A stretch of DNA of 61,742 nt, from NCBI GenBank assembly GCA_018650165.1, contig JABIGM010000027.1, positions 1 to 61,742 on the forward strand. The letters are read 5' to 3'. Below are positions 1 to 61,742 of this stretch, piece by piece. The notes below the pieces were generated by a model. The model saw nothing but the letters and a program-made list of their open reading frames with translations. It made no database searches and was not told the origin of the DNA. The DNA is from Methanobacteriota archaeon. Lineage in GTDB: Archaea > Thermoplasmatota > Poseidoniia > Poseidoniales > Poseidoniaceae. The first letter of the stretch is position 1. Each line of letters begins with the position of its first letter. Position numbers and translations under genes: made by a program.

Positions 1-906
1 CACTCCACTGAAGAATACCGCTTTACCGGCAGTTGCTACGGTCATGGCTGTTGAGGTCCGAATGTCATGACCGCGGTTCATTTCTTCACGGAATCGATTT
101 ACCATGAATAAGGAATAATCTATTGATACTCCTATTCCGATTAGAGAAATAATATTGACAGCATATTGAGTCACGTCTGTGACATTGGATAGCCAAATGG
201 TGATCCCCATTGCTGAAAGTACGGTCAATAATGCAATCCCTATTGGCAATAATGCCGCAATTATTGTTCCGAAAACTATGACCAAGATTATCAGAGATAA
301 TGGGAATGAAACAAGTTCTGCAGTAATCAGATCATCTTGGATTCTCTTATCGAATATGACATCGATAGCAACCCCGCCTGTTCGCCAGGTCTCAAAATCC
401 TCATCGTCTATTTCCACATCTTCCCAATTTTCAGCATACAATTCCTTTGCTTGAGTGCGGTCTAAATTGATGGTTACAACATTTAATGCCCAGAAACCAT
501 CTTCATCTTCATGAATAAATTGGTCTCTCTCGTCATCGGTCTTCTCCCATGAATATTCAATGCTAACATCATCTAGACTAGCAAATGCGCTCAATGCATC
601 GGTAACAGAATCCTGCCAATCTGTCGAAGTATCATTTAACGTAGGGTGATAGACGAGATAAGTGAAGGATTGCGAGCCTTCGTCTAAAGTGAAGGCATCA
701 TTATACGTCTTAGAGGCATTCATAGATTCAAGGTCTCCCTCTCCCCAAGATTCTGCCCAATTTGGGCCCATTGTCATCAATGAAGCCATAGCGAAACACG
801 CAAGTATTCCAGTTACCAAAACTTTCTTTCTATGGTCGAAAGTAAATTCTCCCAATTTGTAAAATAGGCGGCCTTCGAGCATCTTCGGCTCGGTCACACC
901 TTCCAT
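1..906 (-). CDS. MMPL/RND-family transporter, 5' part (runs off the left edge; not in the ORF track)
   Basis: Translated by hand from ATG at 906 (MEGVTEPKMLEGRLFYKLGEFTFDHRKKVLVTG...). The frame appears open to position 1 and contains the MMPL motifs LIGIGVSIDYSLFMVNRFREE and TSTAMTVATAGKAVFFSG. Confidence 0.85.
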   Translation of the reverse strand, partial: MEGVTEPKMLEGRLFYKLGEFTFDHRKKVLVTGILACFAMASLMTMGPNWAESWGEGDLESMNASKTYNDAFTLDEGSQSFTYLVYHPTLNDTSTDWQDSVTDALSAFASLDDVSIEYSWEKTDDERDQFIHEDEDGFWALNVVTINLDRTQAKELYAENWEDVEIDDEDFETWRTGGVAIDVIFDKRIQDDLITAELVSFPLSLIILVIVFGTIIAALLPIGIALLTVLSAMGITIWLSNVTDVTQYAVNIISLIGIGVSIDYSLFMVNRFREEMNRGHDIRTSTAMTVATAGKAVFFSGV

Positions 907-939
907 GTCCGTCCCCCTGAAGCATACTATTTCATTTGG

Positions 940-959
940 TGGTTATACCCGTATCACCA
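940..959. promoter_or_regulatory. Imperfect palindrome TGGTTATAC-CC-GTATCACCA between the divergent MMPL and MFS genes (candidate operator)
   Basis: The 9-bp arms match at 8/9 positions with a 2-bp spacer, inside an 87-bp divergent intergenic region. Confidence 0.35.
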
Positions 960-993
960 TATTTACTAAATACAGAAAAATATATCCAGTAAT

Positions 994-2532
994 ATGCGAG
1001 AAGAAAGCGATACCTTGGAGGCCTATCCTCCTAACCGTTGGTTGATTCTAGCAGTAATGAGTTTGAGTCTAATCATTGTGATGTTGAACAATGTCACTCT
1101 CAACGTTGCACTACCAGAATTATCTCTTGATTTGAGTGCAGATAATTCGGAATTACAATGGATTATGGATTCCTATGCTCTTGTGTTTGGAGGTACTCTT
1201 CTTGTCATGGGAGCATTGGGAGATAGATTTGGACGCAAGGGTGCGCTGCAAATCGGTTTGGTAATTGTTGGGACTGCTTCGGCCTGGACTGCATTCTATG
1301 CTGATTCATCGACAGATGTCATCCTCGCACGTGCAACAATGGGCTTAGGTGCTGCACTCGTGATGCCTTCTACACTATCTGTAGTATTGGTTGTATTTCC
1401 TCCAAATGAAAGGGGAAAAGCCATTGGAATATGGGCTGCAATGGCCGGAATTGGAGCGCCTATTGGGTTACTAGTTGGCGGCTGGGCTGTTGAGAGTTAT
1501 AATTGGGAAATGGTATTCTTGATCAACGTGCCAATCATACTTCTAGCATTGATTGCTGGTGCCATTATTGTTCCCCGTTCCAAAGATGATAATCAAAGAC
1601 CACTTGACGTGATTGGAGCAATTCTCTCGGTCATTGCCCTTGCTTCATTATTGTACGGAATTATCGAAGGCCCAAGTCTTGGGTGGGCTGACAAACAAGT
1701 TCTGGTTTCGTTCGTTGTCGCCATCATTGCAGGAATGGCATTCGTAGTTAGGCAGAAGAAAACAGAGTATCCATTATTGCCTCTAGAGTTCTTCAAAAAC
1801 CAGAAATTTACCCTTGGGCTGATCGCAATTGCACTTGCGATGTTCGTGATGTTCTCGTTCATGTTCATGCAAATGCTTCACTTCCAACTGGTTAGAGGGC
1901 ATTCGGCATTCTCAGCGGCAATCAGATTCTTCCCCCTACCTATGGGATTGATGCCTGCTGCTGCAAATAGTGACAAATTAGTTGCAAAATTTGGAAGGCC
2001 AAATGTAATTGCAACTGGATTAATTCTGGTTGCTGCTGGCCTATTCTTATTCACCTTAGTCGAAATTGAGACGAATTACTGGCAGATTGCAGCAACATTT
2101 GTTCTACTTGGTTTGGGAATGGGGCTGACTATGGCCCCTTCAACAACAGCTATCATGGATGTGATTCCTGAATCTAAGGCTGGCGTAGGAAGCGCAACAA
2201 ATGATGCTAGTAGAGAGATTGGCGGTGCATTAGGAATTGCAATTGGCGGTAGTGTTCTCAATGAGATTTACCAAAATTCAATTTCTATTCCTAACTCGGC
2301 AATGGGCAACTCTGGTTTGATTGAAAGTTCATTCCCAGCTGCAATGAAAATCGGAGCAGAAATGTTAGCCAAAGGAAACGCGGAGGGTGGAGTGTTGATT
2401 GCAAATGCCAGAGATGCTTTCATTGAAGGAATGGTCGGTGCATGTATTGTTGCAGGCTGTGTAGCCCTAATTGCTGCGATTATTGTAAAATGGAAAATGC
2501 CCGAAGACGTTTCATCTACCGCGGAAGAATAA
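994..2532 (+). CDS. MFS drug:H+ antiporter, DHA2 (EmrB/QacA) family, 14 TM
   Basis: Motifs LNNVTLNVALPEL, LQWIMDSYAL, GALGDRFGRK, GIWAAMAGIGAPIGLLVGG, W..VFLINVPI and ASREIGGALGIA. Confidence 0.92.
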   Translation: MREESDTLEAYPPNRWLILAVMSLSLIIVMLNNVTLNVALPELSLDLSADNSELQWIMDSYALVFGGTLLVMGALGDRFGRKGALQIGLVIVGTASAWTAFYADSSTDVILARATMGLGAALVMPSTLSVVLVVFPPNERGKAIGIWAAMAGIGAPIGLLVGGWAVESYNWEMVFLINVPIILLALIAGAIIVPRSKDDNQRPLDVIGAILSVIALASLLYGIIEGPSLGWADKQVLVSFVVAIIAGMAFVVRQKKTEYPLLPLEFFKNQKFTLGLIAIALAMFVMFSFMFMQMLHFQLVRGHSAFSAAIRFFPLPMGLMPAAANSDKLVAKFGRPNVIATGLILVAAGLFLFTLVEIETNYWQIAATFVLLGLGMGLTMAPSTTAIMDVIPESKAGVGSATNDASREIGGALGIAIGGSVLNEIYQNSISIPNSAMGNSGLIESSFPAAMKIGAEMLAKGNAEGGVLIANARDAFIEGMVGACIVAGCVALIAAIIVKWKMPEDVSSTAEE

Positions 2533-2546
2533 CGCACTTCAGAACT

Positions 2547-3008
2547 TCATTCAACTAAAATATCGTTAATGTTGCCTATTATTTTTTGATCCTCTGTATG
2601 CTTGATTGTTACATCAATCGAACAACTATTGGAGCACAAATCAGTTGCCCCCTCGGATATGATAATTTCTTCTCCTACGCTCCATTCATTATCATTGTCC
2701 ACATCATAAGTGCAATCTGCAGAAGGATCGTTTTGTTGACAGTTAATGGGGGTACTGCCGTCTACTTGAATTGTAACTCCTACTGATGTCCAATTGATAT
2801 CGCTTCCTTGATTCATCATTACATAAAACAATTCATCGCTAGCATTTGTTGAAGTACTCTCGGAAGAATCCCCTCCATCGAAGCCGTATATCTGCAAACT
2901 CGGTGATTCGTCCGCCTGAGGAGGTTGTGCGGCATCATCAACCGTGCATCCTGCGAGTAGCAGTGTAATTGACAATAATAATGCTCCACATATTCTAGAC
3001 TTGTTCAT
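2547..3008 (-). CDS. Putative lipoprotein with a small beta-rich extracellular domain
   Basis: Lipobox-like LLLAGC follows a hydrophobic signal. The domain is acidic and carries paired cysteines. Confidence 0.6.
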   Translation of the reverse strand: MNKSRICGALLLSITLLLAGCTVDDAAQPPQADESPSLQIYGFDGGDSSESTSTNASDELFYVMMNQGSDINWTSVGVTIQVDGSTPINCQQNDPSADCTYDVDNDNEWSVGEEIIISEGATDLCSNSCSIDVTIKHTEDQKIIGNINDILVE

Positions 3009-3048
3009 AATGAGTTCACAACAATTAGATGTATAACTATTCCGTAAA

Positions 3049-4038
3049 TTAACGAAACATCTTGCTACATCGGGTTTCCCACAACTTTAGCCACTGCTCA
3101 AGATTGTATTCTTTGTCTCCTTCTATCAATGACCGCTGAGAGGAATCAGATGGTTGGATTCTACAACCACAAGCATTTGCATGACCGCCCCCTGTTTCAT
3201 CTAGCAAGGTTGCAAGGAGTGAGAGGTCGTACGGGTTTTCTTCGTCACGGAATGAATTTGCATAGAATGATGCGCCTAGTGCTGGACGGTTTGGAGTCTC
3301 TATACTTCCATCGATAAATCCGTGAATAACACAACACGCTAGAGCATCTGGCCCTGCTAAGGCTGTGATTAGGTACCCATTACTGCGCATCCCAGTCTCA
3401 CTCAAATCACATACTGCAAGGCCATCAATGATGATTGTTTTTTCTTTTACAACTTTAGATTGTTTTTCTCGTTCAGAGCCCAGTTTTTCCAATCGCTCTT
3501 TATGGCTATCCAAAATATCTGATAGTGGCATTCCGCTAGCAAATTGGTTCAACACTTCCTGGAGATGTTCTGGGTCAGAAAGTCCCAATGACCTCGACAA
3601 ACGAATTACTGGCCCATCCTCCATAAATTCTTCAAGAGTTATCCCCCCCGAATCTAATGCATCGACAATAGGCATTACCTCTTCTAGATGAGATAAATCT
3701 AGTTTGTTTTTCATCAAATCATAAGCGGCACGGGCTGCAGAAGGAGTGTCTCTCCAATGACATATTCCGCCCCGTTCCTCGAAAATTTTCTGTTCAGAAG
3801 GAGATGGACGATTGGTCAGATGGTGATCCAAATATAATCCGCAATCCGGATGAAAGGGTAAGTCGCATATTGCGGTATTGCGGTCAATTAGATTGTTGAG
3901 ACTCCCGGCCCTAATTAGAGCGGGATGCGCAAAGTGGACCTCAATATCGGGTTTACTTGCCTTCAGAACTGCTGCTGCCATTAGACCGTCCAAATCAGAA
4001 TCGGCGACGACCCGTAAAATACCGTCCAAAGGCGACAC
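3049..4038 (-). CDS. DHH/DHHA1-family phosphoesterase (NanoRNase/exopolyphosphatase-like)
   Basis: Motifs DSDLDG, CDLP, YLDHH and C-terminal GGGHANACGC. Confidence 0.82.
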   Translation of the reverse strand: MSPLDGILRVVADSDLDGLMAAAVLKASKPDIEVHFAHPALIRAGSLNNLIDRNTAICDLPFHPDCGLYLDHHLTNRPSPSEQKIFEERGGICHWRDTPSAARAAYDLMKNKLDLSHLEEVMPIVDALDSGGITLEEFMEDGPVIRLSRSLGLSDPEHLQEVLNQFASGMPLSDILDSHKERLEKLGSEREKQSKVVKEKTIIIDGLAVCDLSETGMRSNGYLITALAGPDALACCVIHGFIDGSIETPNRPALGASFYANSFRDEENPYDLSLLATLLDETGGGHANACGCRIQPSDSSQRSLIEGDKEYNLEQWLKLWETRCSKMFR

Positions 4039-4125
4039 AGGATGACGCGTGAGTACTCAAGACATGAATGTATAGTGCGAAATAGAAGCGATGGGGCTAT
4101 CAACGAGTAGTCGGGCCGCACAATC

Positions 4126-4533
4126 ATGGAGACCTCGTGCGGTGTTGTACTGGTGAATTTTGGTTCTATCCTTCTCCTCCAATACCCGCAGGGGCATTGG
4201 GATTTCCCAAAAGGCCACATCGAGAACGAAGACTCGAACAGAATGGCTACCGCTGCTAGAGAGTTGGCCGAAGAAACTGGAATTACTGATATTGAATTCA
4301 TAGAGGGTTTCGAGCACCGTACTGCTTATGATTTCCGCCACAAAGGGAAGCGGATTGATAAGCAGGTGTTTTGGTATATTGCAGAAACAGAAACCTTAGC
4401 AGTGAAAATTAGTCATGAGCACCGTGAACACCTTTGGCTAGAGTGGGAAGGTGCAATGAGGCAACTAACTCATACTGAGAGTCAAGGTGTCCTTGCTGCA
4501 GCACACGACCATATGAAATCAATTGGCCGCTAA
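4126..4533 (+). CDS. NUDIX hydrolase, Ap4A (bis(5'-nucleosyl)-tetraphosphatase)-like
   Basis: HWDFPKGHIE followed by the Nudix box AARELAEETG, and LSHEH-like ISHEH...W. Confidence 0.85.
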   Translation: METSCGVVLVNFGSILLLQYPQGHWDFPKGHIENEDSNRMATAARELAEETGITDIEFIEGFEHRTAYDFRHKGKRIDKQVFWYIAETETLAVKISHEHREHLWLEWEGAMRQLTHTESQGVLAAAHDHMKSIGR

Positions 4534-4536
4534 TGA

Positions 4537-5196
4537 TTATTGGTTTGATTTTTGACGGCGAGTCATTTCCGAAGTACCTGTCTCACGCTTACCCTTTGGA
4601 ATCCACAGGGTTTCGTCTTCCCCTAATCTCAGGGTTATCCAGCGTGTTAGAATGAACAGCCAATCCGATAACCGATTTACATATTGCAAAGTGACAGGAC
4701 GGATTTCATCAACAATTCCAACCATTGAACGCTCCAATCTACGAGTTACCGTGCGGGCGAGATGTAATGTTGCAACAGAACCAGACCCGGTTGGCATAAT
4801 AAAACTCTCAAGAGGAGGTAATTCTTCATTCCAAGTATCCATTTCTTCACATAAACGGTCAGAATCTTTCTGGTCAATTAATTCCATGAATTCGGGTAGC
4901 TTATCCGGCGAGCAGGCCAGTTCAGCTCCAAGGTCAAATAATTCACTTTGTAGGCGACCTATTGCAGAAGAACACACGTCCTTTACTCGGCGAACGGTGA
5001 TTCGCTGGCCCCCATCTGCATGGGTATCTGAAATACGGTTTGATTCCATCAATACAAGGCCGAGTAATGCATTGACTTCGTCACATGTGCCAACTATCTC
5101 TATTCGGGTATTGCTCTTTGCAACACGGCTGCCATCTACTAGAGAAGTTTCACCAGAATCGCCGCTCCCGGTATGCACCTTTGTGATTCGGACCAT
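4537..5196 (-). CDS. pduO: ATP:cob(I)alamin adenosyltransferase, PduO type
   Basis: Motifs KVHTGSGDSGETSL...RVAK, GTCDEVNA, LQSELFDLGAELA, LHLARTVTRRLER and YVNRLSDWLFILTR. Confidence 0.92.
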   Translation of the reverse strand: MVRITKVHTGSGDSGETSLVDGSRVAKSNTRIEIVGTCDEVNALLGLVLMESNRISDTHADGGQRITVRRVKDVCSSAIGRLQSELFDLGAELACSPDKLPEFMELIDQKDSDRLCEEMDTWNEELPPLESFIMPTGSGSVATLHLARTVTRRLERSMVGIVDEIRPVTLQYVNRLSDWLFILTRWITLRLGEDETLWIPKGKRETGTSEMTRRQKSNQ

Positions 5197-5208
5197 GTAT
5201 GCCGGAGG

Positions 5209-5691
5209 TTATGCTTCAACAAGAGGTCTGCGGCTGTTTATCCCAGTATCTAGCGGATACCACCACTCGATATCATCTTCGCCTTCACACCACGAATATA
5301 GAACAAGATAACCATCGACTACGCCGTGCCATTCTAAGTGTCCTGGGTCGAACCCAGCGATTCTCGCACCCATTGATTCAAGTGCATCTCCGATACCTTG
5401 CCATTCTTTTACTAAATTTCCAAGTTGGTCTGCCACTTCAACAACATGTTCGTGATGCGGAGGTAAATCGTCAACTAAGATTTCTAATTCTTCGGTCAAA
5501 TCGTGGGCTTGATCTTGAAGTGATTGTAAATTGAACAGATGTTTTTTGGCTAATTCTAACTCCGTTCTCGCTTCATCAATAGTTACAACTCTAGACCCAT
5601 CGGGTAATGCTAGAAGCGCCATTTCATCGAGAAGTTCGCTCAAATTCATTGGTTGGCCTGCTAGTGGCGGTGTATTCCATTCGTCCTGCAC
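5209..5691 (-). CDS. DUF2203-family protein
   Basis: A helical N-terminal half, then ...YSWCEGEDDIEWWYPLDTGINSRRPL, which resembles the DUF2203 C-terminal signature. GTG start. Confidence 0.72.
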   Translation of the reverse strand: MQDEWNTPPLAGQPMNLSELLDEMALLALPDGSRVVTIDEARTELELAKKHLFNLQSLQDQAHDLTEELEILVDDLPPHHEHVVEVADQLGNLVKEWQGIGDALESMGARIAGFDPGHLEWHGVVDGYLVLYSWCEGEDDIEWWYPLDTGINSRRPLVEA

Positions 5692-5718
5692 GGTTGTGCT
5701 ACTATAAGTGAGGCTTCT

Positions 5719-6015
5719 TCAAGCCTGTGGTGCAATTGTATCAGTAGATACGATTTCATGACCATCATTCGATATGCGATTTAGGAATTTACCAATTAAC
5801 AAACACGCAATAATTCCCCAGACAAGTAATTCAATTCCTATAATTATCCAAGCGAAGGACCCTGCTGCATCTAACATAATGTTTGTATCATAAGGAACTC
5901 CATTGATTGCAAGGTATGCAACTTGGGAAAACAAAGATGCTCCAAACCATACAAAAACCGCGTACCAACTAATAGTCGATAAAGCCCAATCTTCCCGGTA
6001 TTCTTCTCTTTCCAT
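5719..6015 (-). CDS. Hypothetical 2-TM membrane protein
   Basis: Two hydrophobic segments. The ORF fills the gap between its neighbours and has a TTTAAG box 25-30 nt upstream. Confidence 0.6.
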   Translation of the reverse strand: MEREEYREDWALSTISWYAVFVWFGASLFSQVAYLAINGVPYDTNIMLDAAGSFAWIIIGIELLVWGIIACLLIGKFLNRISNDGHEIVSTDTIAPQA

Positions 6016-6089
6016 ACTATTAATTTGACTTCAACCCTCTTAAATGATACCCTTTTATGTTTCATCTAGAGCGGAAATTTAGTGAAAAA

Positions 6090-6809
6090 TTATTCTTCTT
6101 CGCCATGTGGCTGCATATGAGATATTGCAAATTCTATGGTTTCAATCCATTCTTTTGCGACCGCTCCTTCGCCACCGATTTCAGTTAATCTTAGTGACCA
6201 ATGCTTTGATTCAGAGTGATTTCCCAAGAAAGTGTGAATTCTTTGCAAAGCAACCCATGCCATTGGGTTGATATGTTCTTCTTCCAGATCCCATGCTTTC
6301 TCAAAGCATTCCAACGCTCCATGCTCCCCTGATAGTTGTCCTCGTTGCAAAGCAACCAGTCCTGCTTTAGACCAAGCCAAAGGCAATCTTCCAATTAATA
6401 ATCCACGGAAAACTAACCATGTTTGGAAACCGCCGATTACAACAATGGTTGCGAATGCTGAATACTCTTCGAACTTGGAAAGTTCGGACCATTGTTCTGA
6501 CATTAATGCTGTTGCAGCTATTGAAAATAGAATCCCTGCAAAGGGTGCAACAATCACTTCATCACGAGATTTCAACATATTTTGAAGACCGCGTACTAGG
6601 CCTAAGGCACCGTAAATTAACAAGAAAAAGAGGTGGACTTGGACGCCGGTTGGGCGAGGTGCTGCCTCGCCTAACAACAACAATAATCCAATTATTAACA
6701 ACACTAGACCATACCTTTTAGATGGCCCTGGAAATGGTTGACGCTTACTCATCACGATAAGAGCGAGCGCTACTGCGAACTCTAATGTGAAGAACCACCA
6801 AGTCTCCAT
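6090..6809 (-). CDS. Hypothetical multi-TM protein with a TPR-like C-terminus
   Basis: About five hydrophobic segments, then WSKAGLVALQRG...ALECFEKAWDLE...AWVAL (TPR-like pattern). Confidence 0.62.
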   Translation of the reverse strand: METWWFFTLEFAVALALIVMSKRQPFPGPSKRYGLVLLIIGLLLLLGEAAPRPTGVQVHLFFLLIYGALGLVRGLQNMLKSRDEVIVAPFAGILFSIAATALMSEQWSELSKFEEYSAFATIVVIGGFQTWLVFRGLLIGRLPLAWSKAGLVALQRGQLSGEHGALECFEKAWDLEEEHINPMAWVALQRIHTFLGNHSESKHWSLRLTEIGGEGAVAKEWIETIEFAISHMQPHGEEE

Positions 6810-6844
6810 GGCTTAAGGCGGTAGGGCATTCCACTTGATTGTTG

Positions 6845-7258
6845 TCAAACTCTATGATAGGAACTGCCGCGAGAAATCTCATTAGAACGGTATAATTGTT
6901 CCATCAGCAATACAGATGCCAATTCGTGTGGGAAAGTCATTGGCGATAGTGAAATCGATTCCCTACCGTGGCCCTTAGGAAAACCATCTGCTGGCCCTAT
7001 TGCAAGATGTGTGTCTTCTGTCGCGATTACCCAATTTGTAAAACGCTCAGAGAAGGCCACTGAATCCATCATTTCTCCAACTTCATCGAGTAATATGGCA
7101 TTATCTGGAATCCTTGAAAAATATTCTTCTGCCGATAATTTGACATTATGTATCTCAAGTCTAACTTTGGCTTTCAACCGCTGAGAATAATCTTCGATGA
7201 GGCTCGCCATTTTCTTGTCGGAAGGTTTGCCGTGTAGGTTAACTATGATTCGCCCCAT
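6845..7258 (-). CDS. rlmH: 23S rRNA (pseudouridine1915-N3)-methyltransferase RlmH (SPOUT)
   Basis: Motifs ILLDEVGEMMDSVAFS, AIGPADG and SLSPMTFPHELASVLLMEQLYRS..I.RGSSYHR. Confidence 0.88.
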   Translation of the reverse strand: MGRIIVNLHGKPSDKKMASLIEDYSQRLKAKVRLEIHNVKLSAEEYFSRIPDNAILLDEVGEMMDSVAFSERFTNWVIATEDTHLAIGPADGFPKGHGRESISLSPMTFPHELASVLLMEQLYRSNEISRGSSYHRV

Positions 7259-7315
7259 AGCCAGCCCAAGCAGTTCAACCCCAAGACTCTTGATGGTGTA
7301 GCCCGAGGGCGTGTT

Positions 7316-7651
7316 ATGGGTTGGTGGCCATTCAAGAGAACTTCGAAAGGCCCCGCCATTCCTGATGTTATTCGCAGAGATACGAGAACTTGGCTAGTGG
7401 ATTTGCAAGAAACATGTGAACGGAATTTTGATTCTCCCGAAGAAGCCCGAAGAAGGATTAGACAGATGGTTGGGGAATGGAAAGATGCTAACGCTGAAGG
7501 TGTGATGGAAGATTCACTTTTTGAGGGCCTTAATATGCGCGCATTCAGACTTTTGAATTGCTCTGATGAAGAGTTTTCTCAGTGGCTAGATAACCTAAAT
7601 TTTTGGAAACCTGGATGGAGACCCGAAGGGTCCAGAGATACGGATGAATGA
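7316..7651 (+). CDS. Hypothetical protein
   Basis: A 111-aa ORF that heads an apparent 3-gene unit. No motif recognised. Confidence 0.6.
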   Translation: MGWWPFKRTSKGPAIPDVIRRDTRTWLVDLQETCERNFDSPEEARRRIRQMVGEWKDANAEGVMEDSLFEGLNMRAFRLLNCSDEEFSQWLDNLNFWKPGWRPEGSRDTDE

Positions 7652-7678
7652 TGAAGTAGTGCCTACCCCCGAAGATTC

Positions 7679-8374
7679 ATGGGGAGTGCAGGCGAACTAC
7701 ACATGCTGTACACTTGTCCATTCTGTTGGAAAGTTAGAGGGCTTCTTGAGCACCTCGATTTAGAATACGAAAAGGTTCAAGTCAATCCAATGAAAGCAAA
7801 GAAGACTTTGCCAAGCGCCCCTGAATGGAAAAAGGTCCCTGTATGGGTTGATTCGGAAAAGAATGTGCATGTTGATTCTACGCCAATAATGAAGGAAATT
7901 GATGCCGTTCATAATGAGGGGAAACTTTGGGCCAGCAAAAATGAAGAACGTCGTGATGAATGGATGGAGTGGGTGGACCTACACATGTCAAAGGCGACGA
8001 TTCCGATCTTGTATGGGAGTTTGTTCTCAGCATTGAAAACCACAACTCGTGTTTCAAAACTCGAAAAGTTTGGATTTATTTCCAAGCGTTTGTACGCGTG
8101 GGCAGGGTTCCCGATAATGTGGGGCATTATTGCCCGTAGTAGAGTGAAGAAAGATGGCAGGAGTCCCAAGCAATTGTGGCATGATTTACTAAGTCAATTT
8201 ACTGCTTCATTCAACGGAGAGCAATTCTTTGGAGGAGATTCACCAGACCTAGTAGACCTCGCAGCATTTGGCTATGTGCGTTCGATTTCCCCTTACCCCC
8301 AGTTCTCCCAAATTACTGATCACGAAGTTGGAATGAAATGGTATAACGCCATTGAATCTTCTCTGAAGGTGTGA
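7679..8374 (+). CDS. Glutaredoxin/GST-fold protein, prostaglandin E synthase 2 (PTGES2)-like
   Basis: YTCPFCWKVR, VNP, KKVPV and DSTPI in the N-domain; FFGGDSPDLVDLAAFG in the C-domain. The start is uncertain (see findings). Confidence 0.8.
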   Translation: MGSAGELHMLYTCPFCWKVRGLLEHLDLEYEKVQVNPMKAKKTLPSAPEWKKVPVWVDSEKNVHVDSTPIMKEIDAVHNEGKLWASKNEERRDEWMEWVDLHMSKATIPILYGSLFSALKTTTRVSKLEKFGFISKRLYAWAGFPIMWGIIARSRVKKDGRSPKQLWHDLLSQFTASFNGEQFFGGDSPDLVDLAAFGYVRSISPYPQFSQITDHEVGMKWYNAIESSLKV

Positions 8375-9198
8375 ATATGGAAATTATCGAGGGCCCTTTT
8401 GGTCTTCGTTTTTTTAAAGTTGAAGATTCTTCTGTTTTTTTGGGTACCGATAAAGGCGGTTGGGTTTATGCAAACGAAAGGCCCCGTCATCGTGTCTCTT
8501 TGCCATCCTTTCTAATTCTTGAAAAACCGATTACAAACTCTCAATTCGCAGAAATAATGGGTGATACGGCGGATTCCAATGAGCCAAAAGATATGGTGAC
8601 TAATGAAATAATTGCGGAACTTTGTGAAGAACTTTCAAAGCAATTCGAAGGAGATGTGCGAAGGCCTACCCAGTCTGAATGGGAGGTTGCTAAAGAGCAC
8701 CTTATCCTTCCTTGTGGTTGGACTGAACTACTTGCTGATGAGGCAACTGGTAACCATAGAGGGGCGCCGCTAGACGGTAGACCGCGGATTGGAGAAATGA
8801 TTGGGCCGCTTTCGGGACACCGTATTTCCCAATCAGCGCACCCCACTCGCGAAGGGATTTATTCCCGTATCGCATCGCCAGGAGATAGGCCACTACCCAA
8901 AGTTGGTTTCAGGCTAGTAGTATCTCCTAAACGCGAAGGCGAGGCTGCAAGAGTTCCCAACAATGCTAACCTTTCAGCAAATATCAGAAGTGAAATATTC
9001 TGGACTAGTGTGCTGGGAATTGTTCCAAGTTTCACTATTCCGATTCTCAGAGGATTCGGTTCTTATGCAACTGAAGGGTGGGTAAATCTTCTGTTTGGTG
9101 GCTTGTGTGCTGGTTTCTTAACCGGGGCGTTTTGGCGCCCAAGAAGGCCCACTTGGGACTTGGATTCCAATAATGAAGTCATTCGTTTGAAAGACTAG
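8371..9198 (+). CDS. Degenerate FGE/SUMF1-like domain with C-terminal TM helices
   Basis: ERPRHRVSLPSFLILEKPITNSQF, VRRPTQSEWE and VGFRLV, followed by two hydrophobic helices. The GTG start overlaps the upstream TGA. Confidence 0.62.
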   Translation: MNMEIIEGPFGLRFFKVEDSSVFLGTDKGGWVYANERPRHRVSLPSFLILEKPITNSQFAEIMGDTADSNEPKDMVTNEIIAELCEELSKQFEGDVRRPTQSEWEVAKEHLILPCGWTELLADEATGNHRGAPLDGRPRIGEMIGPLSGHRISQSAHPTREGIYSRIASPGDRPLPKVGFRLVVSPKREGEAARVPNNANLSANIRSEIFWTSVLGIVPSFTIPILRGFGSYATEGWVNLLFGGLCAGFLTGAFWRPRRPTWDLDSNNEVIRLKD

Positions 9199-11488
9199 TC
9201 CAATATGATTCTTGACGAATTGCATCAAGTGCGCAAATTGCCGCCATATTGACAATGTGACGTACGCCATCAGCTCTCGCAAGAAGTTGAACTGGCTTGT
9301 CTAATCCGTCTAAAATCGGGCCTGTCATTTCAGCGTCACCTAATTGCTCTAGCAACTTGTAAGCAATATTAGCCGAGGCTAGATTTGGACAAATCAATAC
9401 ATTTGCTGGGCCGTCAAAGGTCATGAAGGGATACTCTGATTGGACCTCTGAGTCGAGTGCTGTGTCTGCCTGCATCGGCCCATCTATCTTCAGCGTAGGG
9501 TCCATGTCTCTAGCCAAATCCACAGCATCTTCTATTCTTTCAGAACGCTGTGCGCGGCTACTTCCGAAATTAGAAAAAGAGAGCATAGCTACTTTCGGTT
9601 CAATACCGAATCTTCGAGCAACTTTTGCTGTTTGGACCGCTATGTCTGCTAAGGTTTTACTGTCCGGGTAGACATTTACTGTTGCGTCGCCAAGGAAGAT
9701 TAGTCGCCCCTTAACGGCCATCATGTAACACCCAATTGCACAATGACTGTCTTCATCGCTGCCAATTATTTCAAGGCAGGGCCTCAACACATCGGCATAA
9801 TTTCTACTGACTCCTCCTAAGAATCCATCAGCATCTCCAACATCGACCATTTGTGCGGCGAAATATGGACGGCTCTTCAGCAAGCGTTGTGCATCGATCA
9901 TCGTCATTCCTTTTCGACTGCGTTTCTTCAATAATTTAACGTCATAGTTTCCGATTCTTCTTTCATCATATCGCGGATTGGTTATTTCACATTCGAATTC
10001 AATATTCAATTCTACCATCTTTTCTCGGATACTTTCTACATTCCCAAGAAGAATGGGTTTGCAAATTCCTTGCTCAATGCATTGGGCTGCTGCCCTGATG
10101 ACTTTCTCATGGTCTCCTTCGGGGAAAACTATTTTCTTCCCCCGGTTCTTTACTTGATTGAATACTCCCCTCATTACTGAATAAGACATTCCCAACCTTG
10201 CTTCGAGGGATTCTTTGTATGCTTGTTTATCAAAATCCTCGGGCTTGATTGCAGATATTCCTTCATTCACGGCGGCTTCTGCAACATCTGCTGCTTCCCA
10301 AATAAGTACACGACGGTCGAATGGTTTTGGAATAATATATTCTGGTCCATACTGCATTGATTCGCCGGAATAAGCATGCGAGATATAATCTGGAACTGGT
10401 TCCTTGGCTAGGGCTGCAAGTGCTTGTGTAGCGGCCATTTTCATTCCAGTAGTAATGTCTCTTGCTCTTACATCAAGGGCTCCACGGAATATATATGGGA
10501 ATCCCAATACGTTGTTGACCTGATTTGGGAAATCAGACCGCCCGGTTGCAATAATTGCATCTGAGCGAACCTCGAGCACTTCATGGGGCATGATTTCAGG
10601 CGTTGGATTTGCTAGAGCAAAAATGATCGGTTTTGGCGCCATCTTAGCAACCATCTCACCGTTGACTAAGCCGCCTCTAGAAAGCCCGAGTAATACGTCT
10701 GCTCCAACCAATGCGTCTGCTAAATTCCCTTCATCCCTATCTGCTGCGAATGCTGCTTTGAATTCATTTAATTCTCCATCAGCAAGACGCTTTTTTGTCA
10801 TGATTCCTTGAGAATCACACATCAAAATATTTTCTCGCTTAACTCCTAGGGCAATGTAGTGATTGGCACATGCAATTGCAGACGCACCTGCGCCCGCTAC
10901 TACAACTTTGATTTTAGCCAAGTCTTTTTCTTGTAATTCGGCAGCGTTTAGTAAAGCAGCGCCAGAAATAATTGCTGTACCGTGTTGGTCATCATGCATT
11001 ACGGGGATATTGGTGGCCTCGGCTATTCTTCTCTCAATTTCAAAGCATTCTGGTGCTTTAATATCTTCAAGATTAATCCCCCCAAAGGTGGGCGCAATAT
11101 TACAAACGGTTTTGATAAATTCTTCTGGATCTTCAGTATCTACCTGAATATCAAAAACATCGATATCTGCAAACGCTTTGAGTAACAAGCCCTTCCCTTC
11201 CATAACTGGTTTTGATGCGATTGCTCCGATATTACCCAGCCCTAAAACCGCTGTACCGTTAGAGATCACAGCAACTAAGTTGCCCTTTGATGTATATCGA
11301 TAAGCATCTTCTGGGTTTTCTGCGATTTCTAAACATGGATAGGCGACTCCAGGAGAATATGCAAGAGATAATTCGTGTGCAGTAGAATGAGGTTTTGTTG
11401 GCATTACCTTGATCTTTCCTCGCGGCGCTGCCTCGTGGTAATCTAGAGCCTCTTTTTTGATGGTGCGTTCTCGCCAGTCTTCATCCAT
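9179..11488 (-). CDS. maeB: NADP-dependent malic enzyme with phosphotransacetylase-like domain
   Basis: [56 protein letters not shown] and [12 protein letters not shown], then the PTA domain ([24 protein letters not shown]). Confidence 0.96.
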
Positions 11489-11667
11489 GGTATCGCCTCT
11501 AAAATGCTTCTCGGATGCATATCATGTTTGACCTTTGTGTGGAAAGAATTCAATTCAATAGCGGATGCAGACCTTTTCAAAAACACGGAAAACGCCAACT
11601 AAGTGTTGAATTACAACTCTAACAGGAGTGCATTCGCTTGATATACCATTGCAGACGGCTGTCCTCC

Positions 11668-14600
11668 ATGAACAATCTAAACAGGGCCTTAGGCCCTGCG
11701 AAAGCAGCCCCTCGCGCATTCTTTCTCGTGGCTGTGATGATTTTGGCTTCAATGGGCCCGATTCTATCTTCACCACTAGTAAGTGCGCATGATTCTGCAA
11801 ACGGTACAATTTGGCCAAAAACAGGCTCTGAAGATACAGGCTGGGTATTGCTAAATGCCACAGGTGCTGATGCAATGAATGGAACTCAGGCTTATGCGGA
11901 TTGGTTACTCAACTTTGCACCAGGGGCAACTCTAGAAAATGTTTCACTGGAAATTAGAGCCGATGGTTCAAATGGAGTTTCCATTCAACAACCACTTCTT
12001 CTTTCACCCGATACTGGCCAAGTATTGTTTGATTGGAGAGGGAACGGCTGGTTGGGTCAAACTTTTGGATTCGATGCAAACAATCCTCACCAAGGAAGGC
12101 TCTCGACTAATGCTGATGTAGGGGCAACTGTGACTCTACCATCGGGTTCTGAGATTACTGATTTCATTCTCGAAGTTCTTGCGCCTGCCGATCCGTTTAC
12201 TTCTCTTGAGCCAGTTCAACTTTACATTAGAGATTATGAAATCCACCCAGTTGATGGAAGAATGTATATGGCAATTGGAAGTTACATCCTAATTCTAGAT
12301 GCGAACTCTTCACCGAATATTATTGATTTATTCCAAATTAAAAATTCTGAAAATGATAACTACGTTACTGATTTAGAAATGGATGTGGCCAATAATCAAA
12401 TGTTAGTCACTACTGCAACAGGGGTGCTTCTATCTGTTAATTTAGCAGATACAAGTTGGAATGCAGACTTACCAATGGAACCTTCCGGTGGCGCATGGAG
12501 TCAAGCACATGTTGCAAGTAACGGAGATATGTTTGCTTTCAGTCAAGCTGGTATTTTTACATTAAATTCAGCAGGAACGGGATGGACCCTTGAACAAGCA
12601 AGTGGAACTACAAATTGGCCTTCTGGTGACCCGTGGAATACGCTTGAACACAACGGAATAATCTATTCTTCATTACTTGGAGGAGGGGTTGGAAGATGGG
12701 ACGTTTCAACAATGACCCCGTTATCCCCTTGGAGTACTGCAAATAATTTACATTCAGATTACATTAGTGGTTTCTTAGTTGCCGGTAACCAGTTGCTAAT
12801 CTCTTCTTTTGATGCAGGAATTGCACGCAGGGACCTTTCGGGTAACTTTTGGCTTGCAACGTGGAATAGTGGTAATTGGCTATCTTCAGATGCAGTAAAG
12901 GGGATGACATTTGTCAACAACCAAATACAAATTTTAACGGCGGATACTGTCCATGTATACAATACCAATTCAGGTACATTCGCATCATCGACTTCACTAT
13001 CTTCAATCGGGCAGGTCAATGAAGGACAAAATATCCTGTATTGGCCATCTTCTGGCTCAAGAAGTCCGGTCAATGATACTGTATTGGTAACTGACGGGAG
13101 CGCCATTCTGGCAATGCTTGAACCAGGAAGTACTCCGCTATACACTGGAGATTTAGTAATTGGAAGCGGCCCTAATTCCGGCGATATGCATGATGCTATG
13201 CAATTTAACGGGATCATATATGTGGGCAGTGATTCATACCTTGATAGGTATTCAATCAGCCAAGCAAGGTGGCTTTCTCCAGTCGACATGGGGGGTGCTA
13301 TCTCTCAAATTGTAAATGATGGTGTCAACGTTTTGGTCGGAACTCTCGGTAGTGGAATTCACGTGGTTGATTCGCAAGGAAACGTGTTAGATACGTGGGA
13401 TACTGCAGATGGCCTACAATCAGATGATGTCTCTGGCTTGGACGCCGAAGGTGATTGGGTAGTTGCTATCCACCCGCAAGATGGTGCTTCTGCATTTAAT
13501 CAATCCTTGACCACTTCTATGGCTAATCTTAACGAAGGAAATAGTGACCTCGATAGTGATTCACCAACTGGCGTAGCCATCCACAATGGGGTTGCATATA
13601 TCGGAACTACTGATGATGGTCTCAACCGATATATTATCGCAAACGATACTTTCCTTGGTTCTTGGGTTTCAACTGGAATAAATGATGTTGACTTCGCCCC
13701 GGTTGCTGTATATGGGACAAATCCACAGATATTGCACATGGGATTGCCAGGGTATGGGGTTGCAAGAAAAGATCTCTCTACTGGAGAAATCCTGATTCCT
13801 CTTACTGTGACGCCTGACAGAGGCACACCTAGTGCTACGGAAATACTTCCTAGTAACCAAGTATACGCATTAGCAGAAAATACTGTTACGGGGGGATTAT
13901 TCATTGGAACTGGAAATGGCGCAGTGGTTTGGAACGGTAATTCGGCTACTGAACTAACCGAAGGAAGTACTTGGAATCTACAACCATCGCAGCATTTCGA
14001 CTTCGCATTCGATGGCTCAACAGCATATTCGGCCACAAATATTGGTGTTTGTAAATATACTCAAACCTCAATCCAAGATTGTCAAAATGCCCAAGATGGC
14101 ATGCCAAATTGGGGAGTATATGCTGTTGGTATTAACAGCACAACTATCTTTGGCGGTACAACAAGTGGTGTTGGCTTGATTGACAAATCCACATTCTCCG
14201 TAACTGGAACTTGGGAAGCCGGTGAAGAAACTGAAAATGCATTGGTCGTCGTAATCGACGATGTCGCATATATCGGACTAAATGGAATTGGAGTTGCTCG
14301 ATATGATATTCCGAACAATAACTGGCTTACCACATGGGACCAAACCAATTTACTCGACGCTGGAAATGAAGACGTTACTGGATTGGTTGCTGATTTCAGA
14401 CCAGACCATCTCTGGGTTGGCGGGGGCGACGGTTTCCAATTAATCAATGTCACAAGCGGTACAGAAACCTATGACATCGAGAAAAATGATGCATTGTATT
14501 CAGGCAATGGGGACCCTTACGATCTAGCGATTTATGGTGATACTTTGTACTATCACCAACAATATTCCTCCGACAGCGTATACAGAATAGATATCGCAAA

Positions 14601-17600
14601 TTTCACTGCTAAGTCTGAACTTGATGCAGGTGCACAAGTAGATGAAAATGGTGGCGACGTATATGGCTTGGAAATCATTGGAGATGTGTTACATGTATCT
14701 GTAGCAAGTGGACAATGGTGGAACACACAAGGCAGTGGCGGTATTGGATTATACAACCTAACTACTGATTCCTGGCAAGCTGAATTAATGCCTAGTGGGT
14801 CTGTTAACAGAGTTACTTCGTTCATCTCATCTACGGGCACAACATGGGTTTCTTGGGGAGAATCGAAACTAGAAGCATTTGCTGCAAACGGTAGCAAACT
14901 GGGAGAGTGGGATTCTTTGGAATTCCCAATTCGTGAAATTGTTGAATTTAATGGCGAGATTTTGTTCGCAACGGAGGATGGTGTTGCGCGCTATGATGAA
15001 AATACTTCTTCCTGGTTAACTACTTGGACACCCGGCTCTGGATTACCTAATTCTGCAGATGATGCTGTCTATGAATTGTGGACAAATGGAACCGACCTTG
15101 TTGTTGGAACTGCTAGAACACAAGGCTGGAATGGAGTTAATGGTGAAATCTTGCATCTTGATGCGGCTGGTGCCTGGACTTCATGGGATACTGGGTCCAA
15201 TGGAATCCCGAACGGATATCCGATTGGAATGGTAATGTGTGCAGGTATATTCCATGTTGCAATTACTGCAAATAATGGCGGTGTTGCACGATTCGATTTA
15301 GCAAATGGAACTATTGAGACCTCCTTCACATCGCAAAGACTCGATGATGGAGATGCGGCTGCAGTTGCGTGTGATGATTCTAGTGACATCCTCTATGTAG
15401 GATACTATGATGACCAAGAGCCAATTTCGCGATTCGATTACAATAATGACCAATGGTTGTCATCGTTGTCCACTGCTTCTCACAATATTCCAAGTGACCC
15501 TGTTTGGTGGGGAGCGATGGAATTCGCAGGCGGTAAATTGGCAATTGGATATGATATTGGAACTCAAGGTTCCAATGTAATTGGTGGAGGTTATGTTCTA
15601 CTCTCGGCCAATGGTGCGACTGTTGGAGCCGCTAGTATACTTTCAACTGGTTCAGCTGTTTCATCTATCGATTGGCTGGGAACCCAATGGCTAATTGGAC
15701 AGGCAGGAGGTACTTCCGGGTATTCTCATGTTGACACATTAGGTCAACTAGGTCAAAATACAATTCATGCTCTTCCGAACTTGGTTAGTGGACAAGTAAC
15801 TTCGATGGCTGGTAATCAAACCCATATCTGGGTTGCATCTGCTTCTTGGCAAAATACTGGCTCTGGGGTTCTACAAGGACTCAGGCTCTCCAATGGCTCA
15901 GTTGAGTGGCAGAAGGGATGGACAATCCCTGCGAACGCTGCAGTTACCGACATTCAGTTAGTTGGAACTGACCTTTACCTTGCAAGTAACAATCGTGGTT
16001 TGCGATTGCTTGATACACTAACTGGAACACTACAGCCGCTGCCTACGGGAATTCATAATTTCCAAGATGGTCTGGCATTAGTTGGCGATGATCTATTCAT
16101 CGGATTACAAGGCTCGGGGACTTCTTCGGCTGGAATTCAAGTTTTCAATACAACAACGAATTCCTACACTGCTGGAAGGCTACTTGCTGGTCTTCCTTCT
16201 AACAATATCAATGGATTCCTAACTGTTACCTCGAATACACCTGGTGGCCAAAATATGGTCTACATTGCTACGAATAATGGAGTTGGCCGTTGGAATGCTA
16301 CAGGAAGTACTTGGGAAACTGCTTGGACTGCACTAGATGGATTACCAATCTCGTATGTCGAGGACATCATAGATTATGATAATAAAATCTGGATGGCGAC
16401 TCCAAATGGCGTATCTATGTATGATTCATCTACTGCGTCTTTCACAACATTCACGCCTGCTAACGGTTTGATGGGTACTTCATCATGGAGTTTGGTTGGA
16501 AGTACTACTGTTTCGAATACTGGTGGCGTAACTCAAACACAACAAAGCTTGTTCATTGCTCATGACGGTAGGGGCACTGATAGACCAGGAATTACTCAAA
16601 TGAATACAGTAAACCAATCTGTAATTGCTCAACACCAATTTGACCAGTTGCCGTCTAATATGGTCACTGCTGTAACTGCTGACATGTGGGGAGTCCACAT
16701 TGCAACAGATATTGGGCCCCTAGTGCATTGGGTAAGAAGTACTGGTCAATTCAATTCAGGTTCTAATGTCTTCACGATGGAAGATTGGCCTGTATACAGT
16801 ATGCGCTCTGATGGCTCATACCTTATTGCAGTAGGAGAAAATGGAGCCACTGTCATTCAGGCTGGGCTCAATGGGAATTCAATTGTTGGGCGATATGCCG
16901 CTTCTGATTCAACTGGTGGTAGCGTGATTTCTAATTCATATGTTGTGGTTTCAACTGCAAATGGTTTGAAAATTTGGACACTTAACACCGGTGATGAATT
17001 AGAACCTACGACTCTGCGTAGAGCCGACCCGTTGTCACTTGGTTTCCAATTACAATTCCAAGATGTATCCAATTATACTCATCCTGGAATGCAGGTTGCA
17101 CTCGTCGATTCTAACAATAGCGTAACCTTGGGCGCAGATGGAACATCTGGAGCACATGGAATACTAATGCAAAATGCACCACTTACATTCTCTTCACCGA
17201 TAAGTGGGGCTGCAACTTGGGCTAAATTAGTAGACCTGAAATGGAATGCTACGGTCAATCTATCCGAGGACCCGACATTCATTACAAGCATGCAATATGT
17301 AATTGACAATGGCGTCTTGCTCAATGGAACTCGCCATGTAAATCTCCGTGTCAATTCTCCATCCAATGGTAGCATGTGGGTCAAACTGACCTATGACTGG
17401 TTTAGGACCGAAACTCCGATTCAGGGTCTTTCTCTTTGGGATAGGCCGGATGATGGCGGTTCCACATTAATGGCAAATTGGACACTGGTTCATGACGACG
17501 ATTTCTCAAGATATTTGGTATACCTCAATGAAGGGCCATGGGCTTCACAACCAACTGCTGCAGACCTTCAACCCCGTTCACCAGATGCATCTGTAAGCCT

Positions 17601-19983
17601 ACATTCAAGATTACAAACTGAAATTTCTAACATAGATGGACAACCTCTGCAAGACGGTATTGAATACTGGGCCGTAGTTGTTGTTGAATACAATGATGGA
17701 AGGTTTGGAATCCCTTCAATGCCATTTGGGCCAGCGACTCCTACCGATGAAGTACCCACTCCTCCGATTTGGGCAACTGCTGTATCTGGAGATCAGGTTG
17801 TTGCGGTTGATGGTGAAGTATTTGCTGAATGGGCACGTTGTGCTGCACTAGATTTGGCAAGTACTCGCGTTTACGCTTCTACTACTGAAATAAGCGATGC
17901 TCTCGGATTAAGCTTGAATACAGAAATTATGCCTCAAGTCGGGAATGTCAGTACTCTAACACTCGAAGCTGGTAAGCCTCATTGGCTAGCATTCACTTGT
18001 GTTGATGAATCTGGACAAGAGGATTTGATGAATGCTACAGTAATCGGACCAGTCGTGCCAACTGGAGGGGTTAATGACGGTGTACCACCGCCAAAACTCA
18101 CTGGTGTTTGGGCAGAAGATGTACCCGCTGATGATGGCGGTAGAGTGCAAATTGGCTGGGATAATTCCGTCGCCAGTGACTGTGCTTATGTTGTAGTATA
18201 CATGATGCCGGTAGACCCTGAGTGGACTATCGCACTCCCCCCGACCAATGTTGATGGTATGGAAGAAGCCGCAATTGTTCCTGATTGTGAAACTAATATG
18301 ACAATTGTCGACTCAATCGGTGAGGCATCATTGATTGATGGCCAAAACTATTGGATTGGCGCTGTAGCCTATGATAAATGGCTAAACGGAGATACTGGCG
18401 ATGTAACACTCCTCGAAGTTACACCATACGTCAATAATATCGATGGTGCTACAGAACCTGATAGAATCAGTGAATTGAATGCTTGGGACCACCCCGGCGA
18501 TGATGGAACTGCAATCGATATTTCATGGTCTCCTTCAGAAGTTGATGATTTCGATTATTATGTCATTTGGACCTCAGTACATCCTTTGGATGACTTGACC
18601 GAGTTCTGGCAATTTGCAGGTACTGAGCCAGGAATCTGCGGATGTATTGTGATGGATAAGCAATGGATTGATACTGCAAAGAGTCCACTCGAATTAACTT
18701 TGAACACTGCGTTGTATGGTGGAGATGGGCTTACGTCTTCGCTACCGGGACAAATCATGCCTGATGTTGAATTATATGTTGCAATTACCGTACATGATAT
18801 CAAAGGAAATGTCTACCTCGATAATCTCAATACTGTAATGGTCACACCTATCGATAATTTAGCAGACATCACGCCACCTGGCCGTCTAGAAGATCTCAGC
18901 CTCTACGATATGCCTAATGACGATGGTACTGCTGTTCAACTCGAATTTGCATTGTCGGATGCTAGTGATGTTGCATATTACGAAGTATATGCAGCCGCGT
19001 TCTCGTTCACATCAGTAGGCGTGGATGGAAACGGTCCTGAGACGCCGATTATTACATTAGACAGAACTCCTGAATTGCCACTAACCATTGAAATTTTAGC
19101 ATACGATGCATTGGTAATTCCAAACCTACCTGTTACAGTTGCAGTAGTTGCTGTTGACTCTTCTGGGAACGCATATCGTGACAATTTAGTCACATCAACT
19201 GCCATTGCTATTGATGATGGTGTTCGAGATAAGGGAGCATATCTTCCTGATATCGAGGGATTGAAATTACAATGGATTAGTGATTCGATAATGGTGACTT
19301 GGGACCACAGCACAAACCCAAGTGTGCGCTCATATATTGTATTCATTTCAGATAGTGAATTTAGTGAAGTTGCTGATGCTACTATGGTTGGGGAAATTAG
19401 TGCCTCGAATACACTTTTGATAACTCCAGATACTTTCATTACTCTCAGTAATGAGAGTGCTTGGTGGGTCGGTGTTGCTGCCAAAGATAGCGATTACAAT
19501 CGCGAAATTATCGACTCCAAAAAGATTGACGCTATTGGATCATCAGGTGATGGAGACGGTGGAAATTCCGATGATGGTGATGACTCATCTACCAATCTGG
19601 GAGAATTATTATCCACAGATAATCTAATCTTAATGGGGTTAGTTTTGATTACAGTGATTTTACTTGTTCTTGTCCTAAGAGGACGAGGAGGGAAATCCGG
19701 TGGTGGCAAAGATTGGGATTTACAAGAAGCCACATGGGGAATTCAAGCACGAGATGGCTGGGACGATGCTGGAGGCTTCGGCGGACAAGTTGCTCCACCA
19801 GTGTCTCCACCTCCTGCAATTCAACCTGCTCAGCAAAGTGACATCTATGCTGCTGCACAACGAATTCAAGAGCCAACGCAGCCTGTTCAACAACAGCAGC
19901 CACAACGTTGGACTCAACCAGTTCAGCAACAACAGCCAGCGCAAGGAGGAATAGACACCTCCTTCTTGGATGACTTGTTGTGA
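11668..19983 (+). CDS. Giant (about 2770 aa) surface protein: signal peptide, multiple regulator-type beta-propellers, FN3-like repeats, C-terminal TM and Pro/Gln-rich tail
   Basis: Hydrophobic signal (FFLVAVMILASMGP). Repeated GLPSNxV/I-type blades, FN3-like modules (W...Y.V...Y), TM LILMGLVLITVILLVLVLRGR and a low-complexity tail. ATG 11668 is preferred over the track's 11638. Confidence 0.85.
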   Translation: MNNLNRALGPAKAAPRAFFLVAVMILASMGPILSSPLVSAHDSANGTIWPKTGSEDTGWVLLNATGADAMNGTQAYADWLLNFAPGATLENVSLEIRADGSNGVSIQQPLLLSPDTGQVLFDWRGNGWLGQTFGFDANNPHQGRLSTNADVGATVTLPSGSEITDFILEVLAPADPFTSLEPVQLYIRDYEIHPVDGRMYMAIGSYILILDANSSPNIIDLFQIKNSENDNYVTDLEMDVANNQMLVTTATGVLLSVNLADTSWNADLPMEPSGGAWSQAHVASNGDMFAFSQAGIFTLNSAGTGWTLEQASGTTNWPSGDPWNTLEHNGIIYSSLLGGGVGRWDVSTMTPLSPWSTANNLHSDYISGFLVAGNQLLISSFDAGIARRDLSGNFWLATWNSGNWLSSDAVKGMTFVNNQIQILTADTVHVYNTNSGTFASSTSLSSIGQVNEGQNILYWPSSGSRSPVNDTVLVTDGSAILAMLEPGSTPLYTGDLVIGSGPNSGDMHDAMQFNGIIYVGSDSYLDRYSISQARWLSPVDMGGAISQIVNDGVNVLVGTLGSGIHVVDSQGNVLDTWDTADGLQSDDVSGLDAEGDWVVAIHPQDGASAFNQSLTTSMANLNEGNSDLDSDSPTGVAIHNGVAYIGTTDDGLNRYIIANDTFLGSWVSTGINDVDFAPVAVYGTNPQILHMGLPGYGVARKDLSTGEILIPLTVTPDRGTPSATEILPSNQVYALAENTVTGGLFIGTGNGAVVWNGNSATELTEGSTWNLQPSQHFDFAFDGSTAYSATNIGVCKYTQTSIQDCQNAQDGMPNWGVYAVGINSTTIFGGTTSGVGLIDKSTFSVTGTWEAGEETENALVVVIDDVAYIGLNGIGVARYDIPNNNWLTTWDQTNLLDAGNEDVTGLVADFRPDHLWVGGGDGFQLINVTSGTETYDIEKNDALYSGNGDPYDLAIYGDTLYYHQQYSSDSVYRIDIANFTAKSELDAGAQVDENGGDVYGLEIIGDVLHVSVASGQWWNTQGSGGIGLYNLTTDSWQAELMPSGSVNRVTSFISSTGTTWVSWGESKLEAFAANGSKLGEWDSLEFPIREIVEFNGEILFATEDGVARYDENTSSWLTTWTPGSGLPNSADDAVYELWTNGTDLVVGTARTQGWNGVNGEILHLDAAGAWTSWDTGSNGIPNGYPIGMVMCAGIFHVAITANNGGVARFDLANGTIETSFTSQRLDDGDAAAVACDDSSDILYVGYYDDQEPISRFDYNNDQWLSSLSTASHNIPSDPVWWGAMEFAGGKLAIGYDIGTQGSNVIGGGYVLLSANGATVGAASILSTGSAVSSIDWLGTQWLIGQAGGTSGYSHVDTLGQLGQNTIHALPNLVSGQVTSMAGNQTHIWVASASWQNTGSGVLQGLRLSNGSVEWQKGWTIPANAAVTDIQLVGTDLYLASNNRGLRLLDTLTGTLQPLPTGIHNFQDGLALVGDDLFIGLQGSGTSSAGIQVFNTTTNSYTAGRLLAGLPSNNINGFLTVTSNTPGGQNMVYIATNNGVGRWNATGSTWETAWTALDGLPISYVEDIIDYDNKIWMATPNGVSMYDSSTASFTTFTPANGLMGTSSWSLVGSTTVSNTGGVTQTQQSLFIAHDGRGTDRPGITQMNTVNQSVIAQHQFDQLPSNMVTAVTADMWGVHIATDIGPLVHWVRSTGQFNSGSNVFTMEDWPVYSMRSDGSYLIAVGENGATVIQAGLNGNSIVGRYAASDSTGGSVISNSYVVVSTANGLKIWTLNTGDELEPTTLRRADPLSLGFQLQFQDVSNYTHPGMQVALVDSNNSVTLGADGTSGAHGILMQNAPLTFSSPISGAATWAKLVDLKWNATVNLSEDPTFITSMQYVIDNGVLLNGTRHVNLRVNSPSNGSMWVKLTYDWFRTETPIQGLSLWDRPDDGGSTLMANWTLVHDDDFSRYLVYLNEGPWASQPTAADLQPRSPDASVSLHSRLQTEISNIDGQPLQDGIEYWAVVVVEYNDGRFGIPSMPFGPATPTDEVPTPPIWATAVSGDQVVAVDGEVFAEWARCAALDLASTRVYASTTEISDALGLSLNTEIMPQVGNVSTLTLEAGKPHWLAFTCVDESGQEDLMNATVIGPVVPTGGVNDGVPPPKLTGVWAEDVPADDGGRVQIGWDNSVASDCAYVVVYMMPVDPEWTIALPPTNVDGMEEAAIVPDCETNMTIVDSIGEASLIDGQNYWIGAVAYDKWLNGDTGDVTLLEVTPYVNNIDGATEPDRISELNAWDHPGDDGTAIDISWSPSEVDDFDYYVIWTSVHPLDDLTEFWQFAGTEPGICGCIVMDKQWIDTAKSPLELTLNTALYGGDGLTSSLPGQIMPDVELYVAITVHDIKGNVYLDNLNTVMVTPIDNLADITPPGRLEDLSLYDMPNDDGTAVQLEFALSDASDVAYYEVYAAAFSFTSVGVDGNGPETPIITLDRTPELPLTIEILAYDALVIPNLPVTVAVVAVDSSGNAYRDNLVTSTAIAIDDGVRDKGAYLPDIEGLKLQWISDSIMVTWDHSTNPSVRSYIVFISDSEFSEVADATMVGEISASNTLLITPDTFITLSNESAWWVGVAAKDSDYNREIIDSKKIDAIGSSGDGDGGNSDDGDDSSTNLGELLSTDNLILMGLVLITVILLVLVLRGRGGKSGGGKDWDLQEATWGIQARDGWDDAGGFGGQVAPPVSPPPAIQPAQQSDIYAAAQRIQEPTQPVQQQQPQRWTQPVQQQQPAQGGIDTSFLDDLL
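19876..19938 (+). repeat. Intragenic duplication encoding TQPVQQQQP twice
   Basis: ACGCAGCCTGTTCAACAACAGCAGCCA (19876-19902) and ACTCAACCAGTTCAGCAACAACAGCCA (19912-19938). Confidence 0.8.
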
Positions 19984-20674
19984 TGGTATGATGGAGGGTC
20001 CTAAGAGTGCGGTGTTCACCACCGTCAGAGCAAGAGAGGGACACCTGTTTCATCTCGATTTACATTTGAAAAGACTGACTAGACATGCTGCTGTTCTAGG
20101 CATTACAATCCCAGAAATTATAATTCCAGATGGGTTAACTGGGTTGGTCAAAATTAATATCACCTCCAATGGTTTTGAAATCAATACTAAACCATTCTAT
20201 CAAGACATTCATATGGACGCCGAGGGAATTACTGTACCTGCTCCAAGATGGAGTCGTAAGGTGATGGGAACAAAGCATGGCGATTGGTCACCTTACCATA
20301 ATATCACTTCTGACACTTTGAATAAGGGATTCGATGTTGCCCTTTTAGTACATGAATTCTGTATTATTGATGGTGACAGAGTAATGCCATTGGTCTTGGA
20401 CCATGATGGTATTGTTTGGATTAGCGAATCTGCATTAGGCGGGGTTGATTCCGTGACTTTTGAAGTTTGTAAATCGGCTATTGAAGAAGCCGGGTTTGTA
20501 ATTAGTCAGGGCCGATTAAATGAGAGGCTTGTGGCCCGTGCAAAAGAAGTCGTTCTACTTGGGACTGGAATGGGCGCTGCTAGACTAACGTTATTGGATG
20601 ATGTCGAAATCGGAGATGGGACTAATTCTTTGCAACGTGTTTGTATTTCTATCCTCGGAGAGGATTGGAAATGA
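19970..20674 (+). CDS. pabC: Aminotransferase class IV, 4-amino-4-deoxychorismate lyase-like
   Basis: VFTTVR...LFHLDLHLKRL, the PLP lysine region GTKHGD, and LGGVDSVT / VVLLGTGMG. It is coupled to the pabB-like gene. The true start may be ATG 19988 or 19991. Confidence 0.72.
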   Translation: MTCCDGMMEGPKSAVFTTVRAREGHLFHLDLHLKRLTRHAAVLGITIPEIIIPDGLTGLVKINITSNGFEINTKPFYQDIHMDAEGITVPAPRWSRKVMGTKHGDWSPYHNITSDTLNKGFDVALLVHEFCIIDGDRVMPLVLDHDGIVWISESALGGVDSVTFEVCKSAIEEAGFVISQGRLNERLVARAKEVVLLGTGMGAARLTLLDDVEIGDGTNSLQRVCISILGEDWK

Positions 20675-22623
20675 TCGATAAATTACTCGCTTCACAAGGC
20701 GAAGACAGGATTCTTCTTCTTTCTGGAGGTCCTGAATCTCATTTGGCAAAACGAAATATGTTTGCCAAGGATATGAAGATGCGCCTTGTAATTACTCAAC
20801 CGAAGATAGACCCTCAAGAAAATCACTCTCCCCTTAATGGTGAGACCATCGTCTCTACAGCCAAGACTCCGATGGAGGGGACAATTCAGATCAAAACTGA
20901 ACAGGGTTGGCAAATGACACAAATCGTCAATGCCATGACACTAGAATCTATGTTAAGGACTCTGAAACCCCATACTCCAAACGGAGCTGTGTGGGCTGGT
21001 GCATTATCTTATGATTTAGTTCAGTGGACACAGCCAATCAAATTGCAATACCCGCCGACTGAGGGAGAAATACTTGCAATACTATGGCTTGTTGAAGAAT
21101 GGGAAATGGAGGCTGTAATCATCCCTGAACTTTCTGAACCGATTAGAGTTGAAGGTGAAGTCTCATCTCATAGTGATGAAGAGCATGCAGAAATTGTTCA
21201 CAGAATAAAAAATTCGATTACTGCTGGTGAACTCTATCAACTGAATTTTGGAAGGGCCTGGCAAGGCCCGTTACAAGAAGATCCAGCAATGATTTTCCAT
21301 AGATTAGCCACCAACAATCCTGCACCTTTTAGTGGTTATATCGAAGCCGCAGATTTAGGTTTGGCCCTTGCCTCTTCTTCTCCCGAAATTTTAGTCGAGA
21401 CTGTGGGTGGAATGGCGATGACCGCTCCTATCAAAGGAACAAGACCTAGGGGTTCGGACTCAGACCAAGAGTCTCTGCTCAGACGAGATTTAGTTCATGA
21501 CCGGAAAGAGAGGGCAGAACACCGAATGTTGGTCGACCTCGAAAGAAATGATTTGGGCATTGTCACTAAACCCGGGAGTGTTAAACAATCTCGGTTCGAT
21601 GTAGAGGCGTATGCTAATGTTCAGCATTTGGTTTCTCAGGTTACTGGTGAATTAGTAGATGGCAAGGATGGACTTGATGCATTACAGGCACTGTTCCCGG
21701 GCGGTAGTATCACTGGATGCCCTAAAACCGTTGTTTGTGCCGCAATTGATGAGCTCGAACAGAACCCCAGGTCGTTTTGGACTGGTTCTATGGGATGGAT
21801 AGATGTCCACAGTGGAGATTCAACATGGAATATTATGATTAGAACACTTGAAGCAAGATACTCCACAGAAGGTTGGGAAGGAAGTGTTGTTGCAGGAGGA
21901 GGAATCACTATCGAAAGTAATCCTGAGGCTGAGGTGGCTGAAGCAATATGGAAAGCCGCTGCTTTACGTCGTGCGTGTGGGTGGCTAAATCCTGAATCTT
22001 TATCAATTCCAGAAGGTGAATTAGCAACTTATCCACTCTACCTAGAGCAACAACCTTTCACCGTAGAGAAGAGTTTTAATTTGAATATTGCATTCGTTGA
22101 TAATTTAGATTCTTTCTCACACAATATTATCCACGCTTTACAGAATTTTGGGTGCTCTGTTGAGGTTTTTGATGGGCGTGGAGCCATCACTGAATTTGAA
22201 CACGATGCGGTTGTAATTGGACCTGGCCCCGGTCGGCCAGAAATATCGCCACTATCTATTCATGCAGCCAATCTTGAAATTCCAGTTCTTGGTATTTGTC
22301 TTGGACATCAGGCCATTGGAATAACTAGGGGTATGGAACTTGTTGTGAGTCCCCTTGGGCCCGTACACGGGGTTCCCTCAGAAATAATGGCCAATGGAAA
22401 TGGATTATTGAATAAAGGAAATCACACAATGACACGATACAATTCTCTAGTTTTAACGGGGAGTGGTGAACTAGAGATTACCGCCACGGATGAAACCGGT
22501 TCGCTACCAATGGAAATCAGAGATGGAAATACGTACGGTGTTCAATTTCATCCCGAATCGATTGGCTCTCCAAATGGGATGCAAGTGTTGGCTGAATTTC
22601 TCAACCGGGTAGCGCATTGTTGA
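20671..22623 (+). CDS. pabB: Aminodeoxychorismate synthase: chorismate-binding domain fused to a C-terminal glutamine amidotransferase
   Basis: [52 protein letters not shown] and NIMIRT, then GATase [20 protein letters not shown] and [11 protein letters not shown] 20671 overlaps the upstream TGA (ATGA). Confidence 0.85.
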
Positions 22624-22649
22624 AGAGGAGGCTGTTCTTGGCGGTTACT

Positions 22650-23036
22650 ATGCCGACCTGCCGACACTGCTACGGTACCTATGCACGTGGCCAATTTATC
22701 CACGGAAACGGGCCACGGGCGCAAGTTTGTGTTCGCTGTGGAGTCGAGAAGGGTTTAGTTACTGAAGATGAAGTTGCTTCGCTATATGATGCATCAACTG
22801 CAAATGCAAGATTTTCAGCTCTAGCCCGCCGCTGGTCTCCACTCATGTGGCTTTCAGTTCTGTGGACTGCATGGATTCTTTTCCTTTCTGATGTTGACCC
22901 ATGGCGACTTTATGCACTGGTTCTACTCGTTGTTTTCACCTTGCTATTGCCGGTTTACATGATCTTCTTTTCTTCGAAACACATGGCGGTAATGGCGAGA
23001 CTCACACCTGATTATGAACGCCCAAAGGGACATTGA
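22650..23036 (+). CDS. Hypothetical Zn-ribbon (CxxC...CxxC) membrane protein
   Basis: MPTCRHC...VCVRCG followed by two TM helices. ATG 22650 preferred. Confidence 0.62.
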   Translation: MPTCRHCYGTYARGQFIHGNGPRAQVCVRCGVEKGLVTEDEVASLYDASTANARFSALARRWSPLMWLSVLWTAWILFLSDVDPWRLYALVLLVVFTLLLPVYMIFFSSKHMAVMARLTPDYERPKGH

Positions 23037-23075
23037 ATTATTTTTGATAAAATAAATATTCTAGCAGGTGGTTTA

Positions 23076-24728
23076 GTGAAAGAAGAAATTCATGATGCTA
23101 TATTGGTTGAAGATGATTCAAACACAATACCGTTGTCTTCGTTCAATATTAATCTATCTTCGATGAATATTTTGGTGGCAACTGGTTTAATATTGCTATT
23201 ATTATCATCTACAATTCTATATTCAATCTTATCCGAGGAAGAAGGTTTTGTAACTGTAAACAATGAGACTCCTCCCGCAGATTCAAGAATCTTTGTGACC
23301 GATGGAAGCGGGAATGCTGTGTCTGACGACCCTCTCGAAATGGATTTCATATTCAGTGACGTAGGTGAGACCGGAAAGGAGCCGAGTATTGGAATTACAT
23401 CTAGTGGCTGTATGTTCTTCATAGCAATGGAGAAGCCGATGCGTTCATGTGATTATGGCGAGAGTTGGACAAATGTCGCCGACATTACCCAAGCCCCGTT
23501 TACTAGCGACCCTTACGGATGGGTTGACCCTGTGACCGACCGGATATTCAACATCCATATGATGGGCCTAGAGTCTACTTGGATTGGATGGTCGGACAAT
23601 GATGGCGAAACGTGGTTAGGAAACCCTCATGATTCTGGGACAACTCCTCTGAATGACCATATTAAATTGGCAACTGGGCCGTGGAGAGATAATGGTTTGT
23701 TCGGCCCCATTGGACAACTAAATCCAACCTATGATACTGCTGTATATTTCTGCTTTAACAAACTTGTAGGAATCTCTTGTTTCACTAGTTTTGACGGTGG
23801 TGCGACTTTTGAGGTTGGGGGGAATATAGTTGGTCTTGCATCGACAAATGGGGGATTGCACGGTGCAATTACAACCGCTCCTGATGGGACGGTGTACCTT
23901 ACACCTCGTGTACCGACTCCAACACTAATTTTCTCCAAGGATAACGGATTGAATTGGGAAGAAAGAGAAATGGGAACCGATGTTGGAACCCCTAACCCTC
24001 GGAAAAACTCTGAGGTTGCCACGGATAGTGATTCCAATGCGTACCATATTTGGACTGGTAATGACCAAGGAATTTACATGTCTAGAAGTATAGATTCTGG
24101 AGAATCGTGGGAACAGACTAGCATTCGTATTAGTCCAGCAGAAGTAATCTCTACTGCATTCCCTCAAACGGATGCTGGCGACCCAGGGAGAATTGCAATA
24201 ACTTACCTCGGTAGTGAAAATGGTTCGCTAATTGATACTACAGATATTGATGGTAACAATTGGACCGGGAATGGACACTTCGCACCTAATGGAGTTCACT
24301 ATCACCTGTATGTAACCTACAGTTTGAACGCTCTGGATGAAAATCCTGTATTCCATACACGAAGGGTAACTGATGACCCTGTGCAAATTGGTGCTATGTG
24401 CCTAAACAGTGGTGATTGTCGCAGTGACCAAGGTGGTTCAAATCGAAACCTTTTGGATTTCAATGATTTGACTATTGATTTAGAAGGGCGCGTTTACATT
24501 GCATTTGCAGATGGTTGCACTGATGCTTGTGCATCAAGTCCTGACCCACAACCTGCCGATTCTAGAACGGGGCGCGGCTCTGTGTACTTCATGGCAAATG
24601 GCCCTAGTCTGTATGTCGAAGTAGGAGAAATGGCATCTCCGGTTGAATCTCCTCCCCCTGAAATGAGTGAAGTTAAGAGATCATTATTTGATATCGAAGC
24701 TATAAGGCAAGAAAATAACGACGAATAA
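23076..24728 (+). CDS. Membrane-anchored BNR/Asp-box beta-propeller (sialidase-fold) protein
   Basis: N-terminal TM and five Asp-boxes: SCDYGESW, SDNDGETW, SFDGGATF, SKDNGLNW, SIDSGESW. Confidence 0.75.
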   Translation: MKEEIHDAILVEDDSNTIPLSSFNINLSSMNILVATGLILLLLSSTILYSILSEEEGFVTVNNETPPADSRIFVTDGSGNAVSDDPLEMDFIFSDVGETGKEPSIGITSSGCMFFIAMEKPMRSCDYGESWTNVADITQAPFTSDPYGWVDPVTDRIFNIHMMGLESTWIGWSDNDGETWLGNPHDSGTTPLNDHIKLATGPWRDNGLFGPIGQLNPTYDTAVYFCFNKLVGISCFTSFDGGATFEVGGNIVGLASTNGGLHGAITTAPDGTVYLTPRVPTPTLIFSKDNGLNWEEREMGTDVGTPNPRKNSEVATDSDSNAYHIWTGNDQGIYMSRSIDSGESWEQTSIRISPAEVISTAFPQTDAGDPGRIAITYLGSENGSLIDTTDIDGNNWTGNGHFAPNGVHYHLYVTYSLNALDENPVFHTRRVTDDPVQIGAMCLNSGDCRSDQGGSNRNLLDFNDLTIDLEGRVYIAFADGCTDACASSPDPQPADSRTGRGSVYFMANGPSLYVEVGEMASPVESPPPEMSEVKRSLFDIEAIRQENNDE

Positions 24729-26003
24729 TCACGACTTAGCGTGAATCTTGATTACATCATTGTCTCCACATTCGTGGTCCGAACCTACGACTCTTCTAGT
24801 ACGCCCATCGACTGCTTTGATGAAACCATTTCCAAGGTCGGTATGTACTTTGAAAGCAAGTGTCTTGGCTTCAATTCCATTAGGAACTACAAAGGCGTCA
24901 GGAAGTATTCGTCCCTCACTATCTTTCCATGCAGTTTCATCAGCGACAGGATATACTACAACATGCCCTAGTGCACCGAATAGTACGTTAGATAGTAGTT
25001 CGGAAACACCGGTTCCTTTCGCCAAAGATAATTTTTCTTTCATTGAAGATAAAGCGTTTAATTGAGCCGGATTCAATTTTGATTCATCCAAAATTGAGAA
25101 AGTGTGCTCTCCCGGCACATACGAAATCATTCCACCAGAGTCTGCTCTTCGTAATGCCAATTCCATATCTGCCATAGTTGGCTGGATTAATCCAGTTGCT
25201 GTAATTGAATCCCAAGGTGTACCCTTTGCAGAATCTGCTTTGTTAGCAGCAATGTGAATTGGGAATAATTGCTTTCTCAAATATGACGCCAAAGAAAGCA
25301 CCCTCTCATCAGGCCACATCCAAGGCGTCTCGAGATTACCCCATTCGTTCCTAAAGCCGTCCAATGCTTGTAGTACATGAGATAATTTTGCACCCAGGCC
25401 AGTAAATCTCTCATGAAGGAAGGATGTCAAACCTTTCTCGCCTTCAGCCTGAACTCTGCGAGCACCTCGTGACCATCCATCGGTAAGAATACCATATATC
25501 CATGAATCTAATTCTGTAGTGAGGAATTCTGTTTCTTCTTTAAGAGAAAATTCAACATCATCAACTGCTGCGATTGGATTACCTTCAAGATCAGTTAATC
25601 CAGCCGCATCTACGACTTGTATTAGTGCATCGCAATTAGCTAAATCTGACAGGAAAGCATTGCCCCTTCCCCTTCCCTCTGAAGCACCAGGAACCAGTCC
25701 AGCAACATCTACCAAAAAGGTTGGAACTAATCTAATATGTCCAACACAAGTTCCGGTCCTTGGCTCACAAATACTGCCTCTTCGCGGGTCATCTTCGCTT
25801 GTCGCTTCTAGCCGCCCATCTGATTCGAGACGTTGTCGCAAATCTTTGCAAGGGCAGGGTTGTGGTGCGGCTAGAAAGGCAACTCCCACATTAGCATCTA
25901 TTGTACAAAATGGATAATTTGCAATGTCGACTTTGGCTAATGTTGCAGCACTGAAATAGGTGGATTTGCCTACGTTAGGCTTCCCAACCAAACCGATGCG
26001 CAT
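24729..26003 (-). CDS. ychF: Archaeal YchF/OBG-family ATPase
   Basis: GLVGKPNVGKST, ANYPFCTIDAN, DVAGLVPGASEGRGRGNAFL, AANKAD and the TGS domain (LAFKVHTDLGNGFIKA). Confidence 0.92.
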   Translation of the reverse strand: MRIGLVGKPNVGKSTYFSAATLAKVDIANYPFCTIDANVGVAFLAAPQPCPCKDLRQRLESDGRLEATSEDDPRRGSICEPRTGTCVGHIRLVPTFLVDVAGLVPGASEGRGRGNAFLSDLANCDALIQVVDAAGLTDLEGNPIAAVDDVEFSLKEETEFLTTELDSWIYGILTDGWSRGARRVQAEGEKGLTSFLHERFTGLGAKLSHVLQALDGFRNEWGNLETPWMWPDERVLSLASYLRKQLFPIHIAANKADSAKGTPWDSITATGLIQPTMADMELALRRADSGGMISYVPGEHTFSILDESKLNPAQLNALSSMKEKLSLAKGTGVSELLSNVLFGALGHVVVYPVADETAWKDSEGRILPDAFVVPNGIEAKTLAFKVHTDLGNGFIKAVDGRTRRVVGSDHECGDNDVIKIHAKS

Positions 26004-26008
26004 TCCGT

Positions 26009-28174
26009 TCACGCCTGAGTGATTCGCTCAATCAGGTCTGCCTTGGTCCCGCTAGAATCCAAATCCATGGATTTCGCTAAGTCTACCAGTTCAGCCTTCT
26101 TCATCTTCTTGAGGTTTGATTTTGAAGGTGCTTCTGTTGTATCTTCCGCCACTTCTTCTGCTTCATCCACTTCTTCTGCTTCAGCCTCTTCGACTACTTC
26201 ATCTTCGTAAGGAATGAATTCGATTCCGAGTTTATTACGAATGTTTAGTAGAGCGATGTCTAATTCTGGTAAGTTGATTTTTCCATCTGAGTTAATGTCC
26301 ATGACGCCTACTATCTTCTCGATGTCCCAAGGTGGTAAATCTGCGATGTCTGCCACGCTTAGTGCGTTGGAGAATTCGAACAAATCTATTTCTCCTGAAT
26401 CATCAACATCGGCCCAAGCAAAGAATTGTGCAGTAGTTGTTCCGCGACCGCATAGCCACTTTGTTAGAGTCACTAGATCTTCATCGAAATTCATTGGGAA
26501 CTCATCTACCTCATCATTGTGTAGTACTGAAGAAACGGTGATTACGGTTGAACCTCCAACTGCATCTTCCTCGGATTTTCCAATTACAAGAGTTGTATCA
26601 ACTCCGACCCCTCGGCCAAATAATTCACGTATTGAGGTAGTTCCCTCAACCATGTTGTAAACTGAAATATCGCTTGCATTACCAGTACTTGCTGCCTGAA
26701 CGTTTCCAAACAGTAAGGTCTTGACAACACAGTTTCCTGCAATAATAAATCCAATTACAACGCCATAGAAAGCGAATGCTCCTGTCAATGCGAATCCTGA
26801 AAGTCCAGTAGATGTATCTTCAACTCCTGCTTCGACCAGCGCATTTTCAGACCAATCGCTCATCAAGAATAGTACTGTAGAGAGAAGGCCTCCTGCGATG
26901 AGTAGCCATGATGCTGCACCAGCAGAACCGGTTAGTGATTTACCGGCCACTAATGGGTACGAGTGGAATAATGCAGCAAGGGCAAACAATCCTCCAATGA
27001 CATATAGGAAGGAACTGTTTACTGTTTCTGCCGCATTTGCCATACTTCCATCTCCAACCATTACATTGAGTCCAGTAAAGTATCCAAGAAGGGCAAATAA
27101 TGGCAGTAAGAGTGCTCCTGCTGCTGCCGCTGTTGCTCCAGGGCTGTCAATAACAGCTCCTGCATTTCCACGAATCGTGGCGACCATATTGGTCGCAGCT
27201 GCAAATACTGGAAATAGCCCGAGTGTAACTAAAATTGCACCAATCGATTGTGTAAAGGAATCTGCATGACTAGATTCTGCCAAAAAGAACGGTGGGATGG
27301 TGATGAACAGCAAGAACATTGAACCTTTGGTGAGGCTACCTGACCAGATTGGTTGGCCTGTCACATGTGATAGTACATGGTATCCTACTGCAAACATCAG
27401 TGCAAGTGGAACCCACCCGGAGGCCATTATATCTGCCACCCAAACGGTTCCTGTCCACCCAAGCAGTTCGCCAAACGCAGTACCGACTCTGCTGAATAGA
27501 AGTGCCAACAAACCGAGTAGCATGAACCACGAAGGTACTGAAACTGGTGATCTACCACGGTTACCGAGAGTGATGAGTGAATTAACGAGAAGGCTCATGA
27601 CAAGCAGGGCTGAGACTAATCCATACAGTGCCATTTGAGTTGCACCGTAGGTAATCCAATCCCAGTGGTCAAGAGTGCATAATACTAGACCAAGAAGTGC
27701 TTGCGCTGTCCATGCCATAGCAATCATTGACGCATTTGCTTCACTTGCTAGAGGAGAGCCTGTAGTTCGTGAATGTGCAACTAATGCTCCACCAAGAAGT
27801 ATGGCAAATATTGCTGTTGTCATTGCAACCTCATTGAAGTAAGCAAGTGCACTGCCATCGTCATAGCCCCATCCAATGTTTGAAAGCGAATCTAGGCCAC
27901 TTGGATCATAATTATGCCAAGCAGATAAAAATCCACCTATTCCTGCAAGAACGAGCCAAAAGACACCGGTTTGCATCCAAGTTTTTGCTCCGCTTCCTTC
28001 TTTTTCCTGGAACATATCGGTTGCAGGGCCTGCGGCTTTTGTTAGAAGGAACATGCCGAATTGACGAAGTGGTGCACTCATTCCTCCCAATCCCTTTTGG
28101 ATATAGTGAGTGAATAGTAGGAATGTAGTTAGTAAAATTATTGCAGTTGTGAATGCTTCTGACATAATTGACAC
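26009..28174 (-). CDS. Multi-TM protein resembling heme-copper oxidase subunit I (CcoN) but lacking the His ligands, fused to two EF-hands and a SAP/HeH-like C-terminus
   Basis: About 13 hydrophobic helices with colinear resemblance to CcoN (see findings). EF loops [12 protein letters not shown] and [12 protein letters not shown]. Tail [31 protein letters not shown]. Confidence 0.68.
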   Translation of the reverse strand: [721 protein letters not shown]

Positions 28175-28178
28175 CTCC

Positions 28179-28451
28179 TTAGTCCGATAGGACTCCTCCG
28201 ATTAAATTGGCAACTATCATTCCGCAACCAACTGCGATTCCAATTAAGTAATACCAAATTCCTGAGCCACCAAGATTTTCCATCAAGGGAACAATCTCTC
28301 CGATTACAGGCATATTATCCCATCCAAAGATGTTGCTGAACATTGCGATTAGGCCGACTAAACCCACGGACATGATTACGATAATTACTCGAGAAGCAGG
28401 TGGTTCTGCGGTCCCTTCAGATACGTCTGGTAAGATGGTGTTGTTGGTCAT
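28179..28451 (-). CDS. Small 2-TM membrane protein
   Basis: Two hydrophobic segments and its own GGTGA SD. Its stop codon is embedded in the AAGGAGGTG SD of the next gene. Confidence 0.62.
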   Translation of the reverse strand: MTNNTILPDVSEGTAEPPASRVIIVIMSVGLVGLIAMFSNIFGWDNMPVIGEIVPLMENLGGSGIWYYLIGIAVGCGMIVANLIGGVLSD

Positions 28452-28524
28452 GATATCACCTTGACCCCGTAGGGGTCATTTACGCCACCTGTGGTTTGGC
28501 CATAAACATTGACCATAAAGAGTG

Positions 28525-29691
28525 TCATGGGGAGCGTAGATGCAACAGTGCATTGCCTCTACGATTTTTACCAGAACCGAGAGGTATCGGCATGCTCCTA
28601 TCGAGTTCGATTTCGTTCCGCCAGACGCTTTTACAAGCGCATTCCAAGCCATCTAATTCGTGAATATCCCCACTTACAGAATAACGTTCGATGGCAGCAA
28701 CAACTTCGCTATCACAAGAACCGCAATTGTGCGCACCTCTGACTTTTCCTCCTGCGGTTGGGTGAATGATTAGTCGACTAACTTGGTCGTCTGCTCCATT
28801 GCCTGAATTGGAGGGATGGATGTCATTGTGAACATCATGGATTAATTGTATGAGTGACCAAAGCCAAGGTGGGCGGTATTCATTGGCCCTGAACAGCCGA
28901 TCTATCACTGTACCTCTTTGGATATTCATTGGATTTACGCTAATTTCATCACTGCGTGTAGCAACATCTCGTATCCATTTTGCACCATGTGCTAAGGCGT
29001 CTCCCTCACTCATGAATGGCGGTTTGAACATCAAATACGTCTTGACTCTCAGGCCGAAATGTGAAAGATTCTCAACTGCTTTATCCCAACTTTTGATACT
29101 GAACCCTTTATTGACATGGAAACGTAAAACTTCATCGTCATAAGCTTCAAGCCCGATTGCAACTGAAAATTTAGGATTGATACCAGTAGCCCATTCCAAC
29201 TTTTCTTTAGTCAGTTGTTCTGTCCTACTTTCTACAACTAATTCCTTGCCCATCTCATGACAATCTCGTAATACCCTCTCTTGGAAATCAACAGGTATCT
29301 CTCTATCCTCTAACAGACTTCCGGAAGTGTAAACTTTGACCATTCCCATAGATTCAAAGTCATCAAATCTAGCAAGAGACTTTTCCCATTGTGAATGAAG
29401 GTCTTCGCTTGTAACATCATCCCTAGTGTCATTAAAATAGCCACAGAATGTACAACCACTCGACCACCACCAATGACAACCCTTTGTCCTTAGAATAACT
29501 GTAAGTGCCGTGGTTGGAGTTCCATCTGCAAGAGTTTCTGGCGTGTAATATACTGTTGCAGGATCTTTTGCATCCCATGAGTTCTTTCGCTCTTGAGCCC
29601 AAGACGTATTTGCAGGTGCTTTGACTAAATCATGAATACGAGCGGGGCGTTTGTCAGCCTCTCCTACCATGGTCAATTTTCCATTCGCCAT
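28525..29691 (-). CDS. Archaeosine biosynthesis radical SAM protein RaSEA (TIGR01210-like)
   Basis: LTVILRTKGCHWWWSSGCTFCGY, KVYTSGS, VESR, IGLE, KTYLMFKPPF, YRPPWLWS and RGAHNCGSCD. Confidence 0.9.
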   Translation of the reverse strand: MANGKLTMVGEADKRPARIHDLVKAPANTSWAQERKNSWDAKDPATVYYTPETLADGTPTTALTVILRTKGCHWWWSSGCTFCGYFNDTRDDVTSEDLHSQWEKSLARFDDFESMGMVKVYTSGSLLEDREIPVDFQERVLRDCHEMGKELVVESRTEQLTKEKLEWATGINPKFSVAIGLEAYDDEVLRFHVNKGFSIKSWDKAVENLSHFGLRVKTYLMFKPPFMSEGDALAHGAKWIRDVATRSDEISVNPMNIQRGTVIDRLFRANEYRPPWLWSLIQLIHDVHNDIHPSNSGNGADDQVSRLIIHPTAGGKVRGAHNCGSCDSEVVAAIERYSVSGDIHELDGLECACKSVWRNEIELDRSMPIPLGSGKNRRGNALLHLRSP

Positions 29692-29727
29692 AGCAATCCG
29701 TCCTGCTTCGCGTGTTTGAATGCTCGC

Positions 29728-30783
29728 TCACGTCAGAGATTCGGTAAAAAATCCTACAAGACGTGTTTCATATTCATCTGTATGAGTTAACATCAATGAA
29801 ACATGTTCATCACTACTCATTCCTTTTCCTACATCGTATCTTATGACTGAATCCTCAAACCAACATTCTACATTTCCTTCAAGTCCGTTCTCCATTGCTA
29901 CTTCACACATTTCTTCACCGTGATGTAATCGAACTCTTTTGTCCTGGTTACCATGAACTACATACATGTGCCTGTCACCGATTTCCGATGCTGCTTCAAG
30001 TGGATAATATTCGACTAAGTTTTGTCCAGCTGAAATTTTACCTGCAAATATTCCAGCAGATCCTAGGAAGGTTGGAAGGCCTTGGAATTCTAACTCTTCG
30101 ATCACAATATCCTCCATATCAGCATAACCAGAATCCAGCCAAACGGCTTGCATTCTATCATCTAAAGAAAAAGCGATAGCTGATGTGCCGGCCCCCATTG
30201 AAGTTCCAAATAATCCAATTTTATCCGCATCTGCTCCTTGTTCTTCAATCAACCAATCAAAAACTGCTACAACATCTTGCCATTCATCTTGACCACCGGA
30301 TACTCGATTATCATCTATCGAAGATTGGCCATGGTCTCTCAAATCATAGACTATTACATTGAATCCTGCATTGAGTAACATACCTGATGTAATCAATAAT
30401 TCTCCACCAGATTTACATCCCCTAATTCCATGAGTGAAAATTATCCATGGCATTGAATCGCTTTGATTGTAGTACCATGCTGATAAAAAGAGGTCTTCGC
30501 CAACAACCTCGATGGTTGCATTCTGATAGCCTGGCCACCAATATTGCGATAGCCCTTCCATTATGTTAGAAGTAATATTTTCGCTATTATTAGATTCATT
30601 GAGAGGGACTTCGCTCCTTAAGGGGGCAAATTGTATTGGCGTATTCTGGTCAAAATTACCCCAACAATCAGTATTGGTATGAGCAACTGTGTCATACACT
30701 TCCTTTCCAGCGAGATAGTATCCTGTTGGCATCAAGATTATCAGCATCAGAAGAATTGGAATTATTTCTTTCTTGAACCCCAT
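29728..30783 (-). CDS. Membrane-anchored/secreted alpha/beta hydrolase
   Basis: N-terminal hydrophobic helix, HG oxyanion motif, DLRDHGQS, nucleophile GTSMG, HGNQD and a C-terminal His (DEHV). Confidence 0.85.
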   Translation of the reverse strand: MGFKKEIIPILLMLIILMPTGYYLAGKEVYDTVAHTNTDCWGNFDQNTPIQFAPLRSEVPLNESNNSENITSNIMEGLSQYWWPGYQNATIEVVGEDLFLSAWYYNQSDSMPWIIFTHGIRGCKSGGELLITSGMLLNAGFNVIVYDLRDHGQSSIDDNRVSGGQDEWQDVVAVFDWLIEEQGADADKIGLFGTSMGAGTSAIAFSLDDRMQAVWLDSGYADMEDIVIEELEFQGLPTFLGSAGIFAGKISAGQNLVEYYPLEAASEIGDRHMYVVHGNQDKRVRLHHGEEMCEVAMENGLEGNVECWFEDSVIRYDVGKGMSSDEHVSLMLTHTDEYETRLVGFFTESLT

Positions 30784-30785
30784 GA

Positions 30786-31622
30786 TTACAACTCCTTGTA
30801 AAGAATTGTCGAGCCGGCTTTGACAAACTCGCCCTTAGGGTGTGCTTTATCGCCGTCTTCCGCACTGATAACACAGGGTTTGAATCGATTAGCAGGAACT
30901 CTGACATCGACTCGGCTGCCAAGTCTAATCATTCCAAACCTCTCACCTCGGCGTAATGTGTCACCCTCGCTTGTCCATGGGATAATGGTCCTTGCTAGAG
31001 CACCTGAAATTTGCATAACTTCAACGATTAATCCGTCTTCTCTTTCGAATAGAGTCCTAACTCTTTCATTGTATTCGCTTTCTTTTTTGAATGCGGGTAA
31101 AAACGGCCCTCGGCGTTTTCCTTTTCCAGTTCGATGTTCCATTCTGGTTATTTTACCTGCAATTGGAGAACGGTTTACATGAACATCCAAGGGTGACATG
31201 AAGACCGCAATACGCCAGACGTCGGTATCGCTTTCCTCCCCCTTAGGGACTGCTTCGAATCTTTGTTCAGTTGAAAATGCAAGTATGTTTTCACAGGCTT
31301 CTGGGTGCCAAGAACCTGTCAGTTCATCTTCTTCGGCGTCTTTCATTTGTTCTTTGGAAGGTCTGCGGCCAGTTGCGCGTTCTCGCTTCGCAAACATAAC
31401 ATGACCATCTGCCGGTGATACGATAATTCCTTCATCACGAGGAATTGGACGGTCTGGGTCTCTCCAAAAATTGGCAAAGAACGCTGCCAACATTAACATG
31501 AAAATTCCCAATCCTGGCGCAATACCAAAGAGTGGGTCTACCCAGCCTACTAAAATAAATCCAATTCCCATTAAGGTTGGAGTAATTACAGGCAGAAATC
31601 CGCCTCTGGCCAAGAGAGCCAA
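30786..31622 (-). CDS. psd: Phosphatidylserine/archaetidylserine decarboxylase proenzyme
   Basis: FWRDPDR, IVSPADG, IAVFMSPLDVHVNRSP, NER, QISGALAR and FGMIRLGSRVD. TTG start 6 nt after a GAGGTGA SD. Confidence 0.88.
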   Translation of the reverse strand: MALLARGGFLPVITPTLMGIGFILVGWVDPLFGIAPGLGIFMLMLAAFFANFWRDPDRPIPRDEGIIVSPADGHVMFAKRERATGRRPSKEQMKDAEEDELTGSWHPEACENILAFSTEQRFEAVPKGEESDTDVWRIAVFMSPLDVHVNRSPIAGKITRMEHRTGKGKRRGPFLPAFKKESEYNERVRTLFEREDGLIVEVMQISGALARTIIPWTSEGDTLRRGERFGMIRLGSRVDVRVPANRFKPCVISAEDGDKAHPKGEFVKAGSTILYKEL

Positions 31623-31633
31623 GATGGCTCACC

Positions 31634-32578
31634 TCACTGGTTTTCCTCAGAGCCTCCAGATGTTCTCCAGGTTACTTCTGGCCCATCTGTTGATTCCTCG
31701 GTTGCTGGTTCTTCTTCAGCAGGTGGTTCTTCTGCTGGTGAATCTTTTGCGGCGAAATCTGCTGCTGCTGCACCTAATTCAGAGCCCTTCAGATAGCGGT
31801 TGCCATCCATGTCATAGGACTTTGCAAATTCGATGAAGCCTTCACGGTCAGTAATTCCGTTCTTATCCATAACTCCAGTAAGTACGGATTCAGACCAATT
31901 CCAATCATCTTCATCATCAGTACTATCTTCAGAAGCGGCTGCTTCAAGAGCAGGAGTGCTGTCAGATGCGGTTGCATCAATATCTGTTGCTTCATCAAGT
32001 GTCATTTCCGCAGCACGTGCTTCGACCATTTCGTCCATTCTTTCAGTGATTGCACGGCCCATGTGTTGAGATTGGCGTTCTGCTTCAGCAGCTGCTTCAA
32101 TCATTTCATATCGGCGCTTGATAGCCTTGTTCAAGTCTTCGAATAGTGACATATGTGACATATACCACTCGTCACGTGTTTGTAGTTCGACAACTGCTAA
32201 GCGGAGGTCGTTATCCAATTCTTCTGCGATAGAGAATACCTTTCCTAGGCGATCCTTTTCACGAGCGAATTTCTCTTCCATCTTTTGTAATTCCGGCTCG
32301 AGGTGTTCGACTTGCTTACCGGTCTTGCTGGCCTTTAATTCAAGATCTCGAATTCGCGCATCCTTTTCGGTAAGTAGTGCCTCTAGGCTCTCTTTTTCGA
32401 TTTCACGCTCGACGATTTCTTTCTCGAGAACCTCAACTTCAGCTTTAGTATCTAGGAGTTCTTTTTCCTGGACCTCATACGCTGCATATAATTTGAGAAG
32501 ACGTTCGGTTTCTTCCGCTAGGTCTTCTGTGAGTTTCTTGATTTGGGTCTCTGGAGTGATGGTTCCGGTTTCGGACAT
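31634..32578 (-). CDS. Acidic coiled-coil protein with a C-terminal EF-hand-like loop
   Basis: About 190 aa of Glu/Lys/Leu heptad-like sequence, acidic linkers and DMDGNRYLKGSE. AGGTGAG SD upstream. Confidence 0.7.
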   Translation of the reverse strand: MSETGTITPETQIKKLTEDLAEETERLLKLYAAYEVQEKELLDTKAEVEVLEKEIVEREIEKESLEALLTEKDARIRDLELKASKTGKQVEHLEPELQKMEEKFAREKDRLGKVFSIAEELDNDLRLAVVELQTRDEWYMSHMSLFEDLNKAIKRRYEMIEAAAEAERQSQHMGRAITERMDEMVEARAAEMTLDEATDIDATASDSTPALEAAASEDSTDDEDDWNWSESVLTGVMDKNGITDREGFIEFAKSYDMDGNRYLKGSELGAAAADFAAKDSPAEEPPAEEEPATEESTDGPEVTWRTSGGSEENQ

Positions 32579-32676
32579 TTATCTCACCTAAGGCTATGCC
32601 TTCCTATCTACCGACATTGGCCCTACATATCAAGCCGACGCTTGAACAGGTCGAGACTGGTACTATCTTCTAGCAA

Positions 32677-33651
32677 TTAGATTGCATCGGTAGCAATAAC
32701 CAATTCTCTAGCAATACTGACTTCTCCCATGGAATGACCAGCATCTGGAACTATCACTAAATTGCTCTTTGGTAATGCTTTATGTAATTCCCAAGCGCTT
32801 TTTGCTGGACATACAACGTCATATCTTCCTTGAACGATTACCGTTGGGATATTTTCAACCTTAGATGAATTATTGAGAATATATGATTCCTCCACGAAAA
32901 TTGCATTGATGAAATAATGGCATTCTATCCTTGCAAAGGCTACAGCGAAATCTAAATCTTCGGCTTTATCAAGATACTCCGGGTCGGGAAATAGGCGACT
33001 AGTTGCCATTTCCCAACGAGTCCATTCTCTAGCTGCCGCTCTACGAATTTCTACATCATCATCTGTCAATCGAGAATAATATGCTTCTATCAAATCATGC
33101 TGTTCTGCCACAGGAATATGGTCGCGATATGAATCGAATGCATCGGGAAAAATATGGCTAGCGCCATCTTGGTAGAACCAATGAAGTTCACTCTTCCTGC
33201 ACATAAAAATTCCACGCAGAACCAAACTCTGAGCTCTTTCGGGATGGTTTTGAGCGTATATTAAAGCCAAAGTAGAACCCCATGAGCCACCGAATACATG
33301 CCACTTTTCAATTGCAAAATGTTGTCTTAGCATTTCCAAATCTGAGACCGAGGCATGTGTATTGTTATCCTCTAATTCGGCGTATGGTGTAGATTGCCCA
33401 CAACCACGCTGATCGAATTGTATAATGTCAAATTTACTTGGGTCAAAATATCGTCGATATGAGGGGTGGCTACCGCCGCCTGGTCCGCCGTGGATTACGA
33501 TAACAGGGATTCCATCAGGGTTGCCAGCCCGCTCCCATGCAATTGTATGTAATTCCGTGACTTTGAGAAAGCCAGTAGTATGTGCTTCGATTTCAGGGTA
33601 AAGTACCTCGTCGATGCTTTGTGAAGTTAGTTGCATAATTCGTGCACCCAT
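32677..33651 (-). CDS. pip: Prolyl aminopeptidase (proline iminopeptidase)
   Basis: HGGPGGG, FDQRGCGQS, FGGSWGSTL, LRGIF, QGRYDVVCP and AGHS. Confidence 0.95.
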   Translation of the reverse strand: MGARIMQLTSQSIDEVLYPEIEAHTTGFLKVTELHTIAWERAGNPDGIPVIVIHGGPGGGSHPSYRRYFDPSKFDIIQFDQRGCGQSTPYAELEDNNTHASVSDLEMLRQHFAIEKWHVFGGSWGSTLALIYAQNHPERAQSLVLRGIFMCRKSELHWFYQDGASHIFPDAFDSYRDHIPVAEQHDLIEAYYSRLTDDDVEIRRAAAREWTRWEMATSRLFPDPEYLDKAEDLDFAVAFARIECHYFINAIFVEESYILNNSSKVENIPTVIVQGRYDVVCPAKSAWELHKALPKSNLVIVPDAGHSMGEVSIARELVIATDAI

Positions 33652-33714
33652 TCCTAGAACATGTTCCTTTCGATAGACACACGGTTTATTGACGGAGTTG
33701 GCTTCGACCGGTTT

Positions 33715-34350
33715 ATGAATCTACAATCCGCAACTGATGTGTTCTCACAGTGGGCACTAATTGGAAAGGATGAGGGGATGGAGCGTGGCCATGCACCATC
33801 GGTAAAAGCAATGCTAGAACTGGCTTTGCCGCAAGTAAAAAACGATTTTTCTGCAATTGATTTAGGGTGTGGTAATGGATGGGTCACTCGAATGTTATCT
33901 GAACTTGGAGCTTCACACAGCGAAGGTGTAGATGGGGCTTTAGAGATGATAAGCAAAGCAAAGGACATTGATTCGGCTAATCTTTATTCACATGGATTAC
34001 TTCCTGAATGGAAGCCAAACAGAAGGTTCGATTTAGTTCATACAATGGAATTTCTTTACTACCTTGAAGACCCTGTGAAAATGATTTCAATAATTCATGA
34101 CCAATGGCTTGAATCGGGCGGAATACTGGTTGCTGGAGTTGACCATTATCTCGAGCATGAAGAGTCTCTAACTTGGCCAGAACATGTCGGTGTTCACATG
34201 ACAACTATGTCGATTGCTCAATGGACTGATGCTATGGAGAAAGCAGGATTTACCAATATCGAAATTCACCAAGTTGCCGCTAAGGATGATTTTCCTGGGA
34301 CGTTGGTCGTGCTGGGCCGGTCTTCTCGGGTTCAGGACCACACAGTTTGA
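33715..34350 (+). CDS. Class I SAM-dependent methyltransferase
   Basis: Motif I AIDLGCGNGW, GVDGALEMI and FDLVHTMEFLYY. ATG 33715 is preferred, with TTTATTGA 23-30 nt upstream. Confidence 0.85.
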   Translation: MNLQSATDVFSQWALIGKDEGMERGHAPSVKAMLELALPQVKNDFSAIDLGCGNGWVTRMLSELGASHSEGVDGALEMISKAKDIDSANLYSHGLLPEWKPNRRFDLVHTMEFLYYLEDPVKMISIIHDQWLESGGILVAGVDHYLEHEESLTWPEHVGVHMTTMSIAQWTDAMEKAGFTNIEIHQVAAKDDFPGTLVVLGRSSRVQDHTV

Positions 34351-37300
34351 TGTCGCCACTGTGGTAAGGACATTTGTAACATGTTTCTTTTTCGGCCATT
34401 GGTAATTTGCTTGGCGCTTCGGATTCTTCGCCCATAGCAGCAGTTTCTCCCATCCATTTGACCAGTGAATCAAGATCTTTTTTCGCCTTTTCGTAATCAT
34501 CATCGGTCATTCGAATCATACGGCCGGAAGCAGATACTTGTATTGCAGGTGGTAGAATCTTCCTACGTGCGTTTTCGGGTTTCAGAGACTCCCCCATTTC
34601 CAACGCACGGCTGTAAAGTGCTAGTTGTAAACGGTGGTCAGCAATAATGTCTTCTTCTGAAGAAGTTGTTGCAAATGGTGATTCAGGGTCCGTGACTTTC
34701 TGTAAAGGATGCCCTTTTTCTAAATCCTCTACATTGAATTTACTAAGGCAACCTGTTGTTTTTGCATCAACAACTTGTAGCCAACCTTGTCCTGATTCAT
34801 CTACGAGAGCCAATACTAGGTCTGCGCGGCCATCAAAAATAGCTGTTATCTTTTCAATAACAGCATTTGGATATGCGCCATTCGGTGTCCATTGATGCCG
34901 ATAACGATCTTTTGGATGATTTTCAATGGTAAAATAAAACGGTAATTCGGTTCGTAATCCTTCGACCTTGTAGCCATCAAATCTCTTGCCAGAAGCAAGT
35001 ATGCCAAGGGCGCCGTTACGAGCTAATTGCCCAAGATGTAACAATCTAGAACGTGTTTTTGCGAGTATTTTTGCATCTGTAATGCTAGACTGTGCCATAA
35101 CCTGTTCAACAGTATCTTCATCTGTTAACTTGTCTCCTTGTTTTTGAATCCATAATTGCTCTAGATTTCCGGCTTCTGAACCGGGGTTTGGTAAACCAAT
35201 TTCCAAAAGACGGTGGAAAAGAGAACCGAATTCTGTTGCAGATGGCCATTCTGTAATTTCTTCATTGACAGAAAGTAGTTCGAACCTTTCTGCTCGCCAA
35301 TTTAATTGTGAAGATAACCAATGACGACGCTTGCATGAATCTGCAACATCTAATCCATGCGAAGTCATAGAAACTGTGAAATTTGCAATTCGTGGCTCGA
35401 TTACAGGAGGCTTTGAGTGTGATTTTTTAGCATTCTCTAATCTTAATTCCCAAGATTGAAGAACGGATGAATTTGTCGAATCATCAAAGCAATCAGGGTG
35501 ATGGAAAATCGATATCGAATTTAACCCCATTATTTGAGAATCTTTGAACAAATCTGCAGGTTTGAGGTTTAGTGTTTTTCCTGTCTGGTCGATACCGCCC
35601 TTAGACCATACGCCATCTGTGTTGCCGGCTTCTATACTTGAATGAGCCAGACCGTCTAGGAACATTGTTCCATGTGTTGGAATGCTTCCACTTCGTTTGA
35701 CCTCGATTGATTTATTGTCCTTGGCCATTTTCACGCCTTTAGGGCCACCTACCAGAATTAATCTGTCTCTGGCCCTTGTTAGTGCAACATAAAATTGGCG
35801 TCTGCGCTCGGCTCCTGATTGTGCAATCTCGAATAATTTTGCAAGAGTGTATAACCCGCTTTCGGGGTTACCCTTGTGCCCTTTCCAAGGGTTGATTTTA
35901 CCTGCAATAATATCTGGAGTAACTAGGACGCTATCGACAGAGGTATCTTTAGTTCCTGTTTTGAAAATATCCCATGCGATTACAATAGGGGCTTCGAGGC
36001 CTTTTGAACCATGGATAGTCATAATCTGCACAGCGCCTGCTGCTCCATCTGATTGGCTTTGAAGCGCATCTTTTCCTAAATCCCCAATTTCACACATTCT
36101 TGAATATATGAGTGAAGGATCTGCCCCTAAACTGTCTGAAAGATTTTGATACAGAGTTAACCAATTCTCAACATCTTGTCGGTCTCCTTCTCGAGGGTAA
36201 GCGTACAGTAAATCAGAGTGGTCAATCATGGTCTTTATCGAGCTCATGAAATCACCGTTTTCAGAAAGGTGTTTTACCCTTACAAGCAATTGTTTTATTG
36301 CCTCATTTGGAGCCGAATTAATCAACAATTGAAGTTGATTACCGTATTTATCCGCTGAAACTTTTGGCGTAAGAGTGGCGATAAGTGACTTATCTTCTAG
36401 GCCAACAAATACTGAACGCCCAACAGCCAGAGCCGCTCCCCTGTCACGAGGTGAAATCAATAATCTGAGGAGGGCCATTAACGGCCTAACTACAGGCCGT
36501 TGCATTAGATATCCCTGCTTATCAGCGACTACCGGAATCCCATGGTCCTCTAACGCTTTCATGATTGTTGGGATTCTACTTCTTGCTGAAACTAATATCA
36601 AAATATCTTGGGGCAGAATCCCTTCTCGATTCTCTTTCACATCTAACCACTTATCGTCAGTAGTATCCTTAATTCTAACACGGCCGCCATTTAGCAATGA
36701 TGCTATCCTTTTTGCCATCAAATCTGCAGCTAACTCTCTATCTTCTGAATCCTCATCTGTAAAATGATTTATCGGTTTTTTCATATCTTGGGGCCGGTCT
36801 TTCAGACTCAACCTCGTGGGAAGAATCCATTCTAGTGCGGGCTTTTTATCAGATTCGCGACTTGGCGTCAAGTCTTGTGCAGCGGCGTGCCAAGGTCCTG
36901 GTAAACTATGATGCCGTTCAGAGAATGTATCATTGAAAATTGAATTCATTGCATTTAGGAGGCCGGGTAATGTTCTATGGTTGGAACGCATATCGATATG
37001 TCCTTCTTTACGCCTTTCAATCGATTGAGTGTCGACTGCATTATCATCATCTGCGAGACCAAATAGATTCCATTCTTCTAACTTTTTACCAGTAGATAAT
37101 ATGCTTGCGGTGGTGAATCCGGTTCCGGACATTGCACGTGGGTCTCTTGCTTTATTTGGTTTCAAAAACTCTTTGATTCGGGGGTCTGCTGCGGCAAACT
37201 CTTCGCGATTCATTCTTCGTATCGCTTCAACTGAAGTTCGCATTACTGTAACCTCTGCCTGGCGGAAACGATATATTGACTGTTTCATATCTCCCACGAT

Positions 37301-39115
37301 ACAGATAGTGGGGTCCCAATCTGAAGCAGGTGGTCTTGGGTCTTCCTTTGATATTTTTCTACGCCCCCATAGCCTTGATAGTAAACGGAAATGTTGAGGG
37401 TTTGTATCTTGATATTCGTCTATAATGAATGCACGGTATTGCCTCCTCAATTCTCTTACAATATCTATACGGCGCATCAAATCATCATGTACTTCTTGAT
37501 TGCTTTTGCTTGCAATAATTGCTTTAGACAAATGTTCATCCAACCAAGGTTCTTCCCCCAAAGAATCCAATGCTTCGATTACCGGAGTGGGATACCAAGT
37601 GCGACAAACCGATGGGCAGCGCGTCAATAGTAAGTCTTCAGCCAATCGAAGCGTATCGTCGTAGTCCTTAACCCCAGCTTGAGATTTCAGACGTGATTGT
37701 ATTTGTCGAACACCTTCATGAACTGTAAATAAATCTTGAATTACTTGTAACTCTAACTCGCTTGTTAACCTCATGTTTTTACTCGGCGGTATTTGGGGAA
37801 TGTCGATATCTAAGCGTATGCGTTGCATATCTGTATCGGGAATCGGGGTGGGATCTTCAAACAAAGGGTTCAGTAAAAACGATGCCTTGCCAAGTTGTCT
37901 GATTAATAACGCACCCGAATTCGCCATTAACTCTCTTACATTAGTTGCTTTTTCTTTTGCCTTTTCAATTATGATAGATTCTATTGCATCAGCAAGTACG
38001 GTATCTCCTGGCTTGAAAATACCTCCGGGCCAACCCCCAGAATTTGGAAGTCGTGCATGGGTAAGTGGTTTGCAATCAATATTACCGAGATTGCCTTCTG
38101 TTGCTATTGAAAGAGATGCAAGGTAAGCCCATTGTAATTTCTCCATCCGAGTAGTTGCTGGTTGGTCACATAAATATTGGACATAACGAAAGCGCGTCAT
38201 TCCTGATGGTGCATCATCGGCGAAAGCGGCTCCTCTCTCAAGCCATGCTTCCTTCCATGCATCAATTGCAGTTCTGAAACTGAGATACCAAGCGTCAATG
38301 ATATCCTCGACTGGCTCGATAAACAATCTATCAAATATGGATATATCAATCGAAGTTCCTTTGAATCCAATTTTTCTGCGTGCTTCTTCGACGAATAATG
38401 AACGCTTCATCATAACTTGGACTAATTCGGATGCTGAAAATTGGCCTCCCAACAGTATCGAGAGGCGATCTCTTGCTTGTAGGAATGATTCAATGTCGCC
38501 CTGCATTCCAACCTCTATTCCATGTATTCCGTGTTGTAGCCTCCACGCTATTCGAATAGATTCCTCTCGTAATAATGCTGAAGAATGTTCGTCAATTTGT
38601 TCCATTGCAGGGTCATCGCAAACCAAACCAATCCAAGGAGATACAACAGACGAGAGGAAGGAATCAATTGTCGAAATTGGAGCGTCGTCCACAAGAGAAA
38701 GGAGCATTGCTACGTCGCCTTGGCTACGCAAGCGAGGGTCATAGATACCTTCAGTGTCGCCTTTAGCAGGAGAGGTCGAACGAAGTTTAGCGATAAGTCG
38801 GCGAATTCGCCCTTTGAGTTCGGCTGCAGCTTTCCTAGTGAATGTGATGGCTACTGTTTCAGTAGGAAGTAGCCCCGGCCATTCAGGTAATGATGTACGA
38901 TCTTTGCTTGGGCATCTAATTTTCCCAATTCCGCTAATTGATGTGCGGGGTGGGGTTGGAAGCAAAAGGGTCGCTCTCTGCTGACTCGAAAGTAAATGTT
39001 GGACATACCTATGTGCCATAACAGTGGTTTTTCCAGTACCCGCCCCAGCGTCTAGAGCGATGTGCCTATCGATATCTAACCCCAAACGTTGTGAACGATT
39101 TAATTCCATTACCAT
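34280..39115 (-). CDS. addA: AddA-like UvrD helicase with C-terminal PD-(D/E)XK nuclease (1611 aa)
   Basis: DAGAGTGKTT, ITFTRKAAAELK, STIDSF, IIDEYQDTN, VGDMKQSIYRFR, NHRT, MTIHGSKGLE and YVALTRARDRL. Nuclease motifs DGRAD...VVDAKT...QLALY. Confidence 0.87.
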   Translation of the reverse strand: MVMELNRSQRLGLDIDRHIALDAGAGTGKTTVMAHRYVQHLLSSQQRATLLLPTPPRTSISGIGKIRCPSKDRTSLPEWPGLLPTETVAITFTRKAAAELKGRIRRLIAKLRSTSPAKGDTEGIYDPRLRSQGDVAMLLSLVDDAPISTIDSFLSSVVSPWIGLVCDDPAMEQIDEHSSALLREESIRIAWRLQHGIHGIEVGMQGDIESFLQARDRLSILLGGQFSASELVQVMMKRSLFVEEARRKIGFKGTSIDISIFDRLFIEPVEDIIDAWYLSFRTAIDAWKEAWLERGAAFADDAPSGMTRFRYVQYLCDQPATTRMEKLQWAYLASLSIATEGNLGNIDCKPLTHARLPNSGGWPGGIFKPGDTVLADAIESIIIEKAKEKATNVRELMANSGALLIRQLGKASFLLNPLFEDPTPIPDTDMQRIRLDIDIPQIPPSKNMRLTSELELQVIQDLFTVHEGVRQIQSRLKSQAGVKDYDDTLRLAEDLLLTRCPSVCRTWYPTPVIEALDSLGEEPWLDEHLSKAIIASKSNQEVHDDLMRRIDIVRELRRQYRAFIIDEYQDTNPQHFRLLSRLWGRRKISKEDPRPPASDWDPTICIVGDMKQSIYRFRQAEVTVMRTSVEAIRRMNREEFAAADPRIKEFLKPNKARDPRAMSGTGFTTASILSTGKKLEEWNLFGLADDDNAVDTQSIERRKEGHIDMRSNHRTLPGLLNAMNSIFNDTFSERHHSLPGPWHAAAQDLTPSRESDKKPALEWILPTRLSLKDRPQDMKKPINHFTDEDSEDRELAADLMAKRIASLLNGGRVRIKDTTDDKWLDVKENREGILPQDILILVSARSRIPTIMKALEDHGIPVVADKQGYLMQRPVVRPLMALLRLLISPRDRGAALAVGRSVFVGLEDKSLIATLTPKVSADKYGNQLQLLINSAPNEAIKQLLVRVKHLSENGDFMSSIKTMIDHSDLLYAYPREGDRQDVENWLTLYQNLSDSLGADPSLIYSRMCEIGDLGKDALQSQSDGAAGAVQIMTIHGSKGLEAPIVIAWDIFKTGTKDTSVDSVLVTPDIIAGKINPWKGHKGNPESGLYTLAKLFEIAQSGAERRRQFYVALTRARDRLILVGGPKGVKMAKDNKSIEVKRSGSIPTHGTMFLDGLAHSSIEAGNTDGVWSKGGIDQTGKTLNLKPADLFKDSQIMGLNSISIFHHPDCFDDSTNSSVLQSWELRLENAKKSHSKPPVIEPRIANFTVSMTSHGLDVADSCKRRHWLSSQLNWRAERFELLSVNEEITEWPSATEFGSLFHRLLEIGLPNPGSEAGNLEQLWIQKQGDKLTDEDTVEQVMAQSSITDAKILAKTRSRLLHLGQLARNGALGILASGKRFDGYKVEGLRTELPFYFTIENHPKDRYRHQWTPNGAYPNAVIEKITAIFDGRADLVLALVDESGQGWLQVVDAKTTGCLSKFNVEDLEKGHPLQKVTDPESPFATTSSEEDIIADHRLQLALYSRALEMGESLKPENARRKILPPAIQVSASGRMIRMTDDDYEKAKKDLDSLVKWMGETAAMGEESEAPSKLPMAEKETCYKCPYHSGDIKLCGPEPEKTGPARPTSQENHP

Positions 39116-42100
39116 CCACTCTCCTGTTTGCTAGGGCAAGCATCACTAATTTTACAAAAAGAGCAACTTCCCGATGGTTGCGGGTCGATTCTTCCTAATT
39201 TTGCATTGCTAATGACACGAAGTGCCGTGGTTATTCTTTCTCGCATCCAAGCCCTGAAAGCATTCGATTTTATTTCACCCGGTTTTTCATCGGGCAAACG
39301 GTATTGGGTATGTGTAAACGTACTTATTTCTCCAATCTTTAGAGTAGAACAATGCTCTACAAATTCGGGGTCTAATTCAATGTGAGCTTGAGTTTCGAGC
39401 CCTACTTGAGTCGCCCCCACTCCAATCACTCTATCCCCGGGATTTGCTACTTCCCAAGCACGCGCATAGAGGGCGAGTTGTAACTCTTCAAAAATTGCTT
39501 TTTTGTGACGTTCGTCGTCGTTATTATCTTTTGAGCCATCTCGAGATTTGATATCTCTGATTACGACAAATCTCTTGGCAGATGGCGGATTTTTTAATTC
39601 GAAATCTAATGGAATTACTTCGGCTGCTTTAGGATTAAGTAATTCAGGCTTCACTAGAACTTGGTCTACTCTATCGGCAAGTCCCTTTATGCTGAATTTT
39701 TGTTTCTTACTATCGAGGCCGATTTCTACCGATAGTGTGGCGTTTGTGCCTAATTTCCATTCGCTAGCAATAGGGGCTGCATCGATTAAACCAAAATCAG
39801 AAATTATCATTCTTCCGATTCTTCCGCCAATAGGAATTTGTTCCTTGTGTTCTACCCATTTGAGCCATGTTTCTGGTTCGACTCCGATAAGATCACGGCA
39901 CCTATGAGCAGAAATTCCGTCTCGCCTTTTCATCCAAGGGGCCAATTGTTCAAGTTCACTGAGAGCGACTTGCCATGCTGTATCGCTATTGCTCAATTTG
40001 CCCTTATGCAATGGTTTGGCATCTGTCGAAATTTTATCCTCTACTAAGCCATGATGGCGAAGAAGGGCTTCTTCGATTAGATGAATTATATTTCCTCGAG
40101 TCACATTAGCAATATCTTCTTCCAGTTTTTCGGGCTGGCCCAGATACATATGACCATCATAGAATGCTTGACGGGGGCAATTCAACCATTTCTGAAGTTT
40201 TGATTGCGACCAAACCTCGGGCATATTTGTAAGTTTGATTTCACTTCGTCCTGTGAAAGAATCTAATTCCTTTAGTCCGGTTGAGATAGGAATAAGAGGG
40301 CGGAAATCGATTGGTAGGGTGAATTTTGGAGGCTTATCCTTAGCACTTGTTCGCTTTCCAAGATGGGGCCATTCTTTTTCTTCGCGCCCAGATAAGCCAT
40401 TCTTGATCATTGTTTTAGTTGGTATTAATGAGATGTTTTCCGGACGAATTACTTTGCTACGGTTCTTGAATTGGCGAATCTCATCTTTTGCTAGTGTTTG
40501 GCCTAAGTCGGCGCGTAAAGATTGGTCGTGCAATAATTCCCTTTCAGCAGTCGTAATGATTCCGTTAATATTCAATGGAGAAATTTCTGGCTGACGGTTT
40601 TCAATGGTTGCAAGTCCCGCTCGTTGCTTGGCATCTCTGGCTAGAACTCCATTACGATGGGTACGAACTTTACTACCGATTATTTCCATACTACTAACTT
40701 GATGAAGTAGGCGATTGTTGCCTTTTACGGTTGCATATGCCCAATTGCGATTCGGTGTTTTTGGGTCCCATGACGAATGTGGTATAAATGAGGGGAGATG
40801 GTCGAGAATTTTATTACCACTTTGAGACAAATCACTGTACCATTCATCTAAGGGCCCCGCCAACTCAGTACCCTCTTCTATGCTAGAATTGATTATTATG
40901 ACGGTTTTTGCAGAATTAAGAATGTGGCGCAAGTGATGTCTTCCCATTCTTAGTGGTTCGTCTGGTTTATGAAGTCCTAATTGTAATCGGCTTGAATCAT
41001 CTAGCCAGGGTATTTGGGGGGTTTTCATTGACCAAGATTGTGCATCAATTCCACAGAGGATTATAGTTTCGGCTTCAACTCCGTAGGCTTGCGACGGAGA
41101 TAGAATAGTGAGCCCTTTATCGCTTCCTCTGATTGGAGGTATCTCTGTGTTTTGTGCTAAATTCTTTAGAATATCGCTGAACTCTTCAACTTTAATTTCA
41201 ATATTTTCCTTCAATAGAATACCAAGAGCTGACGTTAGATTTTGGATACCGGGGAGTGTATTGGATTGTACTGAATCTTGAGATTTTAGTTTGTTCCAAT
41301 CTATCTGCTCCAAGCATGAATTATACCAAGAAATGACATCGCCGGGGGTTTCTGGTAAGGGGAGGGTTTCGTGAGATGTACATCCAATAAGTGGTTCTGC
41401 TAGGGCCTTTTTATCCAATTCCGGAAGCAGCGGTGTTTGCCATTTTGCCAAACATGAAATCCACCACAATGTTTCTTCTAATTCTTGCCCGCCGCGTTTT
41501 AGGTCTGTACCTGGGCGTGGTGTTGCTTGCGATAGAATCGCAAGCCATCTCGAGAGTGCCCCTTGGCCCCCAAGAAGGTGAAAACTTCGGGCTATTTCTT
41601 CTAGCACTTTTGGGTGGAGGCGGGGGTGCCATTTTTGTTCAGTCGGGTGCTTTAGATTCCAAAATAGTGGCCATTTCATAGGCAAACTTGTTTGGTTCCA
41701 TAAATCTTTCAATCTGTTTAGTGACCAAGCATCTTCGCCCCTTGAAAGATTGACTAATGCGAGTATTCGGCTAACTGCACCACTCTTTATCGCAAGCGAT
41801 GACGGCTTCGCGAATTTATGTCCAATGGATTCAGAATAGTCTAAGAGTTTGTCTTGTAGATTATCGGGGTCTCCACAAATAACTAGGGTTTCGGTTTCTA
41901 CATCATCAAGTAAACTAATCAAAGCGAGATGTACTCTAGAATTTACTTCACAGAACACTTCATGGACACTAGTGCCCCTTTCATCTCCAATAAGTGAACT
42001 CCAATGTGTTTCGTCTTTGGATTGCCATACATCATGGATAGGAACCCAATTTGGCAAATCATCATTCTTCCTGCATGGCGGTATGTCTAGGATATATTCT

Positions 42101-42816
42101 CCGTGATATCCAAGTCGGTGCGACCCAGGGTTAACCAGTTGGTGCACTCCAGTAAATCGTGATATTTCTTCAAGTATTTTCAATTGAATTTCGTTGAGGC
42201 AGGGTGGATGATCTAGCATTATTATTCCTTCAACATCAGAAATAGTGAATGGGGGTTCTGTCGATGTTTTCAGCCGGTTAAACACAACTCTCTCTAAGCG
42301 GGCTGGGTGAGTTGCATTATCCTCTACCTCTAATTGTTGAATGATTTCATCACAGGTCTTTGCACCGGGATCTTGGTCCCAATTCCATGGATTTTCTAAA
42401 GTTGCCAATTCTTTGTGCAGATTCAGAAGGCGTTTGGTACGAGAGCGGGACCAACGGTGCGTAGGGTGTGGTTGTAGTAAGGGGAATCCGAAATCAGTGG
42501 CAACTGCGGCTAAGGCTCGATGAGTTTTTTCAAATAATATTCCGTCATCATTCAAAACTCGAGGAAGCCTGAGGTCTAAGTGGAGAATTCCATTAAGTCT
42601 CTTTAGAGTTAAATGATGGGTAGTATCAACAGCGGCCCCTTTGCTGTGAGAATGTATTTCCTCTATCACTTGGCTTCGAGCAGCTTCACTTGGGTGAATT
42701 ATCATCAGGCGGCGTCCTTCTAGCAATGCCGCCATTAGCCAATCGGGAAGTGATTTACCGGACGGTGTTGCTTCCATTGAGATGCCAGAGGTTACTTTCA
42801 ATTCACTAATTACCAT
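39109..42816 (-). CDS. addB: AddB-like inactive helicase with PD-(D/E)XK nuclease and Fe-S staple
   Basis: WSQSKLQKWLNCPRQAF, RGNIIH, KGLADRVD, IRDIKS, QLALY and CSFCKISDACP. Overlaps the addA start. GAGGAGG SD lies before ATG 42816. Confidence 0.8.
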   Translation of the reverse strand: MVISELKVTSGISMEATPSGKSLPDWLMAALLEGRRLMIIHPSEAARSQVIEEIHSHSKGAAVDTTHHLTLKRLNGILHLDLRLPRVLNDDGILFEKTHRALAAVATDFGFPLLQPHPTHRWSRSRTKRLLNLHKELATLENPWNWDQDPGAKTCDEIIQQLEVEDNATHPARLERVVFNRLKTSTEPPFTISDVEGIIMLDHPPCLNEIQLKILEEISRFTGVHQLVNPGSHRLGYHGEYILDIPPCRKNDDLPNWVPIHDVWQSKDETHWSSLIGDERGTSVHEVFCEVNSRVHLALISLLDDVETETLVICGDPDNLQDKLLDYSESIGHKFAKPSSLAIKSGAVSRILALVNLSRGEDAWSLNRLKDLWNQTSLPMKWPLFWNLKHPTEQKWHPRLHPKVLEEIARSFHLLGGQGALSRWLAILSQATPRPGTDLKRGGQELEETLWWISCLAKWQTPLLPELDKKALAEPLIGCTSHETLPLPETPGDVISWYNSCLEQIDWNKLKSQDSVQSNTLPGIQNLTSALGILLKENIEIKVEEFSDILKNLAQNTEIPPIRGSDKGLTILSPSQAYGVEAETIILCGIDAQSWSMKTPQIPWLDDSSRLQLGLHKPDEPLRMGRHHLRHILNSAKTVIIINSSIEEGTELAGPLDEWYSDLSQSGNKILDHLPSFIPHSSWDPKTPNRNWAYATVKGNNRLLHQVSSMEIIGSKVRTHRNGVLARDAKQRAGLATIENRQPEISPLNINGIITTAERELLHDQSLRADLGQTLAKDEIRQFKNRSKVIRPENISLIPTKTMIKNGLSGREEKEWPHLGKRTSAKDKPPKFTLPIDFRPLIPISTGLKELDSFTGRSEIKLTNMPEVWSQSKLQKWLNCPRQAFYDGHMYLGQPEKLEEDIANVTRGNIIHLIEEALLRHHGLVEDKISTDAKPLHKGKLSNSDTAWQVALSELEQLAPWMKRRDGISAHRCRDLIGVEPETWLKWVEHKEQIPIGGRIGRMIISDFGLIDAAPIASEWKLGTNATLSVEIGLDSKKQKFSIKGLADRVDQVLVKPELLNPKAAEVIPLDFELKNPPSAKRFVVIRDIKSRDGSKDNNDDERHKKAIFEELQLALYARAWEVANPGDRVIGVGATQVGLETQAHIELDPEFVEHCSTLKIGEISTFTHTQYRLPDEKPGEIKSNAFRAWMRERITTALRVISNAKLGRIDPQPSGSCSFCKISDACPSKQESGW

Positions 42817-42921
42817 CGGCAAACCTCCTCAGTCATCTATCCTCGGCGGCGGTAGTTCTTGAACCCACGCCTTACACTATTATCGGAACTATTGAAAACA
42901 AGAGTAAATTTACCATTAGTC

Positions 42922-43827
42922 ATGCGAAGCCGAGTTATACTGATTGCATTAGTCCTTGGACTCGCATCAATTCCATCGGCGCAGGGCGGTACTGCGGAAA
43001 AGCTGGAAGATGTGGGTTTTACATTTGGCGGCCTAACTCTAGATGCAAATACAACTGGTAACGCGACTTCTAGTCTCGCAGATTTACCTGCCGTTGTAGA
43101 GTACTATACTGCCACTTGGTGTGCTAATTGCGTCTATGTTGAACATGCTTTAGACGATGTGGAAAATAATAGTGTAAATATCCAACAGTTCCATTTTCAC
43201 CGTGACCAAGATAGTGAAGACCCGTGGGGAACAGCTGAAGGAGAGGCTCGCTGGGACGATAGATACGATGGAGGAGTTGCCCCAACTGTGGTATTCAATG
43301 GTAGCATGAAGCAAATTGGAAGCGTCGCTGAAGGCGATTCACTTGAAGAGGATTACACTGCTTTAGCCGCTATGGATTTAGAACTAGGTGCCGGTGTTTC
43401 TTCCATGGGTTGGAATAATGATTCAGGAGTATTTACCTGGAATCTGCAATTTGATGAAAGCATCATTCCCGAAGATGGTGAATTGGTACACATGCTTTGG
43501 ATTACTGAGAGGTTCGCAAACTTCCCCGATGGTAGTAACGGAGTAGAGAATTATCCTCATGTCGTTAAAGCACTATTTTCACTTGGAAATAATTCTTCTG
43601 GGGCAATGGTAATCGATTTACCTGCAGCACATGATGGCGATGATTTACAGTTGCATCTTATTCATCAAATCGTACTACCTGATTCGGTTGAAGAAAACAA
43701 TAGCCAGCCACCAATTCCAGTTAAATCCGATAACCAAAATGATGGCGGCCTTCCTAGTCTCAGTTTGATTGCAGTACTATCTGTGGTGATGGTTGCAGCA
43801 TTCACTGTGCAGCGAAAGCAGCAATGA
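42922..43827 (+). CDS. Exported thioredoxin-fold (CxxC) protein with a C-terminal sorting-signal-like anchor
   Basis: Signal peptide (VILIALVLGLASIPSAQG), EYYTATWCANC, PTVVFNG, and C-terminal GGLPSLSLIAVLSVVMVAAFTVQRKQQ. ATG 42922 preferred. Confidence 0.68.
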   Translation: MRSRVILIALVLGLASIPSAQGGTAEKLEDVGFTFGGLTLDANTTGNATSSLADLPAVVEYYTATWCANCVYVEHALDDVENNSVNIQQFHFHRDQDSEDPWGTAEGEARWDDRYDGGVAPTVVFNGSMKQIGSVAEGDSLEEDYTALAAMDLELGAGVSSMGWNNDSGVFTWNLQFDESIIPEDGELVHMLWITERFANFPDGSNGVENYPHVVKALFSLGNNSSGAMVIDLPAAHDGDDLQLHLIHQIVLPDSVEENNSQPPIPVKSDNQNDGGLPSLSLIAVLSVVMVAAFTVQRKQQ

Positions 43828-44842
43828 TTCGCTCGACATCTTCATCGGTAATATGCAGATGAATTGCTACTCTAACTCTGTTGTAAGGTAGGTCAAACAT
43901 ATCGATTCCATGTTCGGCCAGTGATGCCACTACATCTGCTGCTGGAATGTTACAATTGACATAAACTAAGTTTGATTGGACAGCATCCATATCGACGCTG
44001 AAATTATCCATGGCGTTAATCGCTTCTGCTACCTTTCTTGCCCGAATATGGTCTTCTGCTAGCCTGTCGATGTGATGGTCTAGGGTATAGATTCCTGCTG
44101 CTGCAAGAATCCCTGCTTGCCTCCATCCACCACCAAACATCTTGCGCCAGCGGTGTGCTTTGTTGATGAATTCTCGAGAGCCGACGAGGACAGATCCAAC
44201 TGGGGCGCCAAGACCTTTGGAAAGGCAGATTGAGACCGAATCATAATCACGGCACATTCGTGCCACATCTACACCTGTTGTGATTGCTGCGTTGAAGATT
44301 CTAGCACCGTCAATGTGAGTTGCACAGCCGTTTGCTTTTGCTACTGCTGCAATCTCATCAAGTGCTTCTTGAGTATAACAAGCGCCACCTCCGAGATTAG
44401 ATGTGTTCTCTACACAAACGAGGGTACCATTTGGATAATGTGACCCTGACCCCTCTGCCTTACGAATTGCAGATTTTACCTGGGCTGCGGTCATCAAGCC
44501 GCCTTCGCCTTGAACAAGAGAAATTGATGCTCCGCAAAGTGCAGCATAACCGCCACCTTCGTATTTGTAAATATGAGCGGTTTTGTCACATACGATTTCA
44601 TCGCCAGGAACGGTGTGGGTCCTCAAAGCGATTGCATTAGACATTGTACCGCTTGCAACGAATAGGGCTGCTTCTTTGCCAAACATCTTGGCCAAGCGGT
44701 TTTGAAGTTCGTTAACCGTAGGGTCATCTCCAAGAACATCGTCCCCTACCTCTGCCTTTTCCATGATTGCACGCATTGCCGCAGTAGGCTGTGTGACTGT
44801 GTCACTGCGCACATCAACACGGTCGGAAGGGTACTCGCGCAT
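43802..44842 (-). CDS. ltaE: Low-specificity L-threonine aldolase
   Basis: DVRSDTVTQPT, VGDDVLGDDPTV, SGTMSN, ENTSN, HIDGARIFNA, CLSKGLGAPVGS and RKMFGGGWRQAG. Confidence 0.94.
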   Translation of the reverse strand: MREYPSDRVDVRSDTVTQPTAAMRAIMEKAEVGDDVLGDDPTVNELQNRLAKMFGKEAALFVASGTMSNAIALRTHTVPGDEIVCDKTAHIYKYEGGGYAALCGASISLVQGEGGLMTAAQVKSAIRKAEGSGSHYPNGTLVCVENTSNLGGGACYTQEALDEIAAVAKANGCATHIDGARIFNAAITTGVDVARMCRDYDSVSICLSKGLGAPVGSVLVGSREFINKAHRWRKMFGGGWRQAGILAAAGIYTLDHHIDRLAEDHIRARKVAEAINAMDNFSVDMDAVQSNLVYVNCNIPAADVVASLAEHGIDMFDLPYNRVRVAIHLHITDEDVERIIAAFAAQ

Positions 44843-44864
44843 GGTTGGTCCACACCGCTTTCAC

Positions 44865-45233
44865 TCAAAGCAGTTTCAGGTCGCCAGTGATTGCATCAAC
44901 TGCTAAACGCGGAGAAGGGCCAATTCCTAGAACGGTCACTGTCCCCGGGGGGATTTCAGTATGCCCTGCGTCCTTGATTAGTGAGCAGATTAAACTCCCT
45001 TCGAGAGCCTTGGCATACAATTGGCGTAGATGTGATTCATCATCAGCCCGTAGAACAATCTTACGTGCTCCGACCAAGTTCCAGCGTTCATACAAACGCG
45101 CTGCTTTCTTCTTAGCCTTCATAGCACAATCAACCGCTGCATGTGCACACTGTGCGGCTAACTTACCTTTGGATAGTTTGAGATCGTCCCGGGTCACTAG
45201 GACCATTGTGACCTCATCAAGCGGAGATGACAT
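44865..45233 (-). CDS. pth2: Peptidyl-tRNA hydrolase, archaeal/eukaryotic Pth2
   Basis: KMVLV-type start, LSKGKLAAQCAHAA, DAGHTEIPPGTVTVLGIGP and DAITGDLKLL. Confidence 0.95.
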   Translation of the reverse strand: MSSPLDEVTMVLVTRDDLKLSKGKLAAQCAHAAVDCAMKAKKKAARLYERWNLVGARKIVLRADDESHLRQLYAKALEGSLICSLIKDAGHTEIPPGTVTVLGIGPSPRLAVDAITGDLKLL

Positions 45234-45876
45234 CAGTCTCACCAAGTGGTTGTATCTCGTCGATATGAGAAGTCTCTTCGAAGACTAAGTTCGCAAGCCA
45301 AGGAGCTATCCAAACTGCACTAACCACGCTAGCAATAACGTGCATTGCATCAAATGGTAATCCGTTCAGAAGATATATGCCGAATTCAGAAATGGTCATC
45401 CCACTTGTAAAGATAGATAGTGAGACCCACCAGTCAAACATTACAGAAGCGAATATTGCTGAGATTACAAGGCGCTTCATCACGATTTCATTCTGGAATG
45501 CCAAACCAAGACGCGACCCTGCAAATGCGATTGCTGCCCATCCGCTAGCCTGGAATAATGTCCACCAGCCATGAGATAATACTAGATTTGAAATCATAGT
45601 TGCCATCACTGCAAATGCCATTCCACGACGGGCGCCAAGGGTCGCTCCCATTACCAAACACATCACGGTTAGTGGTTGAACATTTGGAAATGGTTCTAGT
45701 AGAATTCGACTTGCTGCTGCTGCTGTCGTGATGCTCGTTAGAACTAAGATTTCTCTCTTTGCAGAGTGTGCTGGTCTACACAAAAGGAAGAATGAAATGG
45801 TTATCAAAACCATGTTGACTACAAGGGATTCGACAGGAGAGAGGGTTGGACCGTGGACTCCGTCTGTTAGTGCCAT
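45217..45876 (-). CDS. ECF transporter S-component, CbrT-like (probable cobalamin substrate)
   Basis: Six to seven TM helices, AASRILLEPFPNVQPLT, SNLVLSHGWWTLFQ and GLPFDAMHVIA. Confidence 0.78.
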   Translation of the reverse strand: MALTDGVHGPTLSPVESLVVNMVLITISFFLLCRPAHSAKREILVLTSITTAAAASRILLEPFPNVQPLTVMCLVMGATLGARRGMAFAVMATMISNLVLSHGWWTLFQASGWAAIAFAGSRLGLAFQNEIVMKRLVISAIFASVMFDWWVSLSIFTSGMTISEFGIYLLNGLPFDAMHVIASVVSAVWIAPWLANLVFEETSHIDEIQPLGETDVISA

Positions 45877-45907
45877 GAACAGCGGTAGAGGACTCGAGAC
45901 TTGAACT

Positions 45908-47530
45908 TCACGCTAATGACCAACGTACAACGCTGTCTTCTCCTAGTTCTGCTTGAGAAATTCCTACCGAGGATCTTTTACCATCAATTGTAAACTCCCA
46001 ACCCTCTTCATCATGACCATCAAAAGCAGTCACCCATGTGCCAAAATCATATGACTCCTTAGATATCGAAATGTCCAATTCAGCTGCGGCTATATCGGTG
46101 AATTCCTCGACATTTTCATAGCCACTAAATCCACCAAGGGCTAATTCGCCATCTGGTAATTCGAATACAATAACCTGTGTACCCTGCCATTCATCTGGCC
46201 AAGAAGCATCCCAGTCCTCTTTTGAGTCATTTAGTGTATCAACTTCTTTTGACCATGTGTTGGATACATCTGGCAATATAAAAATCATAATTGCAAGGAG
46301 AAGTAGTAAGCCGACCTTAGTTGCCATTTTGTTATTCTTCTTTATTTGAAAGAAGAACATGGTTAAACATAGAAATATAATCAAGGATTCTTGAAAATAC
46401 GATTTTGATTTTTCAGAATCCGAGTCCTTTGTGATGAGGTCGGGCAAAAATACCATCAGCACTCCATTGTCGTTTCCAAGTGCTAATTCACCACTAGTTC
46501 CAAAGCCTGGGCCTGCCGTTGTATATGTGTCATGAAGGGTATGGAATGTAGTAACTTCAGAACCGGGATAGCCTATTCCCCAGCCGCCGCTAGGAGTGTT
46601 ATTTGGAAACCATATTTGTCCATCTAACTGCATTGTTATCTCGCCGTTAGTATGATAATTAGTTCGCCCCTCTATCGAACAATTTGTTTCACAATTTATA
46701 GAAATGAGATGAGAACTAGTTGCAAAAAATACCTTCTGTCCAACTTTCAACGGGATTGCTGAGGAATATCCTTCTCCAGATAATAATGTATTACCTACAT
46801 AGATTTCTGAGCCATTTGGTGTTTGAAGGTGGGTTATTACTCCGTGATTAGTTTCAATTGGGGCGTGTCTGATTTTTCCTTCCCCAATAGTAATATTGCT
46901 TACCGTGCCTTGTTTGGAAATTATATTGAGAATGCCTTCTTCATTCCCAAGAAGATAGTGTTCTTCGCTGACAGAAACTCCATTCCTCCAACCTAGTTGA
47001 GGTAGGTCTACTCTCAATTCAAGTTCGCCATCATCAAGACAGAAGGTGGACAGCCCTTTGCGAGTAGGAACTACAACTAAATCAGAATCCAATGACATAG
47101 CACCAGTAATACCCCAGGTAATTACTTCTGTTTGTGCAATCCAAATCAACGAACCATCTGTAATGTCCAAAGCTGTGACTCTACCATCGGTCCATCCAAC
47201 TAAAATCATTTCACTCCAATTCCCACAATCCCCTGCGCCTGCTTTGACATGAAGTAGTGGGCTCAAGTCGTGTTGAGTAGAAGTATTGCTGCGATACTTC
47301 CAATTCAACGTTCCTTCGTGTAAATTGTATGAATAAACATGCGGCCTATCTTCCTCTGTCCAAAATCCGGATGTTCTAACAATTACTTGATCTTCAACAA
47401 TAATCGGCTTAGTAGAGATGAAGCCGTTTTCTAAATCTACTTCCCAAGAAGAATCATTTTCTACAGAACCTGAAGAAGGTGGGATGAGCAGACAGAATAG
47501 TAGTCCGACCAAAACGATACAACGTTTCAT
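45908..47530 (-). CDS. PQQ-like beta-propeller + TM hairpin + DUF4430 (transcobalamin C-terminal-like) fusion
   Basis: Signal peptide and PQQ-type blades (YSYNLHEGTLNWKY; TALDITDGSLIWIA). Two TM helices separated by KKNNK, then C-terminal FGTWVTAFDG....GWEFTIDGKRSSVGISQAELGEDSVVRW. Confidence 0.72.
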   Translation of the reverse strand: MKRCIVLVGLLFCLLIPPSSGSVENDSSWEVDLENGFISTKPIIVEDQVIVRTSGFWTEEDRPHVYSYNLHEGTLNWKYRSNTSTQHDLSPLLHVKAGAGDCGNWSEMILVGWTDGRVTALDITDGSLIWIAQTEVITWGITGAMSLDSDLVVVPTRKGLSTFCLDDGELELRVDLPQLGWRNGVSVSEEHYLLGNEEGILNIISKQGTVSNITIGEGKIRHAPIETNHGVITHLQTPNGSEIYVGNTLLSGEGYSSAIPLKVGQKVFFATSSHLISINCETNCSIEGRTNYHTNGEITMQLDGQIWFPNNTPSGGWGIGYPGSEVTTFHTLHDTYTTAGPGFGTSGELALGNDNGVLMVFLPDLITKDSDSEKSKSYFQESLIIFLCLTMFFFQIKKNNKMATKVGLLLLLAIMIFILPDVSNTWSKEVDTLNDSKEDWDASWPDEWQGTQVIVFELPDGELALGGFSGYENVEEFTDIAAAELDISISKESYDFGTWVTAFDGHDEEGWEFTIDGKRSSVGISQAELGEDSVVRWSLA

Positions 47531-49521
47531 CAGGAATGCCTCTGAATAACTTCGCGTAATAGTGCACTTACCTGTTTACCATCAGCGACACCGCCGCATT
47601 CTTTCATTACCAAACCCATCAATGGTCCCAAAGCACCCATGCCTCGCTCCTTTACAAAATCAATTCTGCTTTCTACAACCTTCTCAACAATAGCGAGTAG
47701 GTCTCCTGAATCAGCAGGCTTTATTCCCAGTTCTTCTGCTTTGTTAGCGAGTTGGTCCATGCTTGGATTTTCGCCTGCAAATTCTTCCATCAGAGTAGAC
47801 ATTCCTTCTCTTGTAACGTGTCCTGCTTCTTTTGCAGCGAGTACTAAGGCCATCAGTCCGATTTCTCCGTTGTTCTCCAAAAGCATGGTAGCCCAAGCTT
47901 TTGCCGGAAGGCCGCTATTATGGGCGACGAAATAATCGTCCAATTCTCTGGATAGAAGCTGTTTCATTTGGTCTTCACTAATTGAAAAGGTTCCAAGTCT
48001 TTCCAATCTTTCAGATTGTGTCATCGGAAGGTTGTTGATGACTTTCTCCCAATGCTGAGAAGTAATTGAGTAGGGAGGGATATCCGTTTCAGGGTACATC
48101 CTAGCACCGCCCGGTAGTGGGCGCATTGGAGTTGTAGTCCCGTCCTCTGGAGATCCTTTTTTGATTACTACATTTCGAACTTCTTGTGAGATTCTCTCAA
48201 ACGCCATTCTTGCCCTATTGAGGACGCTTTCTAGAGCGAGTTCGGCTTGCCACCTAGGCGCTAGGCACAGTACAAAGGCATCTACCCCATTGAGGCACTC
48301 TCTTGCAGCATCGACAAATTCTTGCTCGATTCCATATGCCGGGAGTTCATCAGAATGGAATACTCCTGCAACACCTGCAAGTTTTGCTGCACCTGCAAGT
48401 TCTCTTCCTAAACGAGGCAACTGGGCTCCGTCTTCATCAAATTCTTTGACTCCTATCAAACCATTAAACCCTGGTAAAGGTAAAGCCAGCATTATTGATT
48501 TGGATTCTAAACCTGATTTTACCATTTTTGAATCACAACTTGTGAAAGCATCACTAACATCGATTAACTCTAACCCTAGTATCTGTGAAACTTCATCTGT
48601 AACATTTGGAGATTCTACTCGCCTATCTGGCGATAAAACGGGAAGTCCGTGTGCTGCTCTCAATTGATTAGCAAGACGGTAAAAATGAAGTTGCCTAGCC
48701 ATTTCACAACGGATGATTTTGGGAATCCAATCTAGATCTTGGCACCCTTTGATTTCAACTCTATCGCCACACATTATTGAGACGTTGAGGTCCTGTCGAA
48801 TACTTCCCAGTCCCCTTCTTACTCGGCGTGTGTCTCGAAGTGTTCTACCCAATGCAATCGAAGTTTGTTTTGCGTGGTCTGGAGTTTTTACATCTGGCGC
48901 AGTTGCGATTTCAATTAATGGAATGCCGAGCCTATCCAAATTCCAAGTTACTATTTCACCATCCGGAGTTAGTTCGTTATCCAACTTGCGAGCACTGTCT
49001 TCTTCTAAACAAAGTACATCGATTCCAACAGGGCCTCCCTCCGTCTCCAATACCCCATCTGTGGCTACTAGTGTAGTGCGCTGAAAACCACTTGTATTTG
49101 AGCCGTCTACTACGGTCTTACGCATGGTTTGTAGAAGTGGTACAGGATGCGCCCCAATCATTCCAGAAACCGTTAGCGAGATATCTAATGCATCCTTATC
49201 ATGGATTAATGGTGGTTGTTCATCAAGTTCAATTAAACCAGCATTAGGTGATTGACAATATACGAATGAGCGATTTCGACGCGCTTCAAATCTAGCTGCA
49301 ACATCTATTGCTCCGCCTTCGCCGCTAGCTGAGCGGAGGCGGCGGTTGTATTTGGGCCAGTTTTTTGGAAGGGTGTCTATTGTTACATCATGAAGTTCGC
49401 CTGGTTGGCGCGAGTGTAGTTTGCCAGTCGCCAATTGCTGATGAACCTCGATTCCGCACATGAAACCAAGATTTTCAGGATCCAGTGATGCAGGGGTTGC
49501 CACATTACCTTCCGGTTCCAT
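47530..49521 (-). CDS. gatE: Glu-tRNA(Gln) amidotransferase subunit E
   Basis: GIEVHQQL, MRKTVVDGSNTSGFQRT, CLEED, LDRLGIPLIEIAT, RGLGSIRQDLNVSI, RPLPGGARMYPETDIP and a Yqey-like tail. Confidence 0.96.
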   Translation of the reverse strand: MEPEGNVATPASLDPENLGFMCGIEVHQQLATGKLHSRQPGELHDVTIDTLPKNWPKYNRRLRSASGEGGAIDVAARFEARRNRSFVYCQSPNAGLIELDEQPPLIHDKDALDISLTVSGMIGAHPVPLLQTMRKTVVDGSNTSGFQRTTLVATDGVLETEGGPVGIDVLCLEEDSARKLDNELTPDGEIVTWNLDRLGIPLIEIATAPDVKTPDHAKQTSIALGRTLRDTRRVRRGLGSIRQDLNVSIMCGDRVEIKGCQDLDWIPKIIRCEMARQLHFYRLANQLRAAHGLPVLSPDRRVESPNVTDEVSQILGLELIDVSDAFTSCDSKMVKSGLESKSIMLALPLPGFNGLIGVKEFDEDGAQLPRLGRELAGAAKLAGVAGVFHSDELPAYGIEQEFVDAARECLNGVDAFVLCLAPRWQAELALESVLNRARMAFERISQEVRNVVIKKGSPEDGTTTPMRPLPGGARMYPETDIPPYSITSQHWEKVINNLPMTQSERLERLGTFSISEDQMKQLLSRELDDYFVAHNSGLPAKAWATMLLENNGEIGLMALVLAAKEAGHVTREGMSTLMEEFAGENPSMDQLANKAEELGIKPADSGDLLAIVEKVVESRIDFVKERGMGALGPLMGLVMKECGGVADGKQVSALLREVIQRHS

Positions 49522-49561
49522 GTTACCACCTGTGTTGACTCCTCAATATGAGCGCATCGTT

Positions 49562-51676
49562 TCAGACTGGCTGTAGAGTCTCATATCCGCCGGGCCGCAT
49601 GAGTCTTCCATCTCTGCACAGCGCGTCGATTAGGTCCTCTGCAACATCTCTACTGATGTCACTACGGCCTGCTTCGGTCAAAACATCGTTCAGAGACACT
49701 ATTTCTCCAGTTTCAACATGTAATCTTCGAACGATTTCAAGAATTGCTCGCTCACGATTTCGGGCTGTCGCTTTCTTTCCGGATTGAAGAGTTGTTTCGT
49801 CAAAATTTTCACCCATCAATTCATGCCGCCATAATTTTGTAAGACGGATTGAACGTTCTGCATCCTCAATAGTTGCTTCTTCTGATAAACGCACCCTTGC
49901 TGAAGCTTGAGCTAATCGGTAAAGACCTTCAATTGCTCTTGCAGAAATTGCAATCGAATCGAATGACTCTCCACCTTTTCTTCTAGTTTCAACATAGTAT
50001 TCTCTAAGTGCATTTTGCGCATCTGATGTTAGTTGTGGGTGGATTGTGCGTTTGGCTAATGCAATGTACTTTCTAATTAAATCACGATTTACAATTCCTT
50101 CTTTTTTATTGAACCCTTCAAATGCCGCTGTTTTTGTAGGGTCGACTGCGCTGCCTTGGTCGATTAATATCTCAGGAGTTGAATCCGCTCGATTATTCAT
50201 GATGTGGTTTGCAATTCTTGTATCATGGTCTTCAGCAGGTTGATCGGTTAGTAACCAAATTACATCAAATCGTGAAATCAATGCCGGCTTGAGATTGATT
50301 TGTTGGGTAAATGGCACCTCGGAAACAGATTGGAATCTCCCTGCTTTGGGGTTTGCTGCGGCTAGAATTGCGCAGCGGGTAGAGAGTGTTGCATTGATTC
50401 CTGCTTTCGATATTGAGATTCTCTGTTGCTCCATGGCCTCGTGCATTGAAGAGCGATCGTTTTCATTCATCTTATCGAATTCGTCAATAGCAGCTAATCC
50501 AAGGTCGGCTAAAGCAAGTGCACCTGCCTCTAAGGTCCAACGGCCATCTGCGGCTGCATCCTGAACGGCAGCTGCAGTTAATCCAGCGGCAGAGGCTGAC
50601 ATTCCAGATGTGAAACGGCCACGGGGTGAAATTTGTGACATGTAAGACAACAATTGAGATTTAGCGACACCGGGGTCTCCCATGAGCAAGATGTGGATAT
50701 CCCCGCGCAGTCTAGTCCCATCTTTTGCCTTAGATGCAACTCCTCCGAAAAGTTGTAACATCAGCGATTCTTTCTGGCGACTCATTCCAAAAATGGATGG
50801 TGCTATTGAATTTGTTAACAATTCATGAATGTCGTCGCGGCGTGCGAGTTCTTTGATTTCGTGTTCATCTTCTTCAGAAATTTGGATTTCTTCCAAAGGA
50901 ATATTTTCTCTCTGAATACTATGGATTCTCAAAAATATATCAAAAATTGGAGTTTCTTTTCCTGATTTGCGTTGTGACCGTACAAATAACATCCCATTGA
51001 CTGTAACTCGGTCACCAGGATTTAGTTGGCCTGCTAAATCATGCTCTGTAATACAGAGAATCCTTTCAGGTTGTACGCCTCCTCGCAAATTTTCTGGTGG
51101 CTCTTGTAATTCAATGAATTGTGTGTTGATTAAAATTGAGTCTTCGACCCTCTGAACGAATCTAGTTTGTCCTTTACGCCTACCGCACCCACCTTCAATT
51201 TCAAAACATTCAATCGGTTCAATCAATTCTTGCTCGTTAGGTTGGCTAACTCTAGTTGAATGTCCACACGCCACACAAACAAATGAGCCTTCATAAGTTC
51301 TCGGAAGTACACTACCGATTTTGGTTGCAATGGCATCCACTGAAATCATCGAACCCAAATCTTCGCTTCGAAGTTGACGAACTGTTCGATGAGAATCTGA
51401 AGGTAGTTCAATTATTCGGACAAATGCGACTATACGCGGAGAACCCAATTCGGAAAGCAGTAAGCCTAGTGCCTGGTTTGCTGCCTGCGTGTTGTTTTCA
51501 GGCTCTTCGACTATCGAAAGAGCAAAATCCGGATCAAAAGATTCGATGTCTCGGTATGAGATTTCTAGTGATTGAACATCTGGCCATGATACTTCCAAAT
51601 TGTGAATAGATTCACTGTAATTGTCAAGAAGTAGTGAGCGCCATCTTGCAGGTAGGTCAAATTCTTGAATTGTCAT
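49562..51676 (-). CDS. mcm: MCM replicative DNA helicase
   Basis: Zn finger CVACG...CFEIEGGC, Q.IELQE, APSIFG, Walker A GDPGVAKSQ, GLTAAA, LEAGAL, Walker B IDEFDKM, HEAMEQQ, Arg finger SRFD and a C-terminal wHTH. Confidence 0.96.
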   Translation of the reverse strand: MTIQEFDLPARWRSLLLDNYSESIHNLEVSWPDVQSLEISYRDIESFDPDFALSIVEEPENNTQAANQALGLLLSELGSPRIVAFVRIIELPSDSHRTVRQLRSEDLGSMISVDAIATKIGSVLPRTYEGSFVCVACGHSTRVSQPNEQELIEPIECFEIEGGCGRRKGQTRFVQRVEDSILINTQFIELQEPPENLRGGVQPERILCITEHDLAGQLNPGDRVTVNGMLFVRSQRKSGKETPIFDIFLRIHSIQRENIPLEEIQISEEDEHEIKELARRDDIHELLTNSIAPSIFGMSRQKESLMLQLFGGVASKAKDGTRLRGDIHILLMGDPGVAKSQLLSYMSQISPRGRFTSGMSASAAGLTAAAVQDAAADGRWTLEAGALALADLGLAAIDEFDKMNENDRSSMHEAMEQQRISISKAGINATLSTRCAILAAANPKAGRFQSVSEVPFTQQINLKPALISRFDVIWLLTDQPAEDHDTRIANHIMNNRADSTPEILIDQGSAVDPTKTAAFEGFNKKEGIVNRDLIRKYIALAKRTIHPQLTSDAQNALREYYVETRRKGGESFDSIAISARAIEGLYRLAQASARVRLSEEATIEDAERSIRLTKLWRHELMGENFDETTLQSGKKATARNRERAILEIVRRLHVETGEIVSLNDVLTEAGRSDISRDVAEDLIDALCRDGRLMRPGGYETLQPV

Positions 51677-51746
51677 AGTAATCTCCCCAACCAGACACCT
51701 TGAGCCGTTGTCGACCCTCTATAATGATTGAGTCTGTACTTTTCTT

Positions 51747-51767
51747 CCCCTTCATTTCCACTGGAAT
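51747..51767 (-). promoter_or_regulatory. Origin recognition box (ORB) with G-string: ATTCCAGTGGAAATGAAGGGG
   Basis: The + strand reads CCCCTTCATTTCCACTGGAAT. The reverse complement matches the archaeal ORB consensus TTCCAGTGGAAA-n4-GGGG. The site is intergenic, 71 bp upstream of mcm. Confidence 0.72.
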
Positions 51768-51784
51768 CTAATCGCATCACATAA

Positions 51785-51807
51785 CCTCCACTGGCTTCCA
51801 TTGGAAC
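51785..51807. promoter_or_regulatory. Two mini-ORB-like half-sites (CCTCCACTGG; TTCCATTGGAAC)
   Basis: Both share the TCCAnTGG core with the full ORB about 20-40 bp away. Confidence 0.45.
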
Positions 51808-51845
51808 ACCGCCAAGCACATTTCTATGAAGCCCATCGCAGGTTC

Positions 51846-52808
51846 ATGCCCGCCCACTCTTTTGAACCCATCAGAGGAAAAATCGAAAGATTCTCGTTTT
51901 CTTCTCTAAATCTAGAAAATCAAATCGGAGACCCCTTAGAACGGGAAGTCATGGTACATATTCCACCTAATGCAACTGGTAAATTACCTTGTATTATCTA
52001 CCTTGCACCATTTACTGGAACCGGTTTTGCTCGTGCTAATTGGAAGGCTTTTGGGGAAACGCTACCGCAGAGGCATGAACGACTGGTAAAAGACGGTTTA
52101 ATGGAACCATCGATACTCGTTATGCCAGATACCTTCACTTCGCTTGGAGGCAACCAATTTGTTGATTCTGCAATCGTTGGCGATTGGGGGACATGGTTGA
52201 ACACTGACCTACGGAATGAAATTAGTTCGCGATATGATGTCAGTGGGTTTGGACTGGTTGGAAAATCTAGTGGTGGCTATGGCGCCTTAGTTCGAGGTAT
52301 GTTGGACGATTGTTGGGCTGCAGTAGCATGTCATTCCGGAGATTGTGGTTTTGAAATCCTATATGGTATTGAATTGCCAAATACTCTTACACAAATTAAG
52401 CCTCATGGCGGGGTTGATGGTTTTCTCTCATATGTCAAAAATAGCAATTCGTTACGAAGTGCTGATTTTCACACATTGATGATTCTGGCTATGGCTGCTA
52501 CTTACAGCGATGGAACTCTTCCAACCGACGAAAATTGTATATTTGATGATGATAAATGGTCTGAGTGGAAATCATGGGACCCTCTAAACATGATCGAAGA
52601 TCACCAAAATCTTCCTTCTTGCTGGATTGACGTTGGCGATTCAGACCAATACAATATCCAATATGGTTTGCGACAACTTCACAACCGAATGATGGAATTA
52701 GATATTGGCCATGAGTGGGAAGAATTCCCGGGAACACATAGTGGAATTGACCACAGATTGGACCTTTCACTTCCCTGGATGGCTTCGAAGATTCAATCGA
52801 CATCATGA
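51846..52808 (+). CDS. Alpha/beta-hydrolase esterase (enterochelin esterase/S-formylglutathione hydrolase-like)
   Basis: Nucleophile GKSSGGYGA, DVGDSD and PGTHSG. ATG 51846 is preferred over TTG 51801. Confidence 0.8.
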   Translation: MPAHSFEPIRGKIERFSFSSLNLENQIGDPLEREVMVHIPPNATGKLPCIIYLAPFTGTGFARANWKAFGETLPQRHERLVKDGLMEPSILVMPDTFTSLGGNQFVDSAIVGDWGTWLNTDLRNEISSRYDVSGFGLVGKSSGGYGALVRGMLDDCWAAVACHSGDCGFEILYGIELPNTLTQIKPHGGVDGFLSYVKNSNSLRSADFHTLMILAMAATYSDGTLPTDENCIFDDDKWSEWKSWDPLNMIEDHQNLPSCWIDVGDSDQYNIQYGLRQLHNRMMELDIGHEWEEFPGTHSGIDHRLDLSLPWMASKIQSTS

Positions 52809-52834
52809 TGAGAGTGGCGCGGGTGGCAAGTGGT

Positions 52835-53929
52835 ATGGCAGAAGGCCTTGATTACGCCGGCAGTGGTGTCGACATCGATCTTGAAGGTAGTGCTGTTGGT
52901 GCCCTAGTAGGCGCATTATCACGGTCTGTAAGGAAACCTGGCAGCCCTGGAGCGCCAGTGGATTTGCCTGGTGGATTTGGCGGACTTGTTGAATTCGGGG
53001 ATAATTATCTGGCGTTAGCAACTGATGGAGTTGGTTCCAAATTATCGATTGCTACCAAACTTAACCAATGGGCAGGAGTCGGTATTGATTGTATGGCGAT
53101 GAATGTCAATGATTTGTTATGCGTTGGAGCTGAGCCAATCGCTTTCGTAGATTACATAGCAGTTCCAAAGCCCGACCCTGAGGTTCATGCCGCTCTAGGA
53201 GCGAGTCTAGCAGAAGCATGTAGGCGAGCAAGAGTTACGCTTGCTGGCGGTGAAACTGCAAGTTTACCTGGAATCGTCACAGAATTGGACTTATCCGGTA
53301 CCGCTCTTGGGTGGTTAGCAAAGGGTAGTGAAATTACTGGAGCTAATCTCAAAGAAGGGGATGTCCTAATCGGTATGCCTTCATCAGGAGTTCACTCTAA
53401 TGGGTACTCTCTGGTTCGCAATGTAGTGTCTCATTGTGGAGCGTCTTGGGAAGATGCGGCTCCGTTCGATTTAGATGAAGGGCGTATTGAGCGATTTAAT
53501 CAAGGCTCAATTACACTCGGAGAAGTTTTCCTTAATCCCACTAGAATTTACTGTGATCCTGTGGTTGACCTAATCCAAGAAGGGCCTTGTAATACTTCCA
53601 AAATCCATGGTATCTGCCATGTAACTGGAGGGGGACTTTCCAATCTTCTTCGCCTACATGATTCATTGGGGTGGCACATTGCAAACCCATTGCCAATATT
53701 ACCAGAATTCAAGTGGATTCAACAGCAAGGAAATGTTTCAGATAGAGAAATGCATCGTACATTCAATATGGGTTGTGGGATGATTATTGCTGTTGATTCT
53801 GAAGTAGCTGAATCTGTTTGCTCTTGGCTATCAGAGAGAATGAATGGATGCGCAATCATTGGAACTGTTGTAGATAATGGGCACAAAGTAACTCACGTTA
53901 ACCCAGAGATTCTGTTCGAACATTATTGA
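52835..53929 (+). CDS. purM: Phosphoribosylformylglycinamidine cyclo-ligase (AIR synthetase)
   Basis: DYAGSGVDI, GGFGG, TDGVGSK, GIDCMAMNVND, GGETA, SSGVHSNGYSL, HVTGGG and RTFNMGCG. Confidence 0.96.
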   Translation: MAEGLDYAGSGVDIDLEGSAVGALVGALSRSVRKPGSPGAPVDLPGGFGGLVEFGDNYLALATDGVGSKLSIATKLNQWAGVGIDCMAMNVNDLLCVGAEPIAFVDYIAVPKPDPEVHAALGASLAEACRRARVTLAGGETASLPGIVTELDLSGTALGWLAKGSEITGANLKEGDVLIGMPSSGVHSNGYSLVRNVVSHCGASWEDAAPFDLDEGRIERFNQGSITLGEVFLNPTRIYCDPVVDLIQEGPCNTSKIHGICHVTGGGLSNLLRLHDSLGWHIANPLPILPEFKWIQQQGNVSDREMHRTFNMGCGMIIAVDSEVAESVCSWLSERMNGCAIIGTVVDNGHKVTHVNPEILFEHY

Positions 53930-53938
53930 GGATAAATT

Positions 53939-55225
53939 ATGCAACCTGAAGGGTGGCCAGGACATATTTGGCTAGAAGGTAGAACTTCGGTTCACCTTCG
54001 AAACCATCAGTTACGACCCTCACATATGCCAAGAGGTCCTGCTGCAAAAACCGGAGAAGGTTTTCTCAATCCCGCAATGGCGCCTGCGCGTACACGTTCA
54101 GTGATGCTTTTAGCAGATGCTTTGGAAAATGGTTGGTTAGTTCCCGAGGGCAAAATTATTCGTGCATTAGATGCACTATGTGCTACAGGAGTTAGGCCCC
54201 GTCGGTGGAGAAAGGAAATTCCGTCTCAAGACCGATTGAGAATTACTGCTAATGACTTAGATTCGGATGCGCTTGCCTGGGCAAGAGAGTCTCATCGTAG
54301 ACATCCGGTCGGAGATAATCTACAATGGGTTCCAGAACCAAGTAGGTTCTCTAGAGAACAAGAAGGGGTTGTTGAAGGTGGCATTCATTGGATTGAAGGT
54401 GATGCTACAAGGTTGATGGTTCAAGCACCATTCCAGTGGATAGATTTAGATCCATTCGGTTCACCTGTTGGATTTCTTGATTCTGCAATTCAAGCGATTT
54501 CAAGAGTCGGTGTTCTAGAAGTTACTGCCACAGATACTGCAGCATTATGCGGCTCTGCAAAAACTAGTGCTGCACGCAGATATGGCTCAGTAGGAATTAC
54601 TGATTCGTATATGCATGATGATGCTACGAGGATTTTACTCGGGACAATAGCAAGAGTTGCTGCAATGCATGACAAATCAATTCATCCAATTCTTTCGCTA
54701 TTTGATGGCCATCATGTTCGCGTGACTGTTCTTCTAAAGCGTTCGAAAGAAGAGGCTTCTAATTGGAATCAAAATATAGGTTATCGGATTCGCTCTGAAC
54801 CTTATCACTTCGCCCCTCAGTCTGAAGGTGAGTTTTCTGGGCCAATGTGGACTGGCCCAATATTTGATGCTGAAATCGCAGGCAGAATTACTGTGGAAAA
54901 GGCAATTGAATTATGTGCGGGTAGAGATGGTGATTTGCCTGAAGATTGGGGAGAGGTCGATATCGAACATTCCCAAAGAGAGATTCAGAGGAGTGTACGC
55001 CATATTTCAGAATCAGCTGAATTACTATCTCAGGAACATTTGCTCGTTGCTGTAGATGATTTGGGTATTGCTGCCGGGGTTGGCCAAATTCCATCAATGA
55101 AGAAAATTAAGACGGGTTTAGAAGATGCTGGATTCAGAATGGCAAGATGCCATATGCCTGAAGCAATGTTTGCAACAGATGCAGATTGGCAAACGGTTCT
55201 AGATGTTACTAAATCAGCCAAATGA
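53939..55225 (+). CDS. trm1: tRNA (guanine26-N2)-dimethyltransferase
   Basis: GFLNPAMAPARTRSV, DALCATGVRPRRW, WIDLDPFGSP, EVTATDTAALCG and GPMWTGPI. Confidence 0.88.
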   Translation: MQPEGWPGHIWLEGRTSVHLRNHQLRPSHMPRGPAAKTGEGFLNPAMAPARTRSVMLLADALENGWLVPEGKIIRALDALCATGVRPRRWRKEIPSQDRLRITANDLDSDALAWARESHRRHPVGDNLQWVPEPSRFSREQEGVVEGGIHWIEGDATRLMVQAPFQWIDLDPFGSPVGFLDSAIQAISRVGVLEVTATDTAALCGSAKTSAARRYGSVGITDSYMHDDATRILLGTIARVAAMHDKSIHPILSLFDGHHVRVTVLLKRSKEEASNWNQNIGYRIRSEPYHFAPQSEGEFSGPMWTGPIFDAEIAGRITVEKAIELCAGRDGDLPEDWGEVDIEHSQREIQRSVRHISESAELLSQEHLLVAVDDLGIAAGVGQIPSMKKIKTGLEDAGFRMARCHMPEAMFATDADWQTVLDVTKSAK

Positions 55226-55957
55226 TGGGTCTGATTCATCTTCCGGCGCTGGAAGCATTGTTTGAGAGTTCTCGAATACTTCCCTAACACTATCTTCTAT
55301 CTTTCTAGCATCCTCTAATAGGGATGAAAGTGGAATCTCGATTTCGGTCAGTTCACTAACCGCCTCTATTGCTAAGGCAGCTGCTCTTGCATCTGGATAC
55401 ATTGGATTACAATCAGCCATAATTGCTGTGATGTCTAGCCCCAGCCGGTCCCCTTCTGCAATTAAGTAGCCCGCAATACCTGCAACAATTCCTTGACGGA
55501 CTGGTTCTATGTCTGCGTTCTTTAATCGGCTACGACCCACTTTTGATGAGCTTACGCCATAAAGTGCCCCGTCTCTATCATCGATATTTTCACGAGCAAC
55601 TCCATCGATAACTATCAATTGATCGAATCCGCCTTTAGTGAACCAATCAAGTACTGTATTTGCAAAAAGAACATCCCTCTCCGGACCAAATCTTACCTCT
55701 GCGGTAAATACTCCAACATTGTCGCCTTGATAGACTCTAACTGGATGTTTTGGGACCTCGTGATGGATTAAAGCCATGGCTGGAAATTCTGAATTTAGGA
55801 CGGTTCCTTGCTGCTTTAAGTTCAATTGGCTAATCACATGTGATGCTGCTATCACACCAACCATGCCAACTGTTGAAAACCCACAAATTGCAACACCGCT
55901 AGTCCTTGGATCAGCATCCTTGTGCAATACAAGGTCGTAGGTTGCTTGGTCTGCCAT
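55214..55957 (-). CDS. PAC2-family proteasome assembly chaperone
   Basis: GFSTVGMVGVIAASH, PVRVY, GIVAGIAGYLI and PMYPDARAAA. Confidence 0.86.
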   Translation of the reverse strand: MADQATYDLVLHKDADPRTSGVAICGFSTVGMVGVIAASHVISQLNLKQQGTVLNSEFPAMALIHHEVPKHPVRVYQGDNVGVFTAEVRFGPERDVLFANTVLDWFTKGGFDQLIVIDGVARENIDDRDGALYGVSSSKVGRSRLKNADIEPVRQGIVAGIAGYLIAEGDRLGLDITAIMADCNPMYPDARAAALAIEAVSELTEIEIPLSSLLEDARKIEDSVREVFENSQTMLPAPEDESDPSFG

Positions 55958-55998
55958 GTGACGGCCTCAGGTTGACTCATTCAAAGGTCTTGCGAAAA

Positions 55999-58900
55999 TC
56001 ATTCCACGAATTCAGACCAATCATCTTTACCAGCATCTCGATACCACCAGACTCCTAATTCGTCTTCGTACCATTCAGTTCCATGCTCATCAACTGTGAT
56101 TCCTGTGTCTTCGCCGGTGGCATTTTCAGATTCTCCTACATACTCTTCTTCATATTCTTCTTCGACGTAAGTATCCCCTTCCTCAAAGTCCGCAATAATA
56201 TCGGGCCTATCTGGAGTTTCATCGTCGATCGTTTTATCGTCGAATTCATCGAGTGCAAGTCCAATTGGAAGTGGTTTCGCGATTCTATCGGATTCTAATT
56301 CTGGCTCCATATCTAAATCGTCTTCTTCCCAGTCTTCAACATCGCTATTTTTAATTCTAATAATTATGAAGACTGCTAATCCCAGGAATGCTATTCCACC
56401 AACTCCTCCGATATACAGCATAGTATTACTCGAAGCATCGTCATCATTGGTCGTTGCTTGGTCGGTATTATCGGGGTTGGAGTCAGGAGTTACATCTGGC
56501 TCCTCGCCTTTCAATGTCCATGAAATTTCAAGCTTCAATTGCTTATCACCGGGTGATGTATAATCCAGAGGCCCTTGTATCAAATCGAGTTCCATTTTTC
56601 CATTCGTCAAACCAAGTTCTGAAAGGTTTTCCAATATATCAACTCGTATCTCTATTGTTGTACTTGCAGAACCTTCCAATGTAAATTCACTTTGACCTGG
56701 AGAAGGATTGAATTCGATATAATCTGGCCAATTAGACCAACCGTCTGGCTCTAATGAAATTTCGATGGAGAAATTATTGGGATTGGTAATTGTACAATCG
56801 ATTTCTTCATCCAAATCTGGATCCACTATTACTGCTCCACAATCAATCACCACATCATCCATTGTGCTTGGAATCCACGGTGTATCCGTCGTTTCGTTTC
56901 CGTCTGTTTCATTCTCTTCGATTACGGTGCCAAAAGTGACTAATATTATTTCCAAGGAATTATTTCCGGCATTGATCCAAGTAGGTTCAGTCAAATTGAC
57001 GAACAGTAAGCCACCGCCCGGGAAATTAACTAGGAATTGACTGAATCCACCATTTATTTGTGCGGTATCTGATAGTGTTACATTTGTACTACTATTGAAT
57101 ATGGTCCATTCAATAGTCGCCCCTTCAAGCATTGAAGCTTGTTCAGGATTTGTGGCCACAAGATTGACTCTCACGTCTGTTTCATTATCCCAATCTAACT
57201 CATAGACGGATTTTACTGGAGTGAATGCTGCATCTACAGTTACTACTCTGGTTACGGAAGTTGATGCTGAGGCGATTGGCCTATTTTGTTCATCACCAAT
57301 GTCTCCACTATAATTGACCCAAATCGTGACATCGCCTCTCAAGTCAGCTGCCCAAGAGCCCAATAATGAGAAGTCTGAAGAATGGACCCCCGACCAATTC
57401 TCTGCGAGTAGCCACGAATCAGTAGAATTGGCTAATGTAATTGTGACTGTCCCTACTGGAGTAATTTCAACTCCTCCACCCGTTGCGGTCAAATTGATAT
57501 CAAGAGGATGTCCAATACCAATAATCGGAGATGTTTCAATATCTATTTCAACAGGAAGATGGGTATCATTGCGTGAATAACTAGGCCCTACTGATGTTAC
57601 TTCTTTGGTATAATTTCCAAACGAATCTACTGCAACAACTGCGAACCAGTATCCTGTTCCATCAATTAAACCTGTGAATGTCATTTCATTCCAATACCAA
57701 TTCCCCCAGCCTATCTGAGTTGCCATATCCGTCGAATTGAATTCTGAGGTTGATGTGTATACGTCATAAGAATCGATTCCATATGGGTAAGCCAGGCTTG
57801 ACCCTGGTAGCAGGTCCCAAGTCACTATCAAAGAACCGCCGCCATCATCCTCGACATCAGTTACTGTTACTCCTGTTACTGCCTCGTGCGGGGCCGGGTA
57901 GGGTATGGTGACCTCTAGTAAATTTGAGAGATTGGAAGTTACACCGAATTGGTGTACACTCCTCACAGCATATGTGTATGTGTCTTCGACTGATACTACA
58001 TCATCTACAGTAATATTAGCCATTGAGATTGCATATGGTGAATCAATATCAATTACTTCAACCGACGCATCATAACGGAAAACTTCGAATCTAACTAAGT
58101 CGGTTCCAAAAGAAATCATATCGTTCCAAGCAAGAGTCACTTTCGATGGAGTTAACTCTTGTAGAACCAAAGTAGGGGTTGTGGGAAGAGAGAGGTCAGG
58201 GGCACCTGGTGTATGGATTGCCACTAAGTTGGTCAATGAGATTTTGCCTGCGTTTGTGGAGTTTACTGGTACATTAAGTAAATAATTTCCAACTCCTCCC
58301 GTCATACCTTGATTTAGGACATTCGTCAAATTAACTGTAACGTGAGGATTGTTTGCCACGAAGAATGTACAATCATAACCAATATCGAGATTTGTTAGAT
58401 TGAAATCGCCCGCACCTGAACTTTGTATTGTCATCGAATAATTTGCCATATAGATGCCGTATGAATCGATATATGATGGTTGAGCGATTAGTAGCGGATT
58501 CAAATCATCCCTGATACCATTGGTTTCATCACTCATTTCAAGTGGATCTAAATTATTGGATGAGTCTCCAGCATATCCTGCTCTGCTCATCTCTGCATTA
58601 CCGTCTCCATCAACATCTAATTCGATGCTGTGCCATCCTCCAATGAATACTCCAAGAGTGTTTTCACCTGCAGAAACTATCTGCTCTAACGTTCCGTCCC
58701 CATCCATATCCATAGTCATAATTGATGTTGGAATCGACCAAGGTTCTAACTCGAATAATCCAAGAGTCCCAATATTAGTGGAATTGATTGGACGGAATGT
58801 GATATAGCCTTCTATCGTTGAAGATTGCCCGTCTGAAATTCCGGAAACAGGGGTCAACAAATCAAGGTCGCCATCGCTATCAAAATCTCCCACTGTAGCG

Positions 58901-60147
58901 CCATTCAATTCGATTTGATTTTGTACTACTGTTGGATCCCATTGTGTTCCATTGTTTATTAAAAATGCATATCCTTGGTCGTTTGACCCAAGTAAATCGA
59001 GGTCGCCGTCACCATCTAAATCAGAAATTAAGTCGTTTTGTTTAATGTGGTCGAATGAAGTAATTGGCCCGCCCCATGCGCCTGCAAAGATTTGCCAATT
59101 GGTCCAATGGCCCATTTGGTCCATCACTAGAACAGAATTATTCCCATTATTGAAAAAATCCTCGACGTGTAATGAGATTAAATTAGCGGGCATTCCAGAA
59201 GAGCCGTTTGGATTGATGGTTTCTTCTGTTGCAGTTGTCAATCCAGATGATGAATTATCCCATACTTGAAAAGATAAAACTCCCATGTTATGGATTGTGA
59301 TAATATCGTCCATTCCATCTTGATTGATATCGCTAACCTCTCCTTCAATTAATCCGCTGGAAAGTGAAATATTCAATACTGGATCGAAGGATGATGTGTT
59401 ACCAAGATGTATACATGCTTGGCTTGTAACTGTTGAAAACACCACCACATCTTGATTTCCGTCGGCGTTAATATCGCCTACAGATAGGGATGTTGCATTG
59501 TCACAAGTTGCGATTGCTGTCGTGGTTGTGATGCCGTTGCTCGATGACCAATCGGCCCAAACGATTGATGCTGCGAATGAAGTTGTATTTAGTGCCGACA
59601 AAAATACAGGTTCGGGTAATCCATCGCCATCAATATCGGACTCTGTTACATCTTGATAATCACCAATTGGAAAGAAACCTCCTCCTGACTGTGGGGAGAA
59701 ACTAGCATTGAGTGTTGACGATTGGATGTTTGCTGAAGATGGGAGTAGAACTCCCGGTACTGCGGTTGATGACCCATTACTAGAAACGGTTGACCATTCG
59801 GCTCCATGATAGAATGTATTTTGATGTCCAATGTTTCCATATCCTGTATCTGTAAATTCCCATTCAAATATTCCATCTTCATCGATATCGATCCACACTT
59901 TTCCAGGACTAGCGTCGCTAGCATCAACTTCTATGTCAAGACTTACCGAGCTAAATGTGACATTACGAGGAACATCGATCGTTGTTGAATTATCAATTGC
60001 TCCACCTTGTAAAGTTACAGTTTCAGTAGCAAATCCGCCACTAAAAGTATCGATTGTTGTTGATTCCCCCGATGCTGAAGCAAAGCCAACTGGTAGAGAT
60101 GAACCAAGTAATAAAAGCATAATCAGGACAGGTGAGATGCGCTTCAT
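55999..60147 (-). CDS. Large (1382 aa) surface protein: signal peptide, FG-GAP/VCBS propeller, FN3-like domains, TM and acidic tail
   Basis: Signal peptide. DIDGDG, DINADG, DINQDG, DLDGDGD, DFDSDGD, DMDGDG and DVDGDG motifs. FN3 (YTYAVRSV; YWFAVVAVD), TM YIGGVGGIAFLGLAVFIIIRIK and a very acidic tail. Confidence 0.82.
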   Translation of the reverse strand: MKRISPVLIMLLLLGSSLPVGFASASGESTTIDTFSGGFATETVTLQGGAIDNSTTIDVPRNVTFSSVSLDIEVDASDASPGKVWIDIDEDGIFEWEFTDTGYGNIGHQNTFYHGAEWSTVSSNGSSTAVPGVLLPSSANIQSSTLNASFSPQSGGGFFPIGDYQDVTESDIDGDGLPEPVFLSALNTTSFAASIVWADWSSSNGITTTTAIATCDNATSLSVGDINADGNQDVVVFSTVTSQACIHLGNTSSFDPVLNISLSSGLIEGEVSDINQDGMDDIITIHNMGVLSFQVWDNSSSGLTTATEETINPNGSSGMPANLISLHVEDFFNNGNNSVLVMDQMGHWTNWQIFAGAWGGPITSFDHIKQNDLISDLDGDGDLDLLGSNDQGYAFLINNGTQWDPTVVQNQIELNGATVGDFDSDGDLDLLTPVSGISDGQSSTIEGYITFRPINSTNIGTLGLFELEPWSIPTSIMTMDMDGDGTLEQIVSAGENTLGVFIGGWHSIELDVDGDGNAEMSRAGYAGDSSNNLDPLEMSDETNGIRDDLNPLLIAQPSYIDSYGIYMANYSMTIQSSGAGDFNLTNLDIGYDCTFFVANNPHVTVNLTNVLNQGMTGGVGNYLLNVPVNSTNAGKISLTNLVAIHTPGAPDLSLPTTPTLVLQELTPSKVTLAWNDMISFGTDLVRFEVFRYDASVEVIDIDSPYAISMANITVDDVVSVEDTYTYAVRSVHQFGVTSNLSNLLEVTIPYPAPHEAVTGVTVTDVEDDGGGSLIVTWDLLPGSSLAYPYGIDSYDVYTSTSEFNSTDMATQIGWGNWYWNEMTFTGLIDGTGYWFAVVAVDSFGNYTKEVTSVGPSYSRNDTHLPVEIDIETSPIIGIGHPLDINLTATGGGVEITPVGTVTITLANSTDSWLLAENWSGVHSSDFSLLGSWAADLRGDVTIWVNYSGDIGDEQNRPIASASTSVTRVVTVDAAFTPVKSVYELDWDNETDVRVNLVATNPEQASMLEGATIEWTIFNSSTNVTLSDTAQINGGFSQFLVNFPGGGLLFVNLTEPTWINAGNNSLEIILVTFGTVIEENETDGNETTDTPWIPSTMDDVVIDCGAVIVDPDLDEEIDCTITNPNNFSIEISLEPDGWSNWPDYIEFNPSPGQSEFTLEGSASTTIEIRVDILENLSELGLTNGKMELDLIQGPLDYTSPGDKQLKLEISWTLKGEEPDVTPDSNPDNTDQATTNDDDASSNTMLYIGGVGGIAFLGLAVFIIIRIKNSDVEDWEEDDLDMEPELESDRIAKPLPIGLALDEFDDKTIDDETPDRPDIIADFEEGDTYVEEEYEEEYVGESENATGEDTGITVDEHGTEWYEDELGVWWYRDAGKDDWSEFVE

Positions 60148-60246
60148 GTATATACCCGTGGAATTGAATGAATATGCCGCTCCTTCAAGTGCCTTATCCC
60201 TAAATGTAGAAAAATACCTCGTTTTTTCCGGTTATTGATTTAGCCG

Positions 60247-60278
60247 AATGTTATTTACTAATCAGGACTAATAACATT
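60247..60278. promoter_or_regulatory. Perfect 9-bp inverted repeat AATGTTATT-n14-AATAACATT in a divergent intergenic region
   Basis: Arms at 60247-60255 and 60270-60278, between the large surface-protein gene and the wHTH gene. Confidence 0.5.
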
Positions 60279-60403
60279 TTATTTGGTGATTTATGGCCCC
60301 GGGCAGGGCTTTTGGATGATTCAATATCATAATATTAGTCTGCAAGCAACCCGCTGAAATTGTTATGAAGAAGAGCAAGGTCGGCGAAACAGAGGGTGGT
60401 TGT

Positions 60404-60904
60404 ATGGAAGACGATGCAAGAATTATAATTCGGGCCGGTGATGTAGAAATAGACCTCTCAGGGGCACAATCTACAGTTGATGAACGCCTCACTAAATTAC
60501 GCGAGGATGATACTTGGTCAATTGCACTTTCAAGGATTCGTAATGCACGAGAGCGTGCGATAGAAGCCGCTGTAGATGCGGCCCGCGGAGCCGGTTTGCC
60601 AGAACGTGGTTCGGCATTCCGTGCATTAATCGAAAATTGTAGTCTAGTTCGAAAGCCAGACCAGGTATTAGGTGCAATTCAGTATCTTCGTGATGTTGAG
60701 GGTGTGAACGATAGCCCCCCTCGAGTTATCGATATGCTGTTCGAAGATGCTGGGCTAGAGCCGCCCGGCAATCTTTCTCTATACCTAAACCGGCTTCGTG
60801 AAAGAGGATTCCTAGTAACTCCTCCATCTGCGAAAGAGAAAAATCGCTATGCCATCGTTACTCCTGAAGGAAGAGCACATCTCGACAAATGTAGTCGAAT
60901 GTGA
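60404..60904 (+). CDS. Hypothetical protein with a probable C-terminal winged helix-turn-helix
   Basis: DQVLGAIQYL...GLEPPGNLSLYLNRLRERGFL...YAIVTPEGR fits a wHTH pattern. ATG 60404 is preferred; 60365 is possible. Confidence 0.58.
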   Translation: MEDDARIIIRAGDVEIDLSGAQSTVDERLTKLREDDTWSIALSRIRNARERAIEAAVDAARGAGLPERGSAFRALIENCSLVRKPDQVLGAIQYLRDVEGVNDSPPRVIDMLFEDAGLEPPGNLSLYLNRLRERGFLVTPPSAKEKNRYAIVTPEGRAHLDKCSRM

Positions 60905-60917
60905 ATTGGGTGATTTC

Positions 60918-61340
60918 ATGGTAATGTCGGGCAGTAGCACCGACGAAGAAGAGGTTTCTCTCGATTGGTCATTTCAAAATCATGCAGATGAATTATTGCG
61001 AAGGGGTAATCATCCTCGGTCAAATTTTCGTAGGTCAATATTAGATCGTGCGGATTTAACTGAAGGTAATTTTGTCGATTCTGATTTTCGTAAAGCCTCG
61101 ATGGTCGAAGTCGATTTAATGAAATCCGCATTTGATAACTGTGATTTTAGAGGAGCGGATTTACGTAAAGCTCGTCTAAACCTATCCAATTTTAGGAATT
61201 GTTCGTTTGAAGGAGCGGATATCCGGGGTATACGTGGGCGATATGCGATTTGGCAAGGAACTGATTGGTGGAATGCAAAACTCGATGATGATCTTGCTAA
61301 AATTTTGGCTAAAAAATGGCCGCGTCCAGAAGATGCTTGA
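60918..61340 (+). CDS. Pentapeptide repeat protein
   Basis: SNFRR SILDR ADLTE GNFVD SDFRK ASMVE ... CDFRG ADLRK ARLNL SNFRN CSFEG ADIRG. GGTGA SD before ATG 60918. Confidence 0.87.
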   Translation: MVMSGSSTDEEEVSLDWSFQNHADELLRRGNHPRSNFRRSILDRADLTEGNFVDSDFRKASMVEVDLMKSAFDNCDFRGADLRKARLNLSNFRNCSFEGADIRGIRGRYAIWQGTDWWNAKLDDDLAKILAKKWPRPEDA

Positions 61341-61365
61341 ATAAGTGAGTCCCGTACGGAACACT

Positions 61366-61742
61366 ATGGCAGTTCATTTGGAGCGGCGGGTTGATTTCCC
61401 CATGTTGGATATGGCGGGTATTGCCTTCTATCCTCGTATCTATGACCTTGCACATCGTTTCTTTGAAGAAGCGTGGGTTGAGATGTGCGGTGTCGGCTAT
61501 CCGTATATTATCAGTGAACTCGAAATTGGATTTCCTGTTGTTGACATCAAATCAGAATTTCATGCCCCGTTTAGATATGGGGATACCGTGACTGCCAAAA
61601 TTTGGATTTCAAAAGTCGGAAATAAATCCTGCACTTGGCAATACAGATTTCATAATCAAAATAAGGAACTTCTATGGTCTAGTGAGCAAGTTACTGTTTG
61701 TGTCAGTATGATAAATATGGATTCGCAAATTATTCCTGATGA
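61366..61742 (+). CDS. Acyl-CoA thioesterase (4HBT/hotdog fold), runs off the right edge; not in the ORF track
   Basis: Translated by hand: MAVHLERRVDFPMLDMAGIAFYPRIYDLAHRFFEEAW...FPVVDIKSEFHAPFRYGDTV...VGNKS. This has the DxAGIxF/Y motif of 4HBT-type thioesterases. Confidence 0.82.
   Translation, partial: MAVHLERRVDFPMLDMAGIAFYPRIYDLAHRFFEEAWVEMCGVGYPYIISELEIGFPVVDIKSEFHAPFRYGDTVTAKIWISKVGNKSCTWQYRFHNQNKELLWSSEQVTVCVSMINMDSQIIPD

What the first reader, a model, noticed from the sequence alone, without database searches (positions are those of the whole stretch)
45217..47530. Candidate archaeal vitamin B12 capture system: propeller-DUF4430 fusion plus CbrT-like S-component
Seen: gene 45908-47530 encodes a signal peptide, PQQ-type propeller, TM hairpin with a basic KKNNK inner loop, and a C-terminal G.WV..FDG...GW.F.IDG...VG....L.....V.W domain. 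This topology would put both domains outside the cell. The next gene is an ECF S-component with PNVQP. No ECF T or A genes are adjacent and there is no room for a riboswitch, because the gatE stop overlaps the start. Established: the PNVQP-type motif marks CbrT, the cobalamin S-component; DUF4430 resembles the transcobalamin C-terminal domain and is linked to B12 uptake. A PduO adenosyltransferase is at 4537-5196. Inference: a membrane-tethered two-domain B12 scavenger feeding a solitary or shared-module ECF transporter. I do not recognise the propeller fusion from any described system.
Basis: partly seen in the sequence, partly recalled or inferred. Interest (0 to 1): 0.72.

Follow-up and report, generated by a model that had tools for sequence, protein, structure and literature searches.

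The report
Archaeal B12-type capture and uptake gene pair
This abundant marine archaeon (Marine Group II) carries a surface protein with a domain folded like the vitamin-B12-binding half of human transcobalamin. Beside it lies a membrane protein related to a known B12 importer subunit, with no sign of the ATP motor that subunit normally needs, so this is the best candidate for how these uncultured B12-dependent archaea get the vitamin.

Summary
Gene 45908-47530 (-) encodes a signal peptide, an 8-bladed BamB/PQQ-like propeller, a two-helix membrane hairpin with a KKNNK loop, and a C-terminal DUF4430 domain. Modelled alone, that domain matches only DUF4430 and the beta domains of transcobalamin, haptocorrin and intrinsic factor. 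Gene 45217-45876 (-) is a DUF6580 protein whose only significant solved relative is CbrT, the cobalamin S-component (6FNP).

The organism belongs to the Poseidoniaceae (Marine Group II). No EcfT was found in 121 genomes of the order. AdoCbl-dependent methylmalonyl-CoA mutase is nearly universal there, BtuC-type permeases are rare, and CobS was not found where searched.

The DUF4430/CbrT-like pair recurs across Thermoplasmatota outside this synteny: as neighbours, as single-ORF fusions, and inside full ECF operons, one with a separate propeller gene. A protein found with the family's domain profile sits behind a cobalamin riboswitch.

Best reading: a surface capture protein feeding a solitary CbrT-like transporter for cobamides. 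Binding, substrate (heme is a live rival) and the propeller's role are untested. This is a new variant of a system predicted in 2007-2009. The scan has noted related operons in other genomes.

The parts
45908..47530 (-). Gene for the 540-aa exported propeller / membrane hairpin / DUF4430 protein
   Evidence: ORF. Hundreds of orthologues of 540-580 aa. AF2 model with mean pLDDT 85.
47465..47530 (-). Signal peptide (residues 1 to about 22)
   Evidence: Sequence: MKR followed by a hydrophobic core and SSGS. N-terminal helix 2-14 in the model.
46448..47449 (-). 8-bladed BamB/PQQ_2-like beta-propeller (residues 28-361)
   Evidence: Pfam PQQ_2 at E 9e-15. pLDDT above 90. Best Foldseek matches are designed 8-blade propellers and BamB, at E 1e-15 to 1e-11. 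About 65% identity within the close Marine Group IIa set.
46232..46420 (-). Membrane hairpin: helices 371-396 and 400-433 in the model, hydrophobic cores 382-396 and 406-420, basic loop KKNNK 397-401
   Evidence: The basic loop fits a cytoplasmic position, which places both flanking domains outside the cell (inference from the positive-inside rule).
45911..46177 (-). DUF4430 / transcobalamin-beta-like (SLBB beta-grasp) domain (residues 452-540)
   Evidence: Pfam PF14478. Domain model pLDDT 94. The first 18 Foldseek PDB matches are 3u7z and transcobalamin, haptocorrin and intrinsic factor beta domains, TMq 0.58-0.68.
45217..45876 (-). CbrT-like S-component (DUF6580), 219 aa, with an extra N-terminal helix and PNVQP at residues 64-68
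   Evidence: PF20221 at 38 bits. phmmer to 6fnp_A at E 8e-9. 78-84% identity among close orthologues. Hydropathy peaks.
4537..5196 (-). PduO-type cobalamin adenosyltransferase (41 kb away, same window): the cytoplasmic user of imported cobalamin
   Evidence: PF01923 at 161 bits.

Best explanation
The two genes encode a cell-surface capture and uptake system for cobamides (vitamin B12 and relatives) in a B12-auxotrophic Marine Group IIa archaeon.

The 540-aa protein is exported by its signal peptide and held in the membrane by a two-helix hairpin. This places both the propeller and the transcobalamin-beta-like DUF4430 domain outside the cell (topology inferred from sequence). The DUF4430 domain binds the corrinoid and passes it to the adjacent CbrT-like S-component (inferred).

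The genome and the whole sampled order show no EcfT, so the S-component most likely works alone. It would topple or facilitate diffusion as proposed for BtuM, with cytoplasmic trapping by PduO adenosylation and B12 enzymes (inferred).

The propeller is an accessory. It is absent from the short forms in Marine Group IIb and is a separate gene in another Thermoplasmatota lineage. It probably tethers or scaffolds the binder at the cell surface, or completes the binding site in place of the missing alpha/alpha toroid (speculative).

The hairpin arose by fusing a propeller gene ending in a membrane anchor to a DUF4430 gene starting with a signal anchor.
For: Domain identities
- DUF4430.
- Fold: the 18 best PDB matches of the domain model are DUF4430 (3u7z) and transcobalamin, haptocorrin and intrinsic factor beta domains. 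These include 5np4, the isolated transcobalamin beta domain with cyanocobalamin. Ubiquitin-like folds follow about 20-fold worse in E-value.
- S-component: the only significant PDB relative is CbrT. PMC5997447 shows that CbrT binds and transports cobalamin.

Functional link between the two genes
- GatE-X-S-component-Pth2 order is kept across the order, and X always carries a DUF4430 domain.
- Outside the order, at least 28 of 38 Thermoplasmatota genomes with DUF6580 have a DUF4430 hit within about 1 kb. No GatE or Pth2 match turned up in the eight such loci fetched (L026-L033).
- Five genomes have both domains in one ORF (Pfam-confirmed for two).
- Full operons exist: DUF4430-EcfT-EcfAA'-S-component in L031, and propeller-DUF4430-EcfT-EcfAA'-S-component in L028.

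Need for B12 and lack of alternatives
- Methylmalonyl-CoA mutase in 119 of 121 genomes, plus PduO in the window.
- No CobS and no FecCD/BtuC in the own genome.
- FecCD over cut-off in only 5 of 61 genomes.
- EcfT over cut-off in 0 of 121 genomes.
- Marine Group II is regarded as B12-auxotrophic (PMC9296465).
- Five ALAD-positive genomes still lack CobS and keep the pair.

Direct B12 link for the domain family
- A protein found with the Marine Group II domain profile (P0317, E 1e-16) lies directly behind a cobalamin riboswitch (RF00174, 78 bits).

Precedent
- BtuM is a solitary S-component-like B12 transporter (PMC6072759).

Complex prediction (S-component with residues 365-540)
- Verdict: weak support, score 0.56, best of 3 controls 0.00.
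- That mark was reached by 58 of 80 solved complexes and 2 of 110 mismatched pairs. At 0.60 or under it was reached by only 7 of the 80 solved complexes and by both mismatches that passed.
- The runs agree in at least 0% of their contacts, and partner pLDDT is at least 67.
Against: - No binding or transport data exist for any archaeal member.
- Solitary L. delbrueckii CbrT did not support B12-dependent growth of E. coli without its ECF module (PMC5997447), so an ECF-free mode is not a given for this family.
- A homologous bacterial system (L. sakei Lsa1836-1840) was reported to take up heme (bioRxiv 10.1101/864751).
- Most Poseidoniales lack ALAD, yet the own genome has a heme-copper oxidase. 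They therefore also need a heme source.
- Sequence similarity of the domain to transcobalamin itself is marginal (E 0.06).
- The own genome is only 80% complete.
- The three complex runs disagree (0.67, 0.00, 0.56).
- The operon sits among housekeeping genes, and no B12-responsive element was found in it.
Confidence: 0.6

Rival explanations
1. Same architecture, different or broader cargo: the pair imports heme or another tetrapyrrole, instead of or in addition to cobamides.
For: - ALAD (porphobilinogen synthase) was found in only 11 of 61 genomes of the order and in 0 of 3 of the own genus.
- The own genome encodes a bona fide heme-copper oxidase subunit I (478 bits), so heme must come from outside.
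- The L. sakei ECF-like system with transcobalamin alpha/beta-like proteins was linked to heme uptake.
- Burroughs et al. suggested that archaeal members may scavenge a distinct metabolite.
Against: - The S-component's only solved relative is the cobalamin/cobinamide transporter subunit CbrT, with PNVQP conserved.
- The domain's structural matches are all B12 carriers or DUF4430.
- A family member sits behind a cobalamin riboswitch.
- ALAD-positive genomes, presumed able to make heme, lack CobS and retain the pair.
Confidence: 0.2
2. The S-component is not solitary. It is energised by an unrecognised partner: a divergent EcfT/ATPase encoded elsewhere, or the hairpin of the 540-aa protein serving as the docking platform for an ABC ATPase.
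For: - The Pfam CbiQ model missed a real EcfT-like domain in the Marine Group IIb triple fusion: E 3.6 by hmmscan, yet blastp E 1e-8 to a genuine CbiQ protein. Model-based absence is therefore fallible.
- L. delbrueckii CbrT needs its module.
- Two Marine Group IIb genera keep a T-A-A' gene inside this very cluster.
Against: - A search with that divergent T domain itself found it only in those two genera (8 of 121 genomes; 0 of 59 in the own family).
- The best own-genome matches to the T-A-A' protein are generic ABC ATPases at 38 bits or less.
- Several other Thermoplasmatota families also have DUF6580 with little or no EcfT.
Confidence: 0.15
3. The 540-aa protein is a generic surface or S-layer-associated propeller protein, and its adjacency to the S-component is just frozen synteny among housekeeping genes.
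For: - The whole MCM-GatE-X-S-component-Pth2 block is syntenic across the order.
- The propeller is a generic BamB-like fold.
Against: - The DUF4430/DUF6580 pairing persists outside the order in the fetched loci, where no GatE or Pth2 match was seen. It includes single-ORF fusions and ECF operons.
- X varies in size, but a DUF4430 domain is always kept.
Confidence: 0.05

Closest known systems
ECF-CbrT vitamin B12 transporter of Lactobacillus delbrueckii (PDB 6FNP; PMC5997447)
   Same: The S-component is homologous (E 8e-9, PNVQP aligned). In both cases the host is a B12 auxotroph without BtuCDF and carries a PduO adenosyltransferase.
   Different: No EcfT/EcfAA' was found in this genome or order. 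The S-component has an extra N-terminal helix. A dedicated extracytoplasmic DUF4430 protein is encoded next to it. L. delbrueckii CbrT alone did not work in E. coli.
Bacterial transcobalamin-like SLBB/DUF4430 surface proteins in CbiO/CbiQ operons (Burroughs et al. 2007, PMC1796856) and the L. sakei Lsa1836-1840 ECF-like system (bioRxiv 10.1101/864751)
   Same: A secreted or tethered transcobalamin-beta-like domain is encoded with ECF-type transporter genes in organisms lacking B12 synthesis. A beta-propeller fusion was already listed for a Clostridium protein.
   Different: Here no alpha/alpha toroid partner was found (PF01122 negative) and no T or A genes. The propeller and DUF4430 are joined through a membrane hairpin. 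The lineage is archaeal and marine. The L. sakei system was assigned to heme.
BtuM of Thiobacillus denitrificans (PMC6072759)
   Same: An S-component-type membrane protein presumed to import B12 in an organism without any ECF module.
   Different: No BtuM chain appeared among the PDB sequence matches of the S-component. BtuM has no accessory surface protein. Its Cys-ligation chemistry is not indicated here.
Mammalian transcobalamin, intrinsic factor and haptocorrin
   Same: The C-terminal domain has the fold of their beta domain (TMq 0.58-0.68). The isolated transcobalamin beta domain binds cyanocobalamin (5np4).
   Different: There is no alpha domain. Sequence similarity is only marginal. The domain is membrane-tethered and hands cargo to a transporter, not to an endocytic receptor.
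BtuG surface propeller of Bacteroides (PMC10404256)
   Same: A surface-exposed beta-propeller within a B12 uptake locus.
   Different: The propeller here is an 8-blade BamB/PQQ_2 type. No BtuG appears among its best 50 structural matches, and there is no evidence that it binds B12.

Membership tests
CbrT-type ECF S-component (Pfam DUF6580, PF20221) | Sequence homology to characterised CbrT and to the family model | tested here: met
   PF20221 at 38 bits against a cut-off of 27. phmmer to 6fnp_A at E 8e-9 over residues 45-184, with PNVQP aligned.
CbrT-type ECF S-component (Pfam DUF6580, PF20221) | Works with an ECF module (EcfT plus EcfA/A') | tested here: not met
   PF02361 is absent from the own genome (80% complete) and over cut-off in 0 of 121 genomes of the order. 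A divergent T-A-A' fusion occurs only in two Marine Group IIb genera. Relatives in other Thermoplasmatota do sit in full ECF operons.
CbrT-type ECF S-component (Pfam DUF6580, PF20221) | Binds and translocates cobalamin or cobinamide | not testable with these tools
   Needs ITC, spectroscopy or growth complementation.
DUF4430 / transcobalamin C-terminal (SLBB) domain, PF14478 | Match to the family model | tested here: met
   23.3 bits against a cut-off of 23.8 by hmmscan. 27 bits, over the cut-off, in the six-frame search. Orthologues reach 25.7-35.2 bits. The family's domain profile finds 3974 cluster representatives.
DUF4430 / transcobalamin C-terminal (SLBB) domain, PF14478 | Beta-grasp fold of the transcobalamin/intrinsic factor/haptocorrin beta domain | tested here: met
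   Model pLDDT 94. Foldseek ranks 1-18 are 3u7z and transcobalamin, haptocorrin and intrinsic factor, probability 1.00, TMq 0.58-0.68.
DUF4430 / transcobalamin C-terminal (SLBB) domain, PF14478 | Extracytoplasmic location | tested here: inconclusive
   A signal peptide plus a hairpin with a basic loop predict an outside location. No experimental topology exists.
BtuG-type B12-binding propeller | Structural likeness to BtuG | tested here: not met
   The best matches are designed 8-blade propellers and BamB. No BtuG appears in the top 50.
PQQ-dependent dehydrogenase | Full-length match to the quinoprotein dehydrogenase models | tested here: not met
   TIGR03075 scores 19.9 bits against a cut-off of 480. 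PF01011 scores 14.3 against 26.7.
BtuM | Sequence relationship to BtuM | tested here: not met
   The PDB-wide phmmer search of the S-component returned only CbrT and a chance CbiX hit.

The most novel reading that the evidence does not exclude
Marine Group II archaea import cobamides, and possibly heme too, through a motor-less two-protein system. A membrane-tethered transcobalamin-beta-like domain, helped by a fused propeller, loads a solitary CbrT-type S-component. This would be the first S-component shown to depend on a dedicated extracytoplasmic binding protein in place of an ECF ATPase module. The hairpin and a conserved extracellular His8 extension of the S-component would form the hand-over site.
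Probability: 0.35. Interest if true: 0.72.

Novelty: new variant of a known kind. Interest (0 to 1): 0.55.

Why it matters
Marine Group II archaea are among the most abundant uncultured microbes of the surface ocean and are counted as B12 consumers, but their uptake route has not been pinned down. This gene pair gives a concrete, nearly universal marker for it. In the sampled genomes it was the only candidate recognised: EcfT was not found, and BtuC-type permeases were rare.

Mechanistically it pairs an S-component with its own surface binding domain and apparently without an ATPase module. That runs against two textbook statements: that ECF transporters use no binding protein, and that CbrT needs its module. 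Both points can be tested with simple expression and binding experiments.

The near-absence of porphobilinogen synthase in the order also raises the question of how these aerobes obtain heme.

Tried and rejected
- Riboswitch control: no Rfam family matched in the window or in 11 archaeal loci. This is expected for archaea and is not informative.
- BtuH as a DUF4430 protein: the BtuH paper mentions neither DUF4430 nor transcobalamin, so this lead from memory was dropped.
- Literature on 'DUF4430': only incidental mentions.
- Reaching bacterial DUF6580 proteins by word-based search from a Thermoplasmatales query gave only archaeal relatives.
- Profile-versus-PDB sequence search of the domain: transcobalamin only at E 0.06, among chance hits. 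The claim of relationship therefore rests on Pfam and fold.
- Pfam CbiQ on the N-terminal domain of the Marine Group IIb T-A-A' protein: E 3.6. The relationship was shown by blastp to a genuine CbiQ protein instead.
- Alpha/alpha toroid partner (PF01122): not found in the own genome. The model is eukaryote-centred, so this is weak evidence.
- The propeller as a PQQ enzyme or a BtuG was rejected.
- Loci L036, L039 and L040 around other DUF4430 proteins had no riboswitch.
Full report
**What is there.** Four tightly packed genes lie on the minus strand.
- gatE is at 47530-49521.
- A 540-aa gene is at 45908-47530. Its ATG shares one base with the gatE stop.
- After a 31-nt gap comes a 219-aa gene at 45217-45876.
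- pth2 is at 44865-45245 and overlaps the end of the 219-aa gene.

No Rfam family matches anywhere in the window. Homologues carry names such as Candidatus Poseidoniaceae or Thermoplasmatota archaeon. The assembly has 1.75 Mb in 66 contigs and is 80% complete. The organism is therefore a Marine Group IIa archaeon.

**The 540-aa protein.**
- Pfam finds PQQ_2 (E 9e-15). DUF4430 scores 23.3 bits against a cut-off of 23.8. The same domain scores 27 bits in the six-frame genome search and 25.7-35.2 bits in several orthologues.
- An AlphaFold2 model built on 37 homologues has mean pLDDT 85. It shows a propeller at 28-361 (pLDDT above 90), two long helices at 371-396 and 400-433, and a compact C-terminal domain at 452-539.
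- The hydrophobic cores are 382-396 and 406-420, flanking KKNNK at 397-401. With the N-terminal signal peptide, this predicts that both the propeller and the C-terminal domain face outward. This is an inference from sequence.
- The propeller's best structural matches are designed 8-blade propellers and BamB. No BtuG appears in the top 50. Dehydrogenase models are far below threshold.
- Modelled alone, the C-terminal domain has pLDDT 94. Its first 18 PDB matches are the DUF4430 protein 3u7z and the beta domains of transcobalamin, haptocorrin and intrinsic factor, including the isolated transcobalamin beta domain with cyanocobalamin (5np4). Ubiquitin-like folds follow at about 20-fold worse E-values.
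- Sequence-only similarity to transcobalamin is marginal (E 0.06).
- The propeller and the DUF4430 domain are equally conserved in the close set (65% and 66% identity). The linker between the propeller and the hairpin is not conserved.

**The 219-aa protein.**
- It matches PF20221 (DUF6580) at 38 bits. Among all PDB sequences it significantly matches only chain A of 6FNP, the cobalamin S-component CbrT (E 8e-9), with PNVQP aligned identically.
- It has about 30 extra N-terminal residues, including one more hydrophobic helix.
- It is more conserved than its neighbour: 78-84% identity among the listed orthologues.

**Is the pairing meaningful?** Within the family the whole MCM-GatE-X-S-component-Pth2 block is syntenic, so adjacency alone proves little there. 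Across 121 genomes of the order the block persists while X changes:
- a propeller-hairpin-DUF4430 protein of 540-650 aa in 58 of 59 genomes of the own family;
- a short 206-210 aa membrane-anchored DUF4430 protein in some Marine Group IIb genera;
- in two Marine Group IIb genera, the long fusion followed by a 653-670 aa protein with a membrane domain and two ABC ATPase domains.

That membrane domain is missed by the Pfam CbiQ model (E 3.6). It matches a genuine CbiQ protein by blastp at E 1e-8, so it is an EcfT-EcfA-EcfA' triple fusion. It occurs only in those two genera (8 of 121 genomes).

Outside the order, 38 sampled Thermoplasmatota genomes have DUF6580.
- In at least 28 of them a DUF4430 hit lies within about 1 kb. 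No GatE or Pth2 match turned up in the eight such loci I fetched (L026-L033).
- In five genomes both domains are in one open reading frame, and Pfam confirms this for two.
- Many DUF4430 genes also abut CbiQ genes.
- Two loci show full operons. L031 has DUF4430-EcfT-EcfAA'-S-component.
- L028 has a separate PQQ-propeller protein (N-terminal signal, C-terminal anchor), then a DUF4430 protein with an N-terminal anchor, then EcfT, EcfAA' and the S-component.

L028 looks like the unfused ancestor of the Marine Group II protein and explains the hairpin as anchor plus signal anchor.

A complex prediction for the S-component with residues 365-540 gave weak support.
- Score 0.56, best of 3 controls 0.00.
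- That mark was reached by 58 of 80 solved complexes and 2 of 110 mismatched pairs. At 0.60 or under it was reached by only 7 of the 80 solved complexes and by both mismatches that passed.
- The runs scored 0.67, 0.00 and 0.56 and agree in at least 0% of their contacts. Partner pLDDT is at least 67.

**Is it about B12?**
- EcfT was over cut-off in 0 of 121 genomes of the order, while the controls ring.
- Methylmalonyl-CoA mutase is present in 119 of 121 genomes. The own genome has two copies plus B12-binding domains.
- A PduO adenosyltransferase lies in the window.
- The own genome shows no CobS and no FecCD/BtuC. FecCD passes its cut-off in only 5 of 61 genomes.
- Marine Group II is treated as B12-auxotrophic in the literature (PMC9296465).
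- The profile of the Marine Group II C-terminal domain finds 3974 cluster representatives with many architectures. One of them, P0317 (three DUF4430 repeats, E 1e-16), lies directly downstream of a cobalamin riboswitch (RF00174, 78 bits).
- CbrT itself is an experimentally proven cobalamin/cobinamide S-component (PMC5997447).

**The main doubt.**
- Porphobilinogen synthase was found in only 11 of 61 genomes of the order and in none of three of the own genus.
- The own genome nevertheless has a genuine heme-copper oxidase.
- These cells therefore seem to need external heme as well.
- A homologous bacterial system has been linked to heme uptake (bioRxiv 10.1101/864751).
- Against a heme-only role, five ALAD-positive genomes lack CobS and keep the pair, and every structural and sequence neighbour points to corrinoids.

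A second doubt concerns the motor-less mode. L. delbrueckii CbrT alone did not rescue E. coli. BtuM is a precedent for a solitary S-component-like B12 transporter (PMC6072759).

**Comparison and novelty.** Transcobalamin-like SLBB domains in CbiO/CbiQ operons of B12 non-producers, including a beta-propeller fusion, were described in 2007 (PMC1796856). CbrT was predicted in 2009 and proven in 2018. Earlier notes of this scan list many related operons, bacterial ones behind B12 riboswitches and one archaeal. I used them as leads to the papers and checked those papers myself.

What is particular here:
- the order-wide lack of an ECF module with retention of the S-component/DUF4430 pair;
- the hairpin-linked propeller fusion and its visible unfused precursor;
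- the ecological weight of the host.

I rate it a new variant of a known kind, with interest 0.55.

Noticed in passing
L014:4175-6136 (+) and L013:5575-7587 (+): Two Marine Group IIb genera carry a single 653-670 aa protein that fuses a short EcfT-like membrane domain to two ABC ATPase domains. It lies between the propeller-DUF4430 gene and the S-component. Pfam CbiQ misses the T domain (E 3.6), but blastp to a real CbiQ protein gives E 1e-8.
   Followed up: partly
Order-wide; own genome C36:26407-27753: Porphobilinogen synthase (ALAD) was found in only 11 of 61 Poseidoniales genomes and in none of the own genus. The own genome nevertheless has a genuine heme-copper oxidase subunit I. This suggests widespread heme auxotrophy in aerobic Marine Group II.
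   Followed up: partly
window 45847-45861 (-), residues 6-10 of the S-component: His8, in an N-terminal extension ahead of an extra helix, is at least 97% conserved in 129 Poseidoniales S-components. It is replaced only in the two lineages that keep an ECF T-A-A' gene in the cluster. It may be an extracellular ligand or hand-over residue.
   Followed up: partly
L026:2882-3916 (+), L027:3175-4203 (-): Single proteins of 342-344 aa in other Thermoplasmatota carry DUF6580 at the N-terminus, one more hydrophobic helix, and DUF4430 at the C-terminus. This is a natural fusion of the two partners.
   Followed up: yes
L038:1-191 (+): A cobalamin riboswitch (RF00174, 78 bits) lies directly upstream of a 347-aa protein made of three DUF4430 repeats, on a short metagenomic contig.
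   Followed up: yes
L036:1-6023: A large PQQ-propeller protein is encoded divergently from a 496-aa unknown, a prenyltransferase-like alpha/alpha toroid protein and a triple-DUF4430 protein. Propeller proteins therefore recur next to this domain outside Marine Group II.
   Followed up: no
L013:1408-3456 (+): In one Marine Group IIb genus, a 682-aa protein with two cupredoxin/plastocyanin domains and a PGF-CTERM-like tail is inserted between gatE and the propeller-DUF4430 gene.
   Followed up: no
window 42859-43827 (+): A 322-aa protein has a signal-like N-terminus, a WCANC thioredoxin-like motif and a C-terminal membrane anchor. It has no Pfam match and is conserved nearby in a relative (L018:743-1723).
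   Followed up: no
L015:5718-6602 (+), L018:2785-4099: Some Marine Group IIa genera have two Pth2 (peptidyl-tRNA hydrolase) matches downstream of the S-component: a same-strand tandem pair in L015, and two matches on opposite strands in L018.
   Followed up: no
G000:C34:5739-8960 (-): A 1157-aa open frame combines a methylmalonyl-CoA mutase domain and a B12-binding domain (IcmF-like fusion), in addition to the split mutase. It is present in many genomes of the order.
   Followed up: no

Follow-up and report, generated by a model that had tools for sequence, protein, structure and literature searches.

An ORB element upstream of mcm is conserved in sequence, orientation and position across the archaeal order Poseidoniales

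The window analysed here is a stretch of 61,742 nucleotides, contig C42 of a Poseidoniales genome (G000) that comprises 1.75 Mb in 66 contigs and is 80% complete. Its minus strand carries mcm (49562-51676, ATG at 51676), which encodes a 704-aa protein matching Pfam MCM (E 6e-89), MCM_OB and MCM_lid; a divergent esterase-like gene lies on the plus strand (51846-52808, PF00756). The intergenic gap between them, at 51677-51845, measures 169 bp, and a search against Rfam found no RNA families in it. Read along the minus strand towards mcm, the gap contains in order a conserved block (CTTGGCGGT, 51816-51808), a mini-ORB (TTCCAATGGAAG, 51806-51795), a third box of the CCAnTGG type (GCCAGTGGAGG, 51795-51785), a full ORB (ATTCCAGTGGAAATGAAGGGG, 51767-51747), a predicted TATA-like box (ATTATAG, 51725-51719) and a Shine-Dalgarno-like GGGGAG (51688-51683) that sits 7 nt ahead of the mcm ATG. 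The G-string of the full ORB points towards mcm. The mini-ORB shares this orientation and stands 40 nt further upstream (start to start), abutted by the CTTGGCGGT block and overlapped by the third box, which lies 11 nt past it. The TATA-like box begins 22 nt past the last G of the ORB.

The box at 51767-51747 matches all 14 specified positions of the ORB consensus, comprising the TCCAGTGGAAA dyad, the spacer and the G-string. An initial annotation of this DNA had read the same minus-strand letters at this position, and had described a 169-bp gap with a TTATA-like box before mcm (TTATAG, at 51724-51719); both readings agree with the sequence. The two extra TCCAnTGG cores that it reported are also present, but its coordinates for them were off by 1-2 bases, the cores lying at 51806-51795 and 51795-51785. 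It was likewise right that cdc6/orc1 is absent from the window, and the two Cdc6_C matches of the genome fall on contigs C27 and C38.

A box of this kind might be a chance or neutral match without function, and the 11-nt core taken by itself does nothing to dispel that idea: three matches at ≤1 mismatch occur in the window against 1.3 expected, which is not significant. The full box behaves differently. Counting ORBs genome-wide was one of the checks that the initial annotation had proposed, and the pattern TCCANTGGAAA-N3/4-GGGG returns 4 sites in the 1.75-Mb genome against 0.018 expected. The same pattern is found 0 times in 12 Markov-simulated genomes, and its reversed form 0 times in the genome itself, while relatives carry 2-8 matches to the real box against 0-1 to the reversed control. 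Together with the recurrence of the box before mcm in every one of two sets of relatives (55/55 and 78/78 loci), where the flanks are randomised, these counts leave the chance reading with a negligible probability, and conservation effectively refutes it. The observation is real and stands well beyond chance.

Conservation was assessed in 55 mcm upstream regions from three families and 15 genera of Poseidoniales. These comprise 29 genomes of the same genus, our own included (MCM 70-100% identical), one genome of another family together with 21 genomes of two other families (MCM identity 42-50% in the 21), and four genomes from three other genera of the same family. The initial annotation had suggested seeking the motif in other Poseidoniales genomes: an ORB at ≤2 mismatches is present in all 55, always on the mcm strand and with the G-string towards mcm. 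A partly overlapping collection of 78 named Poseidoniaceae loci with enough upstream DNA has the box at ≤1 mismatch without exception, and in both collections it lies 85-110 nt ahead of the mcm start. Across the 26 sequences from outside the genus, the only high-information columns (~1.6-2 bits) are TCCA-TGGAA and GGGGT; the columns flanking the ORB carry ~0 bits. The gene upstream of mcm differs between families, the esterase-like neighbour not being kept outside the genus/family, and the element therefore travels with mcm.

The arrangement around the box is also retained to a considerable degree. In 43 of the 55 loci, 22 nt separate the G-string from a T(T/C)ATA motif; the interval is 23-24 nt in five more and is lost in about seven. 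Upstream of the ORB, 26 loci have a like-oriented mini-ORB at 40-42 nt and 20 have one at 50-54 nt, two spacing classes that differ by approximately one helical turn. The third box is kept within the genus as GCCAnTGGAGG, with a free middle base, and is partly kept in other families. A Shine-Dalgarno-like GGAGG/GGGGG block is conserved in relatives. The CTTGGCGGT block is kept throughout the genus, even in members whose MCM is only 70-77% identical, and possibly forms part of the divergent esterase promoter.

Several further features of these upstream regions deserve mention in their own right. A TCCAATTGGA-type box with a CAATTG core occurs ~16-20 nt upstream of the mini-ORB in several mcm promoters of other families (L120, L122, L124, L125, L129). 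One box of the same type is found before orc1-1 in G000 (C27, around 12150), and five CAATTG boxes are clustered in an AT-rich divergent gap on another contig of this genome (C20:920-1090); genome-wide, these boxes are not enriched in intergenic DNA. In addition, a Poseidoniales mcm together with its ORB occurs on two public contigs that bear other titles, Flavobacteriales bacterium and Salipiger bermudensis (L286, PAZG01000017.1; L345, CAXQWT010000040.1). Both contigs are probably mis-binned or mislabelled.

Beyond the order, we examined 36 genomes representing 33 further families of the phylum, and none of them has an ORB at ≤1 mismatch before mcm. Boxes at 2 mismatches appear in five of the 36, against ~0.55 expected by our own estimate, and in three of these five the box faces mcm (L165 in G113, L155 in G110, L160 in G095). 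These degenerate ORB-like boxes, from other Thermoplasmatota families, lie 100-190 nt before mcm, and G113 has a mini-ORB and an ORB in tandem. With the pattern used, the survey indicates that the link between ORB and mcm is universal in Poseidoniales and at most patchy elsewhere. The boxes of G113, G110 and G095 suggest that the link may be older than the order.

The initial annotation offered two readings of the locus, namely a minimal mcm-linked replication origin and a promoter directly controlled by the initiator. The composition of the gap speaks against the first. As that annotation had itself remarked, there is no opposite-orientation G-string ORB in the gap, and our search extends this to ≤2 mismatches: all of the boxes share the minus strand, as direct repeats. 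Its remark that no AT-rich element is obvious also stands, since the most AT-rich 40 nt reach 67.5% AT, only the 29th percentile of the intergenic regions of this genome, and the gap as a whole is 52.7% AT. Inverted ORBs, an AT-rich element and an adjacent cdc6 are all missing from this site, and in the relatives G051 and G088 the switch in gene orientation falls away from mcm. An adjacent orc1/cdc6 gene is usual at archaeal origins, not obligatory.

A much better candidate for the origin lies elsewhere in the same genome. Of its four boxes that match exactly or nearly so, two are on contig C21, one on the minus strand (2491-2509) and the other on the plus strand (2646-2664). They make up an inverted pair ~155 bp apart in a 366-bp gap (2453-2818), which has a beta-CASP RNase gene on one side and a small ferredoxin gene on the other. 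Among all intergenic regions of the genome, it is this gap that contains the 80 nt richest in AT (86%). Neither of the Orc1/Cdc6 genes, on C27 and C38, adjoins the pair. A minus/plus pair with a separation of 153-165 bp recurs in G018, G031, G036, G049, G051, G038, G088, G123 and G136, and one box of the pair was found in G060, such that every relative examined carries the pair or a box. G051 belongs to a different family, and its pair nonetheless occupies the same ferredoxin/beta-CASP gap (186177-186444).

Because our own genome is in 66 contigs, gene orientation was examined in relatives: the rebuilt complete 1.60-Mb genome of G051, and an 800-kb part of a second complete genome, G088 (CM001443.1). 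The cumulative gene-orientation curve of G051 has its minimum at 185,651, beside the pair at 186,219/186,372, and its maximum at 941 kb; on each arm, 60-62% of coding bases run in the direction of replication, and an excursion of this size was reached by 0 of 2000 permutations. In G088, where the inverted pair spans 203746-203929, the minimum falls at 203,049, against boxes at 203,746/203,911, and plus-strand coding rises from 37% on the left of the minimum to 67% on the right. The mcm gene lies at 307 kb in G051 and 306 kb in G088, on the rising arm of the curve, with no local minimum at mcm in either genome. These observations indicate that the inverted ORB pair in the ferredoxin/beta-CASP gap, away from cdc6, is the probable oriC of Poseidoniales. 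Our literature search found no report mapping Poseidoniales origins, and this placement is useful for estimating growth rates from metagenomic coverage.

Nucleotide skew, which the initial annotation had suggested computing, is less decisive. Within the window, GC skew merely follows gene strand. The raw cumulative skews of G051 (GC, AT and Z-curve) are noisy, and coding strand confounds them: GC peaks at 193 kb, and AT peaks at 342 kb, 35 kb from mcm. Correction for coding strand at third codon positions (AT3) yields only a broad plateau from ~80 to 400 kb, so skew alone cannot separate 186 kb from 307 kb. For these reasons we relied on the gene-orientation curves instead.

It could still be argued that the mcm gap is a secondary or dormant origin, at which Orc1 on the ORB and mini-ORB would load MCM and start replication. 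In its favour, the box is a genuine, conserved ORB; archaeal genomes may contain more than one origin; and the main oriC is itself apart from cdc6. The raw AT-skew maximum of G051 is also closer to mcm than to the ORB pair. We nevertheless regard such an origin as unlikely: the boxes are direct and not inverted, AT content in this gap of just 169 bp peaks below the intergenic median, the spacing to the TATA-like box is fixed, and the orientation curve has no dip at mcm in G051 or G088. The minimal mcm-linked origin of the initial annotation is disfavoured by the same direct repeats and lack of an unwinding element, and, in two complete relatives, by an orientation switch that falls on the ORB pair 100-121 kb away. 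Its other reading, an Orc1-controlled mcm promoter, fared better. Conservation, constant orientation, the 22-nt TATA spacing and the linkage to mcm all came out in its favour. Taken as a whole, the interpretation given in the initial annotation is partly supported.

The most plausible reader of the box is one of two Orc1/Cdc6 paralogs. In known ORB-bound crystal structures, the protein contacts the dyad through its winged helix and places its AAA+ domain towards the G-string; if the same holds here, the ATPase domain would face the BRE/TATA. The paralog on C27 (10823-12115) is close to proteins of this kind, aligning with Aeropyrum ORC1 (2V1U) at E 4e-99 and with Sulfolobus Orc1-1 (2QBY_A) at E 1.5e-95. 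The paralog on C38 (2795-3979) is far more distant from these structures (E 1e-35).

Further ORBs lie in the neighbourhood of the C27 paralog. A 760-aa gene 3-4 kb from orc1-1 (loci L034, L208) encodes a protein whose N-terminus resembles a wHTH domain by eye and has no Pfam hit. Two ORB elements are associated with this gene (C27:5511-5521 and 6008-6026) in 27 of 27 genus loci: a mini-ORB ~83 nt before the start, followed by an AT-rich ATGTGTAA..AAATGTAA stretch, and a full ORB inside the reading frame at codon 139. Variation in the protein falls exactly on those residues where the ORB leaves bases free, and G051, whose protein is only 30% identical, has both elements too. These ORBs may mark another target of Orc1, or else a minor origin linked to cdc6. 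A further candidate, a mini-ORB (TTCCAGTTGAAA) in the promoter of the C38 cdc6 gene, was rejected: it is not kept in relatives, and its TTCCAG half varies. Only a TTGAAAGTTCAATAAC block is kept in this promoter (C38:3980-4032; L035/L178), in 30 genus loci; its position ~25 nt before the cdc6 ATG suggests a leaderless transcript.

These neighbours bear on the question of whether a protein other than Orc1-1 reads the mcm box. The C38 paralog or a winged-helix regulator might recognise it, the site then being ORB-like through shared ancestry of the binding domain. The genome does have two paralogs, in Sulfolobales Orc1-2 works purely as a regulator of transcription (PMC9738581), and the wHTH gene with its own ORBs is close to orc1-1. 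Set against this, the mcm box equals the oriC boxes over all 14 specified positions, G-string and trailing T included, and the Orc1-1 type is the paralog known to read the ORB motif. A different reader is in our judgement quite improbable.

The element itself has clear relatives among known origin sequences. Match to the consensus, occurrence of the same motif at the genome's own origin (the C21 pair), and excess over chance with conservation all mark it as an ORB. The published ORB of Ca. Methanomassiliicoccus intestinalis matches the mcm-upstream box at 20 of 22 positions (PMC4153887), and the ORBs of oriC1-type origins (Sulfolobus oriC1 ORB1-3, Pyrococcus oriC, Aeropyrum ori1 and predicted Methanomassiliicoccales origins) share its TCCAGTGGAAA dyad, 4-nt spacer and GGGG(T). 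Unlike those origins, the mcm gap has a single full box with direct mini-boxes, and neither an AT-rich element nor a nearby orc1; its box keeps a fixed 22-nt spacing ahead of a TATA-like box and lies ~100 kb away from the inferred origin. ORBs and initiator occupancy away from origins have precedents. Solitary ORBs were noted in Ca. M. intestinalis (PMC4153887), and Samson et al. 2013 reported multiple non-origin ChIP-seq sites for Sulfolobus islandicus Orc1 and altered transcript profiles in orc1 mutants (PMC3607249). In neither organism, however, was a specific gene, promoter geometry or conservation attached to such sites, and none was reported at mcm. Pyrococcus ChIP-chip placed Cdc6/Orc1 only at oriC and found an isolated ORB-like 13-mer unbound (PMC1904270), so sequence alone is no proof of occupancy.

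Two systems in which initiator-family proteins or origin motifs act at promoters offer instructive comparisons. At bacterial DnaA-box promoters (dnaA autoregulation, nrdAB), an origin motif is likewise reused in front of replication genes, coupling initiation and expression. The differences are that protein and motif are unrelated, the machinery here is archaeal, the target is the helicase gene, and the present case is drawn from sequence. The Orc1-2 of Sulfolobales is, like the proposed binder, an Orc1/Cdc6-family protein at promoters, described as a dedicated, DNA-damage-responsive transcription regulator (PMC9738581). That paralog does not serve as an initiator, and it has another short motif and a damage regulon, whereas the mcm gap has a canonical origin box and presumably the initiator paralog. 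The ORB is therefore a known element; its fixed place in what appears to be the promoter of the helicase gene is unreported as far as our literature search found, which returned no account of an ORB at an mcm promoter.

We conclude that the ORB, mini-ORB and half box probably constitute an initiator-read upstream element of the mcm promoter, a reading in which we have moderate confidence. As expected of an initiator-controlled promoter, the motif has a constant orientation in 55/55 loci and the 22-nt TATA spacing in 43/55. We propose that an Orc1-1-type initiator, most likely the C27 protein (C27:10823-12115), is bound at the ORB, which, given its spacing to the TATA-like box, would lie immediately ahead of the BRE/TATA, at ~-70 to -52 from the inferred transcription start. 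A second monomer would probably occupy the mini-ORB, whole helical turns upstream (40 or ~52 bp). The bound initiator might then modulate recruitment of TBP/TFB, and the supply of helicase would thereby be tied to the amount or nucleotide state of the initiator. For the sign of this regulation we favour activation; this is a guess, prompted by a site placed like an upstream activating site, clear of the TATA and the start.

The location of mcm relative to the origin invites two extensions of this argument. The distance from mcm to the inverted pair is 121 kb in G051, 102 kb in G088, 109 kb in G049 (C1) and 100 kb in G060 (C7), and mcm is co-directional with the fork in all four of these genomes, which represent two families and are those having mcm and the pair on one contig. 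The ORB cluster could accordingly be imagined as a site for titration or inactivation of the initiator, ~100 kb from oriC and duplicated early, with any effect on mcm being secondary. In E. coli, the datA locus likewise groups initiator boxes at a distance from the origin that is moderate and conserved. It differs in having many boxes plus IHF and in acting through titration and ATP hydrolysis, whereas the mcm gap has 2-3 boxes phased with a core promoter. The conserved distance of 100-121 kb and the shared fork direction would suit a titration site, but two or three boxes offer low capacity, fixed phasing with the TATA-like box is not needed for titration, and the distance may merely reflect synteny. 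We consider this explanation very improbable.

A second extension takes the promoter element as its starting point. At ~100 kb from oriC, a distance that is conserved, the mcm site would be copied early in each round of replication. Orc1-1 might conceivably be a transcription factor with a small conserved regulon, consisting of mcm and the wHTH gene, and combined with early copying of mcm this could form a replication-cycle timer that both gates helicase synthesis and titrates the initiator. We regard such a timer as an unlikely extension of the initiator-read promoter.

The Poseidoniales (marine group II) are uncultured and among the most abundant planktonic archaea, and we know of no cell-cycle regulators in this lineage. 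To our knowledge, it is largely uncharted how archaea match their supply of replication proteins to initiation, and the non-origin roles of Orc1/Cdc6 hinted at by unpublished Sulfolobus ChIP-seq sites have never been tied to a defined target. Here, comparative genomics yields a precise one: one box, at one position, before the replicative helicase gene, throughout an entire order. If Orc1 binds and regulates there, the element would represent an archaeal counterpart of DnaA-box promoter control, and a direct circuit from initiator to helicase.
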